Shown: in pieces, positions 1 to 45,201 of the stretch
How the letters are laid out: each line of letters opens with the position of its first letter
How positions within the stretch are numbered: the first letter of the stretch is position 1
Source: Escherichia phage PC2
Length of the DNA stretch: 45,201 nt
Reading direction: 5' to 3' (one strand)
Sequence record: NC_073088
The notes under the pieces: model-generated
Told to the model about the DNA's origin: nothing
Database searches by the model: none
What the model saw: the letters and a program-made list of their open reading frames with translations, nothing else
Program-made: the position numbers and the translations under genes

Positions 1-2292
1 ATGAAAGACTTCGAACGCCTTTTTCTCGATACCGAGACATTTAGCGGGGTGGACCTGAAGAAAGTGGGCGCATACGCCTACGCAGAGCACCCAACAACCG
101 AGATTATGATTTGCACCTACGCCATCGACGAGGGCCGCGTGCAGACATGGGATTGCACCGAATCCCCCACAATGCCGCGTGAACTGCGCAAGGCGCTCCG
201 CCGGGTGTCCCGCAAGAAAGCAAAAATCGTGATGGCTAACGGCCTCCTGTTTGACCGCCTGGTTATTCGCGAGAAGTGGGGCATTGACCTGCCAGTGTGC
301 CAGATCGAAGATACCATGATTATGGCCTTTCGACACGCGTTGCCGGGTAGTCTCGATATGCAGTGCCAGGTGCTGGGCGTTGACGCAGACCACGCGAAGG
401 ATAAGGCGGGCAAGGCGCTGATCAAACGATTCTGTAAGCCAACCCCTAAGACCTACAAAATCCGCCGCTACACGCGCGAGACGCACCCCGAGGAGTGGGC
501 TAAATTCCTGCGCTATGCCGCGTTGGATATCATCGCTATGAGGGAAGTCTATTGGCGCATACCGGACTGGGGCAACACGCCGAAGGAAGATGAAATCCTG
601 CTTATTGACCAGATGATTAACGACCGCGGCTTCTATGTGGACGTTGACCTGGCTAACGCCGCGATCAAAGCGGTGCAGGCGCATAAGGAAGAATTGAAGG
701 AAGAAGCGTGGGAGCGCTTCGGCGGTAAGCTGACCGGCAATGACTTTCTGCCAGCGCTGCGCGACCTCGCGCCTGCGTTCACGATCCACAACGCGCAGAA
801 ATCCACACTTAACGACCTGCTGGAAGACCCAGACTTCCCCGACGAGGGAAAAGCGCTTATAGAAATGCGCCTCGGGGCATCATCAACGGCATCGACTAAG
901 TACAATCCGCTCGTAAACGGGCTGTCTTCCGATGGTCGCCGTCGTGGGTGTCTCCAGTATGGCGGGGCAAAACGCACGCTACGCTGGGCGGGCAAAGGCT
1001 TCCAACCGCAAAACCTGGCGCGCGGCGAGTATAGCGACGACCACGAAGGGAAGATTAAGCGCCGTGATGGCGAAAGCGACGTCTCGTTTTGGGTGCGGTC
1101 GCACATGCTTACCAACGGCATCAACTCCCTGTTACGCGGGACCGCACACTGGGCGTATGACATATCGAAGTTAACGGCCTCGACCGTTCGCGGGTGCATT
1201 ATTCCGGCTAAGGGCAAGAAGTTTGTCGTAGCGGACTATTCCAACGTGGAAGGCCGCGGGCTTGCATGGATCGCTGGCGAGAAAACCGCGCTAATGGTGT
1301 TTAATGCCGATCGAGATATCTATTGTGAAACTGCCGGTAAGATGTTTGGCCTCGACCCGGAATACATCAAAGCCAACCGCAAAGACTTACGCCAGATCGG
1401 TAAGGCGTGTGAATTGGGACTGGGTTATGGCGGCGGCGTGGCGGCGTTCTTGCAGTTCGCTAAAAACATGGGTCTAGACCTGTATGCGATGGCGGACGTC
1501 ATGAAGGGTACATTCCCCGATCATATTTGGGCCGCGGCGAAACGTGGTTATGAGTATGCCCGCATTAACGAAGCTAAGCGCCCGCCGAAGCCTGGCAAGA
1601 AAGACGAGCGCCCAACTTACATACTGCCGAAAAACGTATGGCTGACGTGTGATGCGATCAAACGTATGTGGCGCGAGTCGCACCCGAAGACGGTAGCATT
1701 TTGGGCTGAACTGGAAGACGCGGTGCTCTGCGCGATCCGCAATCCGGGCAAAGCGTACTGGGCTGGCGCGAACGTTCGCCCGGATGGCAAGAAAGCGCTC
1801 AAGATAGTCCGCACGAAGGCGAAGCACGACCCAACCTTCGACGAGGAGCGCGACGACCCGAACGCCGCGGGGTGGTGGTTGAAAATTGAGTTACCGTCGG
1901 GGCGCATCATGAGCTACCCCGGCATCGCGCTGTCTGTCACGACCGAGATCGACGAAGACACCGGCAAGAAGCGCACCAGCACCCGCATTAAATATCAGGG
2001 TGAGAATCAGACGACGCGCCAGTGGGGATTCCAGTACACCTACGGCGGCAAACTGACGGAAAACATCGTGCAGGCTCTGTGCCGCGATATCCTCGCATGG
2101 TCCATGCCGGGCGTTGAAGCCGCAGGGTATGAGATCGTACTGTCCGTACACGATGAACTGATAACCGAAGTGCCGGATACCGACGACTACACAACCGAGG
2201 AGTTGTGCGCGCTGATGTGCGACCTGCCGGTTTGGGCGAAAGGCTTCCCGCTTGCAGCGGAAGGCGACATTATGTACAGGTACAGGAAATAA
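1..2292 (+). CDS. Family A (Pol I / T7-like) DNA polymerase with N-terminal 3'-5' exonuclease domain
   Basis: 763-aa ORF; N-terminal exo motif LFLDTETFSG; polymerase-domain motifs resembling T7 gp5 (QIGKACELGLGYGGG, SVHDELITEV). ATG at position 1. Confidence 0.9.
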   Translation: MKDFERLFLDTETFSGVDLKKVGAYAYAEHPTTEIMICTYAIDEGRVQTWDCTESPTMPRELRKALRRVSRKKAKIVMANGLLFDRLVIREKWGIDLPVCQIEDTMIMAFRHALPGSLDMQCQVLGVDADHAKDKAGKALIKRFCKPTPKTYKIRRYTRETHPEEWAKFLRYAALDIIAMREVYWRIPDWGNTPKEDEILLIDQMINDRGFYVDVDLANAAIKAVQAHKEELKEEAWERFGGKLTGNDFLPALRDLAPAFTIHNAQKSTLNDLLEDPDFPDEGKALIEMRLGASSTASTKYNPLVNGLSSDGRRRGCLQYGGAKRTLRWAGKGFQPQNLARGEYSDDHEGKIKRRDGESDVSFWVRSHMLTNGINSLLRGTAHWAYDISKLTASTVRGCIIPAKGKKFVVADYSNVEGRGLAWIAGEKTALMVFNADRDIYCETAGKMFGLDPEYIKANRKDLRQIGKACELGLGYGGGVAAFLQFAKNMGLDLYAMADVMKGTFPDHIWAAAKRGYEYARINEAKRPPKPGKKDERPTYILPKNVWLTCDAIKRMWRESHPKTVAFWAELEDAVLCAIRNPGKAYWAGANVRPDGKKALKIVRTKAKHDPTFDEERDDPNAAGWWLKIELPSGRIMSYPGIALSVTTEIDEDTGKKRTSTRIKYQGENQTTRQWGFQYTYGGKLTENIVQALCRDILAWSMPGVEAAGYEIVLSVHDELITEVPDTDDYTTEELCALMCDLPVWAKGFPLAAEGDIMYRYRK

Positions 2293-2570
2293 TGACACCA
2301 GAAGGCAAGGTCCAAACTCACTTGATGAGACGGGTGAAAGAGGTTGGCGGATTCTGCCGTAAAGTGGCGTGGGAGGGGCGCGCAGGTGCGCCCGATCTGA
2401 TCATCATCATCAACGGCAAGATAGTTTTCGTCGAAGTGAAGCGCCCAGGCGGTAAACCTAAGCCGCACCAGGTACGAGAACATGAGCGAATGGCCCGCCG
2501 CGGTGCGGACGTTCGCGTTATCGACAGCATAGCCGACTGTGATTTATTGGTTGCTGAATTGGTCGCGTAG
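2292..2570 (+). CDS. VRR-NUC family nuclease (PD-(D/E)xK fold)
   Basis: 92 aa; motif GAPDLIIII...VFVEVKRPGGKP (D...E.K); start ATG overlaps polymerase stop (TAATG); AGGA upstream. Confidence 0.7.
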   Translation: MTPEGKVQTHLMRRVKEVGGFCRKVAWEGRAGAPDLIIIINGKIVFVEVKRPGGKPKPHQVREHERMARRGADVRVIDSIADCDLLVAELVA

Positions 2571-2579
2571 CGGTATAGT
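2551..2579 (+). promoter_or_regulatory. Candidate promoter (TTGCTG-N17-TATAGT) inside the 3' end of the VRR-NUC gene
   Basis: Hexamers read directly; preceded by TTGGTTGC as in other promoters here. Confidence 0.4.
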
Positions 2580-2610
2580 GTGCCGGTTAGCCATATCGAG
2601 GATTTTAGAG

Positions 2611-2784
2611 ATGATTGAAGAAAAACGTTGCAGTAATTGCGGCTGCGTTAAACCGCTATCCCAGTTCCATAAATACACCGGTAAGACTGCGCGAAGCCCG
2701 GACGGGTATCGGGCAGAGTGCAAATCGTGCCGCAATAAAAAAGAGCGCGAACGGCAGCGCCGCTACCGCGCAGCGCAAAAATAA
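2611..2784 (+). CDS. Small Cys4 zinc-ribbon protein
   Basis: 57 aa with CSNCGC...CKSCRNKK; RBS GAGGA 7 nt upstream of ATG; terminator follows. Confidence 0.45.
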   Translation: MIEEKRCSNCGCVKPLSQFHKYTGKTARSPDGYRAECKSCRNKKERERQRRYRAAQK

Positions 2785-2791
2785 TTAATAC

Positions 2792-2815
2792 GGCGGGCTT
2801 GTCCCGCCATTTTTG
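2792..2815 (+). terminator. Intrinsic terminator
   Basis: GGCGGG-CTTGT-CCCGCC followed by ATTTTTGG, right after the zinc-ribbon ORF stop. Confidence 0.7.
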
Positions 2816-2827
2816 GGAGACATGACG

Positions 2828-3046
2828 ATGAAAGAACATTACCGACTCACCAAGCTGGGCGAATGCAAACCAGGCGATCGCGTATGGTTTATTGCGGGCA
2901 TGAATGACCCGCTGCCGTTGACGGTATGCTGGCAAAAATTTAAGAGCTTCCGGGCGACGGGTGTGCACATCGGGCACCGCACCAACTACGACGCCACAAA
3001 AAGGAACTGGAACAGTGAAACCGAAGTCTGGAAAAAGGCGGAATAA
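2828..3046 (+). CDS. Hypothetical protein
   Basis: ORF after GGGAGA RBS; start chosen at ATG 2828 (the ORF track opens at TTG 2813). Confidence 0.35.
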   Translation: MKEHYRLTKLGECKPGDRVWFIAGMNDPLPLTVCWQKFKSFRATGVHIGHRTNYDATKRNWNSETEVWKKAE

Positions 3047-3050
3047 AGAT

Positions 3051-4475
3051 ATGGCACGTTTCCGACGTCGCGAATATCAGAAGTTGATAACCGCGTTCAT
3101 CCTCAAGCATAAGCGCTGCAATATTTGGGCGACAATGGGGTCGGGTAAAACCGGCGCGACCATGTGGGCGCTGAATAAAATGTTCCAGACCGGCATCCTG
3201 TCCAACCAGGAGGACCGCGTACTGGTGCTTGCCCCGCTGCGCGTCGCATCGGGCACATGGCCCCCGGAACAAGAAAAATGGCGCTTCCCCGCCCTGCTGG
3301 TAGTAGACGGCACCGGGTCAGAGAAGGACCGCATCGCTGCGCTTGAGAGCGACGCTAACGTGGTTTGTGTTAACTATGATGTGGTTGAGTGGCTTGTTGA
3401 GTATTGCGGCGACGAGTGGCCCTTTACGGTCGTTGTTGCCGATGAATCCACTAAGCTGAAAGGCTACCGCAGCAAGCAGGGGAGTAAGCGCGCCCGCGCC
3501 CTGGCGGCGATCGCACATAAGCGCGTCAAGCGCTGGATTAACCTTACCGGCACACCCGCACCAAACGGGCTGAAAGACCTATGGGGTCAGACGTGGTTTG
3601 TCGACGGTGGCGAACGCCTCGGCAGTAGCTATAAGGCATTCACGGATCGCTGGTTTATTAGCAAGCCTGTTAAGCCTGGCAGCTTCACTATGCAGCACGC
3701 CCCGCTAAAGAACTCCGAGAAGGAGATCCAACAACGCCTGTCTGACGTATCCCTTACCGTTGACGCGGCTGAATACTTCGGATGTGACAAGCCAATCTAT
3801 ACTCCGGTTGTTGTGGACCTGCCGAAGAAAGCCCGCAAGATTTATGACCAGTTCGAAGCGGAGCTATTTGCCGAACTGGAAAGCGGAACGGTGGAGGCGG
3901 CGAACGCTGCTTCGAAGACTATTAAGTGCCTTCAGCTTGCTTCCGGGGCCGTGTATAAAGTCGACGAAGACGGCGAGCGCACCGACGAATGGGTGAAAAT
4001 CCACGACGCTAAACTGGACGCGCTGGAAAGTATCGTGGAGGAGTTGAACGGCGCACCGCTGCTCGTCGCGTACCAGTACAAGCATGACCTGGCGCGTCTC
4101 AAGAAGAAATTCCCTCACGGCGTAGCGATGGGTAAGGGTAAGCAAGGCAATAAGGATATGGAAGCGTGGAACAGGGGCGAGATCCCCATCATGTTCGCGC
4201 ACCCGGCATCGGCGGGTCACGGCCTTAACTTGCAGGATGGCGGACACCACCTTGCCATCTTCTCAGACACCTGGAACTATGAGCATTTTTCGCAGATTGT
4301 GGAGCGTATCGGGCCGGTTCGCCAGATGCAAGCCGGACACCCTCGTCCGGTATTCGTCTACATTATCCAGGCGCGTGGCACACTGGATGAACTTGTCGCC
4401 GAGCGTCGCGACAGTAAGCGGGATATTCAGGACGACTTGATGGAATACATGAAAGCTAAAAAGGCACGCAAATGA
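3051..4475 (+). CDS. SF2 (SNF2/DEAD-like) DNA helicase
   Basis: Walker A GSGKTGAT, motif II VVVADESTKLK, C-terminal motif HPASAGHGLNLQ. Start set at MARFRRREYQ; an alternative GTG start at 2961 exists. Confidence 0.8.
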   Translation: MARFRRREYQKLITAFILKHKRCNIWATMGSGKTGATMWALNKMFQTGILSNQEDRVLVLAPLRVASGTWPPEQEKWRFPALLVVDGTGSEKDRIAALESDANVVCVNYDVVEWLVEYCGDEWPFTVVVADESTKLKGYRSKQGSKRARALAAIAHKRVKRWINLTGTPAPNGLKDLWGQTWFVDGGERLGSSYKAFTDRWFISKPVKPGSFTMQHAPLKNSEKEIQQRLSDVSLTVDAAEYFGCDKPIYTPVVVDLPKKARKIYDQFEAELFAELESGTVEAANAASKTIKCLQLASGAVYKVDEDGERTDEWVKIHDAKLDALESIVEELNGAPLLVAYQYKHDLARLKKKFPHGVAMGKGKQGNKDMEAWNRGEIPIMFAHPASAGHGLNLQDGGHHLAIFSDTWNYEHFSQIVERIGPVRQMQAGHPRPVFVYIIQARGTLDELVAERRDSKRDIQDDLMEYMKAKKARK

Positions 4476-5182
4476 CTATTGCTAAAATGACAATCTGGTC
4501 ATTATTTGACGGCAGCGGCTTGATGATTGAGCGTGCTGCCGAGATGGGGCATAAGTGCTATTGCTTCAACTACTCCGAAGCCGATCACGGGTCGTACCTG
4601 GACTACCGGATCTATGGGCGCGGTATCCGATATCGTAATGAGTTTATCGATCTGGACTTCGTAGACCGCGCGATGAATGGCGATTTCGGTACGCCGGATA
4701 TCATCTACGCATTCCCGCCGTGTACGGATCTGGCGGTTAGCGGTGCGCCAGCGTTCCCGCGCAAACGCTCCCGCGACCCTGCCTTCCAGCTTAAGGCGGT
4801 GCGCACCGCGAAGATCGCCGCTTACCTGGGTGATTTCTTCGAAGTGCCATATATGATTGAGAATCCGCGCAGCGTGCTATCAACTCAATGGCGTAAGCCG
4901 GACCACTCGTTTGACCCGTGGGAGTATGGCGGATATCTGCCGGAGGATGACGTGCACCCGTTATTCCCGGAATACATCAACGCCCGCGATTCATATCCGA
5001 AGTTGACCTGCTTATGGACCGGCAACGGCTTCCGTATGCCAGAGAAGAAACCTGTTTTCGTTGAAAAAGGGTACTCGAAGCAGTATAGTCGCCTCGGAGG
5101 CAAATCAGCCCGCACAAAATTAATCCGGTCGCTCACCCCGCGCGGCTTCGCGATAGCGGTTAACGAGGAAAATTTAAAATGA
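4472..5182 (+). CDS. DNA (cytosine-5)-methyltransferase-like protein, short, no obvious target-recognition domain
   Basis: 236 aa; motif I-like SLFDGSGL, motif IV-like AFPPCTDLAVSG (PCT in place of PCQ), motif VI-like MIENPRSVL (ENP in place of ENV). ATGA overlap with helicase stop. Confidence 0.55.
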   Translation: MTIAKMTIWSLFDGSGLMIERAAEMGHKCYCFNYSEADHGSYLDYRIYGRGIRYRNEFIDLDFVDRAMNGDFGTPDIIYAFPPCTDLAVSGAPAFPRKRSRDPAFQLKAVRTAKIAAYLGDFFEVPYMIENPRSVLSTQWRKPDHSFDPWEYGGYLPEDDVHPLFPEYINARDSYPKLTCLWTGNGFRMPEKKPVFVEKGYSKQYSRLGGKSARTKLIRSLTPRGFAIAVNEENLK

Positions 5183-5502
5183 ATACTGCATTCGACGCCA
5201 TCGACTTTTCAGTGGCAATGACCAATCAGCTTTTTTCCTACGACAGCAAGACCGGCGTCATTCGCCTGAAGTCAACCGGCTGCAAGATTGGCAACCTCAA
5301 TACTGCCGATGGCGGTACTCGTATCGAATGCAACGGCAAGACGCTGTCTGGCGCACGCGTGGCGTGGATTATCGCGACCGGCAATACAATCCCACCAGGC
5401 TTTGCCGTTGTGTGCCGTCAGCGCACGCCAGGCCATTACGGCAACCGGATCAGCAATCTCTATTTGGTTGACGTAGCGCGCGATCCTAACTTTTATGCGT
5501 AA
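5179..5502 (+). CDS. HNH_3/NUMOD-like homing-endonuclease-related protein, probably degenerate
   Basis: 107 aa; pattern ...GY..IECNGKTLSGARVAWIIATGNTIPPGF...NRISNLYLVD resembles the HNH_3 layout but lacks the usual His residues; ATGA overlap with upstream stop. Confidence 0.35.
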   Translation: MNTAFDAIDFSVAMTNQLFSYDSKTGVIRLKSTGCKIGNLNTADGGTRIECNGKTLSGARVAWIIATGNTIPPGFAVVCRQRTPGHYGNRISNLYLVDVARDPNFYA

Positions 5503-5507
5503 ATTGG

Positions 5508-5536
5508 TTGCATAATCATATTGGTTGCATTATATT
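5508..5536 (+). promoter_or_regulatory. Sigma70-type promoter (TTGCAT-N17-TATATT) with two TTGGTTGCAT copies
   Basis: Hexamers read directly; TTGGTTGCAT at 5504-5513 and 5521-5530. Confidence 0.55.
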
Positions 5537-5538
5537 TA

Positions 5539-5563
5539 GGGTGTCCGGTCGGACGCCCTTTTT
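5539..5563 (+). terminator. Terminator-like hairpin plus T5 tract overlapping the start of the 5508-5536 promoter transcript
   Basis: GGGTGTCCG..CGGACGCCC followed by TTTTTAAT, 20 nt before the RBS of ORF 5583. Confidence 0.5.
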
Positions 5564-5582
5564 AATACCTGGAGACAACACG

Positions 5583-6047
5583 ATGAAAATTTTACAAGAA
5601 GAGAAAAATTACTGGGCCGCGCAATGCCTCGAAGCCCGCGAACAGGCCGAACGTGCGAACGCGCTGGCGGATACCTACCTGTCAAGCTATGAAACGGAAG
5701 AAAAGCGTCGCATAGAGTTAGAGGAGCGCTTCGAACTGCTTTTCGAACTGATGGGGATTATGCAGCGCACCGGATACACCACCAGCGTTGCACTAAACCG
5801 CGTCACCGCCGAAGGTCTGCGCGAGCACTGTAAACGTGCGGAGGAGTACGTGCGACCGAAGGGTCGCCAGTCTAAGGTTGACCGGAAAGACCTTGTGCTT
5901 ATGGCGTGGCGCAACCCTACAAACGGCAGCTTCTACCCGGACGCGCGCCCGCTTAGTGCTGAGGAGTCAAAGCGCGTGCAACGCATTCTCAAAACCGGCA
6001 ATAAAATCGCCCTGTATGCGATAGACACCGACCATGCGGAAGAGTGA
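5583..6047 (+). CDS. Hypothetical protein (predicted coiled-coil N-terminus)
   Basis: 154 aa after RBS GGAGA (7-nt spacing); sits downstream of promoter 5508-5536. Confidence 0.5.
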   Translation: MKILQEEKNYWAAQCLEAREQAERANALADTYLSSYETEEKRRIELEERFELLFELMGIMQRTGYTTSVALNRVTAEGLREHCKRAEEYVRPKGRQSKVDRKDLVLMAWRNPTNGSFYPDARPLSAEESKRVQRILKTGNKIALYAIDTDHAEE

Positions 6048-6519
6048 GCAAAAAGATAGCTGGCGCACGCCGCCAGCTTTATTTAAACCGCTGCGCCGAA
6101 AGTACCGATTCCGTTATGACATGGCGGCGAGCGATGCCAACCACCTGCTACCGCGTTACTTCACGGCGGAGCACAGCGCGCTAGATGTGGACTGGTCAGA
6201 GTTGAAAGGGTGGAAGTGGTGCAACCCACCGTATTCCGATCCGCTGCCGTGGGTCGAGTGCGCAGCGCATGGACGTCGGACCGTCATGCTACTGAATCAG
6301 GATACGTCGACTAAGTGGGCGAAACTGGCCCGGAAGACTGCAAACCTGATAATTCTTCTGGACTGGCGTATCCGATTTATTCACGCTGTAACTGGTGAAG
6401 TCGGGCCTAGCAATAACAAGTGCCAGCAATTGATAATCTTCGACGAAGCGCTACCCTTCGGCGGCGCACAAATTGAAATAATGAGCGAAGGAGAACTCCT
6501 TGAATATCTTAATCGTTGA
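6034..6519 (+). CDS. Phage Dam-like DNA N6-adenine methyltransferase
   Basis: 161 aa; WRTPPALF...DMAASDANHL...WCNPPYSD (NPPY catalytic motif), typical of phage orphan Dam methylases. Confidence 0.75.
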   Translation: MRKSEQKDSWRTPPALFKPLRRKYRFRYDMAASDANHLLPRYFTAEHSALDVDWSELKGWKWCNPPYSDPLPWVECAAHGRRTVMLLNQDTSTKWAKLARKTANLIILLDWRIRFIHAVTGEVGPSNNKCQQLIIFDEALPFGGAQIEIMSEGELLEYLNR

Positions 6520-6724
6520 CCGCGACCCCGCGGTAGTAGACCAAATGCAAAAAGACTACGGTATTGACCCGCGACGCGATCGAGTGGTGCGCGCGTCTCG
6601 CCACGAATACATCATGGGCCTTGACCTCACCGGTTGGCTTGTCATGACTCAGCGTTGCCATTTCGTGTGCAACTCCTTTACTGCGCGAAGTGCCCGTTAC
6701 ACCCTTATTGAGAGTTTAAAATGA
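6500..6724 (+). CDS. Hypothetical small protein
   Basis: 74-aa ORF with non-ATG start after AAGGAG; start uncertain. Confidence 0.3.
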   Translation: MNILIVDRDPAVVDQMQKDYGIDPRRDRVVRASRHEYIMGLDLTGWLVMTQRCHFVCNSFTARSARYTLIESLK

Positions 6725-7191
6725 AATTATTGATTTGCGATTTGGATGGCGTTATTAACGGTTCAAGCGATGCGCGTGCCGACCTGGTACCTGGGATAAA
6801 AACTAAATCCACCTTTTGGGCGAAGTGGCACAAAGCGCACGTCCGCGAAGACCTGAACATGGATATGCTGCCGTTGTTGCGCATGTATAAAGAGCAAGGC
6901 TTCGAGATCGCGTATCTGACCAACCGGCAGCGTGAATGTTGGGACACCACCGCGGAGCAATTGAAGGTCTTCCCAGTAGGCCGGTTGTTTATGCGCCACA
7001 TGCTGGACGACACCCCGCCGCCTGAGTTTAAGGCGTGCGCCGTGTTCAAAATGGTCTGTTACGCGGACGTGTCTGAACTGGTCATCATTGAAGATTGCGA
7101 GAAGAACATCGCGGCAATTCGTCGGGTGTGTGGTGATTTGGTCCCGAAAATTTACGCAATAAACGTTGCAAAATTCACTTGCAACCAATAG
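6721..7191 (+). CDS. HAD-superfamily phosphatase-like protein (possible polynucleotide 3'-phosphatase or nucleotidase)
   Basis: N-terminal HAD motif I LICDLDGVI; ATGA overlap with upstream stop. Confidence 0.55.
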   Translation: MKLLICDLDGVINGSSDARADLVPGIKTKSTFWAKWHKAHVREDLNMDMLPLLRMYKEQGFEIAYLTNRQRECWDTTAEQLKVFPVGRLFMRHMLDDTPPPEFKACAVFKMVCYADVSELVIIEDCEKNIAAIRRVCGDLVPKIYAINVAKFTCNQ

Positions 7192-7208
7192 GTTGGTTGC
7201 ACTATAGT
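7179..7208 (+). promoter_or_regulatory. Sigma70-type promoter (TTGCAA-N18-TATAGT) containing a 9-bp-arm palindrome
   Basis: TGCAACCAA-TAGG-TTGGTTGCA at 7180-7201 lies in the spacer; overlaps the HAD gene stop. Confidence 0.5.
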
Positions 7209-7254
7209 AAACGTGTCGGGGGCAATACAGCCCCCTCACTAAAAGGGTAATACT

Positions 7255-7809
7255 GTGAAAGCATACGAATACTGCAAAAACGCCGCCACCACTATGGAAC
7301 AGCGCGGGAAAGAAAACGGCTATGACAACGCGAAAGAAGAACGCAGCGCTAAACAGGTCGCCGCCGTGTTTAACGCGCTTACCGGGCGCGACCTTACCGA
7401 GCAAGAAGCCTGGACCTTCCTGATCTGCCTGAAGCTGGTGCGCCAGCACCGTAAGCACCAGGAAGATAACATCGTGGATCTGGTGGCGTATGCCGCCCTG
7501 CTGGGCGAGTCTTACATGACAGTACATGACGAGATTCAGATCGATACAACGGCAGCACAATTCGACAGCCTCAAAGGTCTGTCCGTGCGCCTGGACGGCG
7601 AGATTAATGCGTATAACAGCGCAATTCGCGTTGCAGAGGACACGGTAGCCTCGTTCGGCAAGACGGTTAAGGCCCGCGATTTTGGAGTTGAAGCCCAGGA
7701 CGTCCAGCCTATGGTCGTGCTCACCGGCGAAGACGGATCGAAAATCTGCATGACGCAGGAAGATTTCCGTAACATGGAAAAAACACTGGTGACTGGCGCA
7801 CTTAAATAA
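7255..7809 (+). CDS. Hypothetical protein
   Basis: 184 aa; GTG start after promoter 7179-7208 and a GC hairpin. Confidence 0.45.
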   Translation: MKAYEYCKNAATTMEQRGKENGYDNAKEERSAKQVAAVFNALTGRDLTEQEAWTFLICLKLVRQHRKHQEDNIVDLVAYAALLGESYMTVHDEIQIDTTAAQFDSLKGLSVRLDGEINAYNSAIRVAEDTVASFGKTVKARDFGVEAQDVQPMVVLTGEDGSKICMTQEDFRNMEKTLVTGALK

Positions 7810-7850
7810 TTTAATCGCGGGCTTCAGCCCGCATCAATGAGGGATTCACA

Positions 7851-8426
7851 ATGTACGGCGAATATGAAATAACCGGTAAACAATTCCACCTGGCGGCAAT
7901 GATTGCAAGCATCGAGTTTGAACAGTGGCGCTTAAAGTCTGACGCGTGCAAGCAAAGCAGACTCGTCGGTGTGCTGGGCGAAATGTTTGCGGGCATGTAC
8001 CTCGAAGGGCAGGCGGGCGGTCGTAGCTGTATCCCACAAGGCTTGCTTATGCGTACCGGCCTGTTTAGCGCTAACACTATCGACCGCGGCGATATTATCA
8101 TGGTTGGCAAGCGCAAGGTTAAGTCCGGTCCTGATTTCCGCGAGCATACGATCGATGCCGTATGGACATACGAGGTTAAAGCCACCAGCGGCATCCGTCG
8201 CGGACTGGTAGAGGCCCGTTGCGCTCGCGAGTATCTGACCCGTCGCGTTGCCGGTGTTATCCTGGTGGGCGTAGATTTCGGACAACATAGCGCGCACGGT
8301 GTGATTGAGGATATAGCAGAGCCATACGTGATCGTGAACGACTGGCCTTTAGTGGAAGTTGACGGTAAGGAATACTACGAAAGCCCGCTGGTGCGGCGCA
8401 AAATGGATTGGGAAAACTCAAACTAA
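7851..8426 (+). CDS. Hypothetical protein (possible PD-(D/E)xK-like nuclease)
   Basis: 191 aa; RBS GAGGG; weak D...E.K pattern (GDIIMVGKRK...WTYEVKAT); followed by a bidirectional terminator. Confidence 0.45.
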   Translation: MYGEYEITGKQFHLAAMIASIEFEQWRLKSDACKQSRLVGVLGEMFAGMYLEGQAGGRSCIPQGLLMRTGLFSANTIDRGDIIMVGKRKVKSGPDFREHTIDAVWTYEVKATSGIRRGLVEARCAREYLTRRVAGVILVGVDFGQHSAHGVIEDIAEPYVIVNDWPLVEVDGKEYYESPLVRRKMDWENSN

Positions 8427-8457
8427 AAAAAAAAGGGGCCATAATGGCCCCTTCTCG
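8425..8457. terminator. Bidirectional intrinsic terminator between the convergent plus arm and the tail fibre gene
   Basis: GGGGCC-ATAAT-GGCCCC flanked by A10 on plus (T10 on minus). Confidence 0.8.
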
Positions 8458-10884
8458 TTATGCTTTAGACAGCGCCGCTACGGCAGCTTTCAATTCCTCC
8501 AGTTCACTACGCAACGACACCAGTTCTTCTTCCTGCTCTTTGCACACCTGCACTGCATAAGCGGCAATAGCGCCATAGTCGACCTGAAAGAAGCGCTGAC
8601 GACCCACCAGCTCCTCTCCGTCTTGCGTTGGCCCTGCGAGGTATTCGTGGTCCTCAAACGTGCTCACTGCTTCCGGCACAACGTCCATTACTTCCTGCGC
8701 AATAACCCCGGCGTAAGGCATACCGTCTTTTTTCAGGGTGTAGGTGTAACCGCCCATCTTAGCAAGGCCCGCGCGAGCGTTCTCGATCGGCTTGATGTTG
8801 TCCTTCAACTCGCGGTCCGATGACTGGTTTACCGTCGTGCAGTTTACCGTCCCGTTAACGCTCATCTGGCGCGTGCCGTTGCTGTTATACTGGGCGTAAA
8901 AAAGCCACCCCGGACCATCGTCAAGCCCAAACTCAATAACCGACGGGCGACCTGCCCCGTTACCCCACAATTTGAAGGTTGCTGGGTGTGACGAGTTGCC
9001 GTCGTTCTGCATTTTGAAATACTTGCCACTCGGACGGTTGATCTCTAAACTTGCGGCCTGAACGTATGCTTTACCCGCAAAATTCTTTGTACCAAGCACA
9101 ACGCCGTCCTTGATCAGCTCAACCTTACACGATGTAATATCGTTCAGGAATAAGGCGTTCGTCCCAGTGTCTTTCCCTAAAAACCAAAGACGTGTGCCTG
9201 CGGAGTTGTACCCTGTTACGTGCAGTGGTTGGTCGTTTGTTGACGCTGTTCCGTCGATACGAAATCCGCCATTAGCGGTTATAACTTTAATGCTGGGTAC
9301 GGTCATAGCAAATGTGCCGCTGGCTGCAAGCCCGTTATACGCGATCAGATTGTTGTCATACGCCAGTTCGCCGTTGTCACGAAGTTGAAAGTATTTATTA
9401 GATGCCGAGTTGTGAACAAATACATCTTTGGCGCCAGGTTTAATAGTTATGATCTTTCCGTCAACGGAAGCGCGCACCGCAGATCCAGTAATTACTCCAG
9501 AAAAAGTCGGCGACGACCCTGCGTTATACAACTCGTACCACTGCGACCATATTCCAGTAGCCGCGTTGTCTAGCCATCGAATCCAGCGCCGCCCGTTGCG
9601 GTATAATGTGTACGTCTGTACGCAACTCTTCGGGTCGTTAGCGCCAGTGCGCTGAACAAGTAGGCAACCTGCTTCCTGAAAGGGATAATTACGCTCCGGC
9701 GTTGCGTTGGCACTCAGGCCAGTATAATAAAATCCGGCCTTATCACCCTGAAGGTCGTTAAGGTCTTCGCTTACCAACGTTGCCCGGCGCTCGTGCATTG
9801 CCTGAAGATTGGCGCGCGCGCCCTGGTCGTTTGACGCACCTGTCCCACCGTCTCCGATCGCCACGTCCCCATTTGACCCCAGCTTCGCAAGCTCAATAGC
9901 GCTAACCCTTCCAGACGATCCGTTAATCGCGGCATTGTTTCCCGAGAAAACTTTAACGCGCGAGGTTTGCCAGTCAACGTTGATTGCAAAGAATGTATCC
10001 CCCGCGCCGCCACATACACCGGGTCCGTATCTGAAAGGGGTCATCTCACCGGCTTGGAACTGCGAAATATCATCAACGCGCCAAAAACCGCCTTTGACCG
10101 CATCGCGCAACCGCTTTAGCATATCCCTCACGCCAGTCGGAGCGTTTACGGTGACGCCCGCATACGGCACTTTCTGCGAGGCGTCCGCGCTGTTCGCAAA
10201 GCCTTCTGCCTCGTCGCGGAATCCTTTTGCCTGATCTTTAGCAGTTACGGCCTGCGACTTAGCAGTTACGGCCTGCGACTTAGCTGTCTCCGCGGCAGTC
10301 TTTGCGGACTCGGCTGCCGTCTTAGCTGTCTCGGCTTTGCCCTGTGCGGCCTCCGCCGCTGTTTTAGCTGTATTCGCGGTGTTCTTGAATCCTTCCGCCT
10401 CGTTACGGAAGCCTTGCGCCTGGTTTTTAGCCGTGATGGTCTGGTCTGCGATAGCCTGCAATTCAACCGGGTCTACATCTTTAAGCAGTTTAGACAGGTA
10501 GCCCCACGACATGCCCTGCACTACTTGACCGTTCGGCAGCGTGACCGAGATTTCCTCTTCTTCTCCGAAGATTGCGCGCCAGTTGTTCTCATCTGCGATC
10601 ATCAATCGCAGCGCTTTTTGCGCCTGGACGGTTACGCCCATCGTCGCCAGCGACATGGTATCGCGCTTAACGCCATCCCACGCAAGGCCGGTTGCCGTTG
10701 GGCCGTCGAACGGCAACACCAGCGTGAGCGCGGTTGCGCTTTCAATGGACGCGATCGCTACGGTGTAGGGGACTTGTCCTACCACCAGCGTTAAGAAGTC
10801 ACCAGCTTTAAACGCGGTAAACGTTGTGCCTACCCCTACAACCGCCTTGCTGTTATTCGTTACGGATAGAGTACCCGCTGCCAT
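8458..10884 (-). CDS. Tail fibre protein with C-terminal intramolecular-chaperone (endosialidase-chaperone-like) domain
   Basis: 808 aa; Ala/Lys/Thr heptad repeats in the shaft; C-terminus ...SSDRELKDNIKPIENA...GGYTYTLKK...GVIAQEV...; last gene of the tail operon; RBS GAGGA. Confidence 0.8.
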   Translation of the reverse strand: MAAGTLSVTNNSKAVVGVGTTFTAFKAGDFLTLVVGQVPYTVAIASIESATALTLVLPFDGPTATGLAWDGVKRDTMSLATMGVTVQAQKALRLMIADENNWRAIFGEEEEISVTLPNGQVVQGMSWGYLSKLLKDVDPVELQAIADQTITAKNQAQGFRNEAEGFKNTANTAKTAAEAAQGKAETAKTAAESAKTAAETAKSQAVTAKSQAVTAKDQAKGFRDEAEGFANSADASQKVPYAGVTVNAPTGVRDMLKRLRDAVKGGFWRVDDISQFQAGEMTPFRYGPGVCGGAGDTFFAINVDWQTSRVKVFSGNNAAINGSSGRVSAIELAKLGSNGDVAIGDGGTGASNDQGARANLQAMHERRATLVSEDLNDLQGDKAGFYYTGLSANATPERNYPFQEAGCLLVQRTGANDPKSCVQTYTLYRNGRRWIRWLDNAATGIWSQWYELYNAGSSPTFSGVITGSAVRASVDGKIITIKPGAKDVFVHNSASNKYFQLRDNGELAYDNNLIAYNGLAASGTFAMTVPSIKVITANGGFRIDGTASTNDQPLHVTGYNSAGTRLWFLGKDTGTNALFLNDITSCKVELIKDGVVLGTKNFAGKAYVQAASLEINRPSGKYFKMQNDGNSSHPATFKLWGNGAGRPSVIEFGLDDGPGWLFYAQYNSNGTRQMSVNGTVNCTTVNQSSDRELKDNIKPIENARAGLAKMGGYTYTLKKDGMPYAGVIAQEVMDVVPEAVSTFEDHEYLAGPTQDGEELVGRQRFFQVDYGAIAAYAVQVCKEQEEELVSLRSELEELKAAVAALSKA
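10240..10281. repeat. Perfect 21-bp tandem duplication inside the tail fibre gene
   Basis: AGCAGTTACGGCCTGCGACTT twice in tandem, encoding KSQAVTA twice; within a longer 21-nt periodic region (about 10225-10390). Confidence 0.8.
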
Positions 10885-10904
10885 AGCTAAATCCTCGTAA
10901 TTGG

Positions 10905-10932
10905 TTGCATTCCTGGTTGAGCGGTGTAATAC
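10905..10932 (+). promoter_or_regulatory. Candidate promoter (TTGCAT-N16-TAATAC) for the lipoprotein cassette
   Basis: Preceded by TTGGTTGCAT (10901-10910). Confidence 0.45.
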
Positions 10933-10963
10933 TAAAACTCAACCAAATATAGGGGATGATACC

Positions 10964-11185
10964 ATGAAAACTTTAATTATGATTTGTGCGGTTCTTTTGT
11001 CCGGTTGCGCCGTAGAACGCAACAACGGCGATTGCGTTACGGTTGCTTACGGTAGCTGCATGTTGCGCTACGTTGACGGGCAAAAAGTCCCGGCAGGAGA
11101 TGTAGACATGCGATTCACTGGGCTGTCATCCGATAGCGACGGCAACTTCTCAGGCACAGTATCAGTTAAATCACGGGAGTGGTAA
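10964..11185 (+). CDS. Small lipoprotein (candidate superinfection-exclusion, Cor/Llp-like)
   Basis: 73 aa; signal peptide with lipobox LLSGC; opposite strand to the tail genes, between tail fibre and J; own promoter at 10905-10932. Confidence 0.6.
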   Translation: MKTLIMICAVLLSGCAVERNNGDCVTVAYGSCMLRYVDGQKVPAGDVDMRFTGLSSDSDGNFSGTVSVKSREW

Positions 11186-11187
11186 TA

Positions 11188-12153
11188 ATGGGCGCTGGAA
11201 TACTTATCGACTATAACGACGGCAGGCCGGTAATGGAGATAACCGCGGGACTCCGCGCTCCGTCATACTGCACCAGCTTTAACCAGCGGGCACAGTCCAA
11301 CAAGACGCTAACCATTAACACCCCGCTTACGGAGGGGTCACAGGTCGTCGTCGCGCTCACTCGCCCGGTAGAGGTGATTGAAGTGTTCGACCAGACCCTG
11401 GTAATACCTGATCCGTTTTACGTTACGTCGGTTACTCGCAACGGTAATAGTGGTATCACCCTGCGCGGGGATGATGCGTATGGCGCGTACTCAGGTTTAC
11501 CACAATGGGCGGGCGTAATAATGGAAGTGCTGCCGGTTGGGTCGCGCAACGCGGGCTTGCTGGTGGCGAACTCGACTGACTTCACGGCAATATCCAACGT
11601 GGCAAAGCTGATGACCTGCCGATACGCGAAGCGTGTGCGCGTCAACGGGAGTATGACCTTGCCAGTTAGCGGTGTCCCGTTCGCCCGCTGGGATGACGGC
11701 AATGTATCAGTAGGCTTCGATGGCGGCAGTATTATCGTCCGCAACGCGTCCTATGGTGGTATCGACGATGTGGCGGCTTCGGTGGACATGGACCTTGTAA
11801 TATTCAACAACACGCCACCCACTCCGGGGGCGGGTATCACCATGACGAACAACCAGAATCAGGTCACGTTCTCGACCGTGAACAAGCCGTTCGTATATGA
11901 CCGCACTATTAACCTCGGAACGGGCGACCAGAATATTGGAAACAGCCTGATCCAGCTTTCATACACCGGCGCGCTGATTCAGAACAACGGAGGCTATAAC
12001 CACGTCCGCATGAACGGTATTCGCATGGCGGGTAATAATGTGCGTGTTGCCAAAAACCGCGTCATCGGCAACTACTCGCGGCAGCAATTCCAGATGCCAG
12101 GTAAAAATATTGCAGTACCAACACCGCTACTCGTCATCCCGAATATGTATTGA
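11188..12153 (+). CDS. Beta-rich, Asn/Gly/Thr-rich protein of unknown function (candidate receptor-binding or exclusion-associated protein)
   Basis: 321 aa; start ATG after GGGAG RBS, 2 nt after the lipoprotein stop; fibre-like composition; followed by a GGGGCC hairpin. Confidence 0.5.
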   Translation: MGAGILIDYNDGRPVMEITAGLRAPSYCTSFNQRAQSNKTLTINTPLTEGSQVVVALTRPVEVIEVFDQTLVIPDPFYVTSVTRNGNSGITLRGDDAYGAYSGLPQWAGVIMEVLPVGSRNAGLLVANSTDFTAISNVAKLMTCRYAKRVRVNGSMTLPVSGVPFARWDDGNVSVGFDGGSIIVRNASYGGIDDVAASVDMDLVIFNNTPPTPGAGITMTNNQNQVTFSTVNKPFVYDRTINLGTGDQNIGNSLIQLSYTGALIQNNGGYNHVRMNGIRMAGNNVRVAKNRVIGNYSRQQFQMPGKNIAVPTPLLVIPNMY

Positions 12154-12157
12154 AAAT

Positions 12158-12173
12158 GGGGCCAGATGGCCCC
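12158..12173. terminator. Hairpin (GGGGCC-AGAT-GGCCCC) between convergent genes, weak U-tracts
   Basis: Between ORF 11188-12153 (+) and the J-like gene (-). Confidence 0.5.
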
Positions 12174-12180
12174 ATCGCAT

Positions 12181-15100
12181 TTACCACGTCCCGACTTTCA
12201 CCCTTCCCCCGCCAGGTAACGGCACGTTTACTCCTGTCTCGTCAATCGTCACGGTCCCACCAGAGAATCCGAAGTTACCGGATGTGGCGTACAGGTTGCC
12301 GCGGACCGTTACCTCGTTAAACTCCGCAGCGCCGCCTTTCTGGATACGCCAGCCGCGTGACCCGGAAGCGAAGTTATTTGATTGAAGCGTGTCCGTGATC
12401 TGTGCAAAGTTGATTGACGCATCCTTGATGCGTGCCGTGTCGATGTACACCTGCCCGCCGTCAACGATAAACGCGGACGAAAGCGACCCATTAGATGGGT
12501 GCATGATATAGAACTGGTCTGCTTTGAACGCAATACGCGATTTAACTGCGTTGCCAGACGTCACAACTGAAAGCTGCATACCGGCGTCATAGTAAGTCCC
12601 ATTATACGTCACGCCAGCCTTAAGACTGTACGTGGCGCTGCCACCCGCATGGTTAAACGAAGACGTCATCTTCTGCTCGATCGCGGCGGACTGCTGACCG
12701 AACTGCGCCGCGACCTGGGTCTTATACTCCGCCAGCGCGCCAGCCACGTCCGCCGTTGCCGTTTGTACCTGCTGGATGGCTGCTTCCTGTTCCGAAAACT
12801 TAGCGGCAACAGTTTGCTGGTACTGGGCGAACGCTTGTTCATGTGTGCTTTGCGCAGTCTGCAACGTGTGGATTGATGCTTCGGCGTCATCCAGGCGCGT
12901 GCCGATCAACGTTTCCAGTTGCGCTACGGCTTTATGCGCGTCCGCCGCCACGTTATACGCCACCGTGATTTCCGCGTAAATCCCTTTATACTCGGCGCGG
13001 GCATTGAATAGCTGCTGGGCGTCCGTAAGCATAGACTCATAGATACCTTGCGGGATCGTGTTAATAGCTTCCTGGAAGTGTTTACCATCCTCGGAAGTCA
13101 AGAACTCGTTATCAAGCCCCTTCATGTACTCGTCAACTTTGTCGCTCACCTGCCCTTCAAACGGGGCCGACCAGTCCGACAGGTTGCCAATTTTATCCGC
13201 TACACGGGCGCGCAACTGCTGATAGATCCCGAACTCCAGTGACGTTTGCGCATACTCCGCCCCCGGGTATGGGACGTTGGACAGGAATTTCCATTCCGTC
13301 TCACCCGTCTTGCGCACTTCAAGCTCGGTGTAAGAGATATCCGTCGCGGCGTTGTTGTGGTTCCACTTCCACAAAATTTGGTGGAGGCCCGAAATCGCGT
13401 TGGTGATGATAGGCGCGTTAAGTCCGCCGAGACGACCTTCGATCGGCGTGATGGCAGACGACACCCACGGGGATGAAATCTCGCCCATACCGATTGCGCG
13501 GACGCGTGCCTGGTAGTTACCGGAGAACACGTTAGGGATGTGCGCGCCGTTCGATGCCGTGTGGGGGATGTTCACCCAGTCGTTACCCCACTGGATTTCC
13601 ATATTCTGCAAGCTGGTACGTCGCCACTGGATTTCATACACCACGGCATCCTTCACCGGCGGGAATACAATATCAACGTTGGTGATTAGCTGGCCTTGCG
13701 ATGAAATCTGCGACGGGGTGATGGTCACGGACTCCGGCCCCTTCATTACGCCGTCAGGCACTTGAGTAAAGATGCCCGGATCAAGGCGAGCGCCATTATC
13801 AACGGCATCATATTTGCTATCGTTGTACTCGATCCCGCGCACTGAAAAAGTGCTGGTAGAGTCGTCATATTCCAGGTCGGTGATGCGGAACTTCTGCAAC
13901 TGGATATCGTTGCCATCGACGCAAAACGGCTGATCAGGAATCGGGTCGGCATCCAGTGCGGTTTTTAGAGTGACCTTGTTGCCGTTGACGCTGGCGATCT
14001 CGCGGGTCTCCACATTACCGCTATCGGTGCGCACCAGGAACTTATCGCCTTGGCGGAACGTGATTTCGCTGTCCGTGTTCAGCACGGTACGCGTTCCAGG
14101 GTCTGACAACAGGCGACCGCCGCGAGTCTCGAATCCACCAGAAATATTAGTATCCGCGATCGCGACTACGCTACCGGGGATAAAGAATAACCCCTCCATG
14201 CCAACCTTAAAACTAACTTGCTGGTCAAGCTGGTTTGAGATTAGCGCCCAGTGCCCCCGGCGTTGCGCTTCTGACTCTCGCGTACAGCCGATCGCCGTAA
14301 TATCAAGACGGTTAATCTTATGGCGGCGCACCAGTTCGACGCGCTGGCCCGTTGCGATGGCGTCATCGTAGTGGTTTTTCGGATTGCCGTATGCTACCGC
14401 GAATGTGGAATAGCGAGTTTTCTGGCTGCCAGATGCGTAGTCGAATCGCCCATCAATAACAGATGCGTTGGTGATAGTGTGCGACACTGCTGCGACCGGT
14501 TGGTCACTGACAATATTCAACATCTGGTTTCCCCACCAGGTCATTCCGGCGAAGATGGCGGCTAAATCCTTAAGCACGGTCCAGGCATCCGTCTGTGACT
14601 GAATGTACATATCATTCTTAAAGCGGATTTCTCGACCACCGTTGCCGTCGCTGACCAACTGATCGCAGCGCTGCGCAATCTGGTAGAGCGCGTATCGGTT
14701 TAGCATTTGCGGTTTGATACGCCGACCGAGGCCGAAGCGCTCAGTAATACAAATATCGTACCAGTGCCACGCAGGGTTATCCGTCCATGCGCGTTTAAAC
14801 GTGCCGTCCCAGTCCCCGGAATAGGTATGATTGATCGGGTCGTAGTTGTTCGGTATTAGAACTTTGCGACCTTTGCACTTAATGGACACGCGCGGGATGT
14901 TCTGGAACGCTTTAGCGTCGAACTCCACAAACAACAGCGCGGTTAGCGGGTAACGCAGGCGGGCGTCGATAATCTCAGTGATGGATTGCACCCGGATATC
15001 ATTAACCACTTTCGCCGATGTGGAGTCTGCCGTTATGCGGTGCACCTCCACTCGCCAGCCGGTGTTCACGTTCGGCGGTAATTCGATGCGGTGGTCGCGC

Positions 15101-15627
15101 TCATATAGCGACATTGTTTTACCAACGGCGGCGAATCTGAACTCACGCGGGTCGGCGTTATCCGTATACACAACGATCTTATAGTCGATGCGCCCGCCCA
15201 CCAGGTCGCCGTTATCTTCGTTAGTGTACAGGGCCGGAATGCCGATGCGAATGCGAACGGCGTCCAGACTGGTATCGTTAATCTGGCGCACCCACGGCGT
15301 GCCGTTTTCCAGTTTTACGCCGACAGATTGCTCACTTTCCACCGCTGAAAATCCGTGGATCACATCCTGGTGCTGTGTTCCTGGGCGGAACTCCACACGC
15401 GCCCCAGGGAAGTTTTCAGACAGGTCTGCATTCTGGATCGGTGTTCCGTCCAGATATACGCGCCGCCGTAATTCGTTAGGGTCTGGAATACCTTCGAACT
15501 CACCTTCTCCCAGCGCAAGCAAGATGCGGATTTTAGCCAGAGAATGCAGGCTATCGGGTGTCTCCTGTGGGGTGTGCTGTTTGCCACCGCCGCCTTTATG
15601 ACCCGTGACGTCGTAAATAATCGTCAT
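12181..15627 (-). CDS. Tail tip / central tail fibre protein, lambda J-like
   Basis: 1148 aa; N-terminus ...GGGGKQHTPQETPDSLHSLAKIRILLALGEGEFEG resembles the lambda J N-terminus; follows I-K-L-M. Confidence 0.9.
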   Translation of the reverse strand: MTIIYDVTGHKGGGGKQHTPQETPDSLHSLAKIRILLALGEGEFEGIPDPNELRRRVYLDGTPIQNADLSENFPGARVEFRPGTQHQDVIHGFSAVESEQSVGVKLENGTPWVRQINDTSLDAVRIRIGIPALYTNEDNGDLVGGRIDYKIVVYTDNADPREFRFAAVGKTMSLYERDHRIELPPNVNTGWRVEVHRITADSTSAKVVNDIRVQSITEIIDARLRYPLTALLFVEFDAKAFQNIPRVSIKCKGRKVLIPNNYDPINHTYSGDWDGTFKRAWTDNPAWHWYDICITERFGLGRRIKPQMLNRYALYQIAQRCDQLVSDGNGGREIRFKNDMYIQSQTDAWTVLKDLAAIFAGMTWWGNQMLNIVSDQPVAAVSHTITNASVIDGRFDYASGSQKTRYSTFAVAYGNPKNHYDDAIATGQRVELVRRHKINRLDITAIGCTRESEAQRRGHWALISNQLDQQVSFKVGMEGLFFIPGSVVAIADTNISGGFETRGGRLLSDPGTRTVLNTDSEITFRQGDKFLVRTDSGNVETREIASVNGNKVTLKTALDADPIPDQPFCVDGNDIQLQKFRITDLEYDDSTSTFSVRGIEYNDSKYDAVDNGARLDPGIFTQVPDGVMKGPESVTITPSQISSQGQLITNVDIVFPPVKDAVVYEIQWRRTSLQNMEIQWGNDWVNIPHTASNGAHIPNVFSGNYQARVRAIGMGEISSPWVSSAITPIEGRLGGLNAPIITNAISGLHQILWKWNHNNAATDISYTELEVRKTGETEWKFLSNVPYPGAEYAQTSLEFGIYQQLRARVADKIGNLSDWSAPFEGQVSDKVDEYMKGLDNEFLTSEDGKHFQEAINTIPQGIYESMLTDAQQLFNARAEYKGIYAEITVAYNVAADAHKAVAQLETLIGTRLDDAEASIHTLQTAQSTHEQAFAQYQQTVAAKFSEQEAAIQQVQTATADVAGALAEYKTQVAAQFGQQSAAIEQKMTSSFNHAGGSATYSLKAGVTYNGTYYDAGMQLSVVTSGNAVKSRIAFKADQFYIMHPSNGSLSSAFIVDGGQVYIDTARIKDASINFAQITDTLQSNNFASGSRGWRIQKGGAAEFNEVTVRGNLYATSGNFGFSGGTVTIDETGVNVPLPGGGRVKVGTW

Positions 15628-16241
15628 TCGTTCAAATCCTCGGTTACGATTCCAGCTGAAATAATAGCGCCGCCGATCTCACGCTCGCCCCATAATACAC
15701 CAAGCGCCGTACCTTGCGCGGTCGTGTTTACCGGACCACCGAACGCATACGAAGCCTTGTTATCCACGTCCTGCCGTGTCTGCAATCCTTTCGGTTGAGG
15801 CGACAGCAATTGCATAACGCCACCCAGCGCCATCGACATGCCGAACGAAAACGTCGCTGTACCAATAGCGGCAGCGGTTGCAGCCGAAGCCCCGAAAGCG
15901 GCAGTAGCAAGTCCGCCCGTATAGAACGACGCCACTACGATCGCAACACCCGCCAGCAATTGGCCCAATCCTCTTTTTGCGCCAGTCATAACCGGCGCGA
16001 TGGTAACGACGCGGTTGCCGTGGAACTCGCCAAGCTCATCATAACCGGTCATTGTGTGGTTGCCTTTGCGCACCTTGAACATCATGTTGTCCAGGTGGGC
16101 GGACATTAAAAAGTCTTGTAACCCTGGCAACTTTACACACAAGCCGGTGATTCCTTCGCCCGGTGTGAAGCAGTCCAGCTTATGCACTTTACCGAATCGA
16201 CGCCCTAAGACGCCGTACAATTTAAACGTTGTCATTGCCAT
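15624..16241 (-). CDS. Tail assembly protein, lambda I-like
   Basis: Position between K and J; ATGA overlap with J. Confidence 0.65.
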   Translation of the reverse strand: MAMTTFKLYGVLGRRFGKVHKLDCFTPGEGITGLCVKLPGLQDFLMSAHLDNMMFKVRKGNHTMTGYDELGEFHGNRVVTIAPVMTGAKRGLGQLLAGVAIVVASFYTGGLATAAFGASAATAAAIGTATFSFGMSMALGGVMQLLSPQPKGLQTRQDVDNKASYAFGGPVNTTAQGTALGVLWGEREIGGAIISAGIVTEDLNE

Positions 16242-16972
16242 TCTGTGATATTCCCCGGTAGGTCTTTATGACGGACCCATTTAACCACATTGTCGCGGAA
16301 AAATCCTGCCCGGAAGGGGACTACGCTCGACAGACTGCCGTAGATATGGTGTAGTAGTTGGTTGCCCGGAAGGAATATCCCAGCGTGGTTAGGTACTGGC
16401 GCGCTAATCTGCATGATGACCATTGCCCCCGGCGTATTCTCCTCGCATTCCCTGAAGCCAGCACCGTACCAATTATCCATATACAGATTTTCGCCTGTCT
16501 CCCACCAGTTATACGGCACGCGGAAGTCTGGAAGGTTTACACCCTGCTTTTTATGCCAGTCCATGACGAGGCCGTAACAATCCGTAATTCCGAGAACAAA
16601 TCTACGCCCCACCAGCGGAGGGTCTTCAGGGTCGATCTCGATAAAATCGCCATATTCGTTAGTGATGGTCCAGACTACGCCGCTGCCGTTGCATCCGTTA
16701 ACGTCGCCAAGTGAGGGGGTAAGCTCTCGCTGGCCCGGATGCGAGTGGACTACGCGCACGACGTCGCCCATATCCTCGGCATCCATCCAGGCCATATCAC
16801 TAATCGTAAAAGCGTCTTTGCGTGAGCGCACGCCGGTCGGGTCTTCGAATACGTTCAGACATGGGACGAACACTTGCTTACGACCCACCATGACAACCAG
16901 GCCACAGGCTTCTTCCGGCAGACAGGCCGCGACGTGTGCGGCGATATCGCTTTTAACCTTCTTCGTTAACAT
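16232..16972 (-). CDS. Tail assembly protein, lambda K-like (MPN/JAMM plus NlpC/P60 domains)
   Basis: HSHPG metalloprotease motif and DCYGLV Cys motif; synteny. Confidence 0.85.
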   Translation of the reverse strand: MLTKKVKSDIAAHVAACLPEEACGLVVMVGRKQVFVPCLNVFEDPTGVRSRKDAFTISDMAWMDAEDMGDVVRVVHSHPGQRELTPSLGDVNGCNGSGVVWTITNEYGDFIEIDPEDPPLVGRRFVLGITDCYGLVMDWHKKQGVNLPDFRVPYNWWETGENLYMDNWYGAGFRECEENTPGAMVIMQISAPVPNHAGIFLPGNQLLHHIYGSLSSVVPFRAGFFRDNVVKWVRHKDLPGNITEWQ

Positions 16973-16974
16973 AA

Positions 16975-17763
16975 CTACCCCTTAATTAATCTGGACCCCG
17001 GAAAGCCGCCGAAGTCCAGCACCGCCGCTTTAGGGTCCGCAAGCCCTTGCCCGAATCGAAGATAACAGTCGGACAAACAGCCGCCGCATCGGTCCATGTT
17101 CATCGCGATGACTTCATTACCTCGCTCGTCGTAATACTTGATACCAGGCTTCGCAAGGTTCCAGGTGCACCCGTCCCCGCTGGCGTACTTCCCGTTGAGC
17201 GCCCATTCGCACATATTCATGATTTGGCGACGTGGTACGACCTGCCCTTCCATATCCGCAGGTGAGGATAGTGCGAAGGTGATTTGCTTGCCCGGATTGC
17301 GCCCGACCTGCGAGTCGATGTAATACTCCTGAACTCGTTTCTGCGTCGGGTCTGGATCTGTCCCGTTGTCCAGGAACTTCGCGAACGTATCAATGATCTC
17401 AACCTTCGCGCCAAGTAGCTGGTCGTGATTCAGCGACAGCCGGGTGATTATGCCGCCAATATCGACGATTGTTAGTTGCGGTTCTGCCGCCGTCGATGTG
17501 GAGAAGTTAAGGCCGGACAAATCGAAGGGCCAAAATTCGAACTCCTGCCCGCCGAAGAAGATTGATTTAGGTTTTAGCTTATCCTCGTCACCTCCGGCGG
17601 CAGCAATATCCTCGGCAGTGTGCGGAATAAAGCAGTAGTGGAAGTAGTGATGGCCCGCGCCGATCGCACCGTCGCCTGGTTCCACGTCCTGCGCGTCAAT
17701 GTGAATCAGGCGAACGCGACCCGATGGGTCAAAGCGCGTCGCCTCGCGATAAAGTTTATTCAT
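16975..17763 (-). CDS. Minor tail protein, lambda L-like
   Basis: C-terminal Cys cluster (C...C...CGGC...C) as in lambda gpL; synteny. Confidence 0.8.
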   Translation of the reverse strand: MNKLYREATRFDPSGRVRLIHIDAQDVEPGDGAIGAGHHYFHYCFIPHTAEDIAAAGGDEDKLKPKSIFFGGQEFEFWPFDLSGLNFSTSTAAEPQLTIVDIGGIITRLSLNHDQLLGAKVEIIDTFAKFLDNGTDPDPTQKRVQEYYIDSQVGRNPGKQITFALSSPADMEGQVVPRRQIMNMCEWALNGKYASGDGCTWNLAKPGIKYYDERGNEVIAMNMDRCGGCLSDCYLRFGQGLADPKAAVLDFGGFPGSRLIKG

Positions 17764-18416
17764 CTTACGAATCCAATAGCAGTCTTAAGGGTGGCGGATA
17801 CGGTTGCCGTGAGGTGTCCGTTGTCCGTGTACGACAAGCTCGAACGCTCGACCACGAATAAACCTGTTTCGCCATCCGGCGCGGTGACGACAAACGGCTT
17901 GACGAAGTGCCCGCGAAGGAAGTTGTAAACCAGTTTAGGGTTGCACCACTTGTCAGTAGTCAGTCCTATGAATTGCACGGGGAACTGTTTAGTTTCGGCG
18001 TTCGGGCCGTCCGCGATGTTCTGCCCGTAGCCATTACCGAATTGCAATTCCTCGGACCGGAAAGCTAACTGCACGTCGCCACCGCCCTGCAATTGCATGT
18101 GCCAGTAATAGGGCCATTCGTTTGATCGCGGGTCGTGTGCTTCGATTAGCTCATATGCCGCACCGGATTTCGTTGGCCCAGCCCAGTTATCTTTCAGGGT
18201 AATGACCGTGTTAGAGTTGAATGCCGCAATTTTGCCGGTGTAGTCGTTGCCGTCGATGCGGGCGAATACGAGTACCTTCCCGATCTCGCTAAGGAACGCC
18301 GTTCCCGCGCCAGTGACGGTCTTACTTCCTTTCGTTAGTGTGATTGTACCTTGTGACATAAAAAGCCCCCACGTTGTAGTGAGGGCCATTTTATCATCGT
18401 TTGTAAAGTACACCAC
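17760..18416 (-). CDS. Minor tail protein, lambda M-like
   Basis: Position directly after the tape-measure gene; overlaps it by 23 nt. Confidence 0.7.
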   Translation of the reverse strand: MVYFTNDDKMALTTTWGLFMSQGTITLTKGSKTVTGAGTAFLSEIGKVLVFARIDGNDYTGKIAAFNSNTVITLKDNWAGPTKSGAAYELIEAHDPRSNEWPYYWHMQLQGGGDVQLAFRSEELQFGNGYGQNIADGPNAETKQFPVQFIGLTTDKWCNPKLVYNFLRGHFVKPFVVTAPDGETGLFVVERSSLSYTDNGHLTATVSATLKTAIGFVR

Positions 18417-21036
18417 CCGGTTTCGTCGCCTTCACGATCTCGGCCTTCACCGCCTCGGTGATTTGCTTGCCGAACGCCTGCGCGGTACGTGGGTCCGTCC
18501 CGCCAACACTGGTATCCGTCTTACCGGTCCCCGTGTAAACGTTAGTCGTCACGACCATACCACCGCCTGCGCCAGACGCGGCAACGCCCAGTTTCCCGTC
18601 CGGCCCGCGCTTCAGTGGCATGATGGCCTCGGGTCCAGCCTCACCCATCAACCCAGCGCCCTTAGCGAACGCCTGGACGCCATAACTGAAAAAGGTGGGC
18701 TGGCTTACCACCTGACCCGAATATGCCGCGAGATTGCCCCCTGCGAACGCTCCGCCGTCTGCATTCTTAGTGAGGCCCGAGAAGATAGCGCCGAACAATC
18801 CGTTTTTGCCGCCGTCACCACCGAAAGAGCTAACGATCGACTTGAACGCCTGCGAGGTAGCCAGCTTGATTAACTCGCTCAGGATGGATTTGACCATATC
18901 CTTCGCGTTAATCTTGCCCGTCTCGAAAAACTCGTTCATCGTGTCTTGCATAGCGCTGAATGTAAATTTCGTGAGCGACGCCATCTGCGTATATCCGTTA
19001 CCCATTTCATCCACGCTATCCTTAAGCCCGCGACTGAATCCATCCCATAGCGAGGCGTTAGCCCCGGTCTGCGCCTCCTGCACTTCCCGCAGCTTAGACA
19101 CCGCCTTGTCAATATCGGTATCGTTAGCGCCCACACGCTTCAGGCGGTCGATTAGCTGCAATTCTTCACGCAGGTTTGCCGCTTCTCGAGTGGAAAGCGC
19201 ATAGCCCGCGGCGGTGGCTTTTAGTTCGGCGTTCTGGTTCTTAACGAAGGCATCGATCTGCGCGTGCGCCTTAATCTGCTTCTCTTTCGCGTCCAGCAAT
19301 TTGGCTTCTTCGACGATCTGCTCGCGCACTTCCTTCACGCGTCCGAATTCGACCATCTGCTGCTTTTCTGCTGCCGTTAGCGCTCTTTCTTTGCTCGCAG
19401 CGATTAACTGCTCATTGTCGGCGATCAGCTTGTTTAAGGCCGCTTGAGCGCGTTGCGTGCGGGTCTGCGTAGACGCGTTGGCTTCGATCTGCTTGCCGGA
19501 TTCTCGAAGCTGGGCCAGTTCGCTCCGTGCGACTTCCAGCATTTTCATACCGGCATCCACGCGAACAGCCGCGGCCTTCTTCGGGGCGGGGTCTTTGTAA
19601 CGCTCGTTTACCTGCTTCACCGCCTCGGCAAGCTCTTTCTCATCAATAACGCCGCGCTTATTCAGCAAATTGAGGCGGGCGATCTCGTCTGCACGCTTCT
19701 TCGCGTTGGTTGCGTACTCCTTCTCGAACGCAGCGCGGTCGCGGGCGGTGCGGTTAGCCTCCTCGTTCGCCTTTGCGGATTCGTCTGCGGCGCGGGCGTT
19801 GTCTCGCTCCGCGCGGTTACGCAGGGTGAGCGACGCCACCACTTTTTCCTGGGCGACCAGTTCGCTGTAAAGCATGTTAATACGTGCTTTCTGCGCTTCA
19901 GTCATTACCCCACCGGCAGCGTTTACCGCTTTCATCTCGGCATAGTAAGCCGTGGTCATGCGCTGTAGTGATTCGCGTGCTTTCATCTCGGACTCATTGG
20001 AGGACTGCGCGCGGCCCACATCCAGGATGGCATCCCACATTGATTTGGCTGCCGATGTGACGACGTTCATCGACCGCTCAAGCGTACCCATGTTCGCCTT
20101 GATCTCATTGGTCATGCTGGTGAACGACGCAGCGGCTGTTTTGTTAGCCAACGCAACTGCGTCTGTCTCACGACCCGCATCAACGAGCGACTGTACCTGC
20201 TGGATCTGCGCTTCGTTTACGACGTGATACTTATCCGCCAGCGCACGCAGTCCGCCTACGGGGTCGGTTGACAGCTTCGCCACCGCCGCTACCACATCCT
20301 CGATCGGCTGGCTGGACACCTTCGCAAAGTCATTAACTACCTTAGCCAATGCGCCGAAGTCACCACCCGCTTTCACACCCGCCGCCGCCAGCGCCTGGAT
20401 TGTGTCACGCGTCTTGCGAAATGACCCGCCCATGCGCTCGGCGTTCTCGGACAGCACCAGGATCTGGTTAGCGGTGAGGCCGGAGATATTACCAGACAGC
20501 GCCAGCGTCTTATTAAGCGCCGCCACCTGGTTCTCTGCGCGGGTCGTAATTGCCACGCCCACGCCTAACGTCGCCGTTAATGCCGAAAGGCCGATCCCTA
20601 CTGGGCCGAGGAAGCCCGCAACATAACGCAGCGTGTTACCAAGTCCGCCAAATGCGCCGGTTAGCTGTGGTAGCTGCTGAAGCATGACGCGGTGCACCGG
20701 CATACCCATCTCAAGCGTAACCGCAATATCCTGCAACTGGAATGCGGCGTTCCTCGATGCGAATCCCAGGTTTTTGGTAGACATGCCTAATCGGCTGGCG
20801 AGTCGCTCCTGTTTCGTCATACCATCGGCGGCACGCTGCGATTCAGTCGCTAACTTTTCCATTCCGCCAGCGGCGTCGCCAGTAACCTTTTTCGACTTGC
20901 CGAGGGTGTCGTTTAATTTCTTTACTTTCTGTTCTGTGTTCTCGGATTTCTGCGCAAATGTGTCCAGCACAGTATTAGCCGTTTTAATTTGCGCGACGTC
21001 CGCCTTGAGCGTGATGCCCGCTGCCTGATCTGCCAT
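18394..21036 (-). CDS. Tail tape measure protein
   Basis: 880 aa, largely alpha-helical Ala/Lys/Glu-rich with hydrophobic segments; RBS AAGGGGGA. Confidence 0.9.
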   Translation of the reverse strand: MADQAAGITLKADVAQIKTANTVLDTFAQKSENTEQKVKKLNDTLGKSKKVTGDAAGGMEKLATESQRAADGMTKQERLASRLGMSTKNLGFASRNAAFQLQDIAVTLEMGMPVHRVMLQQLPQLTGAFGGLGNTLRYVAGFLGPVGIGLSALTATLGVGVAITTRAENQVAALNKTLALSGNISGLTANQILVLSENAERMGGSFRKTRDTIQALAAAGVKAGGDFGALAKVVNDFAKVSSQPIEDVVAAVAKLSTDPVGGLRALADKYHVVNEAQIQQVQSLVDAGRETDAVALANKTAAASFTSMTNEIKANMGTLERSMNVVTSAAKSMWDAILDVGRAQSSNESEMKARESLQRMTTAYYAEMKAVNAAGGVMTEAQKARINMLYSELVAQEKVVASLTLRNRAERDNARAADESAKANEEANRTARDRAAFEKEYATNAKKRADEIARLNLLNKRGVIDEKELAEAVKQVNERYKDPAPKKAAAVRVDAGMKMLEVARSELAQLRESGKQIEANASTQTRTQRAQAALNKLIADNEQLIAASKERALTAAEKQQMVEFGRVKEVREQIVEEAKLLDAKEKQIKAHAQIDAFVKNQNAELKATAAGYALSTREAANLREELQLIDRLKRVGANDTDIDKAVSKLREVQEAQTGANASLWDGFSRGLKDSVDEMGNGYTQMASLTKFTFSAMQDTMNEFFETGKINAKDMVKSILSELIKLATSQAFKSIVSSFGGDGGKNGLFGAIFSGLTKNADGGAFAGGNLAAYSGQVVSQPTFFSYGVQAFAKGAGLMGEAGPEAIMPLKRGPDGKLGVAASGAGGGMVVTTNVYTGTGKTDTSVGGTDPRTAQAFGKQITEAVKAEIVKATKPGGVLYKR

Positions 21037-21104
21037 TATGCAGTCCCCCTTTTTATGCAGTTGCCGTCGGTCATTGTATCAGCGAATTTAAAACAAACCT
21101 TATT

Positions 21105-21270
21105 CAGTCTCAGACGAGGGGGGCCAATGACCCCCGTCTAGTCTGAAAGACTGGGCTTTGTCCCGCCTGTCCCGATCGGCTAAAACCAGCGGCAGCACTG
21201 GCGGGGACAGGGGTGCTGTCCCGCTTTGTCCCGACCCATTCTGTCCCGCTTTTTGTCCCGCTTACTTTAT
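21105..21270. repeat. Copy A of the 166-bp GTCCCGC-repeat / hairpin element
   Basis: Aligns block-for-block with 38166-38331; contains the perfect palindrome GCGGGACAG-GGGTG-CTGTCCCGC and six GTCCCG units. Confidence 0.85.
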
Positions 21271-21300
21271 GCACGAAAACTGAATAGATATTCACATTTT

Positions 21301-21430
21301 GGGGGCGGGACAGATCGGGACAGCACCCCTGTCCGCTTTTAATTTATGCAATGCTGGTGGGTAAATATGCAGTTTTTAAAGGTGCGGGATAGAACGGGAC
21401 AAAACGGGACGTCCCGCCTGTCCCGCTCCG
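21301..21430. repeat. Second cluster of GGGACA / GTCCCGC units adjoining copy A
   Basis: GGGCGGGACAGATCGGGACAGCACCCCTGTCCGC and GCGGGATAGAACGGGACAAAACGGGACGTCCCGCCTGTCCCGC; in inverted orientation to the copy A units, across an AT-rich spacer (about 21271-21300). Confidence 0.7.
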
Positions 21431-21754
21431 TTATGCGGGGTTCTGCCGCGCCATTTCATCCAGCGCAACGCGTTCCATTAGCTTGATATCTTTAAACGCA
21501 CGTTGCGCGTTTTCGATGCCGTGCATCTTAAATAGCCATTCCAGTACGCCATAGTCGATGCCGTATGCCCCGCCAAATCCGGTACGCCATTGCGTGGAGC
21601 AATCTGTGAAGACTGCGACTACCTTCGCGTTGTCGGGCCACAGCGCAACGGGTGGACACACGTCTTCAGGTGTCGCACCCCATAAACTCGCGGCTAAATC
21701 TTCGGAGGGTGGCGGCGGGCCATAAAAGCGTCGCGCCGCCTCAATTAGTTTTTT
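21431..21754 (-). CDS. T-like extension of the tail assembly chaperone, reached only by -1 frameshift from G (G-T fusion)
   Basis: The -1 frame stays open from the heptamer (21754-21748) to the TAA at 21433-21431 with no in-frame start near its 5' end; fused product about 229 aa. Confidence 0.75.
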   Translation of the reverse strand, partial: KKLIEAARRFYGPPPPSEDLAASLWGATPEDVCPPVALWPDNAKVVAVFTDCSTQWRTGFGGAYGIDYGVLEWLFKMHGIENAQRAFKDIKLMERVALDEMARQNPA

Positions 21755-22107
21755 TCACGCAATCCCATCAGTTCGAGATAGTACGAAGTGTGGAACACGC
21801 CGAACGCGCGCGGATAGTTGACCACCAGGCGGCGGACGTTCTCCGCGTTAAATTCGTCCGGCAGATTCCAGCCTTCTGCGACGTGCATGATGGCCTCGAC
21901 CATAACGTTAAAGCCGTCCGGGTCATTGTCGTCATATTCCGACAACTTGCGCTCAGTATCCTGCATGGTCTGCGAAAATTCGTCTATAGGGCGGTGGCGC
22001 ACGGTGAACGTCATTTTGCCTGGTTCGTTTTCGCCGGGGCGCGGGATTTCAATCGGCAGCTTAAAAGTCGGCTTAGGGTCAAGTGTAAAGAGTGGTGCTT
22101 TAGCCAT
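21745..22107 (-). CDS. Tail assembly chaperone, lambda G-like
   Basis: 120 aa from ATG 22107 (RBS GGAGA 7 nt upstream; the ORF track opens at TTG 22122); ends ...MGLREKN* at the slippery heptamer. Confidence 0.8.
   Translation of the reverse strand: MAKAPLFTLDPKPTFKLPIEIPRPGENEPGKMTFTVRHRPIDEFSQTMQDTERKLSEYDDNDPDGFNVMVEAIMHVAEGWNLPDEFNAENVRRLVVNYPRAFGVFHTSYYLELMGLREKN
21748..21754 (-). other. Programmed -1 ribosomal frameshift slippery heptamer A AAA AAC
   Basis: Minus strand reads CGT GAA AAA AAC TAA in the G frame; A_AAA_AAC lies 3 nt before the G stop; -1 frame continues KKLIEAARRFYGPPPP... Confidence 0.8.
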
Positions 22108-22123
22108 TGTAGTATTCTCCAAT

Positions 22124-22146
22124 AAAAAAGGGGCCGTACTGGCCCC
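22124..22146 (-). terminator. Strong intrinsic terminator after the major tail protein gene
   Basis: Minus strand GGGGCC-AGTAC-GGCCCC followed by TTTTTT, just upstream of the G chaperone RBS. Confidence 0.8.
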
Positions 22147-22176
22147 ATATTAACACCCGCTATTTAAGCGACCAAA

Positions 22177-22902
22177 TTACGACAGCGCTTCAACCAGGTC
22201 CTTACGGTAAATAACCATATCGGATTGCATGGTCAGAGTGGACTTCACCGTCTCCACGTTGTTTACTTCAGCCGATGGAATCTTCTGGAAAGACACCTTA
22301 GCCGGGTAAATGCGGATCTCACCTTTGCCGCTTGCCGCTGCCGGGTTGGTGAACTTAATCACAGTGGTTTTCTGTGTGTCGTCCAGGTCTTCCAGAATCG
22401 GGCGGATCGGGTCTTCTTCGTCGTGGGTGAAAGTGTAGGTCTGGACCAACGGGTTTCTCGTGGTGTTCAGACTGATCGCGGTATTCACCTGCAACGGCTG
22501 GAAGGTGGTGGTCTGCTGGTCGCCACCCGACACGGCAACGTTAGTGATATACGGGAAGTCGATAAAATTCGACACTTTCACCACTTCGCCTGGGGTTCCC
22601 GCCCCAAAAGCACCGGCAGGATATTTGGTGACGTCCGAGGTGTCGAAGCGCGCCAGCGTAACGTCGTTAGTCGCCACTTTACCCACGATGAACGCGCGGT
22701 TCCGCGCACGGACCCACGGGGTTTTAGTGAACATAACCACGTCACCAACTTTCAAGCCATGAGAAGCCGCGCAGGAGATAACGCACCCTTTCGTAAGATC
22801 AGAGATCGACGCGGCGGCGTTGGTAGCTGCCGTAACAGCGATACCTTTGCCAAGTACGGACCCAATCTGGACGCTAGACCCGTTAGGAAGTTGATAACCC
22901 AT
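22177..22902 (-). CDS. Major tail protein
   Basis: 241 aa immediately upstream of G/G-T; followed by a strong intrinsic terminator, as expected for a high-copy tube protein. Confidence 0.75.
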   Translation of the reverse strand: MGYQLPNGSSVQIGSVLGKGIAVTAATNAAASISDLTKGCVISCAASHGLKVGDVVMFTKTPWVRARNRAFIVGKVATNDVTLARFDTSDVTKYPAGAFGAGTPGEVVKVSNFIDFPYITNVAVSGGDQQTTTFQPLQVNTAISLNTTRNPLVQTYTFTHDEEDPIRPILEDLDDTQKTTVIKFTNPAAASGKGEIRIYPAKVSFQKIPSAEVNNVETVKSTLTMQSDMVIYRKDLVEALS

Positions 22903-22963
22903 AATGAACGCTCCTGTTTAGATATACGGTTCAATGATACAGCACGCGCAGAATAGCGCCAAA

Positions 22964-23386
22964 TCAGGCGCAACATGTGTAGGGGACTGTAACCACGATG
23001 CGGGCGCGGTCAACGTCCTCGACCACCGAACTGGTGTATGGCGCGTCCTGAAGCTGGAATGCAGCGCCGGAAATCTTTACCGCCAGCCACTTATCCGACG
23101 TAGCGATGGCGTCCGCCAGTTCGCTCGCGTACTGTGTGCCCGTACCCGCGGGGAACACCACAGCAACCTGATAAACGCCAGCATAGATTCGCCCCTTTTG
23201 CTGGAAGCCCACAAACTGGGTCGGTGCCGGTAGTAGGTACGGCTCCAGGTAGACACCACTTCCGTTTGCGTGGCCCCCTTGCACGTTCTCCCAGTTAACA
23301 AGTATCGGTCGCTGGCTGGTGCTCAGGCTTACCGATAAATCCTCCACCACGCGGTTAAGCGCCTTGCGGATTAGAGTATTGCTCAT
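22964..23386 (-). CDS. Tail terminator / tail completion protein
   Basis: 140 aa between head-tail genes and the major tail protein; assigned by synteny. Confidence 0.5.
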   Translation of the reverse strand: MSNTLIRKALNRVVEDLSVSLSTSQRPILVNWENVQGGHANGSGVYLEPYLLPAPTQFVGFQQKGRIYAGVYQVAVVFPAGTGTQYASELADAIATSDKWLAVKISGAAFQLQDAPYTSSVVEDVDRARIVVTVPYTCCA

Positions 23387-23979
23387 TATTTCACCTTCGA
23401 ATTAATTTCTGCCGCTACTACGCGAACAATCCCAGCGGGCGCTTGTTTACTCCAGCCATACTCCAGGCGCTGCGCGTACGGCACGTTGTTAGTAAACCAG
23501 ATCGACCCGTATTCACTCGAATCGTAGTGCGCCAGCACTTCACGCCCCGCGGCTAATGTTGCCGTTCCTGCCTTATCCACGCGGGCAATAGCGCCGACAG
23601 CCGGGCGGTCAAACGTAACCTGCCAGTTACCACGGAAGCGCCCGCCGGTGTAATTCTTCGCGGCCCAGCCACGCTGGCGGAACGTGACGTTGCCGTTTTT
23701 AGTCTTGAATGATACCAGCACACTGGCGTGCTTCTTCTGCCCGCGCTTCAGTTTTCCACCATTCTTGCGACGCTGTGCGGCGTTCACCTTGTTCGCGCGC
23801 TGGCGGGCCAGCGCGTAAGCCCTGTTAATTTTCCACCGGCGGGGGTCGCCCACCGGGGAGATCTCGATCAGGCGTCCAAGTATTTGCATACCGTACGCCC
23901 GCACCGCCTTGTCGTTGTTCTCCTTCGTCTTATCCACCCACGTTGCAATAGTGGCGGCGAATGAGTAGACCTCAGCCAC
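23386..23979 (-). CDS. Neck / tail-component protein
   Basis: 197 aa; assigned by synteny; overlaps neighbours by 1-4 nt. Confidence 0.45.
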   Translation of the reverse strand: MAEVYSFAATIATWVDKTKENNDKAVRAYGMQILGRLIEISPVGDPRRWKINRAYALARQRANKVNAAQRRKNGGKLKRGQKKHASVLVSFKTKNGNVTFRQRGWAAKNYTGGRFRGNWQVTFDRPAVGAIARVDKAGTATLAAGREVLAHYDSSEYGSIWFTNNVPYAQRLEYGWSKQAPAGIVRVVAAEINSKVK

Positions 23980-23980
23980 G

Positions 23981-24340
23981 TTAACCCCTTAGCTGTAGTT
24001 GAAACAGCATGGTTGTTCCAGCCGGTTGCAGTGGGTTTGGATTGACGACCCGGTAGTCTGTATTGTTCAGGCTAACCAAATCCCCGACCTGCACCGTCTT
24101 TACTGCCTGGCACAAAAACTTCACATCCCCGGCAACGATACGCGTCCCGTCGATCTCGCTTGGCTTGTACTCCTCGCGAAGTCCGATGACGTCAAACGAG
24201 GTCGGAGGGATGACAACTTCGTCGCCGTCTACGCGGTCGACTGTACCAGGACGCGTCACCGTAGCCGTCATTCCGAACTTTTTAATCAGCGGATTGACTT
24301 TCCGCTTCAAGCCAGCGTAATTAAAGCCCGCCATTATCAT
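23981..24340 (-). CDS. Head-tail adaptor / head closure protein
   Basis: 119 aa; assigned by synteny. Confidence 0.45.
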   Translation of the reverse strand: MIMAGFNYAGLKRKVNPLIKKFGMTATVTRPGTVDRVDGDEVVIPPTSFDVIGLREEYKPSEIDGTRIVAGDVKFLCQAVKTVQVGDLVSLNNTDYRVVNPNPLQPAGTTMLFQLQLRG

Positions 24341-24437
24341 CCTCCTGTACCGGTGGTTCCGGTTCTGGCGCTGGTTCCGGTTCTGGTTGGCGTTTAGTAT
24401 TTGCGGCTATAATAGCCGCCAGTAATGCAGGATTCAT
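24321..24437 (-). CDS. Small Pro/Glu-repeat ORF bridging two head-tail genes
   Basis: 38 aa (MNPALLAAIIAANTKRQPEPEPAPEPEPPVQEDDNGGL); GGGGG 4 nt upstream of ATG; overlaps both neighbours; may not be expressed. Confidence 0.25.
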   Translation of the reverse strand: MNPALLAAIIAANTKRQPEPEPAPEPEPPVQEDDNGGL

Positions 24438-24438
24438 A

Positions 24439-24939
24439 TCACCCCCGGAATACGTCAAAATTACCCGCTGCGTTGCCGTCTGTGTCAATCCAGTGTCCCA
24501 GCAAGCCATCCCACCACGGGAACGAAACACCGCTACCAATCGTCGCAGGGTCATATTCCATCGTGATCGGGCCAACAGTTTCGCGGATAGTCTCCTTACC
24601 ACTGCCAACCGGAGAAATATCGACCTCGTCCGCCACTAACATCGCCAACCTGTAAACGGCTTGCTCAACGGCAACGGGGATTGATGCGAAGTCTACGATT
24701 TGCCCTGCAGGCACTACTGCCAAAACTTCAGTGAGCGTGTCGCGCACCGGCTTACCGTCCGACTGGTAATTAAGGCGGGGCCATGCGTCGATGCCGGTCT
24801 GGTCTGCGGGTTCGCCGATCCAGTTGATGCCGTTAAGGAAGTCATTAACGACGGTGAGGTGTCGCGTTGCATCGCTCAGCGTGACTTCAACGCCTCGCGC
24901 CGCGGCATAATCGACAAATGTTTGCGGGTCGCCATACAT
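24439..24939 (-). CDS. Head-tail connector (gp6-like) protein
   Basis: 166 aa from ATG 24939 (RBS AGGAG); the track's upstream ATG at 24969 lies inside the terminator hairpin loop. Confidence 0.5.
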   Translation of the reverse strand: MYGDPQTFVDYAAARGVEVTLSDATRHLTVVNDFLNGINWIGEPADQTGIDAWPRLNYQSDGKPVRDTLTEVLAVVPAGQIVDFASIPVAVEQAVYRLAMLVADEVDISPVGSGKETIRETVGPITMEYDPATIGSGVSFPWWDGLLGHWIDTDGNAAGNFDVFRG

Positions 24940-24954
24940 TTCATTCACTCCTAT

Positions 24955-24978
24955 AAAAAAGGCGGGCATAAGCCCGCC
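24955..24978 (-). terminator. Strong intrinsic terminator after the major capsid gene
   Basis: Minus strand GGCGGGC-TTAT-GCCCGCC followed by TTTTTT. Confidence 0.8.
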
Positions 24979-24997
24979 CCTTTGGGATTTGCGCCTG

Positions 24998-26098
24998 TTA
25001 AGACGCGGTTGTCGCAGTCAGCGTAACCAGTACGCCAGCCGTTTCCTTGATGTGACGGGTCGGCACTTCCTGTGCGGCCTGGGTCTTACGACGGCCTTTA
25101 GTATCGCCGTCACCAACAGCGCCAACATCCTGAACGGTTGCCGGTGCGTTGTCTACCTGGCCCTGATCCAGTTCCCAGTTAGCGGAAGTGGTGATGTCGG
25201 ACAGTTTGAACGAGCGAACGCCTTCGACCGGGGTACGAGCGGACGCCTTCAGACGATAGCCTTTAACAGCCACGTTGAAGTCGAACTCGCCCTGCCACCA
25301 GCGCTCAATGTTCTCGTTACCGCCTTTTTCCTGCGCCAGCATATCAAGGCCGTTGGTGGTAACTGCAACCGCGCCAGGGACCAGGCCCAGCATTTTACCC
25401 GCGCCCATCGCATCACCCGCGGCATCGGAGATAATGAAACGGCGGCCCAGGCCGTCGCCCATTACCTGCAGATCGCCGATCGCGAATACCTGCTCGGCAG
25501 ATGGGAGCGCCTGGTATGCGATGAAGTTTGCCCAGGTAACGCCGTCCATAAACCAGGATTTAATCAAAGACGCCTGATCGCCGAACTTAGAAGCCGCCAG
25601 CGGGAAGTCTGCCAGGGTCGGGAAGGTACGACCGCCAACGCCGTCAACGCGCGCCGGTTGGGTGTAGTTTGCCGCTGCGTTGCTTTCGATAGCCGCTTTG
25701 CCCGCACCGATACCCGCTTTCAGGTAGTGCAGCATAATCGCTTGAGTAGCCTGCGCCGCAATCTCAGCCGCAACGCTGTTAACGTTGGTTTCGATCTTAG
25801 CCATCATGGCCTTAGTGATCGCCACCGGACCCACTTTCGCGGACAGGTTAACGGAGTTGGTCAGCATACGCGCCAGCACTTTTGCGGTCGCCGGAGTACC
25901 AACAGGGGCATAGGCGTTACGGTCGGTAACGAGGTTGGCGATCAAGCCTACGGACATTTTTTCTACAACGTCCTTCAGCACTTCACCCGTACCGAGAACA
26001 ACAGCGCCGTTAGCGGCAGCGTTGAACACGTTCAGGTTATCGGGAATCATTTGCGTAACCGCGGTGACGAGTTTACGCTGGAACACTGTTAAAGACAT
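24998..26098 (-). CDS. Major capsid protein
   Basis: 366 aa downstream of scaffold; followed by a strong terminator. Confidence 0.8.
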   Translation of the reverse strand: MSLTVFQRKLVTAVTQMIPDNLNVFNAAANGAVVLGTGEVLKDVVEKMSVGLIANLVTDRNAYAPVGTPATAKVLARMLTNSVNLSAKVGPVAITKAMMAKIETNVNSVAAEIAAQATQAIMLHYLKAGIGAGKAAIESNAAANYTQPARVDGVGGRTFPTLADFPLAASKFGDQASLIKSWFMDGVTWANFIAYQALPSAEQVFAIGDLQVMGDGLGRRFIISDAAGDAMGAGKMLGLVPGAVAVTTNGLDMLAQEKGGNENIERWWQGEFDFNVAVKGYRLKASARTPVEGVRSFKLSDITTSANWELDQGQVDNAPATVQDVGAVGDGDTKGRRKTQAAQEVPTRHIKETAGVLVTLTATTAS

Positions 26099-26169
26099 AT
26101 AGGAATCCTTTGAGTTGTGAGCATTAGCCCAGTACCGTTAATGTTACCTTAGATTTACGCGCTCGCAAA

Positions 26170-26191
26170 ATTGCCCGCTTTCGCGGGCAAT
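26170..26191 (-). terminator. Hairpin after the scaffold gene (terminator or processing site)
   Basis: ATTGCCCGC-TTTC-GCGGGCAAT, 9-bp stem; minus strand continues TTTTGCG. Confidence 0.5.
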
Positions 26192-26195
26192 TTGC

Positions 26196-26897
26196 TTACT
26201 CGTCGCCCATTTTAGCGATGATTTCACCCGCCTGTTTCGTCAGGTCGGTGATGCCAAAGCTGTGGCCCATAGTTATTTTAGACTTCGCATCCTCGACGAC
26301 CTGCGTCGGTTTGCTCGGCGCACCACCGGCTGGCGTGCCTGCCAGGACGGATGCAAAATCGGCGTTATTACGGAACTCTTTTTCAAGCTCTTCCATAGTC
26401 AGCGCGGACGGTTTGCCATCCTGCAAGACACGCACTTTTAAGCTGCCGTCTTCGCCGTCTTCCAGCGTGAGGCGGTCCATAACGTGGCGTTGCATGATGC
26501 CAGCATTCTTTCCGAATAGCTTCGATGCCAGGTCTTTGGCAGCGCTGCCGATGGTTAGATCGTGGATCTGCTTGCGGTAGGCTTCGATTTTTCCCGATGT
26601 GTCTGCTTCGTGTTTTGCAAACTTATCTTTCCAGGACTTGTCGATCGCTTCGAGGTCGCCATTTTTGCGCGCGGCGGCTTCCTCTTTCTCTTTCGCAAGG
26701 CGCTCGGCTTCGGCGCGGCGTTCAGCTTCTGCTTTCTTCTCGCTCACCAGCTTCGCGTTGTTGTCTTTCAGACCCTTGATCTCCGCCTGTACTTCTTCGG
26801 CGGTCATGAACGTGGATTTATACCCATCGCCATCAGCAACAAATAAAGCCTTCATGCCTTCTGGCAACGCGTCATATTCTGCTTTAGTAAGTTTCAT
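26196..26897 (-). CDS. Head scaffolding protein
   Basis: 233 aa from ATG 26897 (RBS GGGGGA); Ala/Glu/Lys-rich coiled-coil (KKAEAERRAEAERLAKEKEEAAARK); immediately upstream of the capsid gene. Confidence 0.55.
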   Translation of the reverse strand: MKLTKAEYDALPEGMKALFVADGDGYKSTFMTAEEVQAEIKGLKDNNAKLVSEKKAEAERRAEAERLAKEKEEAAARKNGDLEAIDKSWKDKFAKHEADTSGKIEAYRKQIHDLTIGSAAKDLASKLFGKNAGIMQRHVMDRLTLEDGEDGSLKVRVLQDGKPSALTMEELEKEFRNNADFASVLAGTPAGGAPSKPTQVVEDAKSKITMGHSFGITDLTKQAGEIIAKMGDE

Positions 26898-26986
26898 GCT
26901 ATCCCCCTGGGATTGTGGCAAAGCGGGCCACCCGCTTGACTTCACGCCTTAATATTATCAGCGATAAAAATAATCGCAAAATTCGC

Positions 26987-27016
26987 TTGCATTGCGAATG
27001 TTGGTTGCAGTATATT
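26987..27016 (+). promoter_or_regulatory. Sigma70-type promoter (TTGCAT-N18-TATATT) for the moron cassette, with overlapping palindrome
   Basis: Hexamers read directly; ATTGGTTGCACACCAAC at 27014-27030 overlaps the -10; AT-rich upstream region. Confidence 0.55.
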
Positions 27017-27051
27017 GGTTGCACACCAACAGAGATATGAAGGAAGACAAA

Positions 27052-27366
27052 ATGACTAACATGACCGTAGCAACTCCAGTAGACGCCGCAATGGCCCGTT
27101 TCAATAAAGCTACCGTAGCGAATACCTTTACCTTTCACGCAATGCGTAACGCGGAAGCGCTGAATCTGTGCCAGAGCATGAATGCTTCTGAAGCGGCAAA
27201 AGCGGCGATCAACTCCGCGATATTCGATAATCCGGCTTGCGGCCTGGTTCCGGCATCTTTCATAAACGCCCTGGTCGAAGCCTTTAACGATTTCATGTGC
27301 GTCGATGCCGTTGAAGCTGTATGTGCCCGCTTAACTTCCACCGGTGGCAACATCAAATTCAACTAA
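27052..27366 (+). CDS. Hypothetical protein, moron gene 1
   Basis: 104 aa; RBS GAAGGAAG; own promoter 26987-27016; plus strand inside the minus structural arm. Confidence 0.5.
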   Translation: MTNMTVATPVDAAMARFNKATVANTFTFHAMRNAEALNLCQSMNASEAAKAAINSAIFDNPACGLVPASFINALVEAFNDFMCVDAVEAVCARLTSTGGNIKFN

Positions 27367-27420
27367 ACCAATCGGGGGCGAAAGCCCCAATAATGAGGAC
27401 ACAAAAATGAGGACACAAAA

Positions 27421-28185
27421 ATGAGACTGACAAAAGACATTAAAAATCAGATTCTGGCTAACATCCTGCGCGACCACGAAATCGCAACCGAAGCCAAACA
27501 AATCATGATGGACTCACGCGACATGGCGTACGCAATCACGCTGGACTGTATGCCGGACGGCATTCGCACATTCGCCGCGCTACGCGAGCATATCCTGTTA
27601 ATCCGCGATGACCAGTCGCAGATGTACGGCGTCAGCATATACACCAACAAGGCGACGTATAGTTATAACTCCGACCGCCCGAAGGGTATCGGCAGCGTCT
27701 ATGACGCCACCTTTGAAATCAACGCAGGCGGCAATGTTCGCACCTTGTCATTGAGCGGCGACGGTCGCCAACACCGCATACATCGCGGGTACTGGGAAGA
27801 GAAATATATGAATAAGCTCGCGCCTGATCTCGGCGATATCGTTCCGGGGTTCGAGACAGTTATGCTCGCGTCAGTGTGCGAAGTGGACGAGGACGGGAAA
27901 GCGCTGCCGATATATCTCCCACGCGGTCGCGTAGACTACCCAGCGGATCATGATTTCTGTAAGCGCCTGGACCGTAACGACCAGGCCCGCCGCGAGTTGC
28001 GCGCGAAGTATGACGCGTTCAAACTCACCGTTACCGGTGTACTTGACCTGCACAATACTGACAAGAAGCTGATTAAGGCATGGCCTGAAGTCGAGCAATT
28101 CATCCCGTACCCGGACAAGCAAAAATCCACGGCGGTGGCGCTGGATGTGAAAACACTCAACGAGATTTGCGGCATTCCGCGCTAA
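27421..28185 (+). CDS. Hypothetical protein, moron gene 2
   Basis: 254 aa; no motif recognised; followed by a hairpin at 28191-28211. Confidence 0.55.
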   Translation: MRLTKDIKNQILANILRDHEIATEAKQIMMDSRDMAYAITLDCMPDGIRTFAALREHILLIRDDQSQMYGVSIYTNKATYSYNSDRPKGIGSVYDATFEINAGGNVRTLSLSGDGRQHRIHRGYWEEKYMNKLAPDLGDIVPGFETVMLASVCEVDEDGKALPIYLPRGRVDYPADHDFCKRLDRNDQARRELRAKYDAFKLTVTGVLDLHNTDKKLIKAWPEVEQFIPYPDKQKSTAVALDVKTLNEICGIPR

Positions 28186-28190
28186 CGAAA

Positions 28191-28211
28191 AAGGGGCCAT
28201 TACGTCCCCTT
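28191..28211. terminator. Hairpin between the moron cassette and the spanin genes
   Basis: AAGGGG-N9-CCCCTT, followed on plus by GATTATTTG. Confidence 0.45.
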
Positions 28212-28430
28212 GATTATTTGCTGCAACTCCAGCACCTGCGCCCTTAGCTTCGCCCCGCATTCCATATTTTTCACGTCAATCATCAAATCCTCGTCGGGGT
28301 CTGCAGACGGGTTATCGAACTTGCACGGCGGTCGCAGTGCCGATTCCGTTAGCGGCATCAACGGCACGCTGCTTGATCCGCACGCGCTCAGCGTCAAAAC
28401 TACAATCAGGGCGGTTAGGGCGCGTAACAT
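28200..28430 (-). CDS. o-spanin (Rz1-like outer-membrane lipoprotein)
   Basis: 76 aa from ATG 28430 (RBS AAGAGG); signal peptide with lipobox LSAC, Pro-rich mature part; starts inside the Rz-like ORF in another frame. Confidence 0.55.
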   Translation of the reverse strand: MLRALTALIVVLTLSACGSSSVPLMPLTESALRPPCKFDNPSADPDEDLMIDVKNMECGAKLRAQVLELQQIIKGT

Positions 28431-28641
28431 ATTTAACAACCTCTTTTGTGATAGTCCGGTATTCCACGTCGCGGGCTTGTTCTGCCTGCACGGAGCGCTC
28501 GATTACTTTAGTTTGCTGCCGTTGGGCTTGGGCTTGCGCTTCTTGCGCCGCCTCCGCCACTACGCCAGCGCGATAGGAGTCACCTAGCCAGAATCCTACC
28601 GCCAGACCTATAACCAGTCCAATCGCTGCATATTTAATCAC
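28312..28641 (-). CDS. i-spanin (Rz-like)
   Basis: 109 aa from GTG 28641 (RBS GGGGG); N-terminal transmembrane segment AAIGLVIGLAVGFWLG then Ala/Gln/Glu coiled-coil; overlaps the o-spanin ORF. Confidence 0.55.
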   Translation of the reverse strand: MIKYAAIGLVIGLAVGFWLGDSYRAGVVAEAAQEAQAQAQRQQTKVIERSVQAEQARDVEYRTITKEVVKYVTRPNRPDCSFDAERVRIKQRAVDAANGIGTATAVQVR

Positions 28642-29737
28642 GCCATAACCCCCGGTTTTTAAGCTGTGCAATAGTCATCAGTTCGCCAGAATCGGTGAAC
28701 ATCTTCGGCACTTTCACGCCGCGCATAATCTGGTCGGCGCGTTGCACTCCGTATAATTCTTCCAGGATATGGCGCGGCTGGCGCTGCACCCATGAGAAGA
28801 AATCAGTCTGCGCGTCGACCTGCTCACTCAGCAATCGACCCGCGTCAGCCTTCAGTGCCGGACGCTTACCACTGGGCCAATCTTCCATGCCTTTAACCTT
28901 CCACGTCTCCGTCGATCGGCAACAATAATGCAACTTGCCCGGACCAGCGCCATATTGTGACCCAGCCACCACTTTCCCGCCGCGCTTTCCTTTGGTGTCG
29001 GGAGTAACACCAACCGGATAAAACAGGCGATCGCGTAGCTGGCACATGGGAGAAGTATGCGTGTCCAATGTAGATAACCATTGGCGACCTTCGAGAATAT
29101 CGTCATTTGCTTTTACCATTAGTTCGCGGGCTGTAGCCGCATAGTGGTTTACTGCGGATTTAACAACGCTCGATATAGCTTGCGCACTACGACCACCTAG
29201 CGCGCGCCTCACGTCCGCGATAATTTCCATCGTTGGCTTGCCCTGGATGAATCCCGCTCGCACCTGATTACCGATCTGCGTCCTGGTCCACTCCGAGAGT
29301 GAGTCGGGCCATTGCATCATCGTATTACCCTGGAACGGGTTTTTCATCGCAGTCGCTGCGATCTGCGCACCTGTAACTACGCCCACCACCTCGACCGCAG
29401 GTACGGCTACCACCGGCTGGATCGCTGCCGTTAATGTGTCAGCGAGATAATCGGCCTCCGTGTCGGCGAACTCCTGAAGGCTTTCAGCCAGCGCCTTAAA
29501 CTCGGTGCGCAGTTCTGTTTTAACGGTCTTGTCGAGTTGCGTTAGCAGAGTGGTAAGTGCCTTGTTGTTCATGGACTTTTTGCCATCAAGTAACTCGGTC
29601 AGCTTACCCAGTAACGTGGGCCGGAACTTCTCCCACATAGCCAGCACCTTTCGCGCCTGGTCATTGCTCAGGCGCTGGGTGAAGATGTGACGGCGAATCA
29701 TTCGATCCGCCATATATTGATTAATTGTCTTTGCCAT
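28634..29737 (-). CDS. Head morphogenesis protein (SPP1 gp7 / Mu F-like)
   Basis: 367 aa directly downstream of portal; overlaps portal by 17 nt. Confidence 0.65.
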   Translation of the reverse strand: MAKTINQYMADRMIRRHIFTQRLSNDQARKVLAMWEKFRPTLLGKLTELLDGKKSMNNKALTTLLTQLDKTVKTELRTEFKALAESLQEFADTEADYLADTLTAAIQPVVAVPAVEVVGVVTGAQIAATAMKNPFQGNTMMQWPDSLSEWTRTQIGNQVRAGFIQGKPTMEIIADVRRALGGRSAQAISSVVKSAVNHYAATARELMVKANDDILEGRQWLSTLDTHTSPMCQLRDRLFYPVGVTPDTKGKRGGKVVAGSQYGAGPGKLHYCCRSTETWKVKGMEDWPSGKRPALKADAGRLLSEQVDAQTDFFSWVQRQPRHILEELYGVQRADQIMRGVKVPKMFTDSGELMTIAQLKNRGLWRD

Positions 29738-31241
29738 TGTCCGCTACCTTGTCCTGGTCTTCTTCGGTAGATTCTACCGCATCCGGGGACATTTGAGGCA
29801 ATGGATTCTGATTTCGCAGTTCGTCTTCCACCTGCTCGACGGTTTGCGAGTCATCAATGACGCCCTGGGCCATCATCCACTTGATAAAGTCCGCCAGACG
29901 GACAGTACCAGTCTGCACACCTGCCATCATCGCGGTCATAAGCTGTGCGTCCACCGTGATCTCGGTGTAAAACTTATTCAACGTGACTTGCTGGGTTGCG
30001 GTGTCCCCCGTGAAAAGCTGGACGATTTGCAGCGCACGGTTGAAAGCCTTCTCAACATTACCGGCAATCAGCGACAAAATACTGTTATCAGTCTGCGCAT
30101 CATAAGCCGCCTCCGTTGCCGTCTTAGGTGCGGTCCCCTTCTCAACCAGGGCCGCGCCCAGTTTAGCCATTTGCAATTCGCGTCGCTCACACAGCGCAAC
30201 TGACAGGTTTCTCTCCTCAGCCTGAAGCAGTTTAGCGTCCATATTCTGCCCCAGGATAACACCCTTAGTCGCGCCTAGTGCGATGCCGCCCTTCAGGTTT
30301 TTATCGGCCCATGATTGGGTAAGACCGGTCGCAATGAGTGTAGGTTGGCCCACAATGTGCGCAATCTCGGCGACGTCTGCTTCGGCGTTGTAGTGCTTAA
30401 TGTTGATGGATGCAATATCCGCCAGCGGTGCGGCGTCCGGCGTCGCGTTGTTGTCCACAGCACCACACCAGCAAAATGGCAGTTGAGTAAGCGCATTACC
30501 GGAGGCATCCACCAGCGGCACTAAGTCGGTGCGGGTGAAGCCGCGCGGCAAGTCCATCTGCACGTCTGACGTGTCCGCGTTGTAAAACCAGCGTCGACCA
30601 TGTGCCTTGCCGTCAATCATGCGAAGCTCGGTCCAGATGGTTACCTCGTGGTTTGCGAAGTCGTCCGGGTCTTCTGTGCTGATTTCGTCCGTTTCCTTCA
30701 GCACGATTAGCGTGTCGACACCGTGGGTCTGCCGCCAGTTGATGATCTGCTCTGCCGTATACAGGCGGATAAGCGGGCGGTGTGACGCCATCTCAGCGGC
30801 TGTCTGCGGAACTACGTTACCCAGTTCATCAAAATGCGCCTGGCGGTCGTAGTCCACCATAAAGCCTGCGCGGCCCGATTGCAGCACTTCCGACATAGCG
30901 CCGCGCAGGAGTTGCGCCAGAGGCATCCCGCTGCCGTCTACGTCATCAATCAGGTCCGCCATTGCCCCAGTAAGGTCTATACTCACCGGCTTGGCGAAGG
31001 CAACGCCTAACAAGGCATTCAGTGTGCGGGCGGTGGCGTTCAGGAAGACAGCACGTTGCTTATACGCCTTATACCGTGCCCGTGATTTCGGGTCGGTGGT
31101 GTCGCCGCTTGCTGGGTGTGGCAGGTATAATGGGCCGCACGCCTTCACGGCGCGCTCCCCTGCTACGCAGTCACGGATCATTTTCCACTCTGGCGCGATG
31201 CGCGCATAGAGCGGGTGCTGGTTGTCAACGTTAACGGTCAT
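29721..31241 (-). CDS. Portal protein
   Basis: 506 aa directly downstream of the large terminase; acidic C-terminal tail. Confidence 0.8.
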   Translation of the reverse strand: MTVNVDNQHPLYARIAPEWKMIRDCVAGERAVKACGPLYLPHPASGDTTDPKSRARYKAYKQRAVFLNATARTLNALLGVAFAKPVSIDLTGAMADLIDDVDGSGMPLAQLLRGAMSEVLQSGRAGFMVDYDRQAHFDELGNVVPQTAAEMASHRPLIRLYTAEQIINWRQTHGVDTLIVLKETDEISTEDPDDFANHEVTIWTELRMIDGKAHGRRWFYNADTSDVQMDLPRGFTRTDLVPLVDASGNALTQLPFCWCGAVDNNATPDAAPLADIASINIKHYNAEADVAEIAHIVGQPTLIATGLTQSWADKNLKGGIALGATKGVILGQNMDAKLLQAEERNLSVALCERRELQMAKLGAALVEKGTAPKTATEAAYDAQTDNSILSLIAGNVEKAFNRALQIVQLFTGDTATQQVTLNKFYTEITVDAQLMTAMMAGVQTGTVRLADFIKWMMAQGVIDDSQTVEQVEDELRNQNPLPQMSPDAVESTEEDQDKVADNGKDN

Positions 31242-31252
31242 GGTCGGTTTCC

Positions 31253-32638
31253 TTAGTAGAAGTCTACGGTAGGAACAACGGCGATCGGTCGAATCACAGG
31301 GAACAGGTGCGCAACAGGATAGCCCGCGGCGTCGTTCATGTGGTCCACACCGGCGGTCTTATCCGGTTCGCCTTTCTTCAGGTCATACACCTGCTGTTCC
31401 AGACATTTCGCTAGTGTAGGGCATTTATCCAGGTTGACAAAATACTGGCGCACGCCCTTCGAGTTGCACATCATCGTATTCATCGCGATCAATCGGTCTT
31501 TAACAGGCGGGTTAACGCTGTCATACTCCACATCGAAGCCAGCGTCTTCCAGTTGTGCGATATCGGACGACGAAGCGTTAACCGTCTTGCGGGACTTGCC
31601 ACTGCTATCCGGGTAAACGACAACACGACCGGCAGCACAATGATCGGGGTAGCGCTCCTCGATCGCCTCAATCATAGCCGGGGTGTCAAACAGGTCCACA
31701 AATTCATCCACTGCGTGAATCTCGTCGCGGAACTCCTTGTTCTCTGTGACTCGCTGCCGTCTGACATACACAACCGCCGCCATCTTAGTGACGTTAAAGT
31801 CCATACCGATAATCAGCGTGTCGTCCGGCTGCACTTCTTCGGTGCTGGCGTTCTCCTCGCGGTTGAACATCTTGTACACCGCGCCCGACGTAAGGTTAAC
31901 AAACAGGCCGTTCAGGTACGCGTCGATCAGGTTAGCTGGGTATTGACTACGCAGCGTGTCGATAAAGTCTGCCGGTAAATGGTGGTTGTCCGTGGTCTTC
32001 GCCCGGATCAAGCGTTTCTGGCTATCCTTCTCCACCTCGAAAATTTGATACATCGCCCGGAAGCCTTCCGGCGTTGACACGATGACGAACTGGCGGACGA
32101 AGCCAGCACGCAGACGACCGAGCAATTTGTGATATGCCGCCAGCGCGACGTCTTGTTTCGTGGTGTCGAACTCGTCGGCAACAATCCACGCGGCGTTGAT
32201 ACCGATCAGGCGGGTATAGTTCTCCATTGACTCACAGATAACGCGAGTCCATTTGCCTTTCACCAGCACGTTGTAAATCTTGTCCTGCTTATTGAACTTC
32301 CACCGGAAGCCAGCCTCGTCGAATGCCTTCTCCAGTTCCGGGTACATGATTTTAACCAGGAGTGGAATAGTCGGTTCGGTCACGATGCCGTCATAACCAG
32401 GGTTAAGTGTCAGAAGCTGGATGACCTTACGTGCGGCAACCCATGACTTGCCACCGCCGAAGCCGGAACACAGGCCGAGGATTTTAGTCTTCGTGTCGCG
32501 CAGTAGTTCAACCTGGTGCGGCAAGCAATCTGGCTGGTAAAGACGCACAGCCTGCGCAACGCGTGTCGGGCGTGGCGGTCGGTTACGATTTGCGATCGCT
32601 CGTTCAAGGGCGCGGTGTTCTGCCGCATAGTTACGCAT
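31253..32638 (-). CDS. terL: Terminase large subunit
   Basis: 461 aa; Walker A GLCSGFGGGKS, Walker B-like WIVADEFD; C-terminal nuclease region; TAATG overlap with the small subunit. Confidence 0.9.
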   Translation of the reverse strand: MRNYAAEHRALERAIANRNRPPRPTRVAQAVRLYQPDCLPHQVELLRDTKTKILGLCSGFGGGKSWVAARKVIQLLTLNPGYDGIVTEPTIPLLVKIMYPELEKAFDEAGFRWKFNKQDKIYNVLVKGKWTRVICESMENYTRLIGINAAWIVADEFDTTKQDVALAAYHKLLGRLRAGFVRQFVIVSTPEGFRAMYQIFEVEKDSQKRLIRAKTTDNHHLPADFIDTLRSQYPANLIDAYLNGLFVNLTSGAVYKMFNREENASTEEVQPDDTLIIGMDFNVTKMAAVVYVRRQRVTENKEFRDEIHAVDEFVDLFDTPAMIEAIEERYPDHCAAGRVVVYPDSSGKSRKTVNASSSDIAQLEDAGFDVEYDSVNPPVKDRLIAMNTMMCNSKGVRQYFVNLDKCPTLAKCLEQQVYDLKKGEPDKTAGVDHMNDAAGYPVAHLFPVIRPIAVVPTVDFY

Positions 32639-33189
32639 TATTCACCCTGGCCTTTGCCGGTAGGCTCCACAACGACGTCGCCGTTATCATCTTCGTCGTC
32701 ATCCAGCGGCACATCGTCGCGGACGCCGTGGTTTGCTTTAAGCAGGAATGTAGCGAAGCCCGCCGCGATGGTTACGCCACCAGCTTCCATCAGGAAAGTT
32801 TTCTGCAACTCCATAGCATCCGCCATCGCCTCGGCGAACTCCTCATGTGCGCGCGCCCAGCGATACAGGCAAGCTACGCCCACGCCGATTTCCGCGGCAA
32901 ATCGACCGAAGGTTGGCATTTTGTTGCGGGGGATTACTTGCGCAGCGCCTTTATCGGAGTAGTTTACCTGCCAGGCGTCGGCGTCGGCAAAATAGCGGCG
33001 AAGCTGATCGCAGTAAACGGATCTGTAGTCAGTAGGGCGTCCACATTTGCCGCCTTTACGGCGCTTTCCGTACTCGATTTCAGGTCCGAGATTGGTATGC
33101 TCGGTTTGCTCGCCTGGTTTACGGCGCGGGGTTACTGCCACTCGTCCGTCCAGTTTGGCGCGTCGGCCCTTAACTTTGATTTCTGCCAT
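32638..33189 (-). CDS. Terminase small subunit
   Basis: 183 aa from ATG 33189 (RBS AAGGG); basic N-terminus, acidic C-terminus; immediately upstream of the large subunit. Confidence 0.55.
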   Translation of the reverse strand: MAEIKVKGRRAKLDGRVAVTPRRKPGEQTEHTNLGPEIEYGKRRKGGKCGRPTDYRSVYCDQLRRYFADADAWQVNYSDKGAAQVIPRNKMPTFGRFAAEIGVGVACLYRWARAHEEFAEAMADAMELQKTFLMEAGGVTIAAGFATFLLKANHGVRDDVPLDDDEDDNGDVVVEPTGKGQGE

Positions 33190-33259
33190 GATATAAGCCC
33201 TTTTGTTCATATGCGCCGACCATCGGCAACATAGGAGACGGCCCTGCCATCTAAGGGGG

Positions 33260-33268
33260 ATTATAACA
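33260..33268 (-). promoter_or_regulatory. Candidate extended -10 promoter (TGtTATAAT) for the packaging/structural operon
   Basis: Minus strand reads CCTGTTATAAT about 70 nt upstream of the small terminase ATG; no good -35, so an activator may be needed. Confidence 0.4.
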
Positions 33269-33306
33269 GGCACAAAAAAGCCCACCAAATCGGCAGGCTA
33301 TGCGGT

Positions 33307-33519
33307 TTAAACGTCGCGCCCGTAGTATCGGGTTAACATGCTTTGCACTTCGCGTATAGCGCCCTCTGTGTAGCGTATTTGCGACAGTATCTCGATTCGC
33401 TCATCCATCGACATACCGACTGCCGCTGCCGTTCGTTCGAATCGGCGCAAGCCTTCGAGTTGTTTGCGTAGTTCTTTCAGGCGGGTGGCCTGCGTGCTCA
33501 TGAATACTTGTCTGATCAT
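33307..33519 (-). CDS. Hypothetical small protein
   Basis: 70-aa ORF; ATGA overlap with the upstream metallophosphoesterase gene. Confidence 0.4.
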   Translation of the reverse strand: MIRQVFMSTQATRLKELRKQLEGLRRFERTAAAVGMSMDERIEILSQIRYTEGAIREVQSMLTRYYGRDV

Positions 33520-34658
33520 TTCAACATTTCCGGGCTAATGGTTAAGCGCGCTACTTCGCCGTAGTTGGCGCTGTAGGTAATGACGTTGGCACTGCGACCG
33601 CTCATCCAGCCGCCGCGGCTGGCGTAGGCGTCTTTCGCTGCTAGCGTCCTGTGCTGTTCGACAATCATGTTGCGAGACTCGACAATCTTCTGGTGGTGCA
33701 AATGGCCTACGTGCGCGTAGCTGTATTCGCTAGACCCGAATGCCTGTCTAAATTTAGCGATCATAACCTGCTCGATAACATCGAATCGCGCTTTGTGCCC
33801 GTGGTGGAAAAACAGCGTGGTCTTACCGTGCTGCACCATTTTGTAGACGTCCGGGGACGTGTCCACATCGACGCGCGGCTCGTTCTCATACAGGGTATTG
33901 AACATCTCAGCAAGCAAAATCATACCCGATTCGTCATGATTACCCTGGACTATTAGCAGTTTGACTTTGTGGTGTTTTTGCAGCGCCAGGTCTACCACGT
34001 TGCGCACCATGCGGATCATGTAGCGGACTAACTTCTGATATCGGGTGTCGGCGTCCAGTACGTGACCGCTTGCCGGGGTGACTGCATCCAGGCTATCAAA
34101 GTGGGCCATATCCCCGAGGATATTGATAACGGCAGTGCCTGCGTCCGGTGCGCGGGCGAAGGCTTCGACAAACCAGCGGTAGAACAGGTCTTCGGCAATC
34201 GCCATATCCCAGTCTTCGCCAGTCTCCTCACCCCATGCCAGCATTCCCAGGTGAAAGTCTGACACGGTGTACAGGTTGAGCAAGTCGAGCGCCTGGATCG
34301 GTACTGGCGGGGCGTTTACAGGCGCTGCCGGTGTGATTTCGCTGTTCATACCCTCGACAACAGCGCGCATAGCTTCGAGTTGGCGCTCCTTGTCCTGCTC
34401 AGTGATGACCCACGACATGACCTCTTCGCCATTTCCGCGCACCAGGGCCGATACGCGCTTAACCCCAAAACCATCGGCAACGCGCTTACGGATCACGGCA
34501 TCATTGCCGTGACCAATTCCCTTTTTCGACAGGCGGGCTTTGCGCATATAGACATTGCGCATGGCAATCCCGTATTTCTTCGCAATCTCTTTAACCGTAG
34601 TCCCTGCCTGAATTTCTGCGATCAATTGCTCATCGGTAATTTTAGTTTGCGGGTGCAT
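33516..34658 (-). CDS. Helix-turn-helix domain fused to a calcineurin-like metallophosphoesterase
   Basis: 380 aa; N-terminal HTH (TVKEIAKKYGIAMRNVYMRKARL); phosphoesterase motifs VSDFHLG, GDMAHFD, VQGNHDE, HHGH, GHLHH. Confidence 0.7.
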   Translation of the reverse strand: MHPQTKITDEQLIAEIQAGTTVKEIAKKYGIAMRNVYMRKARLSKKGIGHGNDAVIRKRVADGFGVKRVSALVRGNGEEVMSWVITEQDKERQLEAMRAVVEGMNSEITPAAPVNAPPVPIQALDLLNLYTVSDFHLGMLAWGEETGEDWDMAIAEDLFYRWFVEAFARAPDAGTAVINILGDMAHFDSLDAVTPASGHVLDADTRYQKLVRYMIRMVRNVVDLALQKHHKVKLLIVQGNHDESGMILLAEMFNTLYENEPRVDVDTSPDVYKMVQHGKTTLFFHHGHKARFDVIEQVMIAKFRQAFGSSEYSYAHVGHLHHQKIVESRNMIVEQHRTLAAKDAYASRGGWMSGRSANVITYSANYGEVARLTISPEMLK

Positions 34659-34680
34659 ATTTAATTAATTCCTGATTAGT

Positions 34681-34706
34681 GGACCGTGGACAATATACCA
34701 CGGTCC
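34681..34706 (-). promoter_or_regulatory. Perfect 9-bp inverted repeat (GGACCGTGG-N8-CCACGGTCC) in the leader of the HTH-phosphoesterase gene
   Basis: Read directly; lies between a 26-aa hydrophobic mini-ORF (34720-34800) and the ATG at 34658. Confidence 0.4.
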
Positions 34707-34829
34707 GTATGGCGGCGGGCTATATCAATTCGCAAATAACCATGCCGATAAAAGCCGCGGTGGTCCAGATCGCTAATACCCAAATATCATTACGTGCCAT
34801 CTTGATTACTCCTCTCGTTGATTGGTCGC

Positions 34830-34859
34830 AGTATGGCGTCTATGTTGGTTGCGAGTCAA
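34830..34859 (-). promoter_or_regulatory. Candidate sigma70-type promoter (TTGACT-N18-CATACT) for the mini-ORF / HTH-phosphoesterase operon
   Basis: Minus-strand hexamers read directly; immediately downstream of the terminator at 34868-34895. Confidence 0.35.
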
Positions 34860-34867
34860 GCAATAAA

Positions 34868-34895
34868 AAGCCCGGAATTAACCGGGCTTAATTGT
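34868..34895 (-). terminator. Intrinsic terminator closing the lysis operon (hairpin flanked by T-rich tracts on both strands)
   Basis: GCCCGG-AATTAA-CCGGGC; minus strand continues TTTTTATTG, plus strand continues TTAATTGTTT. Confidence 0.7.
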
Positions 34896-35063
34896 TTACG
34901 CTGCGGGGCCGGATTCCGTCTGCGGTGGTGGGCTTGGCAGCTTCGCATCGAAGACGCCTGCATGGCTGATAGTGTCCGCGATGATAGCGCGTGCGCCGGG
35001 GTCTTCGGTTTTAGCCAGCGCGGCGAGCGCGTCGGCGTTATGATCAAGAATGCTTTTTAACAT
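34896..35063 (-). CDS. Small ORF between endolysin and terminator
   Basis: 55 aa (MLKSILDHNADALAALAKTEDPGARAIIADTISHAGVFDAKLPSPPPQTESGPAA); RBS GAGG about 9 nt upstream; not in the ORF track (<60 aa). Confidence 0.3.
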   Translation of the reverse strand: MLKSILDHNADALAALAKTEDPGARAIIADTISHAGVFDAKLPSPPPQTESGPAA

Positions 35064-35079
35064 ACTGTGTTACCTCGTA

Positions 35080-35571
35080 TTATGCAGCGTTACGCCCGAT
35101 CTTCTCGGCAACGTCCCACTGCTTACCATCAAACAACGCCTGTCTGCCGATTGCACGGCGTACCAGACCCTTAAGCACTTCCCCGCCTTGCTTGCGGAAC
35201 TGCGGCAGAGTAGCACGGACCTTCGCCCAGTCGCCCAGTCGCACCGCATCATCGAAATCATTCGCGATGTTATCCGGTACGATCGGACCTTGACCGGCAT
35301 TGATTACCAGGTCCACCAGCGCGTCGAATTGCGCCTGGTTAATGCTCGGATGTGCGTATTTGTTCACCCAGTCCTCGGCATACGCCACATCTCGCTTGAG
35401 CAGTTCCAGCGCTTCCGCACGGGTAATGCTTCGAGGCGGGTTAGTGCCGGTATGACCATAACCCCAGGTGTACAGGCCGCGGGCCTGCTCTTTCTTAGTC
35501 GCGAAATACGGCACTGGGCTGAAAGTCTCCCATGCTGCCGTAAATCGTAGACCGTTATCACTGAATCGCAT
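35080..35571 (-). CDS. Endolysin, T4 lysozyme-like (GH24 family)
   Basis: 163 aa; motif GLRFTAAWETF...YTWGYGHTG parallels T4 lysozyme [21 protein letters not shown]; directly after the holin-like genes. Confidence 0.85.
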   Translation of the reverse strand: MRFSDNGLRFTAAWETFSPVPYFATKKEQARGLYTWGYGHTGTNPPRSITRAEALELLKRDVAYAEDWVNKYAHPSINQAQFDALVDLVINAGQGPIVPDNIANDFDDAVRLGDWAKVRATLPQFRKQGGEVLKGLVRRAIGRQALFDGKQWDVAEKIGRNAA

Positions 35572-35803
35572 GTTTTACCCCATTCAAAACAGCATTACGC
35601 AGGGTGCGCAATGCAAACAGCCAGATTAACGCGGTCCAGGTGGTATCAGATACGTCTCCTGTTTGCAACAATCCGATAAGACAGATCATTGCCGTTAACA
35701 GATACAGCACCCGGCCTAAGATACCATCCTGAACGGACGGCGCATATACGTTAAACAGGGACGAAGCCCCGATGATAACAAACAACAGGACGGAGATAAT
35801 CAT
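35558..35803 (-). CDS. Holin / antiholin-like small membrane protein
   Basis: 81 aa with 2-3 predicted transmembrane segments; ATGA overlap with upstream holin; overlaps endolysin start by 14 nt. Confidence 0.5.
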   Translation of the reverse strand: MIISVLLFVIIGASSLFNVYAPSVQDGILGRVLYLLTAMICLIGLLQTGDVSDTTWTALIWLFALRTLRNAVLNGVKHAIQ

Positions 35804-36090
35804 TTTGCACCCCCCGGAAGTCGGAACGACGCAATAGTCTCCCTGATCCGGTCGGCGATTGGCATCCAGAAGATTGCGGTTACGAAGCCCAAACCGGCGA
35901 CAGTGCGCTCACCCGACAAACCAGCCCACTCGGCAATAGCCGGTGCGCCAAATATGGCACACAGGAAGCCAACTACAACATACAAAACGAAGTTTAGCGG
36001 CCCCTTCGTAGCCTCACCATGAATGCGTGCGCCTACGAAGCCACCCGCCAGACATGCCAGGGCGAATAGCCACTCGTTTAGCTTATCCAT
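35800..36090 (-). CDS. Holin
   Basis: 96 aa with about 3 hydrophobic segments and a charged C-terminus; first gene of the holin-endolysin block. Confidence 0.55.
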   Translation of the reverse strand: MDKLNEWLFALACLAGGFVGARIHGEATKGPLNFVLYVVVGFLCAIFGAPAIAEWAGLSGERTVAGLGFVTAIFWMPIADRIRETIASFRLPGGAK

Positions 36091-36142
36091 AAAAAAGTCC
36101 CAGTAAGTTTTAGCTCACTGGGACTATATCACGCTTGCATAA

Positions 36143-36442
36143 TTAATCGAAAATGGACCACTTGCCGACGCCTTTCCACTCCCACCCGGATGACCGGACG
36201 GCTTCGAATGTTCGACCGCCTATCATATCCCGATACCACAGCCACCACATGCGCAACCGGGTCGGGTGCTCCGTTATTCCACGGCGCTTGTAGATCTCGA
36301 ACGTCATGCGGGTAATGCTGGCTGCTTCCACGGCGGGCCATACTACGAACAACAGGACGACCAACAGCACCGCGGTAAGCAGGCACAGCCCGCAGACCAA
36401 ACCAAACCAATAAATCACATCATGAATCATAATCTGCCCCAT
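36143..36442 (-). CDS. Small membrane protein of unknown function
   Basis: 99 aa; N-terminal transmembrane helix (VIYWFGLVCGLCLLTAVLLVVLLFVVW). Confidence 0.45.
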   Translation of the reverse strand: MGQIMIHDVIYWFGLVCGLCLLTAVLLVVLLFVVWPAVEAASITRMTFEIYKRRGITEHPTRLRMWWLWYRDMIGGRTFEAVRSSGWEWKGVGKWSIFD

Positions 36443-36649
36443 AGGTATTTAACCAGACTAATAACAGCCGCCAACAACACCAGGGCCGCCAGACTACCGC
36501 CACATACTACCGCGAAGACGTATAGCATCGAATTGCCCCTTCCGGTTTGCCAATATGGCGCGCCCATGCACGCGCCACGAAGTAATTGCGAAATACCCGA
36601 CCGCCTATCTCAAAGCGGTTGTGCTGAAGCATATCGCGGATCGTCGCAC

Positions 36650-37207
36650 TCATTTCAGAATCACCGAGCGCGGGTCGATGGCGTTCATGCTGCCGTCTCG
36701 TTCTACCCGGATGAATCCAACGCCATATTCCTGCGCATGGCGCTGTGCATTCGTCACGGCGTCAAAGCGATTGACGATTTGGTGTACGGCGCGGCCCATC
36801 TTCGCTTGCACCTGGTGGGCGTCGTAGGTTGCGTAGGCGGGCTGCGACTTGCGGAACTCAACGCTCTCATGCGGCTGGCGTTCGCGAAGGCTGTAGTTGC
36901 GGCCCACGCGCTCGTAGTTGACAAGGCCGAAGTAAGTCATACCGGCGACGCCATCCTTGCGGTTCTGCATACGCAGACCATGAAGACCGACATATTCGAC
37001 GATCCACATACTACCGTCGCGAATATCACGCAGCACATCGCCGCGCTCGATATCATGCGTGACAATATCGAAGTTTTCTGGCAGCTTGTCCTTCTTCGCC
37101 CACCAGACCCGATCGCTTGCGGCGTGGTGTAGGCGCACGTGCGCGACAAGGGTCTGTATTGGCCTAAGAATTTTCCCATCATGCTTGCGGCGGAATAGTA
37201 ATTTCAT
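36650..37207 (-). CDS. Hypothetical protein
   Basis: 185 aa; ATGA coupling with the upstream small ORF. Confidence 0.5.
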   Translation of the reverse strand: MKLLFRRKHDGKILRPIQTLVAHVRLHHAASDRVWWAKKDKLPENFDIVTHDIERGDVLRDIRDGSMWIVEYVGLHGLRMQNRKDGVAGMTYFGLVNYERVGRNYSLRERQPHESVEFRKSQPAYATYDAHQVQAKMGRAVHQIVNRFDAVTNAQRHAQEYGVGFIRVERDGSMNAIDPRSVILK

Positions 37208-37347
37208 TGCTCTGTCTCCTCAATCTCATCGGCAGTTTTCGTGTCGCCATCGCACACCGTAGCGATACCGTCCATCTCATAATCTGCTATGCAGGCATCA
37301 ATAGAAATAAACTTCTGCGAGAATCCCGCCATTAGTGCTGGTGTCAT
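37204..37347 (-). CDS. Small acidic protein
   Basis: 47 aa (MTPALMAGFSQKFISIDACIADYEMDGIATVCDGDTKTADEIEETEQ); ATGA overlaps at both ends. Confidence 0.35.
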   Translation of the reverse strand: MTPALMAGFSQKFISIDACIADYEMDGIATVCDGDTKTADEIEETEQ

Positions 37348-37613
37348 TTGCTCAGTCTCCAGTGTTTGCCTACCCGCTCGACTGCGGGCTTCCGGCGTAA
37401 TGTAATACGGATGCCAATTGGTTGCAAGGACGTTTTTATGGCAAGTCCATGCTCCCTGGCGAACTGGTGCAGATAGCGAGTCTGCGTTAATGGCTTCACA
37501 TCGTCGCGATAGCACCAGAACACAGAATCGCCCTCAACCGCATTCTGCGCCCATATTCGTATGCAATGCAGTGGAATATGCCACGAAAGCTGTTTAGCTC
37601 GTCTGCGGTCCAT
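37344..37613 (-). CDS. Hypothetical protein
   Basis: 89-aa ORF in a chain of coupled early genes. Confidence 0.4.
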   Translation of the reverse strand: MDRRRAKQLSWHIPLHCIRIWAQNAVEGDSVFWCYRDDVKPLTQTRYLHQFAREHGLAIKTSLQPIGIRITLRRKPAVERVGKHWRLSK

Positions 37614-37622
37614 TTTGGCCCC

Positions 37623-37949
37623 TTATTTCGCAAGCTGGGCGAATAACTCACGCTGGGCGGCAATCCGGGCGATGTTTGTTGCTGCCGTCTCACCGATCCC
37701 GAAGCGATACGCCAGGCGCTCGCGAGAGAATGCAAGCGCGTAGTCCTGGATGGCGTTCGCCAGTGGCTGGATCTCTTCCATCGTGTCGAAGCGGCGCCCA
37801 AGCATAACGGTGATGGCCCGCTGCATTACCCTCACAACGGCCCACGCTGCCGATAGTCTTTCTACTGCTTCCACCCCCTCACCGGCGAACTCCGCCGCTT
37901 CTTGTGCCTTCGCCATAGCCATTGCGTAATTCCAGATTAATTTTTTCAT
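37623..37949 (-). CDS. Hypothetical helical protein (first gene of the minus early operon)
   Basis: 108 aa; RBS AGAGGA; directly downstream of promoter 37978-38006. Confidence 0.5.
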   Translation of the reverse strand: MKKLIWNYAMAMAKAQEAAEFAGEGVEAVERLSAAWAVVRVMQRAITVMLGRRFDTMEEIQPLANAIQDYALAFSRERLAYRFGIGETAATNIARIAAQRELFAQLAK

Positions 37950-37977
37950 TGTTCAGTCCTCTTGTTGGTGTGCAACC

Positions 37978-38006
37978 AATCTAGCAGGATGCTGGCATGA
38001 ATGCAA
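37978..38006 (-). promoter_or_regulatory. Sigma70-type promoter (TTGCAT-N17-TAGATT) with an overlapping palindromic operator
   Basis: Minus-strand hexamers read directly; palindrome GTTGGTGTGCAACCAAT at 37964-37980 overlaps the -10; two TGCAACCAA copies at 37971-37979 and 38002-38010. Confidence 0.55.
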
Positions 38007-38165
38007 CCAATATTAATCACGCGTATGAAAAAGTTGATCGCTATCTGCTGTGACTGCAAACTGCATTTTTCACACCCCATTCTGCAACTCGCATTGGTTG
38101 CCTAGTTCAGCGACGACCGCGATTTACAATGTGCTGCCGTGTATTATGCAATCCCGGATTTTATG

Positions 38166-38331
38166 CAGTCTCAGACGAGGGGGTCAGTTGGCCCCCGTCT
38201 AGTCTGAAAGACTGGGAGTTGTCCCGCCTGTCCCGCTCCTCGCCAGGCCGCGTCATCCGGGGCGGGACAGGGGTGCTGTCCCGCTTTGTCCCGCCCCTGG
38301 TCTGTCCCGCTTTTTGTCCCGCTTACTTTAT
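38166..38331. repeat. Copy B of a 166-bp GTCCCGC-repeat / hairpin element
   Basis: Aligns with 21105-21270: identical blocks CAGTCTCAGACGAGGGGG, CCCCCGTCTAGTCTGAAAGACTGGG, TTGTCCCGCCTGTCCCG, GCGGGACAGGGGTGCTGTCCCGCTTTGTCCCG and CTGTCCCGCTTTTTGTCCCGCTTACTTTAT, separated by divergent spacers. Confidence 0.85.
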
Positions 38332-38372
38332 TCAGTTTTATTGCATAACTATTCACTATATTTACACTACAC

Positions 38373-38420
38373 GGCAACCAATGCGACCAGATAAAAACGC
38401 TCAAAATGGCAACCAATGCG
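38373..38420. repeat. Direct repeat of GGCAACCAATGCG (two copies, 22-bp spacer)
   Basis: Copies at 38373-38385 and 38408-38420, just downstream of the primase-helicase stop. Confidence 0.6.
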
Positions 38421-38428
38421 CGCAAAAA

Positions 38429-40693
38429 TTAATCTTTCAGGTCATCATCGGTCGCCGAAAGCGTTATGGGAATATCCGATTTGATGACCAAATTCGACGA
38501 CCCATAGATGGCCCCGGTGTGCGGATCTGTATAAAAACCAATCACGCCGCGCTCGACCATATCGTCGATTGCCTTCGTCGAAGTGCCTCCCTTAGCGAGT
38601 CCAGCCTGGCGGACAATTGCCGATTTACTGAATCCAGTGTGGTTAGGGTTATCTTCCATCAGTTTTTCCAGTGCCGCATAGAGCACTTTCTCTTTTTCGT
38701 TGCGCGGACCGGCGGTGTTCTCCTCCTTAGCTGCGGCTTTTCCCTCCGCCTTCGCCTGTTCTATAGCGAACGGTGCCAGGGCAACCGGTACGAGGTAGAG
38801 AGTCTCGTCGCGAGGTGTGGAGGCAATCGGCTTGACGTCCCAACCGGCAACCACATCCCCGAAGTCTGGCCCGGTGCTGGTGGACTGGTGCGACGCGAAC
38901 GCTTCTGACTTGCGGAGATCCACCTTCACCTTGCACTTGAGCAGGACGAAGCCACGCGGCGCTTGCTTGATACCGTTACGTGACTTTTCGTGGTACAGGT
39001 TGAGTTGTCCCGGCTGGTTGTCGTCCGGCTGTTCCAGGAAGAACGCAGAATCGACAGCACCATGCAGCGCGCCGGACCCGCGGGGGGTTCTGCTGCCGTT
39101 TGCACCTTTCGCGGGGTGGTGGATGACACCCGCACTGCCACCTGTATTTTCCGCAATGGCCTTCAGCGCTTTGACCACTTCACCCATATCGCTGGCGTTG
39201 TTCTCGTCGAACGGTTTAGCATCAGCGGACCGCAACGCAACAGTCTGGTTGAGTGAGTCGAACGCCACCAGGCCAACCGGTTCGCCGTTAGCGGTGCGGT
39301 TGATAAAGCTGATAACTTCGCGCAAGCCGGATTTGCTGGTGATATCCCAGCCGCGTGACTGCAGATCGATAATGTGCAGCTTGTCCAGGTCGTGCTCGTA
39401 TTTAATCTGCAATGCTTCTTTACGCTGGTTGGAGGCTTCACCACCTTCCGCATCGAAATAGAAGCAATGGGACTGGACGACCTTCGCACCGCCAAACGGA
39501 ATACCGGCGGCAACCGCGCCCATCTGGCCCAGCACGTAGAAAGACTTACCAATATTCGACTCACCCGCCATGTACCAGGTCGATTTGAAGTTAATCAGAC
39601 CTTCGATGATCGGGTCGTGCTTACTGAATAGTGCGACCGGCTCGTTATCCAGATCCGCATCGGTGCACACGCCGTATTCTTCGCCGTCGCCAACCGCATC
39701 AACAATATGTTCATATAAGGATTCGACTTCCTCGTCGTCCAGCCCTGGGAGGATGGCGGCAATTTGCTTACGTGACATGTTGTGCGGCTCGACGTTCAGG
39801 TGGTCCGGTATCCCGATAAGACGTAGCGCCAGGTGCTGGTGTCTATTTAGCTCCGAGCAACACTCGTTTCCGGTGTGCATACACTTGAAACGGATCTCGC
39901 CATCCTTGACCATGATAGCCGTCGACCCTTCGCCGCTGTGCAGATGTTCGTTCGGGCACGGCACTTCATAACCGCGACCAGAAGATAACTCCTCGAATCC
40001 TGCCTGGAAGCACCAGTCCAGAATACCGTCCGCCACTGCGTCGTCGCCCTGGGTAAGCTCGCGGCGTACTTCCTCTTTCTCCACCCCCAGCTTGTCCGCC
40101 AGGCGGAGCAGACGCCGCACATTAGCGCGCTTGCCGTAGTGGCACTTAATAACAGACTGCTGGTGTGGCAAGTACATAAGACGGTTTGTGTCTTTCGTGC
40201 AATCGTCGAAGTCCACATCCGACAGGCCCAGTTGGTCTAACAGCGCGTACTGCACGCGGCCCAGGTCTTCCGCCGGTACTGGTTTATCTGTGAGCACAAG
40301 GAAACGGGCGCAACGCGTGCCGCCTTTCAGCGGGTGGCGGTCGCCGGTGGTTGTGTGGAATACGTGCTCAAGCCCCGCGCCGATGAAAGCCTTGCGGCAG
40401 CGGCGTAGGGTGCGGGTGTCGGTACGGTCAATATCGAAGAACAGGATCGAGCGGTCCACCGCACTTGTCTTGCGGCGTAAGCCGTCACTGGTATACGCTA
40501 CGATGCCATCGGCCTTACGCTTGCGGCGCGCATACTCGGCTTTATCTTCCGTCTTGTTGATATGCACCGAGGAGATTTCTTTCGCATCATTGATAAATTC
40601 GAAAAATTCATCGGTGGTCATCTGGAAGTTTTCCGCCCTGGCTTTTTCGCCTTTTTTAGCGGGTCTTGTTACAGCGAATTTAATTAAGCTCAT
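38429..40693 (-). CDS. Primase-polymerase (AEP-like) fused to a P-loop helicase
   Basis: 754 aa; N-terminal DxD motif (ILFFDIDRTD), central Cys-rich zinc-binding segment (CPNEHLH...CMHTGNECC), C-terminal Walker A (MAGESNIGKSF). Confidence 0.8.
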   Translation of the reverse strand: MSLIKFAVTRPAKKGEKARAENFQMTTDEFFEFINDAKEISSVHINKTEDKAEYARRKRKADGIVAYTSDGLRRKTSAVDRSILFFDIDRTDTRTLRRCRKAFIGAGLEHVFHTTTGDRHPLKGGTRCARFLVLTDKPVPAEDLGRVQYALLDQLGLSDVDFDDCTKDTNRLMYLPHQQSVIKCHYGKRANVRRLLRLADKLGVEKEEVRRELTQGDDAVADGILDWCFQAGFEELSSGRGYEVPCPNEHLHSGEGSTAIMVKDGEIRFKCMHTGNECCSELNRHQHLALRLIGIPDHLNVEPHNMSRKQIAAILPGLDDEEVESLYEHIVDAVGDGEEYGVCTDADLDNEPVALFSKHDPIIEGLINFKSTWYMAGESNIGKSFYVLGQMGAVAAGIPFGGAKVVQSHCFYFDAEGGEASNQRKEALQIKYEHDLDKLHIIDLQSRGWDITSKSGLREVISFINRTANGEPVGLVAFDSLNQTVALRSADAKPFDENNASDMGEVVKALKAIAENTGGSAGVIHHPAKGANGSRTPRGSGALHGAVDSAFFLEQPDDNQPGQLNLYHEKSRNGIKQAPRGFVLLKCKVKVDLRKSEAFASHQSTSTGPDFGDVVAGWDVKPIASTPRDETLYLVPVALAPFAIEQAKAEGKAAAKEENTAGPRNEKEKVLYAALEKLMEDNPNHTGFSKSAIVRQAGLAKGGTSTKAIDDMVERGVIGFYTDPHTGAIYGSSNLVIKSDIPITLSATDDDLKD

Positions 40694-40703
40694 TGCCGTG
40701 GCC

Positions 40704-41033
40704 TTACTTAGAAGTTTTATTATTGCGTACCCAGGAGCGCACTGTGCTCTGATTAATTCCGGTCAACTCGGCAATCATTGCCCAGGATTTTCCCTCGGCG
40801 CGCAAACGGATAACCTGTTTTTTGTATTCTTCCATTTCTTCATTGTGCTTTTGCAGCTTGCTGGCTGCCGTACCGTTGAGCAATTCCAGCCTGGCGCGTA
40901 ATTCTTTTTCTACACTGCGCAGGCGCTCGACCTCAAATAGCACCGCCCCCACGGCATCGGTATAAGCCCATGACCGGCTTGTTTCACTGCTAACAGTCTT
41001 CGTTAACATTTCGATTGCGTCGTTTACATTCAT
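40704..41033 (-). CDS. Transcriptional regulator with C-terminal helix-turn-helix
   Basis: 109 aa; coiled-coil N-terminus; C-terminal HTH (GKSWAMIAELTGINQSTVRSWV); RBS GAGGG; first gene after promoter 41065-41093. Confidence 0.55.
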   Translation of the reverse strand: MNVNDAIEMLTKTVSSETSRSWAYTDAVGAVLFEVERLRSVEKELRARLELLNGTAASKLQKHNEEMEEYKKQVIRLRAEGKSWAMIAELTGINQSTVRSWVRNNKTSK

Positions 41034-41046
41034 TGCTCAGCCCTCA

Positions 41047-41063
41047 GTTGGTTAATGACCAAC
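41047..41063. promoter_or_regulatory. Palindromic operator candidate GTTGGT-TAATG-ACCAAC at the start of the regulator transcript
   Basis: Perfect 6-bp arms read directly; related palindromes at 37964-37980 and 27014-27030 overlap two other promoters. Confidence 0.5.
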
Positions 41064-41064
41064 G

Positions 41065-41093
41065 AAACTACACCTAAAACCACAAGGTGTCAA
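41065..41093 (-). promoter_or_regulatory. Sigma70-type promoter (TTGACA-N17-TAGTTT) for the regulator and primase-helicase
   Basis: Consensus -35 read on the minus strand; divergent from the plus promoter at 41213-41241. Confidence 0.55.
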
Positions 41094-41212
41094 ATCCTTT
41101 GGATATTGAAACGGGCGCGCACGCGTGTAATAATAATAATTCCCGTCTCATTGTCTCTTATTGGTTAGCGCCGTCGCATTTTGCTTCGGCGCTTTTTTTT
41201 TAAAATTAGTTG

Positions 41213-41241
41213 TTGACTCCCTTCTGCAACCAATCTAATAT
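41213..41241 (+). promoter_or_regulatory. Sigma70-type promoter (TTGACT-N17-TAATAT) with upstream T/A-rich tract
   Basis: Hexamers read directly; T9 tract and AAAATTAG at 41194-41210; drives the plus arm. Confidence 0.6.
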
Positions 41242-41247
41242 TCACCT

Positions 41248-41436
41248 CGTCGACAGGATGCAGGACGCAAACTGGAGAGGGGCAACGCAGGGGCCGGATC
41301 GAAGTGTCAGGATTCCCAACCGTGATTATATAACCCGGTCCACTACCCGAAGGGAGAACGCGCAACCGGGCACTATGTTAAGGCCACCGACGAAGTTAAT
41401 GGTCGACACCTAAACTTAACCAATCGGAGATATACC
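41248..41436 (+). other. Long (about 190 nt) GC-rich 5' leader before the first plus-arm gene
   Basis: No RBS-supported ORF; two GTCGAC palindromes near its ends (41251-41256 and 41409-41414); could be a structured regulatory RNA. Confidence 0.35.
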
Positions 41437-41949
41437 ATGTTTGAACAAATCGTAAACCTGATTACTCGCGGCGTAGTAGCACTGGAAACCATCGCTAAGC
41501 ATTATGAAACCGTCGGCGCTGCCGTTGGTAAACAGGAAGACAAGAAGCCGTCTAAGGCTAAAAAAGAAGTTGTCGAAGATGACGACGCCGAAGACGAAGC
41601 ACCGGCGAAAACCAAAAAAGCACCGGCGAAAGGTAAGGCCAAAAAAGAAGTCGTAGAGGATGACGACGATGAAGAAGCCGAAGACGAAAAACCGGCGAAG
41701 GGTAAAAAAGCACCGGCGAAAGGCAAAGGTAAGAAAGATGCCGACCCGCTGGCAGAGATGCGCGACGAGATCAAACAGTATGCCGCGATTATCGCTGGCG
41801 GTGATGATGACGATGCGAACGACGAATTTGACGACCTGCTGGAATCGTTCGAGATCAAATCAATCGCCAAGCTGGAAGATGACGACGTGGAAGATTTCCA
41901 CAAAGATCTGAAAGAAATCGTCGAAACCTATTTCGAACTGGAAGATTAA
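41437..41949 (+). CDS. Acidic protein with alternating Lys-rich and Asp/Glu-rich repeats
   Basis: 170 aa; repeats KKEVVEDDD(A/D)E...APAKGK; first gene after a strong promoter; followed by a terminator. Confidence 0.55.
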   Translation: MFEQIVNLITRGVVALETIAKHYETVGAAVGKQEDKKPSKAKKEVVEDDDAEDEAPAKTKKAPAKGKAKKEVVEDDDDEEAEDEKPAKGKKAPAKGKGKKDADPLAEMRDEIKQYAAIIAGGDDDDANDEFDDLLESFEIKSIAKLEDDDVEDFHKDLKEIVETYFELED

Positions 41950-41955
41950 TATTAT

Positions 41956-41985
41956 CCGGCCCGCTAATCTGCGGGCCTCTTTTTA
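41956..41985 (+). terminator. Intrinsic terminator after the acidic-protein gene
   Basis: GGCCCGC-TAATCT-GCGGGCC followed by TCTTTTT. Confidence 0.75.
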
Positions 41986-41997
41986 GAGGACGAGACA

Positions 41998-42249
41998 ATG
42001 GCACGATTCACGCTAATCGAGGCGGTGGATTCCCGCGACCAGCGCCCGTACTATTGGCTATTCGAACGCATCGGCAGCTTTCAATCACGCGTTGCCGTAA
42101 TAGATAAACGCCGTAACACCCCCGCGCAAATTAAGCGCACCACCTTTACTAACCCCGACTTTTATATTTGGGCGGATTCAAATCTGGAATATGTTCGCTT
42201 CGCAGTTGCATCCGAAGCAAAAACAATTGACCGCTGGGAGACAAAATAA
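41998..42249 (+). CDS. Hypothetical protein
   Basis: 83 aa; RBS AGAGGA. Confidence 0.45.
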   Translation: MARFTLIEAVDSRDQRPYYWLFERIGSFQSRVAVIDKRRNTPAQIKRTTFTNPDFYIWADSNLEYVRFAVASEAKTIDRWETK

Positions 42250-42438
42250 ATGGCTATATTCTTCGTTTTATTTCGTTGCCGTATTACCGGCGACGAGCAA
42301 CCGGAAATTGTTATGAATCAAAACTGGAATTGCTGCTGGATGCAAGCCCGAGGACTGGCGGCTACCATGAACAATGCCGCTAAGCGGGCCAATGTTGAAC
42401 ATGATTATTACATTGCTCAGTTTTCAAGGGTGGAATAA
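42250..42438 (+). CDS. Hypothetical small protein
   Basis: 62-aa ORF starting right after the upstream stop; TAATG overlap with the nuclease gene. Confidence 0.3.
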   Translation: MAIFFVLFRCRITGDEQPEIVMNQNWNCCWMQARGLAATMNNAAKRANVEHDYYIAQFSRVE

Positions 42439-43868
42439 TGGCGATTAAACCAAAACGTAAAACGCAATCCGGTAGCAATACGGAACACTCATTACTCGGA
42501 CCGTCCGGTGCTAAAAAATGGATGGGTTGCCCTGCCGCCCTGGTGGTGGAAAAAGATATCCCGAACGAATCCGGGCAAGCCGCGATTAACGGTACGAGTA
42601 TGCACACCGTATCTGAGGTGGTGCTAAACCGCATTATCGCCGGTGAGAAGCTGATAACCGCGAAGACGTATAAAGGGTGCTACGTCGAGAACGAAGGCAA
42701 GGGGCCAGTAAAGGCACACCCTAAAGCACCGAAAGGCGGCGTACTGGTCAACGACGACATGGTGAAACAGTGCGACGCGTACATCGACCACTGGCGACCG
42801 CTCCTCGAAGTGGCGGAGTTTGTCCAGCTTGAGATGCGCGCCGATCTGACCCGCGTCCTTCACTCAGGCTACGAGATCGACGGCAACAGGATTAAAACGT
42901 TCGGTACTGCCGATATGGTCATGGTCATGAAGAAGACTGACGGCACGTACATGCTTATTGTTGGCGACCTGAAGACCGGGCGGCATAAGGTCGAGGCGAA
43001 AGAAAACAAACAGCTTATGTTGTACGCGATCGGACTGCTGCGCAAGCTGCACACTATGTACGACATTACGACCGTTCGCCTGGTTATCTTCCAGCCGTAT
43101 TGCGGCGGGGCGTCGGAGTGGGATATTTCGGTAGAAGCGCTGGAGATATTCGCGAAGTTTGCATCCAAGCGCGCTATTGCCGCACTGGAGGCGTATTCCC
43201 GCGGCAAGAAGGGACTCACCCGCGCGGACTTCCGGCCCAGCGTCGATGCGTGCCAGTGGTGCCGATTTGCGGATCAGTGTAGTGCCCGCGCTAAGGCCGC
43301 AATCGACACGATGACCCCACCGACGGCAACCGACGAAGACCTGGGCGACGACGTGAGTATTGCGACAGAGGAAGAATGCGCCAACCATGCCCGCAATATG
43401 GCCCGCGAAGCGCGGAAGGCGGCACGACGAGCGAAGCGTGGTAAGAAAGAAGCAGCCCCCGGTGCTATGAGCGCTGCGGAACTGCGCAAGGCTTATGAAG
43501 GCCTGGACGCAATGCGCCAGCACATCAAGGCTATCGAGTCCGCGGTATTCAAGGCGGTCATGGCTGGCGATGGCGAATCGCTGGGCCTCAAGATGGTTGC
43601 CGGTAAGGAAGGGGTCCGTAAGTGGGCGGACGAGAGCGAAGTGATTGAAATATTCACGAAGGCCCGGATCAAGCGCGATGTGATGTACAAAGAAACATTG
43701 CTCAGTCCTACGGACGCCGAGAAGGTGCTGAAGGACGAGAAGCCGAAAGTGTGGGCTAAATTATGTGATAAAATCACGCGCGCACCGGCTAAACCGGTAT
43801 TAGCACCCATCGACGACCCGCGCCCTGCGTGGTCGGAGGCCACTGACGAGGACTTAAGCAATGAATAA
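42438..43868 (+). CDS. Cas4-like PD-(D/E)xK nuclease (DUF2800-like) with Fe-S cysteine cluster
   Basis: 476 aa; N-terminal Cys (WMGCPA), core GDLKTGRHKVEAKENKQLMLYA (QxxxY), C-terminal CQWCRFADQC. Confidence 0.7.
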   Translation: MAIKPKRKTQSGSNTEHSLLGPSGAKKWMGCPAALVVEKDIPNESGQAAINGTSMHTVSEVVLNRIIAGEKLITAKTYKGCYVENEGKGPVKAHPKAPKGGVLVNDDMVKQCDAYIDHWRPLLEVAEFVQLEMRADLTRVLHSGYEIDGNRIKTFGTADMVMVMKKTDGTYMLIVGDLKTGRHKVEAKENKQLMLYAIGLLRKLHTMYDITTVRLVIFQPYCGGASEWDISVEALEIFAKFASKRAIAALEAYSRGKKGLTRADFRPSVDACQWCRFADQCSARAKAAIDTMTPPTATDEDLGDDVSIATEEECANHARNMAREARKAARRAKRGKKEAAPGAMSAAELRKAYEGLDAMRQHIKAIESAVFKAVMAGDGESLGLKMVAGKEGVRKWADESEVIEIFTKARIKRDVMYKETLLSPTDAEKVLKDEKPKVWAKLCDKITRAPAKPVLAPIDDPRPAWSEATDEDLSNE

Positions 43869-44103
43869 AGTATTTGCGATCTTATTGATGTTTTTGCTCG
43901 GCGCGCTGGGCTTTATCCTGCATTGCGTGCAAGGCGTGTTAATGGTGGCTTGGATGATTCGCCATCCGACCCGCTGGCTGGACGACGGATATAGTGACGC
44001 TGCCGTCGACTGGGTGGTGAAGAACAACAACCGACCGCCGTTAAGCTGGATCGAGAACGCTACCAACTACGTGACCAGAAATCTTTTTAATGAAAATGCT
44101 TGA
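43861..44103 (+). CDS. Small membrane protein
   Basis: 80 aa; hydrophobic N-terminus VFAILLMFLLGALGFIL; overlaps the nuclease stop by 8 nt. Confidence 0.45.
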   Translation: MNKVFAILLMFLLGALGFILHCVQGVLMVAWMIRHPTRWLDDGYSDAAVDWVVKNNNRPPLSWIENATNYVTRNLFNENA

Positions 44104-44193
44104 CCGCTTAGGCGCAACCAAGTAGATCGGCAACCAAGCCGAACGGGGTGGCTCACAATAACCCCGATACATGTGAAAATGAGGAATTGGAAA

Positions 44194-44976
44194 ATGGCTA
44201 AAGTCAACCTGAAAAATGTGCGCGTATGTTTCCTGAAAATTTGGGAACGTGATACCCCTAAACAGGATGGACAAAAACCGGCATACCGTGCAGTGATTCT
44301 TCTTGATAAAGAAGATCCGCAGGTGGACAAAGTGGAAGCGGCAGCGCGCGCAGTGCTAACCGACAAGCTGAAATCCGAGAAGAACGCCGATAAGTGGATG
44401 GACCGCCACTACGCCCAGGATTCTAAGGAATGCGCTGTTCGTGACGGTGACGAGCGCGATGAAGTGACTGAAGAATTCGAAGGCATGTTGTACATCAACG
44501 CTAAATCGTTCAAACAGCCGAACATCCAAACGTCACTCGGCGAGAAGCAGACCGAACAGGGTCTGACCATCGACGGCGACGAGATTGAAGGCCAGGAGAT
44601 CTACTCCGGTTGTTATTGCAACGTGTCCCTGGATATTTGGGCGTGGAACAACACCAACGGCAAGGGACTCGGTGCTGGACTGCTGGGTTTACGCTTCCGT
44701 GATGACGGTGAAGCCTTCGGCGGTGGCGGATCTTCTTGCTCCGATGAAGACCTGGACAACGACGAAGACGAAGCACCGCGCAAGGCTAAGAAGTCAAAAC
44801 GTCGTGATGACGATGATGAAGATGATAAGCCGCGTAAGTCCAAAAAGTCCAAGCGCCGCGATGACTACGACGATGAGGAAGATGAAAAACCTCGCAAACG
44901 TCGCAAGTCCCGCGATGACGAAGATGAGGACGAAGACGACGAAGACGAAGCACCACGTAAACGTCGCCGCCGTTAA
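44194..44976 (+). CDS. Single-stranded DNA-binding protein-like (gp2.5 / DUF2815-like) with charged repeat tail
   Basis: 260 aa from ATG 44194 (RBS GAGGA); N-terminus MAKVNLKNVRV; C-terminal about 80 aa of alternating D/E-rich and PRKSKKSKRR repeats ending RKRRRR. Confidence 0.55.
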   Translation: MAKVNLKNVRVCFLKIWERDTPKQDGQKPAYRAVILLDKEDPQVDKVEAAARAVLTDKLKSEKNADKWMDRHYAQDSKECAVRDGDERDEVTEEFEGMLYINAKSFKQPNIQTSLGEKQTEQGLTIDGDEIEGQEIYSGCYCNVSLDIWAWNNTNGKGLGAGLLGLRFRDDGEAFGGGGSSCSDEDLDNDEDEAPRKAKKSKRRDDDDEDDKPRKSKKSKRRDDYDDEEDEKPRKRRKSRDDEDEDEDDEDEAPRKRRRR

Positions 44977-44994
44977 GGGCAAAGCCCACTATTC

Positions 44995-45019
44995 AAGCCC
45001 GCTTAGTGCGGGCTTTTTA
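44995..45019 (+). terminator. Intrinsic terminator after the SSB-like gene
   Basis: AAGCCCGC-TTAGT-GCGGGCTT followed by TTTAAT. Confidence 0.75.
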
Positions 45020-45034
45020 ATAGGACAATGAAAA

Positions 45035-45201
45035 ATGCGCATTAAAGCCAGCGAAGTAAAAGTCGGAATGCAGGTATGGTCTAAATTGCTGGGCGAGTAT
45101 TTCACCGTTGCCGAGATTCGCAACAGCGGCGAGGAGATAACCCTTTCCGACGGTATCTTCTCCATGATCGGCAGCGCTGACGCCGTAGTGAGGATTAAGC
45201 A
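45035..45201 (+). CDS. Hypothetical protein, 3'-truncated by the window edge
   Basis: RBS AGGA 8 nt upstream of ATG; frame stays open to the last base (MRIKASEVKVGMQVWSKLLGEYF...). Confidence 0.35.
   Translation, partial: MRIKASEVKVGMQVWSKLLGEYFTVAEIRNSGEEITLSDGIFSMIGSADAVVRIK

Follow-up and report, generated by a model that had tools for sequence, protein, structure and literature searches.

How is the reading frame that follows the stop codon of the gene behind the major tail gene of Escherichia phage PC2 translated, given that it lies in the -1 frame and has no start codon near its 5' end? An earlier note on this DNA had answered that a tail chaperone pair is made here by a -1 frameshift at A_AAA_AAC. 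Our data support that reading: the position of the genes, their matches to Phage_TAC_4 and DUF1799, the same junction in 55 of 55 related loci, the coding constraint on the extension and a precedent in Serratia phage Scapp all point to it. Judged from the sequence, it is highly probable that a programmed -1 ribosomal frameshift gives rise to two tail assembly chaperones from one mRNA. The frameshift is an ordinary addition to the lambda G/GT kind, a well-known phage trick of which the mechanism is unchanged. Throughout, "the window" is the whole stretch of 45,201 nt that was analysed, the genome of a Dhillonvirus (HK578-like coliphage).

The minus strand reads CGT GAA AAA AAC TAA at 21759-21745 (direct read), as had been noted before, and places the slippery heptamer A_AAA_AAC (21754-21748, minus strand) in X_XXY_YYZ phase within a run of seven A (21755-21749). 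The 0-frame stop TAA (21747-21745) abuts the heptamer at 0 nt, and its T and first A double as the second and third bases of CTA, the invariant Leu codon with which the extension opens. Just 5' of the heptamer the -1 frame is shut by a TGA (21757-21755) made from CGT|GAA. The overlap of the two frames is consequently 7 nt, exactly the heptamer, which is the sole place where a -1 shift can join the frames, because the -1-frame TGA bounds it on one side and the 0-frame TAA on the other. From the TGA the -1 frame is open for 107 codons to the TAA at 21433-21431 (the earlier note gave about 106), and it opens with the sequence claimed for it, (K)LIEAARRFYGPPPPSEDLAAS... Its earliest start-like codon is a GTG at 21661, 31 codons in and unconserved, which bears out that the frame lacks a start near its 5' end. 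Counted over every ORF in the window that is 100 aa or longer, in-phase X_XXY_YYZ heptamers account for 40 of 21,464 codons (0.19%), and a chance origin of the junction heptamer is unlikely. Two other heptamers in the window have a -1 frame running well beyond the 0-frame stop: the one at 5170-5183 is an ordinary SD-ATGA start/stop overlap, and the other is located in an ORF that runs antisense within the major tail gene.

The first gene of the pair, the G analogue (tail assembly chaperone gene; 22107..21745, minus strand), extends from ATG 22107-22105 to TAA 21747-21745 and comprises 120 codons plus TAA; its translation is a 14.0 kDa product of 120 aa ending ...MGLREKN*. A GGAG Shine-Dalgarno sequence was read directly 9 nt upstream of the start codon (22120..22117, minus strand). 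The product matches Pfam PF08748 Phage_TAC_4 (E 1.4e-23, 83.9 bits vs a cut-off of 21.1), with residues 1-120 aligned above the gathering threshold to profile positions 1-124 of 124. The T analogue, the -1 extension (21748..21431, minus strand), consists of 105 codons from CTA 21748 plus TAA 21433-21431 and matches PF08809 DUF1799 over profile positions 1-80 of 80 (E 1.3e-20, 73.8 bits vs a cut-off of 26). This domain covers residues 143-219 of the conceptual GT fusion, which is 225 aa long and has a mass of 25.6 kDa; computed from the residue numbers, its coordinates are 21682..21452 on the minus strand. The profile phrog_17368 covers both halves, G as well as the extension. Upstream lies the gene of the major tail (tube) protein (22902..22177, minus strand; Phage_tail_3, E 3.9e-33; phrog_584), and downstream, after a gap of 394 nt, that of the tape measure protein (21036..18394, minus strand; TMP_2, E 1.7e-42; Tape_meas_lam_C, E 2.1e-13; phrog_24), so that the gene order is tail terminator, major tail, G, T, tape measure.

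Compared with the sequence features in the definition of a G/GT pair by Xu, Hendrix and Duda 2004, the locus has two ORFs between the major tail and tape measure genes, of which the second begins within the 3' end of the first, in a different frame, and is without a start or ribosome-binding site of its own; an in-phase slippery sequence fills the overlap, and the arrangement is conserved despite sequence divergence. In all 55 related junctions, down to about 28% protein identity, the -1 arrangement is found together with a slip motif at most one codon from the stop and an extension of about 100-106 codons; the position is the same throughout, and five different slip motifs occupy it. The heptamer ends on the last sense codon in the 44 IMG/VR loci (A_AAA_AAC in 27, G_GGA_AAC in 17), and three Logan contigs of about 60% identity keep the -1 arrangement. 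Six more GenBank Dhillonvirus loci have the same junction and were left out of the 55, because some of them duplicate IMG/VR loci. Two 58%-identical G homologues led to the three loci of intermediate divergence (L064-L066). Phage SM_W22 (H38), for which a single-piece tblastn match had hinted at an in-frame fusion, has a junction of the standard two-frame type.

Within the Dhillonviruses, A_AAA_AAC is identical in 22 of 22 aligned sequences; a 23rd record, of low quality and with many N, reads A_AAA_AAT. The third base of CGT is invariant in the tabulated Dhillonvirus junction contexts. The -1-frame TGA is present also in Aeromonas phage pAEv1818, Scapp and L064, and is absent from L066, Tlsvirus and Rtp. 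Among relatives the G stop is swapped between TAA and TGA, a change that is synonymous in the -1 frame (CTA vs CTG). An alignment of the conceptual fusions passes over the junction without a gap, and R117 and L121 are invariant in it.

The pattern of substitutions reveals that the extension is under coding constraint. Variable sites at codon positions 1/2/3 number 10/6/78 in G and 22/9/70 in the whole extension, and in the 28 extension codons upstream of any start-like codon they number 5/0/14: the start-less part of the -1 frame evolves like coding sequence, with constraint specific to codon position. The GTG at 21661 is GTT in 16 and ATT in one of 22 relatives, and where it is lost (17/22) the earliest start-like codon stands at codon 44-76 of the 107 in the -1 frame. 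Around the slip site and a predicted GC hairpin 7 nt further on, synonymous variation drops sharply: in codons 117-128 a single third position of 11 is variable, vs 148 of 225 overall, and all stretches of 18 codons with four or fewer variable third positions overlap the slip site.

On the proposed mechanism, the majority of ribosomes would end at TAA 21747-21745 and release the 14-kDa G-type chaperone, and a small fraction would slip back one base on A_AAA_AAC 21754-21748. On the two-tRNA model, both tRNAs would re-pair with AAA, tRNA-Lys from AAA and tRNA-Asn from AAC, and the slipped ribosomes would resume at CTA (Leu) in the -1 frame and continue until TAA 21433-21431. The predicted product is a 225-aa, 25.6-kDa fusion, ...REKN-LIEAARRFYGPPPP..., with the DUF1799 domain at its C-terminus, of which NLIEAAR and FYGPPPPSEDLAASLWGATPEDVCPPVALWPDNAK would be the expected -1-frame peptides. 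In one respect the earlier note has to be corrected: it gave the junction as ...REKK-LIEAARR..., and tandem slippage predicts ...REKN|LIEAARR. The A-site tRNA is that for Asn under two-tRNA slippage, and Asn is therefore more likely than Lys as the junction residue; ...REKK|LIEAARR arises only with a lone slip of tRNA-Lys or with an extra A in the mRNA.

Such an extra A could be supplied by transcriptional slippage, if RNA polymerase added one A in the A7 run (21755-21749) and the GT fusion, then with ...REKK-LIEAARR..., were mainly made from the altered transcripts. The site is indeed a homopolymer of seven A, one extra A gives exactly the -1 frame, and slippage on A/T runs is documented for bacterial RNA polymerase and productive in some genes (PMC5009743). 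However, slippage of this type is efficient at runs of about 9 A/T, compared to which 7 is short (PMC5009743), and homologues with G_GGA_AAC or A_AAG_GGT keep the arrangement although their longest runs are 3 nt, so that the mechanism shared by the family cannot be polymerase slippage. A conserved hairpin at a spacing of 7 nt likewise suits a ribosomal stimulator, and we regard a mainly transcriptional origin of the fusion in PC2 as very improbable.

Alternatively, the DUF1799 ORF might be translated alone and no fusion formed, by initiation or termination-reinitiation at ATT 21745-21743 or at GTG 21661. Existing records lean this way: that of HK578 has a 104-aa CDS from the ATT, matched by 104-aa NCBI E. 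coli entries named 'DUF1799 domain-containing protein', others call a 76-aa version from the GTG or shorter ones, and a ribosome terminating on G stands right at the ATT. Yet a Shine-Dalgarno sequence was not found within range of either codon. The codon following the invariant Leu is ATT, AAA, ACA, ATC, ATA, AGA, AGC or AGG depending on the relative, hence a start-like codon at this place is unconserved, and the GTG is GTT or ATT in the 17 of 22 close relatives mentioned above. Independent translation also leaves out of account that the slip motif is retained at the same place in 55 of 55 junctions, that the codons 5' of the GTG are constrained as coding sequence (5/0/14) and that amino-acid conservation is continuous over the junction. 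We consider separate translation just as improbable as slippage of the polymerase.

An artefact or decay, that is, a sequencing indel in the A run (homopolymer runs being classic sites of sequencing and replication indels) or a pseudogenised, unexpressed extension, has a negligible probability, against the recurrence of the A7C-TAA junction in a set of 22 Dhillonvirus genomes and metagenome contigs that were sequenced independently, the exact G protein on 415 contigs, the strong third-position bias of the -1 frame (22/9/70) and the full-length DUF1799 match. Readthrough of the G TAA was rejected: the 0 frame meets a TAG 16 codons past the TAA, and readthrough therefore cannot get to DUF1799.

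A point against ribosomal frameshifting is the weakness of the heptamer, as A_AAA_AAC shifts poorly in E. coli; A_AA.A_AA.C and G_GG.A_AA.C belong to the low-efficiency but genuinely used -1 heptamers of this host, e.g. in IS1 (PMC4066793). A candidate stimulator is a hairpin predicted at 21740..21711 (minus strand), 7 nt past the heptamer, with the 5' arm GGCGGCG (21740-21734), the 3' arm CGCCGCC (21717-21711) and a 16-nt loop that contains a short inner helix. In the 48-nt segment downstream of the heptamer it has a predicted energy of -17.1 kcal/mol and is only slightly more stable than its shuffles (z -1.9, with 8 of 200 folding equally well), and 101 nt folded around the slip site have no excess stability (z +0.34). 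All five third-codon positions in the arms are invariant among 21 distinct genomes, set against 148 of 225 that vary overall. In relatives of about 60% identity the hairpin persists, with another inner helix and a C-to-U (G-U) change, and RNAalifold on an 11-sequence alignment gives a 7-bp consensus with two compensatory pairs; Rtp, Scapp, NPat and Jahat lack the hairpin. The protein or codon usage may account for some of its conservation, because the core GGCGG/CCGCC falls on codons for conserved Ala and Pro-Pro residues, and these codons are the ones favoured in E. coli. The GC-rich hairpin probably lifts the yield on this intrinsically weak heptamer, and the abutting stop codon possibly does so as well. 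We rejected GGGA, which lies some 10 nt before the heptamer, as an SD-like stimulator, since the Gly115 codon varies between GGA, GGG and GGC in close relatives.

It is conceivable, though we would not count on it, that these elements form a family-wide 'slip-at-the-stop' cassette, in which a low-efficiency X_XXA_AAC at the final sense codon would be combined with the 0-frame stop as a pausing element ('shifty stop'), and to which the Dhillonviruses and some others would add, as part of the same tentative proposal, the hairpin at its 7-nt spacing and, directly 5' of the heptamer, a -1-frame UGA restricting the shift to one register. If this were true, the stop codon and the kinetics of termination, and not the hairpin alone, would set the G:GT ratio; the cassette would then be a distinguishable sub-class of tail-chaperone signals, with a ratio tunable by the activity of host release factors.

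A comparison with known systems places these features in context. One of the closest is a true homologue: CPT_Scapp_029/030 of Serratia phage Scapp (MH553517) is 34% identical over both halves, with the same gene order, a -1 extension of about 106 codons and a TGA-bounded overlap of 7 nt, and a joined CDS has been deposited for it (the two names being 'tape measure chaperone' and 'Tape Measure Chaperone Frameshift Product'). It differs in its slip motif, GAA AAG TAT TAA (A_AAG, one codon before the stop), which is not a full heptamer, and in that a comparable downstream hairpin is not predicted (z +2.55).

In lambda, too, an overlapping ORF pair stands between the major tail and tape measure genes, the second ORF being start-less and in the -1 frame, and an abundant short product next to a rare, C-terminally extended one would be expected in PC2 as well. 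The lambda heptamer G_GGA_AAG, cited in the earlier note, is present and in phase in J02459. It is followed by the stop after 15 nt, in contrast to 0 nt for A_AAA_AAC in PC2, and the frames overlap by 61 nt, in contrast to 7 nt; lambda T (10115-10549) overlaps H (start 10542), whereas the T analogue of PC2 is separated from the tape measure gene by 394 nt. A downstream hairpin is predicted in PC2; for the lambda frameshift site we know of no stimulator. The label "G-like" used in the earlier note is thus appropriate for position and mechanism, but not for sequence: aligning an 8-sequence fusion profile to lambda GT by hhalign gave a probability of 0.3% (E 0.2), and for the PC2 pair Pfam returned only Phage_TAC_4 and DUF1799. 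On these grounds we treat the relation to lambda as analogous by position and mechanism, with homology undemonstrated.

The model for function is lambda gpG/gpGT (Levin, Hendrix and Casjens 1993; Xu, Hendrix and Duda 2004, 2013, 2014, as cited in PMC5009743): the N-terminal part common to both products would coat the tape measure protein, and the T-type domain, being rare, would bring in the major tail protein, so that a tube of the right length is polymerised; neither G nor GT would end up in the virion. Lambda needs a G:GT ratio of about 30:1, and g-t frameshifting is widely conserved (PMC5009743). What carries the functional analogy is position and the Pfam naming, since a sequence or fold link to lambda G or T was not detected: an AlphaFold2 model of G from a 3-sequence alignment is mediocre (pLDDT 67, pTM 0.60), Foldseek of this model against the PDB gave no match below E 0.8, and a sequence-profile search of the PDB was empty.

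The heptamer itself has parallels outside this family. InsA/InsAB' of IS1 uses the same A_AAA_AAC on the same host ribosomes and tRNAs, at a deliberately low efficiency that gives a low ratio of fusion to short product, although its products are transposase components and a stimulator is not established for it (PMC4066793). E. coli dnaX (tau/gamma) combines A_AAA_AAG with a downstream stem-loop and an upstream SD-like element. It resembles PC2 in its A-rich Lys heptamer and in the stable stem-loop at short spacing (PMC5009743), in PC2 a predicted one, and differs from it in the last codon, AAG, which is far more shift-prone, in the outcome, as the dnaX frameshift truncates and that of PC2 would extend, and in the SD-like element, of which PC2 has no conserved counterpart. 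Among haloarchaeal siphoviruses, A_AAA_AAC has been proposed for g-t of HCTV-2, and G_GGA_AAC is reported to serve in HCTV-1 (PMC5009743). These are the two heptamers that dominate the chaperone family of PC2, whereas HCTV-1, -2 and -5 have archaeal hosts. We know of no sequence relationship between the PC2 pair and the HCTV proteins.

The main value of recognising the site lies in annotation; knowledge of the mechanism is unchanged. None of 60 sampled Dhillonvirus records names a chaperone pair; in the eight that were read as feature tables, a joined CDS does not occur. The sampled records label the pair 'hypothetical' or, wrongly, 'tail length tape measure protein', and they give the extension incompatible coordinates (ATT or GTG starts, shorter internal ORFs) or lack its CDS. 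The exact G protein occurs on 415 contigs, where it is called 'tape measure chaperone', 'tail assembly chaperone' and the like; a collection of about 15 billion proteins does not contain the exact 225-aa fusion, and a search for homologous proteins with the fusion returned two 58%-identical G homologues only and no fused proteins. Recognition of the site would lead to a correct joined CDS for about 150 coliphage genomes used in therapy and in studies of defence systems, and allows DUF1799 to be interpreted provisionally as the T-type domain in a G/GT pair.

Around the pair, a promoter scan of 20900-22400 found none, and Rfam at a permissive threshold gave only sub-threshold chance matches to miRNAs and sRNAs. 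A terminator scan reported a terminator-like hairpin, GGGGCCAGTACGGCCCC with a T-run, between the major tail gene and G (22146..22130, minus strand). It missed the palindrome CGGGACGTCCCG followed by TTTT after the T stop (21416..21401, minus strand), which the HK578 record annotates as a rho-independent terminator (JQ086375 11124..11141).

The window comes from a Dhillonvirus, an E. coli siphophage resembling HK578, to which the chaperone region is 96.7% identical; this region has matches in 157 phage records. Around it, the minus strand carries a tail module of the usual siphovirus type: a tail completion protein is followed by the tail terminator (Phage_tail_terminator_5), the major tail protein (22902-22177, Phage_tail_3), the ORF pair of G (the upstream ORF) and T (its -1 extension), and, last in the listed order, the tape measure protein (21036-18394, TMP_2 and Tape_meas_lam_C). 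G matches Pfam Phage_TAC_4 over its full length (E 1.4e-23) and T holds a full-length DUF1799 domain (E 1.3e-20); both memberships are firm. The first half of phrog_17368 (213 positions) matches G and its second half matches T, so that this PHROG profile spans both halves.

The G ORF runs on the minus strand from the ATG at 22107-22105 over 120 codons to the TAA at 21747-21745 and ends in ...CGT GAA AAA AAC TAA. As the earlier note had read it, positions 21754-21748 are occupied by the slippery heptamer A_AAA_AAC in the phase X_XXY_YYZ. Directly before it, the -1 frame is closed by a TGA (21757-21755, minus strand) formed by the T of CGT and the GA of GAA; 3' of this TGA, 107 codons are open up to the TAA at 21433-21431. 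Because of the -1-frame TGA and the TAA of G, the overlap of the two frames is confined to the heptamer (7 nt), and a ribosome shifting by -1 at any point outside it would run into a stop. T also lacks a start of its own near its 5' end, as previously claimed: the earliest start-like codon is the GTG at 21661, 31 codons in, for which no Shine-Dalgarno sequence was found. In-phase slippery heptamers are scarce in the whole window (40 of 21,464 codons, 0.19%), and a long -1 run past the stop accompanies only two others, one at the 5170-5183 junction and one within an antisense ORF. At 5170-5183 (plus strand), a 236-aa ORF finishes in AAATTTAAAATGA, where slippery heptamers in phase precede a -1 ORF of 107 codons; the site was rejected as a frameshift candidate, being an ordinary coupled gene junction with a GAGGA Shine-Dalgarno sequence and an ATGA start/stop overlap.

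The arrangement is widely retained among relatives. With the conceptual 225-aa fusion of G and T as tblastn query, 1,152 phage records were matched, in nearly all of the best 60 of them in two pieces, as expected because two frames are involved. Junctions were dissected in three sets: GenBank phages, IMG/VR loci and Logan contigs. In all eight GenBank phages (28-44% protein identity) the -1 extension is 100-106 codons long, and the slip motif ends with the last sense codon or one codon before: A_AAA_AAC-TAA in Aeromonas phage pAEv1818, Tlsvirus Devorator, Motto and Rtp, G_GGA_AAC-TGA in Ralstonia phage Dina, A_AAG_GGT-TAA in Jahat, GCA AAA GTT TAA in Klebsiella phage NPat and GAA AAG TAT TAA in Serratia phage Scapp. 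Likewise, 44 of 44 IMG/VR loci show the -1 arrangement with the heptamer immediately adjoining the stop; it is A_AAA_AAC in 15 Dhillonviruses and 12 members of a group of 41-45% identity, and G_GGA_AAC in 17 members of a group of 36-41% identity. Three Logan contigs, whose G is ~60% identical, carry A_AAA_AAC, then TGA or TAA. The stop of G thus varies between TAA and TGA, which the -1 frame reads as the synonymous CTA and CTG; this junctional Leu is invariant, and no gap interrupts the alignment of the conceptual fusions over the junction, where R117 and L121 do not vary. In the Zar3M record (NC_073065), which is of poor quality, the heptamer is A_AAA_AAT, a synonymous and still slippery variant; this record and that of phage L-h 1M (NC_073086) have many N bases in the chaperone region, and in the latter the feature coordinates seem shifted relative to the sequence.

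G/T is a pair of the lambda G/GT type in mechanism and position. The earlier note had proposed a lambda-like pair with another heptamer, which holds in these two respects and does not extend to sequence, since kinship to lambda G or T was not detected (hhalign probability 0.3%); no sequence-related solved structure was found for G/T, and the AlphaFold model, itself mediocre (pLDDT 67), gave no fold match. Lambda has its G_GGA_AAG inside an overlap of 61 nt, with 15 nt between the end of the heptamer and the G stop; the window's site is a more compact version. Frameshifting of the G-T type is widely conserved among long-tailed phages, and in lambda the G:GT ratio is ~30:1, which is crucial to tail assembly (PMC5009743). 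A_AA.A_AA.C and G_GG.A_AA.C rank among the low-efficiency -1 heptamers of E. coli, and IS elements such as IS1 use them where a low fusion yield is intended (PMC4066793). A weak heptamer with help from a hairpin, perhaps also from the adjoining stop codon, would suit a required fusion yield of a few percent. That the stop perhaps contributes to shifting is our own suggestion; the concept of 'shifty stops' reportedly goes back to Weiss et al. 1987.

The peptide proposed earlier for detection, ...REKKLIEAARR..., is what a conceptual translation of the -1 frame gives. If both tRNAs slipped on A_AAA_AAC, Asn would be placed at the A site, yielding ...REKN-LIEAARR..., with the tryptic peptide NLIEAAR; Lys at the junction would arise if tRNA-Lys slipped in the P site ahead of Asn-tRNA binding, or from a transcript with an inserted A. 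The junction residue itself is therefore diagnostic of the mechanism. Transcriptional slippage on the A7 run is a possible minor contributor to the fusion; efficient bacterial slippage has been described for runs of ~9 (PMC5009743), and no run of this kind exists in relatives with G_GGA_AAC or A_AAG_GGT.

Independent initiation of T at an ATT, as annotated in HK578 and in agreement with 104-aa DUF1799 entries in NCBI E. coli records, is contradicted by the relatives, among which no start-like codon is conserved there, whereas the slip motif is always retained. The window's GTG at 21661 is GTT in 16 of 22 relatives and ATT in one. The earliest start-like codon of the -1 frame is codon 69 or 76 of 107 in most relatives, and independent initiation would therefore cut most of the DUF1799 domain. 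Among 21 distinct Dhillonvirus sequences, variable sites at codon positions 1/2/3 number 10/6/78 in G, 22/9/70 in the whole -1 extension and 5/0/14 in its 28 codons from the heptamer to the window's GTG, a third-position pattern that vanishes when the same nucleotides are read in the other two frames. These counts offer comparative evidence for the putative translation of the start-less frame. A sequencing error is excluded by the same junction in 22 independent genomes and the exact G protein on 415 contigs.

The probable frameshift pair is a new, previously unannotated case of a well-known type. At least one homologue is already annotated as such: the Scapp record gives it as a CDS in two pieces, noted as 'Tape Measure Chaperone Frameshift Product'. 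No joined CDS or paired chaperone name occurs in the 60 of 157 Dhillonvirus records listed or in eight feature tables, and the exact fusion, in its Asn or Lys version, was not found in a collection of 15 billion proteins. Public records give T as 104 aa (ATT start), 76 aa (GTG), 64, 38 or 31 aa, or omit it. Annotation of records homologous to 21431-22107 is inconsistent in general: under PHROG-derived labels, 'tail length tape measure protein' is the name given to the chaperone (phrog_569) and to the T domain (phrog_680) alike. The chaperone region is also matched by Acinetobacter phage NJ01 (94-96% nucleotide identity) and by one 'Campylobacter' record, both probably E. coli phages under wrong host labels.

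Synonymous variation is strongly depressed around the slip site: 148 of 225 third positions are variable overall, compared with 1 of 11 over codons 117-128 (REKN-LIEAARRF), and all 18-codon windows with at most four variable third positions overlap the site. Within the trough lie the -1-frame TGA, heptamer and stop, followed by a 7-nt spacer and by the 5' arm of a predicted hairpin (21740-21711, minus strand; -17.1 kcal/mol, z -1.9 against shuffles) with the arms GGCGGCG (21740-21734) and CGCCGCC (21717-21711). Folding predicted hairpins at equal spacing in Tlsvirus phages (z -3.8, -4.5) and Dina, and none in Rtp, Scapp, NPat and Jahat. The 60%-identity relatives keep the outer stem, in which a C-to-U change preserves a G-U pair, and their inner helix differs in sequence yet still pairs; for 11 diverse sequences, RNAalifold gives a 7-bp consensus of five invariant pairs and two with compensatory changes. 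The evidence is mixed, and we regard the hairpin, with some reserve, as a probable stimulator; the case is not clean because its GGCGG/CCGCC core encodes conserved Ala and Pro-Pro in codons that are also preferred in E. coli. Comparison of Dhillonvirus junctions revealed no conserved upstream Shine-Dalgarno-like element.

The third base of the Arg117 codon CGT is invariant in the tabulated Dhillonvirus junctions, though CGC is equally good in E. coli; its T (CGT GA, 21755-21759, minus strand) makes the -1-frame TGA directly 5' of the heptamer. This TGA, also present in pAEv1818, Scapp and the ~60%-identity relative L064 and absent from a second such relative, L066, and from Tlsvirus and Rtp, may be selected to restrict shifting to one register. 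A second synonymous trough (21811-21855, minus strand; G codons 85-99, with 2-3 of 11 third positions variable) sits ~60-100 nt upstream of the slip site. Within it, CCGCCGCC (21835-21828, minus strand) is complementary to the hairpin 5' arm GGCGGCG, a complementarity kept in Dhillonviruses and L064 and not in L066; it may be an alternative pairing partner of that arm or a coincidence with conserved Arg-Arg codons.

A non-coding gap of 394 nt (21037-21430, minus strand), unusual for this gene pair, parts the T stop from the tape measure start. Of the window's 34 GTCCCG/CGGGAC hexamers, which make up the core of TGTCCCGC/GCGGGACA, 12 lie in this gap, in both orientations. A stretch of ~170 nt from the gap (~21102-21272) recurs in the same orientation at ~38162-38333, in a minus-strand intergenic region near 38.2 kb, with an estimated ~85% identity over the shared block and a mean column identity of 83% for the alignment as a whole; the 38.2-kb copy has seven further hexamers, and the hairpin AGACGGGGG...CCCCCTCGTCT is common to both. 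The gap and 11-14 hexamers are kept in 14 of 14 Dhillonvirus loci; a check of four loci from other groups found neither, and two of these four break off shortly beyond the T stop. The repeat resembles a regulatory module that has been duplicated, with several putative factor-binding sites. Terminator-like hairpins flank the chaperone pair on both sides, GGGGCCAGTACGGCCCC with a T-run (22130-22146, minus strand) between the major tail gene and G, and CGGGACGTCCCGTTTT (21401-21416, minus strand), an annotated terminator in HK578, directly 3' of T, which suggests that transcription is attenuated step by step along the tail operon.

Follow-up and report, generated by a model that had tools for sequence, protein, structure and literature searches.

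A Recurrent Operator-Like 10-mer at the Promoters of a Lytic Escherichia coli Siphophage and Its Candidate HTH Regulator

Introduction

The small HTH proteins Cro and CI of phage lambda act at OR and OL, two tripartite operators whose related sequences, some of them dyad-symmetric, lie over the -35, the spacer, the -10, or the +1 of promoters, including that of the regulator itself. In the lytic Bacillus phage phi29, the regulator p4 represses the early promoters and activates the late promoter within a single divergent promoter region. A third arrangement is that of the MotA boxes of phage T4, which replace the -35 of middle promoters, stand at a fixed position in one orientation, and need AsiA. 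Dhillonviruses are common coliphages, which are used in the BASEL collection, in studies of defense systems, and in phage engineering. Searches of the literature for promoters or a transcriptome of this genus, for the motif strings given below, and of genome papers yielded no account of promoters, of the motif, or of a regulator. A control circuit comprising 10-mer operators and, most likely, an HTH regulator of the phage is undescribed for the genus Dhillonvirus in the literature searched.

Here, an asymmetric 10-mer located at the promoter-like regions of a Dhillonvirus genome is described together with its candidate regulator. Similar to lambda, related and repeated operator-like sequences were detected over core promoter elements, at 11 promoter-like sites, and one such site was located in the promoter of the candidate regulator, which is the layout of autoregulation. 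In contrast to lambda, the phage is strictly lytic without CI, integrase, or immunity region; its sites are spread around the genome at 11 or more promoters and are mostly single asymmetric 10-mers in either orientation, and its HTH is C-terminal, following a helix of approximately 58 residues, with an HTH_3 score below the cut-off. The likeness to phi29 p4 is that of a small regulator of a lytic phage at host-polymerase promoters, whose effect might vary with the placement of its site, although sequence and fold are unrelated, p4 does not work genome-wide, and activation by the present protein is a possibility only. As for the MotA box, the 10-mer replaces a poor -35 ahead of a good -10 in four forward copies (-40 to -31), but it is also located in the spacer and at +1 in both orientations, and Pfam revealed no protein resembling MotA or AsiA. 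The 10-bp predicted operator, about a dozen promoter modules, and the candidate regulator together give a cheaply testable model of ordered expression in a lytic siphophage that depends on the host polymerase.

Results and Discussion

Genome Context and the Three Palindromes

The whole stretch of DNA analyzed, hereafter the window, is 45.2 kb long and represents a complete Dhillonvirus genome (an HK578/EP23/SO-1-like lytic siphophage of E. coli). Over a 6-kb stretch it is 90–93% identical to many deposited genomes. Nearly all the proteins of vB_EcoS_011D5 map onto the window, and the gene map used here is the annotation carried over from that phage. The intergenic share of the genome is 7.6%, and Rfam gave no match in the window.

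The initial annotation had described three near-perfect GTTGGT-N5-ACCAAC palindromes with the layout expected for operators of a dimeric repressor, each overlapping the -10 or start region of a promoter, and all three are present (Table 1). When up to two mismatches were allowed, GTTGGT-N5-ACCAAC occurred 3 times against 1.6 expected, which is not above chance, as 21 of 100 shuffled sequences reached the same number. The exact core TTGGT-N5-ACCAA also occurred 3 times, against 0.05 expected, and none of 100 shuffles attained this. Since the sequence at 37964–37980 is the exact reverse complement of that at 27014–27030, there are only two distinct palindrome sequences. The three are accordingly not independent, two of them being one duplicated 17-mer, and both of these hold the most over-represented 10-mer of the genome, extended by ACCAAC. 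In the palindrome at 41 kb, an extra TTGGT forms the left half, and the right half was recognized as a degenerate 10-mer because it aligns position for position with the canonical TGCAACCAAT that is found at this place in distant phages (L035, L037, and L039). The palindromes are thus real as judged from their exact core, but the recurring unit is the asymmetric 10-mer ATTGGTTGCA, of which they represent special cases and further copies of which accompany each of them. The proposed inclusion of the regulator's own promoter is borne out by a conserved palindrome downstream of the -35 and -10 hexamers of the HTH gene promoter (P_HTH).

Table 1. Positions of the 10-mer copies, the palindromes, and the related promoters and gene in the window. 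Promoters are predicted and are given as -35 hexamer, spacer length, and -10 hexamer.
Feature	Sequence	Position	Strand	Location and remarks
Two copies in P2.5	ATTGGTTGCT, ATTGGTCGCG	2546–2567	+	-40 to -31 and -28 to -19 of P2.5 (TTGCTG-17-TATAGT); inside the VRR-NUC gene, at its 3' end
Two exact copies, 17 bp apart, in P5.5		5503–5529	+	The first is TTGCAT at -35 (-40 to -31); the second adjoins the -10 TATATT (-23 to -14)
Inverted pair in P7.2	TGCAACCAAT-agg-TTGGTTGCA	7180–7201	.	In P7.2 (TTGCAA-18-TATAGT)
Single copy in P10.9		10900–10909	+	At the -35 of P10.9 (TTGCAT-16-TAATAC), ahead of the lipoprotein gene
Copy in P27	GTTGGTTGCA	27000–27009	+	Spacer of P27, adjoining the -10 (-23 to -14)
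P27	TTGCAT-18-TATATT		+	Predicted to drive the cargo gene 27052–27366 and Nmad5
Palindrome at 27 kb	ATTGGTTGCACACCAAC	27014–27030	+	10-mer followed by ACCAAC; -9 to +8 of P27, covering the final three nucleotides of the -10 TATATT and the predicted start
Two degenerate copies in P34.8	ATTGGTCGCA, GTTGGTTGCG	34821–34853	+	Reverse to the minus-strand P34.8 (TTGACT-18-CATACT); at -7 to +3 and -30 to -21
Single copy		37417–37426	+	Reverse over the -35/spacer of a minus-strand promoter-like TTGCAA-17-TACATT; inside a doubtful ORF
Palindrome at 38 kb	GTTGGTGTGCAACCAAT	37964–37980	-	Same 17-mer as at 27 kb; -9 to +8 of P38.0, overlapping the -10 TAGATT
P38.0	TTGCAT-17-TAGATT		-	Upstream of gp17 (37949–37623) and the downstream minus-strand genes
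Copy in P38.0		38002–38011	-	Its own TTGCAT at the -35 of P38.0 (-40 to -31)
Copy	ATTGGTTGCC	38093–38102	+	Long non-coding stretch that separates gp17 from the helicase-primase gene
Two copies, 35 bp apart	ATTGGTTGCC (both)	38373–38417	-	Directly 3' of the helicase-primase stop codon
109-aa HTH protein gene		40704–41033	-	Candidate regulator
Perfect palindrome at 41 kb	GTTGGTTAATGACCAAC (GTTGGTCATTAACCAAC on the HTH strand)	41047–41063	-	-5 to +12 of P_HTH
P_HTH	TTGACA-17-TAGTTT		-	Promoter of the HTH gene
Reverse copy in P41.2		41225–41234	-	-23 to -14, in the spacer of the strong plus-strand P41.2 (TTGACT-17-TAATAT, 41213–41241)
Two reverse copies in P44.1	CTTGGTTGCG, CTTGGTTGCC	44113–44138	-	Spacer (-22 to -13) and start (-6 to +4) of P44.1 (TTGACC-17-TAGATC); ahead of the SSB gene

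Distribution of the 10-mer

The most over-represented word in the genome was the asymmetric 10-mer ATTGGTTGCA, whose core is TTGGTTGC. Shorter words gave the same picture: TTGGTTGCA occurred 11 times exactly and 25 times at one or fewer mismatches against 12 expected, a number reached by 0 of 100 shuffles, and ATTGGTTGC was the most frequent 9-mer of the genome with 13 copies. Sixteen copies of ATTGGTTGCA were counted at one or fewer mismatches, of which 13 are intergenic, 2 lie in the last bases of genes bordering intergenic regions, and 1 lies in a doubtful ORF. Of the 14 promoter-like regions that were mapped, 11 contain such copies, 16–19 in all. Outside the 10-mer, the copies have flanks that are unrelated to each other. 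A scan of a viral sequence collection for paired 10-mers, intended to show co-occurrence, was non-specific: it mostly returned unrelated tandem arrays, and about 80 of its matches were estimated to arise by chance.

Many copies are single, repeated directly at 12–35 bp, or inverted in the opposite sense to the palindromes, for which reason a simple dimer of fixed geometry bound to a palindrome is a poor fit. The proposed layout of dimeric-repressor operators holds in part: conserved cis-elements do lie over the -10/+1 of three conserved promoter modules, but many other copies do not have this arrangement.

Position of the Copies Relative to Promoters

A stringent sigma-70 scan, which required 9 or more of the 12 consensus bases to match, gave five promoter-like sites at 41.0–41.46 kb against 0.5 expected, and no promoter at any of the three palindromes, including those of 27.0 kb and 37.96 kb. 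The assignment of promoters and of positions within them therefore rests on weaker hexamers plus conservation, and the claim that each palindrome overlies a -10 or start region was confirmed only with such weak hexamers. Each copy was paired with the best -35/-10 hexamers, and its position was counted from the -10. Three discrete slots were obtained. The first slot (-40 to -31) is occupied in the forward orientation only, at P2.5, P5.5, P10.9, and P38.0, where the motif's own TTGCAT or TTGCTG falls at the -35 and matches the consensus in 3 of 6 positions. The second (-23 to -14) adjoins the -10 and accepts either orientation, with forward copies at P5.5, P7.2, and P27 and reverse copies at P41.2 and P44.1. 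The third, at approximately -9 to +1, is also occupied in either orientation, at P27, P38.0, P34.8, and P44.1.

Discrete slots in both orientations fit operators for a protein, whereas neither an RNA signal nor a promoter element of set orientation would show this pattern. Together with the restriction to promoters and the many copies located upstream of the start, the occurrence of both orientations rules out an RNA signal, a Chi-like or packaging signal, and a simple oriented promoter element, and indicates a DNA-binding protein. Judged from the sequence, the motif is very probably a protein-binding regulatory element.

Conservation and Turnover

The window was compared with 15 IMG/VR relatives and 011D5, among which the motif copies appeared as invariant islands. 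In ten intergenic regions, 82% of motif columns were invariant versus 65% of the remaining intergenic columns (Fisher p = 1e-7). The invariance per position peaked at TTGGTTGC with values of 0.95–1.00. At P5.5, both copies are invariant and the 7 bp between them are variable. Similarly, the copy at 41225 is invariant in the 15 relatives with both flanks variable, and the core of the copy in the P27 spacer is kept with the remainder of the spacer variable. The 17-bp spacer of P38.0 leading to TAGATT is hypervariable in sequence and constant in length. This pattern of conserved hexamers, constant spacer length, and hypervariable spacer sequence, which is clearest for P38.0 and P27, supports the view that the predicted palindrome-bearing promoters are real.

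The palindromes themselves are also retained. The one at 27 kb is invariant in 14 of the 15 relatives, the one at 37964 shows single changes only (in L013, L014, and L006), and the one at 41 kb is kept in 13 of the 15 relatives with one mismatch in the remaining two. The P27 module was present in 15 of 15 relatives, and it is placed ahead of at least five unrelated first genes, as is its palindrome. This promoter/operator module before a freely exchanged cargo gene offers a natural regulated insertion slot for engineering.

Four syntenic metagenome phages (L035, L037, L039, and L175), which are approximately 71% identical to the window over alignable DNA, have GCAACCAA / ATTGGTTGC as their top or near-top word, with copies at orthologous promoters. 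The copy at P34.8 and the pair at P2.5 have orthologous counterparts in L035 and L037. Copies also turn over in place: the P41.2 spacer contains two tandem copies in L035 versus one here, and the copy of P7.2 proximal to the -10 is swapped in L033 for one of opposite orientation.

This last replacement, in which an inverted copy arose at the same place, bears on the idea that no dedicated binder exists, and that the 10-mer is merely promoter sequence shared by duplicated modules or a -35-like TTGCA read by the host polymerase. P27 and P38.0 indeed have a 21-bp identical block in common, and TTGCA(T/A) lies at the -35 of 6 promoters. Duplication is however not reflected in the flanks, which are unrelated outside the 10-mer, and TTGCAT matches TTGACA in only 3 of 6 positions. 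Moreover, the motif is found in either orientation and also within spacers or at +1, places in which a -35 role is impossible, and reverse copies were seen on inspection of the sequences to create no antisense promoters. Such an origin is thus considered very improbable.

The Candidate Regulator

The 109-aa HTH protein had been named as the obvious candidate for the binder, and this proposal received circumstantial support. Among the small and unassigned proteins scanned with Pfam, no other recognizable sequence-specific DNA-binding domain was found, and the protein is present in every motif-bearing relative, including all the distant ones. Phage records with the protein numbered 153, those with the P27 module 154, and those with the P_HTH module 149, and their taxonomic spread was the same. 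The protein family is very narrow; it comprises 24 clusters at 90% identity and has 3 full-length representatives among 1.84 billion proteins. We infer from these sequence comparisons that the HTH protein is probably the binder.

An AlphaFold2 model (pLDDT 82) showed a short helix, one 58-residue helix (residues 22–79), and a compact C-terminal HTH (84–107). In the family alignment, the N-terminal region of approximately 45 aa is hypervariable or replaced, the C-terminal 60 residues are essentially invariant, and the HTH itself is invariant. Residues 65–107 exceeded the Pfam cut-offs for HTH_23, HTH_28, and Sigma70_r4_2, the last (PF08281, region 4.2) reaching 27.9 bits over residues 65–103, where the cut-off is 25.7. 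Because the scores of HTH_23 and HTH_28 are as high or higher, the region 4.2 match is regarded as that of a generic HTH. Weak matches to ECF sigma region 4 were also obtained from NCBIfam. Thus, the C-terminal ~40 residues resemble models and structures of sigma-70 region 4.2 and the LuxR/GerE HTH, but the protein lacks sigma region 2, the fourth helix of LuxR, and a receiver or ligand domain. Foldseek searches of PDB and BFVD returned generic HTHs only (LuxR/GerE, IstA, and resolvase HTHs, E ~1) or the protein's own orthologue, which was the sole full-length structural analogue in these databases.

Assignment to established families was examined and was not supported. For a Cro/CI domain (XRE, HTH_3), the match (E = 0.0037) scored 17.7 bits, below the cut-off of 23. 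For a full sigma-70/ECF factor, no region 2 match was found in the 109 aa, and TIGR02937 gave 21.2 bits against 42.9, covering model positions 111–155 only. Membership in the LuxR/GerE family was not supported either (PF00196, 16.1 bits against 23.5; Foldseek alignments of 34–40 residues with E ~1; no helix after the recognition helix). The Mu Mor/C activators are loosely similar in having an N-terminal helical part and a C-terminal HTH, and Mor was absent from the Pfam-A matches at E <= 0.1. The PDB match 8VD6 has no bearing on the family, being a repeat protein designed de novo. Relatives of the protein are labeled as lambda Gam ('DNA recombination nuclease inhibitor gamma') or as transposase/resolvase (PHROG 9366). 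No Gam model was detected by Pfam at E <= 0.1, and no PDB sequence match to Gam was obtained. The resemblance to the transposase/resolvase group is confined to the HTH, with scores of 16–19 bits for IS630 and IS1 models against cut-offs of 100, and the 109 aa are all-helical. The present analysis therefore corrects the misleading 'transposase', 'resolvase', and 'Gam' labels, as well as the tiny ORFs that have been called across promoters. The HTH protein is distinct from two other Dhillonvirus proteins, anti-Tmn and Ksap1, the latter being the KpAvs2 trigger.

A different binder, either a phage protein of uncharacterized fold (e.g., gp13) or a host factor of the CytR or GntR/PdhR type, was also considered. 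One point in its favor is the L175 homolog, whose recognition helix reads STIKNWIYR versus STVRSWVRN and differs in 6 of 9 positions, with the DNA motif unchanged. It follows that either those residues do not determine specificity or another factor binds. As the one possible test of covariation, this comparison spoke neither for nor against the HTH protein as the binder. Extreme invariance of the motif would also be natural for a host factor, and gp13 and gp21 are conserved in all the distant relatives. No DNA-binding domain was however recognized in the other phage proteins scanned. As an alternative regulator, gp17 was discarded: its HTH_Tnp_4 match is at 0.028 only, and it is missing from the distant motif-bearing relatives.

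Of the host factors, PdhR recognizes the box AATTGGTnnnACCAATT with the essential core GGTnnnACC (PMC7660256). The phage half-sites (ATTGGT / ACCAAT) are identical to those of this box and share its inverted-repeat layout, but the phage spacing is N5 (GGT-N5-ACC) instead of the required N3, and most phage sites have no second half-site. Sites of the form ATTGGT-N3-ACCAAT at two or fewer mismatches were not above chance (1 against 1.4 expected), and the one detected is unrelated. CytR binds GTTGCATT/TTGCA repeats in a flexible arrangement of direct or inverted repeats with variable spacing, and requires adjacent CRP sites within ~5 bp (PMC3454398). Its TTGCA/GTTGCA core overlaps the 3' part of the phage 10-mer, the octamer is contained in three copies, and the phage repeats are likewise direct or inverted with variable spacing. 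CRP-like sites, however, numbered 8 against 13 expected in the window, and the nearest is located ~60 bp from any copy. Furthermore, the best-conserved phage bases ATTGG are outside the octamer, and the GCC/GCG variants break TGCA. Host PdhR and CytR were hence rejected as binders, and a binder other than the HTH protein is judged quite unlikely in general.

Mode of Action

On balance, the available sequences favor ATTGGTTGCA as the operator of an autoregulated global regulator encoded by the phage, most probably the 109-aa HTH protein, in a Cro-like role. One or two copies in nearly every sigma-70-type phage promoter would then represent the recognition sequence of this regulator. Where a second, inverted TTGGT lies 5 bp off, a 17-bp palindrome is generated, on which both HTHs of a coiled-coil dimer could contact successive major grooves. 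P27, P38.0, and the regulator's own promoter would thereby carry high-affinity dyad sites, and single or paired 10-mers would serve elsewhere. Copies at -23 to -14 or over the -10/+1 are expected to exclude or trap the host RNA polymerase, so that the protein, on building up, would limit its own production and lower the activity of the phage promoters, in the manner of Cro but in a strictly lytic phage. Whether repression is the main effect of the predicted regulator is an even call. Against the operator interpretation as formulated here, repression of every promoter sits badly with late-gene expression, and the 12–35 bp spacings of copies do not suit a single fixed dimer geometry.

The four forward copies located exactly at the -35 of promoters with a 3/6 hexamer look more like activation, which is therefore possible at some sites. 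The main rival interpretation is a dual switch operated by the same HTH protein, in which forward copies at -40 to -31 would replace the -35 in class II-type activation, and repression would come from spacer or +1 copies where the -35 is good. The sigma-region-4-like HTH would recruit or stabilize RNA polymerase, giving an early-to-middle/late switch from a single protein, for which phi29 p4 and the T4 MotA box offer parallels. In line with this, all 4 copies at -40 to -31 are forward and belong to 3/6 promoters, reverse copies in the spacer or start occur in promoters with the 5/6 hexamer TTGAC(T/C) (P41.2, P44.1, and P34.8), and both P27 copies lie at -55 to -78 of the divergent structural-operon promoter. 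The HTH also scores above the Sigma70_r4_2 cut-off and has the ECF sigma region 4 matches mentioned above, but these are generic, as HTH_23, HTH_28, transposase, and LuxR models score similarly, and the protein has neither sigma region 2 nor a known polymerase-contact motif. In addition, 3 of the 4 '-35' promoters have another copy closer to the start, which lies over the -10/+1 in P38.0 and within the spacer in P2.5 and P5.5 and would be expected to block the polymerase. Such a dual switch is accordingly regarded as unlikely. In its broadest form, for which the chances are similarly low, the 109-aa protein would run the whole temporal program of a lytic siphophage lacking its own polymerase, standing in for the -35 at some promoters and blocking others including its own, and its fast-evolving N-terminus would be a surface facing the host polymerase or defense systems.

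Several further observations were made on individual sites. P34.8 precedes the phosphoesterase, terminase, and portal genes. The copy at 37417 is invariant and lies on the border of a region that occurs in several haplotypes. Pairs similar to that at 38373–38417 were also observed in L035, L039, and L175.

Putative Promoter–Operator Region P27 and Its Cargo Slot

The gene lying directly 3' of the conserved module at P27, one of the two palindrome-bearing promoter-like sites treated here (sites are named by kb position), occupies a swappable cargo slot, which held at least 5 unrelated first genes in the 15 IMG/VR relatives. In the window, the first gene of this slot is followed by Nmad5, with which, according to a published study (PMC11846954), Dhillonviruses trigger the Tmn defence system. 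The slot may serve as a position of anti-defence genes. Beside P27, a conserved promoter-like sequence of the opposite direction was located (table), which has no internal copy of the 10-mer, the asymmetric promoter motif and putative operator of the HTH regulator. The two 10-mer copies of P27 occupy positions −55 to −78 of this promoter-like sequence, and the region is a possible coupling point between cargo-gene and late-gene expression. Two tiny ORFs annotated in the relative vB_EcoS_011D5 (011D5), gp36 and gp16, extend over P27 and over P38.0, the other palindrome-bearing site, respectively. The spacers of these regions are hypervariable in sequence and constant in length among the relatives, which suggests that both ORF calls are spurious.

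Features located in the PC2 genome
Feature	Position	Strand	Remark
Hairpin at P5.5	5538–5563	+	stable; at or just after predicted start
Hairpin at P7.2	7215–7235	+	stable; at or just after predicted start
Hairpin at P44.1	44144–44166	+	stable; at or just after predicted start
Hairpin CAGTCTTTCAGACTAGACGGGGG-loop-CCCCCTCGTCTGAGACTG	38166–38214	−	long, conserved; ΔG about −24
gp16 (37 aa, 011D5 annotation)	37950–38059	−	spans P38.0 promoter/operator region
gp36 (41 aa, 011D5 annotation)	26915–27037	+	spans P27 promoter/operator region
P27 cargo slot	27052–28185	+	
TTGCGA-16-TAATAT promoter-like sequence	26957–26984	−	conserved; directed at structural-gene operon, gp37 to tail genes
GCGGGACA cluster	38220–38322		just 3' of helicase-primase gene
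GCGGGACA cluster	21159–21426		inside 394-bp unannotated gap between tape-measure gene and gp46
GCGGGACA single copies	206 and 2800		outside both clusters
Candidate small RNA (predicted)	41106–41200	+	~60 nt

Second Repeat Family

Independently of the 10-mer, a second repeat family was detected, for which GCGGGACA gave 15 exact copies in the window versus 2.1 expected. The equivalent region of L175, a distant syntenic metagenome phage, contains GGGGTGCCA/TGGCACCCC repeats in place of GCGGGACA. These repeats look like either origin iterons or sites of another DNA-binding protein, one that has changed in specificity, and such a change would contrast with the 10-mer. Between one GCGGGACA cluster and P38.0 lies the long hairpin of the table, the loop of which differs among relatives.

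Promoter Hairpins and a Candidate Small RNA

At P5.5, P7.2, and P44.1, stable hairpins were also found, each beginning at the predicted start or just 3' of it. That of P5.5 is followed by five T residues and would act as a terminator of upstream read-through, while only a part of it would be included in transcripts initiated at this promoter. Of the sigma-70-like promoters in its region, that of the predicted small RNA is the strongest (10/12; TTGAAA-17-AATAAT, preceded by TG), and it is followed by a hairpin with a U9 terminator (41167–41200; ΔG −16.2, z −3.5). The region of this RNA was kept in all relatives compared and contains ATTGGTTAGC, a relative of the 10-mer with 2 mismatches; a search of Rfam gave no match to it.

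Variation of the HTH Protein and Host Labels of Relatives

Approximately residues 1–45 of the HTH protein, the 109-aa candidate regulator (40704–41033, minus strand), are hypervariable or swapped for unrelated sequence among relatives in which the C-terminal 60 residues are invariant. This pattern suggests that the N-terminus is under diversifying selection on a host-interacting or defence-sensed surface. Among the deposited relatives, OQ221563.1 is labelled "Acinetobacter phage NJ01" and one record is labelled as a Campylobacter phage, both being ~93% identical to this coliphage; these host labels look doubtful.

Follow-up and report, generated by a model that had tools for sequence, protein, structure and literature searches.

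Spanin biology is established for lambda Rz/Rz1, P2 LysB/LysC and T4 PseT.3/PseT.2, and the lysB/lysC genes of P2 sit in the lysis cassette of that phage. For the relatives closest to the phage analysed here, Kongari et al. 2018 (PMC6139136) placed HK578, JL1, SSL-2009a, SO-1, EP23 and EK99P-1 in 'Jersey', an overlapped two-component spanin family for which 40% is the minimum both in identity and in the share of length covered, and explicitly discussed a shorter 'EP23 to SO-1' subfamily. In a recent Dhillonvirus paper, an 'Rz-like spanin' that lies seven gene numbers from the endolysin is counted in the lysis system.

Here, we describe a pair of overlapping genes in Escherichia phage PC2 (sequence record NC_073088; the window is the whole 45,201-nt stretch analysed). 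This is very probably the two-component spanin locus of a Dhillonvirus (HK578-like) coliphage, and it belongs to the overlapped Jersey family. The pair is an ordinary module of this kind, already catalogued for the genus, real and typical of its lineage. In itself it matters little: it confirms published annotation, and its displaced position is inherited as the norm in Dhillonvirus and Guernseyvirinae. Some novelty lies in a single lead, a frame switch that could connect overlapped with embedded spanin loci; the rest is already known.

Anatomy and family membership of the gene pair

A preliminary description of this DNA had proposed overlapping Rz-like and Rz1-like reading frames, the first with a transmembrane segment and a coiled coil and the second with an LSAC lipobox. 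Both frames are in the ORF list where it had placed them (Table 1), and the transmembrane segment and lipobox are seen in the sequence and its hydropathy; the coiled coil is tentative, as the structure model of the protein is of low confidence (below).

Table 1. Features of the predicted spanin locus and the lysis cassette in the window
Feature	Position	Strand	Description
Short GC-rich hairpin	28193..28208	.	Between convergent stops of the o-spanin and Nmad5 genes; U5 follows in the minus-strand transcript
Predicted o-spanin gene	28200..28430	-	ATG start; 76 aa; signal peptidase II lipobox LSAC (Cys17); Gly at +2
Dual-coding overlap, 119 nt	28312..28430	-	o-gene in +1 frame of i-gene; 'overlapped' spanin architecture
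Predicted i-spanin gene	28312..28641	-	GTG start; 109 aa; N-terminal transmembrane anchor 1-20; helical periplasmic domain; single Cys80
Codons of i-spanin motif ITKEVVKY (ATCACAAAAGAGGTTGTTAAATAT G)	28429..28452	-	Also o-spanin Shine-Dalgarno and ATG
Head-morphogenesis (MuF-like) gene	28634..29737	-	Immediately upstream of i-gene; phrog_241, E 4e-117
Endolysin (phage lysozyme) gene	35080..35571	-	PF00959, E 4.9e-21; phrog_7 endolysin, E 3e-35
Holin gene 2	35558..35803	-	phrog_2508 holin, E 8.8e-27; 81 aa
Holin gene 1	35800..36090	-	phrog_2359 holin, E 8.5e-32; 96 aa

The candidate i-spanin is small, with a single N-terminal transmembrane segment and a periplasmic domain that is mostly helical according to a low-confidence AlphaFold2 (AF2) model. 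Residues 1-20 are its sole hydrophobic stretch (mean Kyte-Doolittle value 1.95), and the model (pLDDT 54) places helices at residues 3-71 and 84-97. A longer, TTG-started version of the frame extends to 28671; relatives are annotated from the GTG at 28641.

The candidate o-spanin begins with MLRALTALIVVLTLSAC, followed by G, and so combines a basic residue, a hydrophobic core (Kyte-Doolittle value 2.75) and the lipobox L-S-A-C, recognised by signal peptidase II; the inner-membrane retention signal, an Asp at +2, is absent. Past the lipobox, a Pro-containing linker carries Cys36, and a C-terminal helix (residues 45-75) carries Cys58. The AF2 model of this protein (pLDDT 84) consists of a signal helix, the extended linker and a 31-residue C-terminal helix at pLDDT 90-97. 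A profile of the o-spanin collects at least 200 homologous protein clusters of 76-88 aa, and nine positions (P35, C36, D46, D48, D52, C58, L62, R63 and Q70) are invariant in 40 diverse members, at least 90% of which keep the lipobox Cys. Both subunits have conserved periplasmic cysteines that could serve for intermolecular disulfides, C36 and C58 in the o-spanin and, nearly invariant in its homologues, the only Cys of the i-spanin, C80. The residues around one conserved Cys of each subunit are similar, with P-x-C-[KS]-F-[DE] at 77-83 of the i-spanin (RPDCSFD) and at 33-39 of the o-spanin (RPPCKFD); the same motif occurs in both subunits of contigs L018 and L020. The likeness may stem from a common disulfide context, from an ancient duplication or from chance.

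Homology points to the same assignment. The i-spanin matches phrog_2536 (E 1.4e-36) and the o-spanin matches phrog_5672 (E 4e-26) and phrog_1267 (E 2e-11), all three of them 'Rz-like spanin' families. The 3-kb region around the pair is 94-95% identical in DNA to many Dhillonvirus (HK578-like) coliphages, SD276, B2, SSL-2009a and YD-2008.s among them, and 156 phage records match it. Its identity is 95% to SSL-2009a, whose gp05 and gp06 are annotated as Rz-like spanin; the YD-2008.s orthologues bear the same annotation in RefSeq, and in the BASEL phages PaulFeyerabend, GeorgBuechner and Oekolampad the protein is named i-spanin. Indeed, proteins 95-97% identical to the i-spanin carry the names i-spanin or Rz-like spanin. 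At the protein level, the i-spanin is 96% identical to that of JL1 and 88% to that of SO-1, inside the Jersey threshold, and 97% to that of IMG/VR contig L005, from whose o-spanin the one in the window differs at one residue. A word-indexed search with the i-spanin returned close relatives only. The preliminary reading of the pair as a spanin is therefore upheld by its sequence hallmarks, the PHROG families, the RefSeq and BASEL names and membership of the Jersey family (Kongari et al. 2018).

Comparison with described systems shows where the pair belongs. The EP23/HK578/JL1/SSL-2009a/SO-1 subfamily of Jersey has the same genes: the two overlap, two helices are predicted in the short i-spanin, two periplasmic Cys are conserved in the o-spanin, and the pair follows a head-morphogenesis gene. 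There is no difference of substance, and the phage in the window is another isolate of the genus. The P2 LysB/LysC pair shares the overlapped +1 architecture. Against the LysC model (PF23793; gathering score 27 bits), the o-spanin homologues P0038 and P0132, more typical members of their family, score just under the gathering level (26.3-26.4 bits, E 7e-6), while two others, P0010 and P0012, reach 16-18 bits; the two proteins of the window match no Pfam family at E <= 0.1, the lambda Rz/Rz1 and LysC models included. Since these scans are empty for both proteins, membership of the lambda Rz/Rz1 family (PF03245, PF06085) is rejected. The lambda pair resembles this one in combining an inner-membrane protein that has an N-terminal transmembrane domain with an outer-membrane lipoprotein encoded in its +1 frame, and in having periplasmic Cys, but there is no sequence match. 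Furthermore, the o-gene of the window runs past the end of the i-gene instead of being fully embedded, the pair does not adjoin the endolysin gene, and its o-spanin has a long, confidently predicted C-terminal helix, whereas lambda Rz1 is unstructured. The T4 PseT.3/PseT.2 genes are likewise located away from the holin and endolysin genes, and a C-terminal helix is also predicted for the T4 o-spanin (Kongari et al. 2018, Fig. 8 legend, PMC6139136); however, their architecture is separated, not overlapped, and no sequence relationship was detected. Our literature searches found no experimental test of any member of this spanin family; the functional assignment is based on anatomy, on gene context and on homology to families that are already annotated.

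Gene order around the pair

The holin-like genes and endolysin that the preliminary description had located at 35080-36090 are borne out by their matches to phrog_2359, phrog_2508 and PF00959. The two holin-family genes, one of them a possible antiholin gene, are consecutive and overlap, and the endolysin that they precede is devoid of an N-terminal hydrophobic segment. This holin-holin-endolysin cassette is on the same strand as the pair, 6.4 kb upstream in the direction of transcription. Linkage of spanins to holin and endolysin, usual and non-obligatory, is thus absent from the window: 6439 nt separate the start of the i-spanin gene from the stop of the endolysin gene, a separation that is conserved in relatives. 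Separated spanins had been described at the outset as known but uncommon. The separation stands, and within this group it is the usual, already published order, of which the earlier reader was unaware.

The comparison of gene order in related phages that had been suggested for this locus shows that they share the displaced pair. In the Jerseyvirus Shelanagig, the pair, annotated as i-spanin and o-spanin, has the capsid-morphogenesis/decoration genes on one side and the scaffold gene on the other, with holin and endolysin ~8.2 kb away across the genome end; the genome announcement of Shelanagig does not mention lysis genes. Kagunavirus-like Bas74 has the same order, with the pair between the head-morphogenesis and scaffold genes. 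Because these phages share it, the displaced position is ancestral to Dhillonvirus and Guernseyvirinae and no oddity of this genome. In the window, a two-gene cassette on the opposite strand (26992-28185, +) lies between the o-spanin gene and the scaffold gene. Its first ORF (26992-27366) matches phrog_24635, of unknown function, and its second (27421-28185) encodes a protein with a full-length match to 'nucleotide modification associated domain 5' (Nmad5; PF18757, E 4e-61). The cassette looks like a Dhillonvirus-specific insertion, since the scaffold gene directly follows the pair in Jerseyvirus and Bas74.

More distant relatives place the pair among lysis genes. In three IMG/VR contigs (L020-L022), at 40% identity, the same overlapped pair comes right after a holin (phrog_198), a second holin (phrog_217) and an endolysin (phrog_181) and precedes the terminase, which is the order of a classic lambdoid lysis cassette. 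The pair is also directly downstream of an endolysin in L024 and L025; in L023 the endolysin is ~1 kb upstream, with a small ORF and an opposite-strand ORF in between. The lysis-gene context of these relatives is the strongest non-experimental support for a spanin function of the pair.

This context also bears on the alternative that the preliminary description had left standing, namely an envelope-targeting module of another kind. The pair would then act in superinfection exclusion or receptor masking, and the true spanin of the phage would be absent or unrecognised. Phage lipoproteins such as Cor and Llp act in exclusion, the pair lies inside the head module far from holin and endolysin, and Pfam gives no Rz/Rz1 match, all of which would suit such a role. 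Yet the 40%-identity relatives are the last genes of holin-holin-endolysin cassettes, and the nested +1 layout, the Cys in the periplasmic parts and the matches to PHROG spanin families all accord with spanins. Moreover, the window already contains a separate Cor-like lipoprotein beside the tail genes, and a phage of a Gram-negative host would, if this pair were discounted, be left without any spanin: a lipobox scan of all ORFs in the 45.2-kb window, which amounts to essentially a complete genome for this genus (44-45 kb), yielded no second spanin candidate. We therefore consider the exclusion-type module very improbable, and the claim unsupported.

Other lipobox ORFs of the window were weighed as spanin genes and set aside. 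Two of them, 29857-29970 (+) and 42380-42634 (-), are short and antisense to long coding ORFs. The 55-aa ORF that follows the endolysin (34896-35063) has neither a transmembrane domain nor a lipobox. The only other lipoprotein that is credible, of 73 aa (MKTLIMICAVLLSGC...), is encoded on the opposite strand at 10964-11185 (+), with tail genes on both sides; its matches are to phrog_4281 (E 2e-33) and, weakly, to the Cor superinfection-exclusion family (E 5e-4). This Cor-like lipoprotein lacks a C-terminal transmembrane domain and has no partner; it probably acts in exclusion and is no spanin.

As had been noted in the preliminary description, the pair is located at the 3' end of the head-morphogenesis gene. 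It closes the terS-terL-portal-head-morphogenesis string, on the same strand as the lysis cassette upstream, and terminator-like hairpins are found between these units. The GTG of the i-gene falls within the final codons and stop of the head-morphogenesis gene, an 8-nt overlap (GTGATTAA) that suggests co-transcription and translational coupling of the i-spanin gene. Downstream of the pair, the short GC-rich hairpin in Table 1 was found by a terminator scan on the + strand; its minus-strand fold (-14.1 kcal/mol) is not statistically distinguished from shuffles (z = -1.1), and it is possibly a bidirectional terminator. A promoter scan found sites no more numerous than in shuffles, and none before the spanin pair. 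Since neither scan is distinguished from shuffles, the transcription unit of the pair is inferred from gene order and overlaps.

Most likely, and by analogy with the established spanins, an inner-membrane anchor would hold the i-spanin so that its helical domain reaches into the periplasm, and the o-spanin, once lipidated, would be sorted to the inner leaflet of the outer membrane. The two proteins would bind through their C-terminal regions into disulfide-linked complexes that are threaded through the murein and span the periplasm. During late gene expression these complexes would pile up harmlessly, held by the murein meshwork; once the holin triggers and the endolysin destroys the peptidoglycan, the freed complexes would fuse the inner and outer membranes and complete lysis. 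Spanins held in check by intact murein, and not by a timing of their own, would need only late expression and no linkage to holin and endolysin, which would explain how the head operon can house the pair and why it has been stably inherited there. Late expression would be supplied by the place of the pair at the 3' end of the terS-terL-portal-MuF string. A role of the pair in head assembly or packaging, inherited with the head module across Dhillonvirus and Guernseyvirinae, could be read from its conserved position between head-morphogenesis and scaffold genes and from the translational overlap with the MuF-like gene, but both products are by sequence exported or membrane-anchored, a poor fit to cytoplasmic capsid assembly, and homologues elsewhere occupy lysis cassettes and not head modules, which makes such a role highly implausible.

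Dual coding in the overlap

The o-gene of a spanin pair is embedded in, overlaps or adjoins the i-gene; here the two overlap, with the o-gene in the +1 frame. Selection on each frame was assessed in an alignment of 18 Dhillonvirus copies of the 442-nt locus, 17 of them unique. The overlap is conserved, and the alignment has zero indels. In the segment that codes for the i-spanin only (211 nt), synonymous and non-synonymous changes number 159 and 66 in its own frame vs 22 and 202 in a control frame. In the segment that codes for the o-spanin only (112 nt beyond the i-gene stop), they number 111 and 47 in its own frame vs 3 and 146 in the i frame. Within the overlap, variable sites are split equally over the third codon positions of the two frames, 16 and 16. 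Both spanin genes are under purifying selection in their own frames, and the pair is more than chance ORFs.

Translation of the o-gene would begin inside the most conserved part of the i-gene. The i-spanin motif ITKEVV(K/R)Y is encoded by AAAGAGGTnGTnAAATATG, which in the +1 frame contains the Shine-Dalgarno sequence and start codon of the o-spanin; the Shine-Dalgarno sequence, AAGAGG, is 9 nt upstream of the ATG. The o-spanin ATG is at offset 22 of the motif codons in nine sequences (the window, L001, L016, L020 and L022-L026), and again in L028, L032, L033, L036, L039 and L043. The conservation of ITKEVV(K/R)Y may be due to this dual use of its codons as the ribosome-binding site and start of the o-spanin. 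In Jerseyvirus and Bas74, AAATACG or AAGTAC is found at that site, and the o-spanin starts elsewhere (at a GTG in Shelanagig).

These observations leave little room for the view that only the i-spanin-like gene is real and that the lipoprotein ORF is a chance out-of-frame stretch, unconserved and untranslated, an outcome that the preliminary description had named as one that would tell against its proposal. At 76 aa the ORF is short, and in many GenBank records it is either missing from the annotation or called 'hypothetical'. Against this, synonymous changes outnumber non-synonymous ones 111 to 47 in the o frame beyond the i-gene stop, no indels occur in the 18 genomes, and AAGAGG precedes the ATG at 9 nt. 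At least 200 protein clusters retain the lipobox together with the invariant PC...D.D...D...C...LR...Q pattern, and the AF2 model reaches pLDDT 84. The ORF is conserved and under purifying selection in its own frame, and the chance-ORF reading is extremely unlikely. Even jointly, an exclusion-type module, an untranslated lipoprotein ORF and a head-assembly role are improbable. The case serves mainly to remind annotators that o-spanins often, and i-spanins sometimes, are still called 'hypothetical' after automated annotation.

Overlapped and embedded architectures

Distant relatives of the i-spanin are longer, with 164-177 aa (L023, L025, L026, L028, L031-L037 and P0001-P0005). These long i-spanins match phrog_4952 ('signal peptide motif') over their full length and phrog_2536 over their N-terminal two-thirds (E 2e-9 to 4e-13), and each of their genes holds an embedded lipoprotein ORF. 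Based on the N-terminal transmembrane domain and embedded lipobox ORF of the members in IMG/VR and Logan contigs (L023, L025, L026, L028 and L031-L037), phrog_4952, filed under 'signal peptide motif / other', seems to comprise i-spanins of the embedded architecture, and its present label looks like an annotation gap.

Overlapped Jersey/Dhillonvirus loci and these embedded loci may derive from one nested pair by a frame switch of ~1 nt in the 3' third, a reading that we put forward tentatively, as a serious possibility that falls somewhat short of probable. Such a switch may have shifted a Cys-containing C-terminal helix from the i-spanin, in the embedded type, to the o-spanin, in the overlapped type, or the reverse. 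The two types share the placement of the o-spanin ATG, at offset 22 inside the ITKEVV(K/R)Y codons, and none of 6,700 decoy ORFs outranks the embedded o-spanins, which an HMM of the N-terminal half of overlapped o-spanins finds at E-values of 7e-6 to 1e-2. They part in the 3' third. Overlapped loci have an early stop in the i frame, and it is their o frame that runs on into a helix bearing a conserved Cys; embedded loci have the stop in the o frame, and it is their i frame that runs on into a helix bearing a conserved Cys. In the o frame of most overlapped loci examined, the codon of the helix Cys is found 171-177 nt past the shared ATG, with L024 at 216 nt; of the four embedded loci measured, three have it in the i frame, 176 nt past the ATG, and L025 has it at 197 nt. 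Apart from L024 and L025, which depart from the pattern, these loci have equal tails of 18-21 aa after the helix Cys.

Direct comparison of the two C-terminal helices by hhalign gives P = 7e-4 to 3e-3 at a probability of only 11-27%. In controls, the reversed alignment scores 15-17 vs 26 for the real one, and one of 200 column shuffles reaches the real score. The two helix families are each other's best non-family match among ~6,200 decoy ORFs, with weak E-values of 0.4-2. Counting against a frame switch, the Cys is offset by one residue in the helix alignment. An HMM of the C-terminal half of 40 o-spanins did not find the long i-spanins (E = 13), which lowers our confidence in the switch. An exhaustive phmmer search of 1.84 billion representatives with the o-spanin of the window did not reach the long i-spanins; its 14 matches at E <= 1e-3 are nearly all short o-spanin-like proteins, with one weak match (E 9e-4) of 1,666 aa. 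The statistical support for the frame-switch reading is weak to moderate, and convergence of short amphipathic helices is a possible alternative source of the likeness between the two Cys-bearing helices.

Kongari et al. 2018 (PMC6139136) reported no family that links embedded with overlapped or separated architectures and favoured independent origins, and our literature search for later reports of an embedded-overlapped link found none. If true, the frame switch would be a counter-example to that statement and the first such link. It would also mean that the same helix works when attached to either the inner- or the outer-membrane subunit, a natural 'split-site permutation'. The switch would bear on how the C-termini of i- and o-spanins cooperate in membrane fusion, and could be of interest to spanin specialists. 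Among the embedded loci, contig L028 encodes in the endolysin position (3642-4004) a Tlde1 domain (PF10908, L,D-transpeptidase-like fold) and not a lysozyme or amidase.

What the first reader, a model, noticed from the sequence alone, without database searches (positions are those of the whole stretch)
33516..34658. HTH domain fused to a metallophosphoesterase, just upstream of the late promoter
The 380-aa protein has an N-terminal helix-turn-helix segment and a complete calcineurin-like motif set (DxH, GDxxH, GNHD, HH, GHLHH). Fusion of a DNA-binding module to a phosphoesterase is unusual. It could be a nuclease or phosphatase that acts on DNA at specific sites, a regulator whose activity is tied to a nucleotide signal, or an enzyme that degrades a host signalling nucleotide. 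It sits in a short operon (promoter at 34830-34859, 26-aa hydrophobic mini-ORF, perfect 9-bp inverted repeat, this gene, a 70-aa ORF) between the lysis and packaging genes.
Basis: partly seen in the sequence, partly recalled or inferred. Interest (0 to 1): 0.6.

Follow-up and report, generated by a model that had tools for sequence, protein, structure and literature searches.

The report
Phage HTH-tethered nuclease-type metallophosphoesterase
The gene is real and does fuse a DNA-binding helix-turn-helix to a metallophosphoesterase, but this is a very common, already catalogued and functionally untested phage family whose catalytic domain looks most like DNA nucleases and may be a distant cousin of the T5 protein that destroys the host chromosome.

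The parts
33516..34658 (-). HTH-metallophosphoesterase gene, 380 aa, member of phrog_704
   Evidence: ORF. phrog_704 E 6.2e-160, residues 5-380 against profile 2-390/390. AF2 pLDDT 92.8, pTM 0.82.
34524..34634 (-). N-terminal three-helix HTH (residues 9-45), LuxR/GerE- or resolvase-like
34338..34469 (-). Beta-hairpin (64-73, 79-88) plus long helix (90-107). Family-specific module with conserved G77 and W83. No structural match. Duplicated in some relatives.
33519..34298 (-). Metallophosphoesterase catalytic core (residues 121-380) with five conserved motifs
34691..34703 (-). Conserved box CCGTGGTATATTG containing an extended -10-like TGGTATATT. Probable proximal promoter, about 33 nt upstream of the ATG.
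   Evidence: Invariant in 7 of 7 Dhillonvirus-type loci. Unique in the window. Promoter function is inferred.
34681..34706 (-). Perfect 9-bp inverted repeat (GGACCGTGG N8 CCACGGTCC) flanking the box
   Evidence: RNA hairpin -18.8 kcal/mol, z -1.95. Right arm not conserved in L009, L010, L012.
34720..34800 (-). Optional 26-aa hydrophobic mini-ORF (MARNDIWVLAIWTTAAFIGMVICELI)
   Evidence: Present in L007, L008, L011; absent in L009, L010, L012.
34830..34859 (-). Sigma-70-like promoter TTGACT-N18-CATACT, distal; absent from L009 and L010, while L012 keeps TTGACT without the mini-ORF
   Evidence: 9/12. Presence and absence pattern.
34868..34889 (-). Terminator hairpin ending the lysis operon
   Evidence: Conserved in relatives; L012 has a different but still pairing stem.
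33307..33519 (-). Optional 70-aa ORF (phrog_20931, unknown function), start overlaps the gene's stop (ATGA)
   Evidence: Absent in L009 and L010. Found only in Dhillonvirus-type loci.
33279..33299 (-). Terminator hairpin closing the unit
   Evidence: Conserved, with a compensatory stem in L012.
33260..33268 (-).
   Evidence: The only TGNTATAAT in the window. Conserved; L012 has TGATATAAT, displaced. Function is inferred.

Best explanation
The gene encodes a metal-dependent phosphodiesterase of the nuclease type, meaning a calcineurin-fold core most like PolD DP1, SbcD and Mre11. A family-specific beta-hairpin/helix module joins this core to an N-terminal helix-turn-helix. The most likely mechanism is that the HTH holds the enzyme on double-stranded DNA while the two-metal centre cuts phosphodiester bonds, without any Rad50/SbcC-type ATPase partner. 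Catalysis is the primary function and the HTH is a targeting add-on, because HTH-less members of the same family exist. In this phage the gene is an insulated transcription unit: terminator, its own host-type promoter or promoters, the gene, then a terminator. Its timing therefore need not follow the late genes around it. The most likely biological role is degradation or processing of DNA during takeover and DNA metabolism, as with T5 A1 and host-chromosome breakdown that feeds nucleotide salvage. Shown here: the fold, the conserved active site, the HTH fold, the family's breadth and its gene neighbourhoods. Inferred: the DNA substrate, nuclease activity, expression timing and host-DNA degradation.
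Confidence: 0.5

Rival explanations
1. An end-healing or repair enzyme. The metallophosphoesterase trims or dephosphorylates damaged DNA or RNA ends (3'-phosphate, 2',3'-cyclic phosphate, blocked ends). It works with a HAD-type PNKP phosphatase, a P-loop kinase and a ligase to repair phage DNA or tRNA cut by host defence nucleases, as T4 Pnkp/Rnl or bacterial Pnkp do.
For: The gene is immediately followed by a HAD_PNKP phosphatase (Pfam E 1e-16 to 3e-19) plus a P-loop protein in Kagunavirus and Webervirus. A ligase lies nearby in podovirus-type loci and in Campylobacter phage F368. The phosphatase of bacterial Pnkp is a calcineurin-type metallophosphoesterase (own knowledge).
Against: In this window no such gene is adjacent. 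The window's HAD protein (6721-7191) is about 27 kb away and is not close to the HAD_PNKP neighbours. The PHROG 'ligase' (5508-6047) has no ligase features. Adjacency was seen in only 17 of 86 loci, many of them redundant. An HTH suits duplex DNA better than tRNA.
Confidence: 0.18
2. A transcription regulator. The HTH binds phage or host promoters (late-gene activation, autoregulation at the inverted repeat, or host shutoff), and the phosphoesterase domain modulates or senses.
For: LuxR/GerE- and sigma-region-4-like HTH. An inverted repeat overlaps the probable -10 of its own promoter. The gene lies next to the lysis cassette in 508 of 522 Drexlerviridae and upstream of the terminase promoter here. 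T5 A1 is also needed for shutoff of host and pre-early expression (record note).
Against: The strictly conserved part of the protein is the catalytic centre, not the HTH. HTH-less members exist. The inverted repeat is not conserved among relatives. The gene's position varies widely among lineages.
Confidence: 0.1
3. A hydrolase of small nucleotides: an anti-defence enzyme that destroys cyclic oligonucleotide or cNMP signals, or an enzyme that reshapes dNTP/dNMP pools.
Against: Nuclease-type enzymes rank higher. A DNA-binding HTH has no obvious role for a soluble-nucleotide enzyme. No PADLOC hit and no hit to the CpdA-type PHROG phrog_1649.
Confidence: 0.08
4. A NinI-like protein serine/threonine phosphatase.
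For: Same superfamily, and lambda NinI provides a phage precedent.
Confidence: 0.03

Closest known systems
PHROG family phrog_704, annotated 'DNA repair exonuclease'. The same protein is deposited as calcineurin-like phosphoesterase, HTH luxR-type domain protein, winged-HTH protein or transcriptional regulator in Dhillonvirus, Kagunavirus, Jersey-like, Drexlerviridae and other phages.
   Same: Full-length match, E 6e-160. Proteins 95-99% identical are already in GenBank, for example phages PEC14, PNS1 and HH3. The gene position is the same in other Dhillonviruses.
   Different: Nothing substantive; this protein is a member. The family's name is an annotation, not a tested function.
Bacteriophage T5 A1 (pre-early; required and sufficient for host DNA degradation)
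   Same: A predicted metallophosphatase with the same structural neighbours, DSB-repair nucleases and polymerase proofreading nucleases. Relatives carry N-terminal HTH domains. Catalytic cores align at 40-44% hhalign probability with motifs II-V and the C-terminal strand in register, including ExNHDxxxSxWL and HGH. It works without a Rad50-like partner.
   Different: A1 is 556 aa with a large extra middle region. Motif I is out of register. There is no significant pairwise similarity, and homology is not established. A1 is pre-early and also needed for second-step DNA transfer. Nuclease activity of purified A1 was itself still untested in that preprint.
Mre11 / SbcD / T4 gp47 nucleases and the archaeal PolD DP1 proofreading exonuclease
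   Different: No Rad50/SbcC/gp46 partner in the genome. No SbcD_C or capping-domain hit. Not in phrog_100. hhalign to SbcD is 7%. It carries an N-terminal HTH instead.
Mycobacteriophage A10ZJ24 Gp48 (stand-alone metallophosphoesterase with DNase activity; PMC12287305)
   Same: A phage-encoded metallophosphoesterase shown to degrade DNA in vitro and host DNA in vivo, which makes it a functional precedent.
   Different: The mutated motif residues (D10, D41, H175) lie close to its N-terminus, so it appears to lack an N-terminal HTH extension. It was not compared by sequence here and is probably a different branch of the superfamily.
Lambda NinI phosphatase and E. coli CpdA/Icc cAMP phosphodiesterase
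   Same: Same superfamily fold and metal ligands.
   Different: Different PHROGs (phrog_246 and phrog_1649). Lower structural similarity. Different motif II.

Membership tests
Calcineurin-like metallophosphoesterase superfamily | Five metal-binding motifs: DxH, GDxx(D/H), GNH(D/E), H, GHxH | tested here: met
   D134/H136, D183/H186, N240/H241, H286 and H319/H321 are invariant or at least 90% conserved in 141 sequences.
Calcineurin-like metallophosphoesterase superfamily | Beta-sandwich metallophosphoesterase fold | tested here: met
Calcineurin-like metallophosphoesterase superfamily | Pfam Metallophos or Metallophos_2 above the gathering score | tested here: not met
   23.4 bits against 27, and 19.7 against 21.5. 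The branch is divergent; the E-values (6.7e-5, 1.2e-3) are still suggestive.
phrog_704 | Full-length profile match | tested here: met
   E 6.2e-160, residues 5-380 against profile 2-390/390.
Mre11/SbcD nucleases | Sequence membership (SbcD-type profile, SbcD_C/capping domain) | tested here: not met
   SbcD maps to phrog_100, which the query does not hit. No PF12320 hit. hhalign 2.9-7%.
Mre11/SbcD nucleases | Rad50/SbcC/gp46-type ATPase partner encoded alongside | tested here: not met
   No such ORF in the window; all large ORFs are structural or replication proteins. None is adjacent in related loci.
Mre11/SbcD nucleases | Nuclease activity on DNA ends or hairpins | not testable with these tools
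   Needs biochemistry.
T5 A1 family | Detectable sequence homology of the catalytic domain | tested here: inconclusive
T5 A1 family | N-terminal HTH plus C-terminal metallophosphatase architecture | tested here: inconclusive
   Several A1 relatives have precomputed HTH Pfam domains. N-terminal regions align at 33% probability. T5 A1 itself has no Pfam hit.
T5 A1 family | Necessary and sufficient for host DNA degradation | not testable with these tools
   Needs a knockout and ectopic expression.
LuxR/GerE-type (tetra-helical) HTH | Profile match and fold | tested here: inconclusive
Lambda NinI-type protein phosphatase | GDxxDRG motif II and NinI-type profile | tested here: not met
   Motif II is GDMAH. 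NinI maps to phrog_246, which the query does not hit. hhalign 0.6%.
Class III cNMP phosphodiesterase (CpdA/Rv0805) | Profile membership | tested here: not met
Known anti-phage defence proteins (PADLOC) | Any profile match | tested here: not met
   No hits at E<=1.

The most novel reading that the evidence does not exclude
phrog_704 is the counterpart, in T1-like, Dhillon, Kaguna and Jersey-type phages, of T5 A1. On this reading it is a self-sufficient, HTH-guided metallophosphoesterase nuclease that dismantles the host chromosome. That would make it the unidentified nuclease behind host-DNA breakdown in these phages. It would also be the upstream source of the methylated-dAMP danger signal sensed by the Metis and PUA-Cal-HAD defence systems; the latter restricts a T1-like phage, Bas12. 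A1-like HTH-metallophosphoesterase nucleases would then be a widespread phage takeover device rather than a peculiarity of Demerecviridae.
Probability: 0.25. Interest if true: 0.65.

Novelty: new member of a known kind. Interest (0 to 1): 0.35.

Why it matters
As a sequence feature this is ordinary. The gene is real, already deposited many times, and already has a PHROG family. Its interest lies in the gap between how common it is and how little is known. It is a core gene of several of the largest groups of enterobacterial siphoviruses used in phage therapy and defence-system research, yet no experiment on it was found. Databases label it inconsistently as an exonuclease, a phosphatase, an oxidoreductase, a transcriptional regulator or a winged-helix protein. 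If the proposed kinship with T5 A1 holds, it gives a concrete, testable candidate for the nuclease that degrades host DNA in T1-like and related phages. It would also link that nuclease to recently described defences that sense products of host-genome degradation.

Tried and rejected
1. hhalign of the family profile against single sequences of SbcD, CpdA, NinI and T5 A1 gave probabilities of 0.6-18%. This is too weak to discriminate.
2. Global-mode hhalign of the catalytic cores failed to align; local mode was used instead.
It was rerun with 11 sequences.
The N-terminal fragments were scanned instead.
5. Single-sequence PDB search gave only spurious repeat-protein hits.
6. I tested whether phrog_284 'exonuclease', which the query hits at E 1e-13, is the SbcD/gp47 family. 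It is not, because SbcD maps to phrog_100. That hit therefore does not tie the protein to SbcD.
7. I tested whether the Campylobacter phage 'recombination endonuclease' hit was a true gp47 with a gp46 partner. It is not; it is an HTH-less phrog_704 member next to a ligase.
8. I tested whether the conserved upstream box is a genome-wide phage promoter motif. It occurs only once in the window.
9. I tested whether T5 Dmp is related to the HAD phosphatases next to this family. They share only the superfamily, with no significant similarity.
10. The window ORF labelled 'DNA ligase' by PHROGs (5508-6047) has no Pfam hit and no ligase motif. It was dropped from the repair-module argument.
11. Ten literature searches found no experimental work on this family. 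Two preprints on 'phosphoesterase' and host DNA degradation concern host defence enzymes, not this phage gene.

Full report
**1. What is there**

The window looks like a complete Dhillonvirus-type coliphage genome. A 2.2-kb query around the gene is 90-95% identical at nucleotide level to Escherichia phages such as bov22_1 and slur05, and to a record named Acinetobacter phage NJ01. The reported ORF exists exactly as described: 33516-34658, minus strand, 380 aa. Upstream on the same strand lie two holins, an endolysin (35571-35080) and a 55-aa ORF. Downstream lie a 70-aa ORF, the small terminase and the large terminase. The rest of the genome encodes replication and recombination genes on the plus-strand arms and structural genes on the minus strand.

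**2. Domain architecture**

- I aligned 141 sequences drawn from an exhaustive search of 1.84 billion cluster representatives. That search found 4,647 clusters at E<=1e-3 and 1,131 at E<=1e-30.
- In that alignment D134, H136, G182, D183, T194, N240, H241, H286, G318 and H321 are invariant. H186, D242, H285, H288 and H319 are at least 90% conserved.
- AlphaFold2 with this alignment gives a confident model (pLDDT 92.8, pTM 0.82). It shows three N-terminal helices (9-17, 22-29, 33-45), a short helix, a beta-hairpin (64-73, 79-88), a long helix (90-107), a lower-confidence linker and a phosphoesterase core from residue 121.
- A profile of 41 N-terminal fragments hits RhlR (7.6e-5), GerE (1.3e-4), NarL and VraR in the PDB. 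Many individual members hit HTH Pfam families, with Sigma70_r4_2 down to 2e-10 and GerE down to 5e-9. The second refutation criterion is also not met.
- The hairpin-helix module, with conserved G77 and W83, has no recognisable counterpart. It is duplicated in some relatives.

**3. Is the fusion unusual?**

No.
- The protein matches PHROG family phrog_704 ("DNA repair exonuclease") from end to end, E 6e-160.
- tblastn finds relatives in 2,057 phage records, 1,680 of them covering at least 80% of the query. These include Dhillonvirus, Kagunavirus and Jersey-like phages, T1-like Drexlerviridae, and Vibrio, Rhizobium, Flavobacterium and Campylobacter phages.
- Proteins 95-99% identical are already deposited under many names: calcineurin-like phosphoesterase, DNA repair exonuclease, HTH luxR-type protein, winged-HTH protein, transcriptional regulator, even oxidoreductase.
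- Ten literature searches found no experimental study of the family.

**4. The local "operon"**

The elements exist, but comparison with six related loci changes their meaning.
- A terminator hairpin (34889-34868) ends the lysis operon. It is conserved, and one relative has a different stem that still pairs.
- The TTGACT-N18-CATACT promoter and the 26-aa hydrophobic ORF behave as an optional cassette. L009 and L010 lack both; L012 keeps TTGACT but lacks the mini-ORF.
- The right arm of the 9-bp inverted repeat varies among relatives.
- The invariant element, present in all seven sequences, is CCGTG(G/A)TATATTG. It reads as an extended -10 (TGGTATATT) about 33 nt upstream of the ATG and occurs only once in the window.
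- The 70-aa ORF (phrog_20931) overlaps the stop codon by ATGA. It is cleanly absent in two relatives and is found only in Dhillonvirus-type loci.
- Then comes a second conserved terminator (33299-33279), followed by the only TGNTATAAT in the window (33268-33260) upstream of the terminase genes.
- The gene is therefore an insulated unit with host-type promoter elements, embedded among late genes. Promoter function and timing are inferred, not shown.

**5. What kind of phosphoesterase?**

- Sequence alone does not place it. Pfam hits fall below the gathering scores. There are no NCBIfam or PADLOC hits.
- The reference enzymes fall in other PHROGs: SbcD in phrog_100, NinI in phrog_246, CpdA in phrog_1649.
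- Motif II reads GDxxH, as in Mre11 (own knowledge).
- It is nevertheless not an Mre11/SbcD family member. There is no capping-domain hit, no Rad50/SbcC partner in this genome or in neighbouring loci, and no profile membership.

**6. Genomic associations elsewhere**

In 86 loci the neighbours vary, but they repeatedly belong to DNA and nucleotide metabolism.
- Podovirus-type loci carry exonuclease, endonuclease VII, this gene, a HAD-PNKP phosphatase, a P-loop or dGTP-diphosphohydrolase-like protein, then a ligase.
- Kagunavirus and Webervirus carry this gene, a HAD-PNKP phosphatase, then a P-loop protein.
- Many environmental loci have a DUF6378 or dGTP-diphosphohydrolase-like gene just upstream.
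- In Campylobacter phage F368 an HTH-less member sits directly after a DNA ligase and near a Holliday-junction resolvase.
- The existence of HTH-less members argues that catalysis is the core function and the HTH is a targeting module.

**7. A link to T5 A1**

[quoted passage not shown] It describes A1 as a predicted metallophosphatase resembling DSB-repair nucleases and polymerase proofreading nucleases, and as largely confined to Demerecviridae. That is the same neighbour profile as.
- Several A1 relatives carry N-terminal HTH Pfam domains.
- Profile-profile comparison of the catalytic cores gives 40-44% probability (E 2.4e-4) over 225-233 columns. Motifs II-V and the C-terminal strand are in register, including ExNHDxxxSxWL and HGH. 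Motif I is displaced by about 9 residues.
- A depth-matched shallow A1 profile still gives 41%, whereas either family against SbcD gives about 7%.
- This points to a specific relationship but does not establish it.
- A mycobacteriophage stand-alone metallophosphoesterase with demonstrated DNase activity provides an independent functional precedent (PMC12287305).

**8. Verdict**

The interpretation that this is an unusual fusion is not, because the protein belongs to a very large, catalogued and uncharacterised phage family.

The best-supported mechanism is an HTH-tethered, partner-independent DNA nuclease of the metallophosphoesterase type (confidence about 0.5). Its plausible role is host-DNA degradation or DNA-end processing. 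Rivals, in order of likelihood, are end-healing with PNKP-like partners, transcriptional regulation, small-nucleotide hydrolysis and protein phosphatase activity.

Interest is modest as a discovery. It is higher as a pointer to an untested core gene and to a possible wider A1-like nuclease family.

Noticed in passing
window 34720-34800 (-); L001 3902-3976; L004 1897-1974; L006 2751-2957 and other Kaguna/Jersey-type loci: A small hydrophobic ORF sits immediately upstream of the HTH-phosphoesterase gene in several enterobacterial siphovirus lineages. Examples: 26 aa here; MRYISVILLPPVIAWVIMYAVVMN in T1-like U136B (unannotated); MRYIAILFTAILFTIAIINYAIQLG in Webervirus; a two-TM protein of about 60-68 aa in Kaguna/Jersey-type phages. 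It is present in 21 of 86 loci and in none of the more distant environmental loci. Within Dhillonviruses it behaves as an optional, moron-like cassette with its own promoter.
   Followed up: partly
window 33215-33260 (-), 5' leader of the small terminase gene: A conserved hairpin, AGATGGCAGGGCCGTCT, lies between the extended -10 (TGTTATAAT) and the terminase start. In L012 it reads AGGTGGTTGGGCCACCT, so the pairing is kept through changes on both arms. This may be a regulatory RNA or DNA structure in front of the packaging genes.
   Followed up: no
window 33260-33268 and 34692-34700 (-): The only two extended -10-type matches in the whole 45-kb window (TGTTATAAT and TGGTATATT) sit at the two ends of this small transcription unit. 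Each follows a terminator hairpin, and neither has a recognisable -35. The built-in promoter scan misses them because it requires both hexamers.
   Followed up: partly
window 5508-6047 (+): This ORF matches phrog_10530, labelled 'DNA ligase' (E 3e-96). It has no Pfam hit and no ligase-like motif in its 154-179 residues, so the PHROG label looks unreliable.
   Followed up: partly
window 6721-7191 (+) and 7255-7809 (+): A HAD phosphatase (DxDG motif LICDLDGV; phrog_415 'polynucleotide kinase') is followed by a DUF6378 protein at the end of the plus-strand replication arm. These are the same kinds of genes that flank the HTH-phosphoesterase gene in other lineages. The HAD protein is not closely related to the HAD_PNKP neighbours seen elsewhere.
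   Followed up: partly
L006 (Raoultella phage RP180) 2995-5161: In Kagunavirus the phosphoesterase, HAD-PNKP phosphatase and P-loop genes form a small operon. It is transcribed opposite to the tail genes that surround it on both sides. This is another example of the gene being an insulated unit inside a late region.
   Followed up: no
window 34896-35063 (-): A 55-aa ORF (phrog_11068, unknown function) lies between the endolysin and the lysis-operon terminator. No obvious spanin gene was seen in the lysis cassette. In L007, L011 and L012 the ORF at this position is longer and differs in sequence.
   Followed up: no
P0125, P0129, P0161, P0180 (relatives found): Some family members carry two tandem copies of the beta-hairpin module (the '...KG.S.L.D..G.....W.KT' motif) between the HTH and the catalytic core. 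This suggests a repeatable spacer or DNA-contact unit.
   Followed up: no

Follow-up and report, generated by a model that had tools for sequence, protein, structure and literature searches.

The junction between the lysis and packaging genes of this phage is an ordinary combination of an accessory gene and a promoter, and not a leader-peptide attenuator. In the arrangement that we propose, and hold with about as much doubt as confidence, the variable lysis/packaging junction would consist of an intrinsic terminator, a moron-like cassette with a promoter (P1), a resident promoter (P2) and a 27-nt leader carrying a Shine-Dalgarno (SD) sequence, with the arms of a perfect inverted repeat around P2 forming a stem on RNA that starts at P1. 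The features are listed in Table 1.

Table 1. Features at the lysis/packaging junction, in the order in which they would be transcribed.
Feature	Coordinates	Strand	Remarks
Endolysin gene	35571-35080	-	
55-codon ORF	35063-34896	-	
Intrinsic terminator	34862..34889 (stem 34889-34868 plus T-run)	-	stem AAGCCCGG/CCGGGCTT
P1, sigma-70-like promoter (predicted)	34830..34859	-	TTGACT-18-CATACT; consensus match, 9/12
Mini-ORF Shine-Dalgarno GAGAGGAG	34816-34809	-	8 nt 5' of ATG
Mini-ORF, 26 codons	34800-34720	-	product MARNDIWVLAIWTTAAFIGMVICELI; one hydrophobic segment of membrane-spanning type
Perfect 9-bp inverted repeat	34706-34681	-	GGACCGTGG-N8-CCACGGTCC; GC-rich arms flank the P2 -10
P2, extended -10 element TGGTATATT (candidate)	34692..34700	-	TG 34700-34699, hexamer TATATT 34697-34692
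P2 transcription start (predicted)	34683..34687 (~34685)	-	~7 nt past the -10 hexamer, inside the right arm; standard sigma-70 geometry
Shine-Dalgarno AGGA of the phosphoesterase gene	34670..34673	-	11 nt 5' of ATG, outside the hairpin
HTH-phosphoesterase gene, 380 residues	33516..34658	-	N-terminal HTH and calcineurin-like phosphoesterase domain

Genomic Setting of the Junction

The window (the whole stretch of DNA analyzed, 45,201 nt) is the genome of a Dhillonvirus, a siphophage of E. coli, and the feature lies on its minus strand. The 701-nt stretch around the feature is 98% identical to the corresponding sequences of Escherichia phages PEC14, PEC9 and HK1; matches were found in 160 phage records, nearly all from Dhillonvirus. 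In the literature searched, no transcript, transcription-start or protein data were found for any Dhillonvirus; the papers on Ksap1 and anti-Tmn deal with other loci.

On the minus strand the genes run in the order holin, endolysin, a 55-codon ORF, the junction, the HTH-phosphoesterase gene, a 70-codon gene, terS and terL. The phosphoesterase gene heads the packaging/structural cluster, with terS and terL coming after it, and the gene order thus places the junction at the boundary of the lysis cassette and this cluster. The encoded protein belongs to phrog_704 ('DNA repair exonuclease', E 6e-160), and its matches to Metallophos_2, Metallophos and GerE are all under the Pfam cut-offs. The SD of the gene is unpaired in predicted folds.

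Two elements 5' of the mini-ORF, an intrinsic terminator and the sigma-70-like promoter P1, were passed over in silence by the initial annotation of this DNA. The terminator has a stem of 8 pairs, 6 of them GC, followed by the tail TTTATTGCTT (terminator scan), is kept in all related loci, and is predicted to close the lysis-cassette transcript. When positions 34300-35200 were scanned against Rfam at E values up to 10, no family fell on the repeat, and the sub-threshold hits (Trp_leader, rimP, RyhB and others) could be dismissed, as all of them lay on the hairpin of this upstream terminator (34862-34913).

Sequences Compared

The junction was collected from 45 Dhillonvirus loci, and the 28 distinct sequences among them were aligned in register. 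The loci came from three sources: IMG/VR contigs retrieved with the phosphoesterase protein, 20 GenBank phages picked across the identity range, and 10 metagenome contigs retrieved by searching for a degenerate pattern based on the 5' end of the phosphoesterase gene, a selection that is therefore unbiased as to the repeat. A wider set comprised 55 loci of more distant phages with a homologous phosphoesterase (41–76% identity).

A Probable Small Gene Between Terminator and Repeat

The 26-residue hydrophobic ORF with a strong ribosome-binding site (RBS) that had been described for this locus is present (mini-ORF, Table 1). It does look translated and under selection, and the substitution pattern makes it very likely a real, unannotated gene that evolves as a protein. 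Computed over 20 distinct alleles with all six frames compared, pN/pS is 0.16 in the mini-ORF frame, the lowest of the six (0.34–4.3 in the other five); this frame is without stop codons across the alleles while the other five contain stops, and its variable sites are distributed 6/5/14 over the three codon positions, a third-position bias. Nearly all relatives have an RBS of the GGAG type in front of the ORF. With another gene upstream, the RBS is GGAG in one case (L013) and a weaker GAG in another (L008).

The product begins with a charged N-terminus (MARND or MARKD), followed by a hydrophobic stretch of 19 residues (mean Kyte-Doolittle hydropathy 1.88 over residues 6-24), and is predicted to be a single-pass membrane protein. 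The 26-residue protein had no match in Pfam, PHROG or NCBIfam. A tblastn search of phage genomes matched it in about 109 phage records, all Dhillonvirus (~109 of the 160 Dhillonvirus records), and in most of these no feature is annotated at its position.

Two overlapping ORFs were judged spurious, as both contain stops in relatives and have no PHROG hit. The first, of 70 codons on the plus strand (34679-34891; pN/pS 0.34), is apparently the same as the shorter 'hypothetical protein JL1_4' of PEC14, an equation that we make by position; the second, of 35 codons on the minus strand (34783-34676; pN/pS 0.92), is annotated in McMelon and 101114BS4.

A Variable Cassette with a Candidate Promoter of Its Own

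P1 is kept as TTGACT-N18-[CT]ATACT in the relatives that carry the mini-ORF, and the consensus match suggests that it is the promoter of a cassette made up of P1, the strong RBS and the mini-ORF. This cassette lies between conserved genes and is present in some and absent from others of a set of otherwise collinear relatives. Deletion has occurred independently at three or more junctions (the L007 type, L010 and L088/L100), and there are also truncations (L012/L085 and L091) and insertions next to it. The mini-ORF is missing altogether in at least 12 loci, with the downstream gene unchanged, and has been truncated by deletions in Sodalis phage SO-1 and in L091. The -10 element of P1 is lost in L071, and in Maverick it is taken out by a 23-nt deletion between direct repeats. 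In six loci (L003, L005, L073, L076, L084 and L093), unrelated 57-codon genes have been inserted between the mini-ORF and the repeat, which shifts the mini-ORF 175 nt from the repeat; with such a gene 3' of it, the mini-ORF gains a tail of 2–3 residues that overlaps the start of that gene. A gene of 70–75 codons (phrog_16851) precedes the mini-ORF in L008, L013 and L080. The mini-ORF had been proposed to encode a leader peptide, a view that does not survive this comparison: it behaves as an independent small gene, which is deleted, truncated or separated from the repeat in relatives.

In relatives at ~75% phosphoesterase identity, the same slot is occupied by a gene for a 63-residue Imm_superinfect protein (PF14373, E 9e-14; phrog_1039), which the PHROG database classes as 'moron'. 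Its promoter, TTGCAC-17-TACTAT, was read by eye from the sequences and is not a scan result. Phage morons are autonomous promoter-gene-terminator cassettes situated between conserved genes, for example the lambdoid morons and HK97 gp15. The mini-ORF cassette resembles them in its own sigma-70-type promoter, its strong RBS, its presence/absence polymorphism, its position at a gene-cluster boundary, and in sharing its slot with the gene so classed. The simplest reading would be that it is a moron-like accessory module encoding a membrane microprotein. It differs from morons in that a 26-codon gene is far smaller than is typical, and in the matter of a terminator of its own: 13 nt 3' of the stop codon there is a stable hairpin, but without the U-run that a true moron terminator would have, and a resident promoter lies within it. 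The phage carrying the cassette is, we presume, virulent, so that there would be no lysogen to benefit, unlike the situation with morons.

The mini-ORF product is short and hydrophobic, like small phage inner-membrane proteins such as T4 Imm and the PF14373 protein, and is encoded directly 5' of the phosphoesterase gene; by analogy with the superinfection-immunity protein that holds the same slot in relatives it probably acts at the inner membrane. The resemblance is positional only, as the product has no sequence similarity to PF14373, and a protein of 26 residues with one helix stands against one of 63 residues.

A Conserved Extended -10 Element in the Loop of the Repeat

The loop of the inverted repeat is likely to be a promoter of the phosphoesterase-terminase genes (P2), to judge from its sequence and its conservation. 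A TGn motif lies directly 5' of a -10 hexamer that has A as its second and T as its sixth base, the core is 36 nt 5' of the phosphoesterase ATG, and the only TGNTATATT in the window is this element. No recognizable -35 element was found for P2. Extended -10 (TGn) sigma-70 promoters are known in E. coli and in phages, galP1 being one example. P2 is like promoters of this type in having a TG one base 5' of TATATT (A at -11, T at -7) and no usable -35. It is placed ~36 nt before the first gene after a terminator, is invariant, and has a second copy of its layout before terS; the GC-rich dyad that brackets the candidate -10 is not a general feature of the class.

Columns C11, T14, G15 and T17-G23, with the reading TG.TATATTG, do not vary across the 28 distinct sequences (45 loci), and the flanks do. 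The invariance is thus in the loop and not in the stem. A fixed loop with a variable stem is the opposite of the pattern due from a structural RNA hairpin.

The 7 distinct sequences that lack P1 and the mini-ORF bear on this point. All keep the core, with the terminator followed within ~30 nt by TGATATATT or TGGTATATT, and in these phages nothing else from the terminator to the ATG resembles a promoter; in phage Envy, for example, the gap from terminator to core contains no canonical -35/-10 promoter. Phage phiEco273 likewise lacks P1. Their hairpin is down to -2.9 to -5.5 kcal/mol, with the exception of L088, a recent deletion, where it is still -12.5 kcal/mol. Since the core is retained where the stem has been lost, it must be conserved independently of any hairpin, and this excludes a protein-recognized RNA loop of the boxB type.

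The same layout is seen at terS, where a terminator is followed at once by TGTTATAAT or TGATATAAT, and it is conserved. Most of the wider relatives (41–76% identity) have a hexamer resembling a -10 (TAGTAT, TACTAT, TAGAAT, TGGTTAAAT, TGCTAATCT and TGATAGAGT) at an equal distance, in many cases with TGn, and in one group of distant relatives the hexamer is TTAAAT, without the usual A at -11. No conserved repeat was found among these wider relatives.

The Inverted Repeat

A perfect inverted repeat with an 8-nt loop, able to form a stable hairpin, had been reported here, and on both counts the report is correct. The predicted energy of the hairpin is -17.3 kcal/mol alone and -18.8 kcal/mol in a 37-nt context, and in the 184-nt leader its pairs have probabilities of ~1.0, so that it dominates the predicted ensemble; beyond this one hairpin the leader is unremarkable (whole-leader fold z-score 0.09). 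The reported layout is also right, with each spacing one nucleotide shorter than first given: 13 nt instead of 14 nt from the mini-ORF stop to the repeat (34719-34707), and 22 nt instead of 23 nt from the repeat to the phosphoesterase ATG at 34658 (34680-34659).

The window contains the exact 26-nt palindrome only once, and none of 100 shuffles produced it. Perfect repeats with arms of 9 bp or more and loops of 3–12 nt occur at 7 loci in the window, compared to a mean of 2.4 in first-order Markov shuffles. As repeats of this class are not rare, the repeat alone proves little, and the comparative evidence is the informative part.

One view of these counts is that the arms have no dedicated function, and are a lineage accident of GC-rich flanks around an AT-rich -10, kept by recent descent. 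Chance alone would give ~2.4 perfect 9-bp repeats of this class in each genome, and only some relatives have the repeat in perfect form. Pair 10-31 or pair 14-27 is missing in half of the sequences, all four bases occur in column 27, and the wider relatives do not have the repeat. We nevertheless consider such an accident unlikely. In the 28 distinct sequences, 76% of stem cells are paired, which is above all 500 column shuffles and all slid controls (32–51%), and extra outer pairs at columns 7/34 are seen in two forms, T-A and G-C. The outer arms GGACCG and CGGTCC are nearly fixed in the 18 distinct cassette-bearing sequences, amid non-coding positions that vary, and the right arm is variable exactly where the left arm and P1 are gone.

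Transcription Attenuation

Leader-peptide transcription attenuators are well known from the trp, his, thr, pheA and pyrBI operons. The initial annotation saw the layout of such an attenuator in this junction, and in that scheme translation of the mini-ORF would control the hairpin, which would then terminate or permit transcription into the phosphoesterase gene. We regard this as highly improbable, and the junction is almost certainly not an attenuator. The likeness lies in the order of a short ORF, a stable GC-rich hairpin 13 nt after its end, and the next gene. There is also a possible alternative pairing: if the right arm is made unavailable, about half of the sequences allow the left arm to base-pair with nucleotides 41-47 of the mini-ORF. 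However, the hairpin is more stable than this pairing by 9–15 kcal/mol, and uncompensated synonymous changes abolish the latter. Constrained folding of 30 distinct leaders found no conserved antiterminator partner; the partner shifts between relatives.

The remaining hallmarks of the known systems are missing as well. The stem is followed by ACUAAUCAGG, with 2 U in the first 8 nt, and was not flagged by the terminator scan; a hairpin without a U-run would be a poor terminator. No run of regulatory codons is found in the peptide, whose conserved character is that of a hydrophobic helix, although an arrest motif within it is conceivable. A whole extra gene splits the ORF from the hairpin in 6 loci, and in at least 12 the ORF is absent with the downstream gene unchanged. 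It is the loop and not the stem that is conserved, the hairpin takes in neither the SD nor the AUG of the phosphoesterase gene, and no Rfam family matches the element. What stands of the attenuator layout is the short ORF under selection (pN/pS 0.16, as above); the U-run, a conserved alternative hairpin, regulatory codons and a fixed linkage of ORF to hairpin are all lacking. Attenuation of transcription that depends on translation is not a function of the repeat.

Possible Roles of the Repeat Arms

The arms follow the cassette. They are paired in 88% of cells in the 18 distinct cassette-bearing sequences and in 59% in the 7 distinct sequences without P1, which have three different deletion junctions and represent only about three lineages. 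Taken with a level of pairing above that of the shuffles, this speaks for a function connected with P1 and the cassette, but the link between arms and cassette could also reflect shared ancestry or recombination. Our preferred reading, in which we have low confidence, is that the arms may act as an RNA stem in transcripts that read through from P1. It is weakened by the lack of compensatory changes. Covariation in the repeat is weak. Of the 10 pairs, 5 show changes in one partner alone, and half of the sequences have mismatches at 10-31 and 14-27. In cassette-bearing phages the arms are simply kept, and where they vary, at columns 27 and 31, pairing is broken without compensation. Conservation of the arms in this manner fits sequence-specific protein binding as well as RNA structure. 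Two loci (L089 and L090) have a different palindrome with a shifted centre, GCGGTC-N13-GACCGC, and in these P1 is so near that transcription from it would probably begin within the left arm; the presence of a palindrome there argues for a role at the DNA level, as an operator or roadblock.

An operator had been offered as the fallback to attenuation, and it survives because the repeat straddles the conserved extended -10 element. Palindromic operators that overlap a -10 are known, such as LexA boxes and the Arc/Mnt operators of phage P22, and the repeat is like them in being a perfect dyad centered on the -10/start region of a probable promoter. A dimeric DNA-binding protein of the phage or the host, possibly the HTH domain of the downstream phosphoesterase itself, would bind the palindrome over the -10 and start of P2, so that the packaging genes are repressed and/or read-through from P1 is blocked until the right time. 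This is a doubtful proposition, for which the position of the dyad can be cited, together with arm sequences that are conserved in cassette-bearing phages without compensatory changes, the palindrome kept in L089/L090 although P1 transcripts probably exclude the left arm, and the weak LuxR/GerE-type HTH match of the downstream gene. Palindromes at the corresponding promoter position are also seen in some distant relatives, e.g., TAAATAAGA-N4-TCTTATTTA in L048, but these are not conserved within their own groups.

Several observations count against an operator. There is one full site in the genome, no further copy of the repeat or its half-site was found there, and half-site matches are below chance expectation. 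The half-sites differ or decay among relatives in which the HTH, including the putative recognition helix, is essentially the same, and their centers are unusually far apart (~17–21 bp) for operators of this kind. In L089/L090 the palindrome differs in sequence as well as in the position of its center. Phages without P1 dispense with the repeat and keep P2, which is unexpected if the repeat is the switch of P2. Autoregulation by the downstream HTH was weakened by a comparison of the first 70 residues with the repeat type over 44 loci, in which no co-variation was seen, and a resemblance to LexA or CRP sites, judged by eye only, was set aside as neither spacing nor half-sites fit.

Proposed Organization and Significance

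Returning to the RNA-stem reading of the arms, the proposed junction would work as follows. The intrinsic terminator would stop the upstream (lysis-cassette) transcript, and P1 would drive the accessory, moron-like cassette with its gene for a 26-residue single-pass membrane protein. P2, a -35-independent extended -10 promoter (TGGTATATT) with its hexamer filling the loop of the repeat, would start transcription of the phosphoesterase-terminase genes, on an RNA carrying a 27-nt leader with the phosphoesterase SD. As the predicted start of P2 is inside the right arm, P2 transcripts would be without the left arm and could not form the hairpin. Transcripts from P1 that read across P2 would fold a stable stem-loop just 3' of the small gene or genes, which may mark or stabilize the 3' end of the cassette transcript, or may slow read-through and so partially insulate the cassette from the packaging genes.

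A more elaborate possibility, which we think distinctly unlikely, is that the palindrome-wrapped P2 is a two-level switch and that the microprotein is a new superinfection-exclusion or anti-defense factor. If this were true, the same 26 bp would be P2 on DNA and a stem-loop, or a repressor/roadblock site, in P1-derived RNA, and would decide the entry of early, cassette-driven transcription into the packaging operon of a virulent siphophage. Independently of this, the microprotein would be an exclusion or anti-defense factor that is conserved across over 100 Dhillonviruses and that annotation has overlooked.

No general principle is changed by these findings. An attenuator, which would have been more unusual in a phage late operon, is unsupported, and the locus adds to known kinds, namely an extended -10 promoter and a moron-like gene for a small membrane protein. 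For the Dhillonviruses, which serve in phage-defense and phage-therapy studies, the results are more concrete. A new conserved membrane protein of 26–29 residues would be added to their gene complement, one left unannotated in most of the ~109 records that carry it; in several records, ORFs that are not conserved, in a different frame or on the opposite strand, are annotated there instead. A probable promoter has been located for the phosphoesterase-terminase genes, with a matching candidate in front of terS, which may be useful in Dhillonvirus engineering. The junction itself is a hot spot for the swapping of small accessory genes, and these are candidates for exclusion or anti-defense functions.

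Accessory Genes at the Lysis/Phosphoesterase Junction

The junction between the lysis cassette and the phosphoesterase gene is a hot spot of small accessory genes (see table). Two unrelated 57-codon ORFs, MSFKPRRDS...AEFKQQDAE and MAELIRLMARDEH..., are found among the compared loci (L-numbers) between the 26-codon gene for a predicted membrane protein (mini-ORF) and the 9-bp inverted repeat, and an ORF of 70-75 codons (phrog_16851) occurs on the other side of the mini-ORF; none of these has a known function. In the GenBank record of phage WF5505 (L084), a 'putative transcriptional terminator' predicted by ARNOLD (-13.2 kcal/mol, locus 746-763) is annotated where the inserted 57-codon gene ends, overlapping the repeat's left arm, and its hairpin (CCGCGG.../...CCGTGG) is distinct from that of the PC2 window.

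Phages with about 75% phosphoesterase identity (L015-L056 and others) carry in the equivalent slot a gene for a 63-residue Imm_superinfect (PF14373) membrane protein, with a putative promoter of its own read from the sequence (TTGCAC-17-TACTAT); in sister genomes this slot is occupied by a different, larger gene.

Positions of features at the junction and in neighboring regions (negative values are relative to the phosphoesterase ATG)
Feature	Position	Strand	Context	Loci or records
57-codon ORF	about -238 to -64		inserted	L003, L005, L073, L076, L093
57-codon ORF	-221 to -47		inserted	L084
70-75-codon ORF (phrog_16851)	-361 to -131		5' of mini-ORF	L008, L013, L080
Imm_superinfect gene (PF14373)	about 250 nt upstream of the phosphoesterase ATG			L015-L056 and others
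Palindrome GCGGTC-N13-GACCGC	within -50 to -20		surrounds same P2 -10	L089, L090
70-codon ORF	34679-34891	plus	overlaps mini-ORF	
35-codon ORF	34676-34783	minus	other frame than mini-ORF	annotated in McMelon, 101114BS4
55-codon ORF (phrog_11068)	34896-35063	minus	3' of endolysin	
Terminator-like hairpin with T-run (GCCTGCCGATTTGGTGGGCTTTTTT)	within 33255-33310	minus	3' of the 70-codon gene that follows the phosphoesterase gene	
Perfect extended -10 element TGTTATAAT	33268-33260	minus	directly after hairpin, just 5' of terS	

Truncation and Loss of the Cassette

In L012/L085 (Sodalis phage SO-1; -97 to -1), 45 nt have been deleted, so that codons 1-14 of the mini-ORF run directly into the repeat region. 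This creates a 31-codon ORF that crosses the repeat, stops 1 nt short of the phosphoesterase ATG and is probably a pseudogenised copy of the mini-ORF. Phage Maverick (L071) carries a 23-nt deletion at about -183 to -160, lying between two direct repeats (GCAACCAA and GCGACCAA); it takes out the -10 of the putative upstream promoter P1 and leaves the RBS and mini-ORF intact. The mini-ORF is absent from ZCEC11 and SM_S22 (L089, L090), which retain a P1-like promoter at a distance of 13 nt upstream from the hexamer of P2, the putative phosphoesterase-terminase promoter; their palindrome differs from that of the window, with half-sites oriented oppositely to GGACC...GGTCC.

Gene Annotation and Public Records

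Public records usually leave the real 26-codon gene without annotation, whereas two ORFs overlapping it have been annotated. The opposite-strand ORF of the PEC14 record, 'hypothetical protein JL1_4', likely corresponds, as matched by position only, to the 70-codon plus-strand ORF. Neither this ORF (pN/pS 0.34) nor the 35-codon minus-strand ORF (pN/pS 0.92) was accepted as a gene, as both lack a coding signature and a PHROG match and are interrupted by stop codons in relatives.

A mislabelled host or contamination is suggested for 'Acinetobacter phage NJ01' (OQ221563), listed among the similarity matches, as it shows 95% identity to E. coli Dhillonviruses across this region, and PQ843332 (P-GXEC-L2P5), at 88.6 kb and with three places matching this region, suggests a concatenated assembly.

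Neighboring Regions

Judged from sequence, the region upstream of terS repeats the layout seen at the mini-ORF and repeat, with a predicted terminator followed by a putative extended -10. The pair is kept in relatives, with TGATATAAT in L014/L099.

On the endolysin side, the 55-codon ORF of the window corresponds to the N-terminal part of a protein of 133-135 residues in other Dhillonviruses (L002, L004, L014, L089, L090), where its annotation is 'structural protein with Ig domain' or 'major tail protein'. The short and long forms have the first ~45 residues in common, which points to gain or loss of a C-terminal Ig-like module at this site.

What the first reader, a model, noticed from the sequence alone, without database searches (positions are those of the whole stretch)
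36143..37949. Chain of small, tightly coupled early ORFs of unknown function between the primase and lysis genes
At least six ORFs of 47-185 aa are packed with ATGA or TAATG overlaps downstream of the operator-bearing promoter at 37978-38006: 37623-37949, 37344-37613, 37204-37347, 36650-37207, two unlisted ORFs of about 48 and 36 aa, and a membrane protein at 36143-36442. None has a motif I can recognise. Small early genes in this position are the usual home of host-takeover and anti-defence proteins.
Basis: inference. Interest (0 to 1): 0.5.

Follow-up and report, generated by a model that had tools for sequence, protein, structure and literature searches.

The report
Conserved orphan-gene operon before lysis genes
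This stretch of a known type of E. coli phage (Dhillonvirus, phage PC2) is a real, tightly packed operon of seven small genes that nearly every relative keeps. No function can be assigned to any of them, so it is an ordinary block of uncharacterised phage genes, not a demonstrated anti-defence locus.

Summary
The window is Escherichia phage PC2, a Dhillonvirus. The ORF chain is real. Seven minus-strand genes (108, 89, 47, 185, 48, 33 and 95-99 aa) fill 36143-37949 with four ATGA overlaps. All are under purifying selection (dN/dS 0.12-0.46), and five occur in 150-155 of 155 related phage records.

A sigma-70-like promoter (TTGCAT-17-TAGATT, 37978-38006) precedes the chain. It carries a motif, ATTGGTTGC, found at 13 exact sites in the genome. 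A strong terminator (36096-36125) ends the chain just before the holin gene.

Pfam, NCBIfam, PADLOC, PHROGs, PDB sequence searches, AlphaFold and fold searches gave no function. The 108-aa protein is a confident four-helix bundle with a hypervariable middle. The 185-aa protein is a fast-evolving two-domain orphan. Only the membrane protein has relatives outside the genus (Salmonella Jerseyvirus).

The genus's proven anti-defence gene (anti-Tmn) and Avs2 trigger (Ksap1) map elsewhere in the window. The anti-Tmn homologue has the same promoter type as the chain.

Most likely this is an early-type operon of genus-specific, non-structural binding proteins for host or phage control. An anti-defence role is neither shown nor excluded. 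Interest is modest.

The parts
37978..38006 (-). Sigma-70-like promoter of the operon: -35 TTGCAT (38001-38006), 17-nt spacer, -10 TAGATT (37978-37983). Predicted start near 37971.
   Evidence: Sequence. Core conserved in 14 relatives, where the -10 is mostly TATATT. Same TTGCAT-N17-TAnATT pattern at 5508-5536. No transcript data.
37972..38011 (-).
   Evidence: 13 exact copies in the window against about 0.34 expected (my arithmetic). With up to 1 mismatch, 27 against 12.3 +/- 3.2 in shuffles. The other copies sit at other promoter-like sites.
37623..37949 (-). Gene 1, 108 aa (gp50 of SO-1 numbering): four-helix bundle with conserved N-terminus and C-terminal 45 residues and a hypervariable middle (residues 18-62).
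   Evidence: AF2 pLDDT 91.8, pTM 0.83. Alignment. dN/dS 0.46. In 155 records at 50-98% identity. Fold matches only its own family in BFVD and generic helical bundles in the PDB.
37344..37613 (-). Gene 2, 89 aa (gp51): very basic (pI 10.9, net +11) and highly conserved.
   Evidence: dN/dS 0.17. In 155 records, 152 near full length. No Pfam, NCBIfam, PADLOC or significant PDB match. Charge.
37204..37347 (-). Gene 3, 47 aa: acidic peptide (pI 4.1, net -9), joined by ATGA overlaps to both neighbours. Variable presence.
   Evidence: dN/dS 0.17. In 103 of about 155 records. phrog_15977, unknown function.
36650..37207 (-). Gene 4, 185 aa (gp52): beta-rich N-terminal domain (about 1-103), variable linker with indels, and a C-terminal helix plus beta-hairpin domain (about 130-185).
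   Evidence: Alignment. AF2 is weak, pLDDT 60. dN/dS 0.25. In 154 records at 40-93% identity. Only 21 cluster representatives among 1.84 billion proteins.
36507..36653 (-). Gene 5, 48 aa (45 conserved residues): basic (pI 11.2) and the most conserved member.
   Evidence: dN/dS 0.12. In 150 records at 87-100% identity. phrog_13628.
36427..36528 (-). Gene 6, 33 aa: single transmembrane peptide, present or absent through a 98-bp indel.
   Evidence: Hydropathy 2.59 over 19 residues and a GGAAGGGG ribosome-binding site. Present in 6 of 14 relatives. Short variants use the same ATG for the next gene. dN/dS 0.32 on few pairs.
36143..36430 (-). Gene 7, 95 aa (99 aa if started at 36442; gp53): N-terminal membrane anchor plus a conserved Trp/Arg-rich soluble domain.
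   Evidence: Hydropathy 3.17. dN/dS 0.19. The soluble domain is also found in about 300 Salmonella Jerseyvirus records at 40-44% identity.
36091..36125 (-). Intrinsic terminator ending the operon: 12-bp stem, 6-nt loop and a T-run that reaches the holin ATG at 36090.
   Evidence: -24.1 kcal/mol. The whole spacer from gene 7 to the holin is near-invariant in 15 genomes.
36123..36131 (-). TGATATAGT, an extended -10-like element overlapping the 5' arm of the terminator. Candidate promoter for the lysis cassette (hypothesis only).
   Evidence: Sequence. Invariant in relatives. A transcript from about 36116 cannot form the hairpin (-0.5 kcal/mol). It is the only copy in the window, but one copy is expected by chance in 49 of 100 shuffles.

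Best explanation
The region is a self-contained operon of seven real genes in the lytic E. coli siphophage PC2 (genus Dhillonvirus).

Shown:
- Host-type promoter signals (TTGCAT-17-TAGATT) carrying the phage's own promoter-associated motif lie 21-50 nt upstream of the first gene.
- The genes are linked by 4-nt overlaps or short gaps, and each has its own ribosome-binding site.
- A strong hairpin terminator lies immediately before the holin gene.
- Five products are core to the genus. Two vary in presence (the acidic 47-aa peptide and the 33-aa membrane peptide).
- None resembles an enzyme, a virion protein or any characterised family.

Inferred:
- The operon is transcribed by host RNA polymerase early or in mid-infection, together with the other ATTGGTTGC-type promoters. 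One of these serves the anti-Tmn homologue.
- The terminator insulates the lysis genes from this transcription.
- The products act by binding other macromolecules. The three basic proteins (89, 185 and 48 aa) probably bind nucleic acid or the transcription/replication machinery. The four-helix bundle, with a fast-changing surface on a fixed scaffold, probably binds a variable partner. The 33-aa and 95-aa membrane proteins probably act at the inner membrane.

Overall this is a genus-specific control or host-interaction module, not a swappable anti-defence island.
For: - Identity of the phage: 155 related records; 100% match to phage PC2, contig of 45201 nt.
- Genes are real: dN/dS 0.12-0.46 against 0.79 for the upstream pseudo-ORF; presence in 150-155 of 155 records for five genes.
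- Operon boundaries: conserved promoter; terminator of -24.1 kcal/mol in an invariant spacer.
- Promoter class is shared with the anti-Tmn homologue (PMC11846954).
- The motif is genome-wide. A bona fide HTH / sigma region 4-like protein at 40704-41033 is a candidate binder.
- No enzyme, structural or defence-related family.
- Not among the proteins detected in virions or lysate of the relative EE09 (PMC10673088; the EE09_46 homologue is).
- Charge properties.
- Hypervariable middle of the 108-aa protein with a confident fold.
- The lysis cassette has terminators on both sides, consistent with modular transcription units.
Against: - No transcript, ribosome-profiling or proteomic evidence exists for timing or for expression. 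The EE09 study detected only four phage proteins in infected cells, none from this chain.
- Function is inferred from size, charge, position and evolutionary pattern only.
- The promoter's -35 matches the consensus at only 3 of 6 positions.
- Core conservation fits an essential regulatory or replication role equally well.
- The membrane protein is shared with Jerseyvirus, near a homologous lysis cassette. This hints at a lysis-linked role for at least that gene.
Confidence: 0.5

Rival explanations
1. Anti-defence locus. One or more products inhibit a bacterial immune system, for example by direct binding or DNA mimicry. The best candidates are the hypervariable 108-aa bundle, the acidic 47-aa peptide and the fast-evolving 185-aa protein.
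For: - Same promoter type as the anti-Tmn homologue.
- The 108-aa and 185-aa proteins diverge far faster (50-95% and 40-93% identity) than the flanking primase, holins and lysin (88-100% over full-length matches).
- The 47-aa peptide is highly acidic (net -9) and present in only about two-thirds of genomes.
- Relatives carry extra small genes in a slot just upstream of gene 1.
Against: - Five of the seven genes are genus-core.
- No HTH Aca-like regulator lies in the chain.
- No match in PADLOC (a defence library, so a weak test) or to any solved anti-defence structure.
- dN/dS stays below 1 even in the hypervariable segment (0.51).
- The experimentally identified anti-defence gene and defence trigger of the genus lie in the other arm of the genome.
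Confidence: 0.2
2. Developmental regulators of late transcription or lysis timing. The position mirrors the lambda Q / nin region. A chain product would let RNA polymerase pass the terminator or activate the element overlapping it. The membrane proteins would tune holin triggering.
For: - The chain abuts the holin gene.
- The terminator's T-run touches the holin start codon, and the spacer is invariant.
- The lysis cassette is bracketed by terminators and has no other visible promoter.
- The membrane protein co-occurs with a homologous lysis cassette in Jerseyvirus.
- The N-terminal domain of the 185-aa protein gives its best, though non-significant, fold matches to the RapA N-terminal domain and Spt5 KOW barrels.
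Against: - No similarity to Q, to other antiterminators, or to holin, antiholin or spanin families.
- The terminator separates the membrane genes from the holins.
- In Jerseyvirus the homologue lies about 1.1 kb downstream of the lysin, among other small ORFs.
- The fold model behind the KOW/RapA hits is of low confidence (pLDDT 60).
- The extended -10 element is not statistically notable.
Confidence: 0.2
3. Replication or recombination accessories (a nin-like region in function as well as position) that act with the adjacent primase-helicase and the iteron-like repeats.
For: - The chain lies immediately downstream of the primase-helicase and of a conserved 480-nt non-coding region. That region holds seven GCGGGACA repeats and a GC-rich hairpin.
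- Three products are strongly basic.
Against: - No match to NinB/Orf, NinG/Rap, NinH or any DNA-metabolism family.
- The chain has its own promoter downstream of the repeats.
Confidence: 0.1

Closest known systems
Lambda nin region (ninA-ninI between replication genes O/P and Q, followed by pR'-tR' and the lysis genes S, R, Rz)
   Same: A run of small, overlapping, same-strand ORFs sits between the replication genes and the lysis cassette. A terminator lies just upstream of the holin. (Position from the sequence; lambda layout from established knowledge.)
   Different: No sequence or family relationship to any Nin protein or to Q. Here the chain has its own promoter. The phage is strictly lytic and no antiterminator has been identified.
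Anti-defence (acr-aca type) operons and the Dhillonvirus anti-Tmn gene (PMC11846954)
   Same: Small orphan genes sit behind a promoter with repeated motifs. The promoter architecture is the same as that of the window's anti-Tmn homologue at 5583-6047. Two members evolve fast.
   Different: No Aca-like HTH gene. Gene content is mostly fixed across the genus. No homology to anti-Tmn or to any known inhibitor. The repeated motif is genome-wide, not local.
Early orphan-gene clusters of lytic coliphages (T7 class I genes 0.3-0.7, T4 immediate-early small ORFs, T5 pre-early genes)
   Same: Tightly coupled small genes of unknown or host-directed function, read by host RNA polymerase from sigma-70-like promoters. 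(General knowledge; analogy only.)
   Different: No homologues are shared. Early timing is not demonstrated here.
Small-ORF chain between lysozyme and terminase in Salmonella Jerseyvirus phages (e.g. L223, PIZ SAE-01E2)
   Same: It contains a true homologue of the 95-aa membrane protein (38-44% identity over the soluble domain). It sits near a homologous holin-holin-lysozyme cassette.
   Different: None of the other six genes is shared. There the homologue lies downstream of the lysis genes. It is equally uncharacterised.

Membership tests
Anti-defence operon of the acr-aca type | An HTH (Aca-like) autoregulator is encoded in the operon | tested here: not met
   No HTH family reaches threshold in any of the seven proteins. 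The one weak HTH_Tnp_4 hit in the 108-aa protein (E=0.028) falls in a predicted four-helix bundle with 19-27-residue helices.
Anti-defence operon of the acr-aca type | Accessory distribution: gene content differs between close relatives | tested here: inconclusive
   Five genes occur in 150-155 of 155 records. The 47-aa gene occurs in 103. The 33-aa gene occurs in 6 of 14 sampled relatives. Relatives carry extra genes upstream of gene 1.
Anti-defence operon of the acr-aca type | Homology to, or demonstrated activity as, an inhibitor of a defence system | not testable with these tools
   No anti-defence protein library was available. PDB sequence and fold searches gave nothing specific. Activity needs experiments.
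Lambda nin-region proteins / Q antiterminator | Membership of NinB, NinG, NinH, NinF or Q families | tested here: not met
   No Pfam or NCBIfam hit for any chain protein.
Lambda nin-region proteins / Q antiterminator | Position between the replication genes and a terminator-preceded lysis cassette | tested here: met
   Primase-helicase at 38429-40693, chain at 36143-37949, terminator at 36096-36125, holins and lysin at 35080-36090.
Lysis cassette components (holin, antiholin, spanin) for the 33-aa and 95-aa proteins | Homology to a lysis-category family | tested here: not met
   The 95-aa protein matches phrog_2531 and phrog_31127, both 'unknown function'. The neighbouring holins match lysis PHROGs. 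The 33-aa peptide matches nothing.
Lysis cassette components (holin, antiholin, spanin) for the 33-aa and 95-aa proteins | Same transcription unit as the holin and endolysin | tested here: inconclusive
   A -24.1 kcal/mol terminator separates them. Read-through cannot be excluded without transcript data.
RNA polymerase omega subunit (RpoZ/Rpb6) for the C-terminal domain of the 185-aa protein | Significant match to the omega family profile or sequence | tested here: not met
   The best PDB hits are omega subunits, but at E=0.34 and 13.8 bits over 29 residues. hhalign gives probability 37.6%. No PF01192 hit in any of 50 family members.
RNA polymerase omega subunit (RpoZ/Rpb6) for the C-terminal domain of the 185-aa protein | The omega-like NRFD helix is conserved across the phage family | tested here: not met
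   The divergent members P0259 and P0274 keep the YG-x-GF...DG...DP hairpin but lack NRFD.

The most novel reading that the evidence does not exclude
The 185-aa protein is a new kind of host RNA-polymerase-docking factor. Its C-terminal helix would imitate the beta'-binding N-terminus of the omega subunit (NRFD...A..R.A....VG). Its N-terminal tandem barrels would resemble the RNA-polymerase-binding domains of RapA, NusG or Spt5. Bound to polymerase, it would reprogramme transcription, for instance allowing passage of the terminator in front of the lysis and late genes. The evidence is two independent but individually non-significant pointers. A divergent subgroup lacks the motif, which argues against the idea.
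Probability: 0.05. Interest if true: 0.75.

Novelty: new member of a known kind. Interest (0 to 1): 0.3.

Why it matters
Dhillonviruses are among the most frequently isolated coliphages. They belong to the BASEL reference collection and are candidates for phage therapy. About 4% of their genome is this conserved block of seven genes with no known function.

Knowing that the block is a discrete, genus-core operon with defined promoter and terminator signals gives clean targets for deletion and expression studies. The fast-evolving 108-aa and 185-aa proteins are the most promising candidates for new host-interaction or counter-defence activities.

The genome-wide ATTGGTTGC promoter motif and the terminator/promoter overlap before the holin gene are testable entry points into how these phages time their gene expression, which has not been studied.

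If the genes prove to be housekeeping regulators, the result is of specialist interest only.

Tried and rejected
1. The 44-aa ORF at 37946-38080, annotated in some relatives, as an eighth gene. Rejected: dN/dS is 0.79 and it spans the conserved promoter.

2. The 288-aa antisense ORF at 36266-37132. Rejected: it is broken in most relatives.

3. The 108-aa protein as an HTH repressor of its own promoter. Not supported: the Pfam hit is far below threshold and AF2 gives a four-helix bundle. The fold matches generic bundles only. A real HTH protein exists elsewhere, at 40704-41033.

4. An omega-subunit mimic in the 185-aa protein. This is a weak lead, undermined by the absence of a Pfam hit and by loss of the motif in divergent members.

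5. A fold assignment for the 185-aa protein. The model is too poor (pLDDT 60), and all Foldseek hits have E>0.02.

6. Anti-Tmn or Ksap1 lying inside the chain. Rejected: they map to 5583-6047 and 6500-6724.

7. The membrane protein as a spanin. Unlikely: it has a single N-terminal anchor, positive charges follow the anchor (suggesting a cytoplasmic domain), it has no lipobox, and it matches no lysis PHROG.

8. Remote homologues. Word-indexed searches over 5.8 billion proteins for the 185-aa, 108-aa and 95-aa proteins found only close relatives. An exhaustive profile search over 1.84 billion representatives found only 21 clusters.

9. Rfam on the whole window: no hit.

10. Literature. I found no transcriptome, essentiality or functional data for these genes. 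SECphi18 escape-mutant studies point to the portal, SSB, DNA polymerase and Ksap1, not to this chain.
Full report
**Identity and context**

A megablast of 36000-38200 finds 155 phage records, almost all Escherichia or Shigella phages of the genus Dhillonvirus. Identity is 82-94% over the listed full-length matches. The 108-aa protein is 100% identical to a protein of Escherichia phage PC2 on a 45,201-nt contig, the length of the window. The window is therefore a complete, permuted genome of a lytic siphophage.

The plus-strand arm runs from about 41.4 kb through 45.2 kb and on from 1 to 8.4 kb. It carries the DNA polymerase, helicase, methyltransferases and other DNA-metabolism genes. The minus-strand arm runs from 41.0 kb down to 8.5 kb. 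In order, it carries:
- an HTH protein (40704-41033);
- the primase-helicase (38429-40693);
- a 479-nt non-coding region;
- the chain under study;
- two holins and a lysozyme (35080-36090);
- a phosphoesterase, the terminase and the structural genes.

Seven minus-strand ORFs occupy 36143-37949 with almost no non-coding DNA:

| Gene | Coordinates | Length |
|---|---|---|
| 1 | 37623-37949 | 108 aa |
| 2 | 37344-37613 | 89 aa |
| 3 | 37204-37347 | 47 aa |
| 4 | 36650-37207 | 185 aa |
| 5 | 36507-36653 | 48 aa |
| 6 | 36427-36528 | 33 aa |
| 7 | 36143-36430 (or -36442) | 95 (or 99) aa |

Four junctions are ATGA overlaps, one is a 9-nt gap and one is a 22-nt overlap. I found no TAATG overlap. Each start is preceded by a purine-rich ribosome-binding sequence.

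Fourteen related loci were collected. Codon-aligned Nei-Gojobori estimates give these dN/dS values:

| ORF | dN/dS |
|---|---|
| 108 aa | 0.46 |
| 89 aa | 0.17 |
| 47 aa | 0.17 |
| 185 aa | 0.25 |
| 48 aa | 0.12 |
| 33 aa | 0.32 |
| membrane protein | 0.19 |
| holins and lysin | 0.05-0.13 |
| upstream 44-aa ORF (37946-38080) | 0.79 |

The 44-aa ORF, annotated in some relatives, spans the promoter and is best read as non-coding. The long antisense ORF at 36266-37132 is interrupted in most relatives.

tblastn against 50,697 phage records finds the proteins in the following numbers of records, all Dhillonvirus:
- 89-aa: 155;
- 108-aa: 155;
- 185-aa: 154;
- 48-aa: 150;
- 47-aa: 103.

Five genes are therefore core to the genus and two are variable.

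**The 33-aa peptide and the membrane protein**

The 33-aa gene comes and goes through a 98-bp indel. In the short form, the same ATG and ribosome-binding site serve the membrane protein directly. This places the real start of the membrane protein at 36430.

**Boundaries**

Upstream, the 479-nt spacer is highly conserved as DNA. It ends in TTGCAT (38001-38006), 17 nt, TAGATT (37978-37983; TATATT in most relatives). An AGAGGA ribosome-binding site and the ATG at 37949 follow.

One supplies the -35 and the other overlaps the -10. The motif is not local. There are 13 exact copies in the window, against about 0.34 expected by my arithmetic. With one mismatch allowed there are 27, against 12.3 +/- 3.2 in shuffles. 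By my reading, all but one or two copies fall between genes and are oriented with the downstream gene. They are often paired, and they usually provide a TTGCxx -35 or sit in the spacer of a promoter-like site.

The exact pattern TTGCAT-N17-TAnATT occurs only twice in the window: here, and at 5508-5536. The second site lies just upstream of a gene 84% identical to the experimentally proven anti-Tmn protein of phage SM_S22 (PMC11846954). A protein with a genuine HTH / sigma-70 region 4-like domain is encoded at 40704-41033 and is the obvious candidate for binding the motif. None of the chain proteins is.

Downstream, a 12-bp hairpin with a T-run (36091-36125, -24.1 kcal/mol) ends the operon. Its T-run abuts the holin ATG. 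The 52-nt spacer is nearly invariant in 15 genomes. The lysis cassette is closed by another terminator at 34868-34889, so the arm is built of separate promoter-to-terminator modules.

The only promoter-like element that could serve the holin is TGATATAGT (36123-36131), which overlaps the 5' arm of the terminator. A transcript starting about 7 nt downstream would lack that arm and would not fold (-0.5 kcal/mol). This is an inference. A single copy of the element is not statistically remarkable.

**What the proteins are**

Pfam, NCBIfam and PADLOC give nothing for any of the seven. PHROGs place six of the seven in families of unknown function, and the 33-aa peptide matches no family.

*185-aa protein.* It has:
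- a beta-rich N-terminal domain with an invariant THDIERGDVLRDIRDG..W.VE segment;
- a linker with 5-20-residue indels;
- a C-terminal helix plus hairpin (YG-x-GF-x-R-V..DG....IDP).

The AF2 model is poor (pLDDT 60). Its best Foldseek matches are SH3/Tudor/KOW-like barrels (TraI, the RapA N-terminal domain, Spt5 KOW), all non-significant (E >= 0.026). An exhaustive profile search of 1.84 billion representatives finds only 21 clusters, mostly fragments or fusions. These include natural variants in which the 47-aa N-terminus is fused to the C-terminal domain.

*Other products.* The 89-aa (pI 10.9), 48-aa (pI 11.2) and 185-aa (pI 9.9) proteins are basic. The 47-aa peptide is strongly acidic (net -9). 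PDB sequence searches give nothing significant.

*Membrane protein.* It has a variable N-terminal anchor and a highly conserved soluble domain. That domain alone extends beyond the genus. About 300 Salmonella Jerseyvirus records, plus a few Erwinia, Pectobacterium and Proteus phages, encode a homologue at 38-44% identity. In Jerseyvirus it sits in another chain of small ORFs, between a homologous holin-holin-lysozyme cassette and the terminase.

**The omega lead**

The profile of the 185-aa family gives E. coli RNA polymerase omega as its best PDB hit: residues 136-164 against omega residues 4-32, sharing NRFD and several helix positions. The statistics are weak, at E=0.34 and hhalign probability 37.6%. 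No member hits the Pfam omega/Rpb6 model. Divergent family members retain the hairpin but not the NRFD helix. I treat this as most likely a chance match and keep it only as the low-probability novel reading.

**Comparison with what is known in the genus**

Two Dhillonvirus small proteins have experimental roles, and both lie in the plus-strand arm, not in the chain.
- Anti-Tmn (PMC11846954) has a homologue at 5583-6047.
- Ksap1, the 74-aa trigger of KpAvs2, lies between a methyltransferase gene and a phosphatase gene (PMC11564622). The window has a 74-aa ORF at 6500-6724 in exactly that position, with Leu47 and Thr50 as in the paper's escape mutants.

Escape-mutant studies with SECphi18 and SECphi6 implicate the portal, SSB and DNA polymerase, never these genes. 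The only proteomic study of a Dhillonvirus, on EE09, did not detect any chain product. It detected only four phage proteins in infected cells (PMC10673088). I found no transcriptomic or essentiality data.

**Interpretation**

Shown:
- a discrete, conserved, seven-gene operon with promoter-like and terminator signals;
- all seven genes under purifying selection;
- five core and two variable genes;
- no recognisable family;
- one confident novel-sequence four-helix bundle with a hypervariable segment.

Inferred:
- early or middle transcription by host polymerase, from the promoter class it shares with the anti-Tmn homologue;
- insulation from the lysis genes by the terminator;
- action through binding, not catalysis.

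Core conservation and the absence of an Aca-like regulator argue against a classical accessory anti-defence island. The rapid divergence of the 108-aa and 185-aa proteins relative to their neighbours keeps a host-interface role alive. Roles in late transcription, lysis timing or replication are comparably plausible rivals.

**Verdict**

The finding is real and correctly located, but ordinary in kind. It is a genus-specific block of uncharacterised small phage genes, already annotated as hypothetical proteins in about 150 genomes. Interest is 0.3. Novelty: a new member of a known kind.

Noticed in passing
window 5583-6047 (+), promoter-like site 5503-5536: Homologue (84% identity, 154 aa) of the experimentally proven anti-Tmn protein of phage SM_S22. 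The deposited SM_S22 record labels that gene 'DNA ligase'. It is preceded by two ATTGGTTGC copies and the same TTGCAT-N17-TATATT pattern as the chain's promoter.
   Followed up: yes
window 6500-6724 (+): 74-aa ORF (TTG start) between the methyltransferase and the HAD/PNK-like phosphatase gene, with Leu47 and Thr50. By position and length it is the Ksap1 homologue, the trigger of Klebsiella Avs2. No sequence comparison was possible.
   Followed up: partly
window-wide; exact copies at 2546, 5503, 5520, 7181, 10900, 27014, 37417, 37972, 38003, 38093, 38374, 38409, 41226: ATTGGTTGC is a genome-wide motif, mostly intergenic and often paired, that usually supplies a TTGCxx -35 element. It looks like the signature of a phage promoter class or a regulator's binding site. 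The copies at 7181/7192 form a palindrome between divergent genes.
   Followed up: partly
window 38220-38322 and 21159-21426: Two clusters of the 8-mer GCGGGACA: 7 and 6 copies, including one inverted copy in each. In total 15 copies against 2.1 expected. One cluster lies in the primase-to-chain spacer and the other in a non-coding gap among the tail genes. They look like iterons (an origin or a protein-binding array). SM_S22 has the first block duplicated.
   Followed up: partly
window about 38160-38215 (-): Conserved GC-rich hairpin (AGACGGGGG-loop-CCCCCTCGTCT) whose loop varies between phages, preceded by a small AGTCT-TTC-AGACT hairpin. No T-run follows, so it is not an obvious terminator.
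   Followed up: no
window 40704-41033 (-): The first gene of the leftward arm encodes a 109-aa protein with a C-terminal HTH (HTH_23 and Sigma70_r4_2, above the Pfam thresholds). Relatives annotate it variously as transposase, resolvase or Gam. It is a candidate binder of the promoter motif.
   Followed up: partly
L003 (SM_S22), L009, L010 and L013, between the promoter and the gene 1 homologue; also P0167 and P0199: Relatives carry an extra small gene at the head of the operon: either a 59-aa MKTEMV... protein (gp49) or a 58-aa MKFPVIIKDG... protein, sometimes annotated as fused to gene 1. The slot is empty in this window. This is the truly variable, accessory-like position of the locus.
   Followed up: partly
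window 34821-34889: Two one-mismatch copies of the motif lie on the plus strand (antisense to the late genes). A bidirectional terminator (34868-34889) follows them directly and also closes the lysis cassette. This could be a short antisense transcript.
   Followed up: no
proteins P0260, P0262, P0264: Metagenomic variants in which the N-terminus of the 47-aa peptide, or an unrelated helical N-terminus, is fused directly to the C-terminal domain of the 185-aa protein. This suggests that the C-terminal domain is an independent module and that the barrel domain is dispensable in some phages. Alternatively these are assembly artefacts.
   Followed up: no
window 2293-2960 compared with L003 28908-30331: PC2 has only about 670 nt between the DNA polymerase and the helicase, where SM_S22 has about 1.4 kb. 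The SM_S22 stretch encodes endonuclease VII-like, endonuclease and Lar-like genes. This is another variable region.
   Followed up: no
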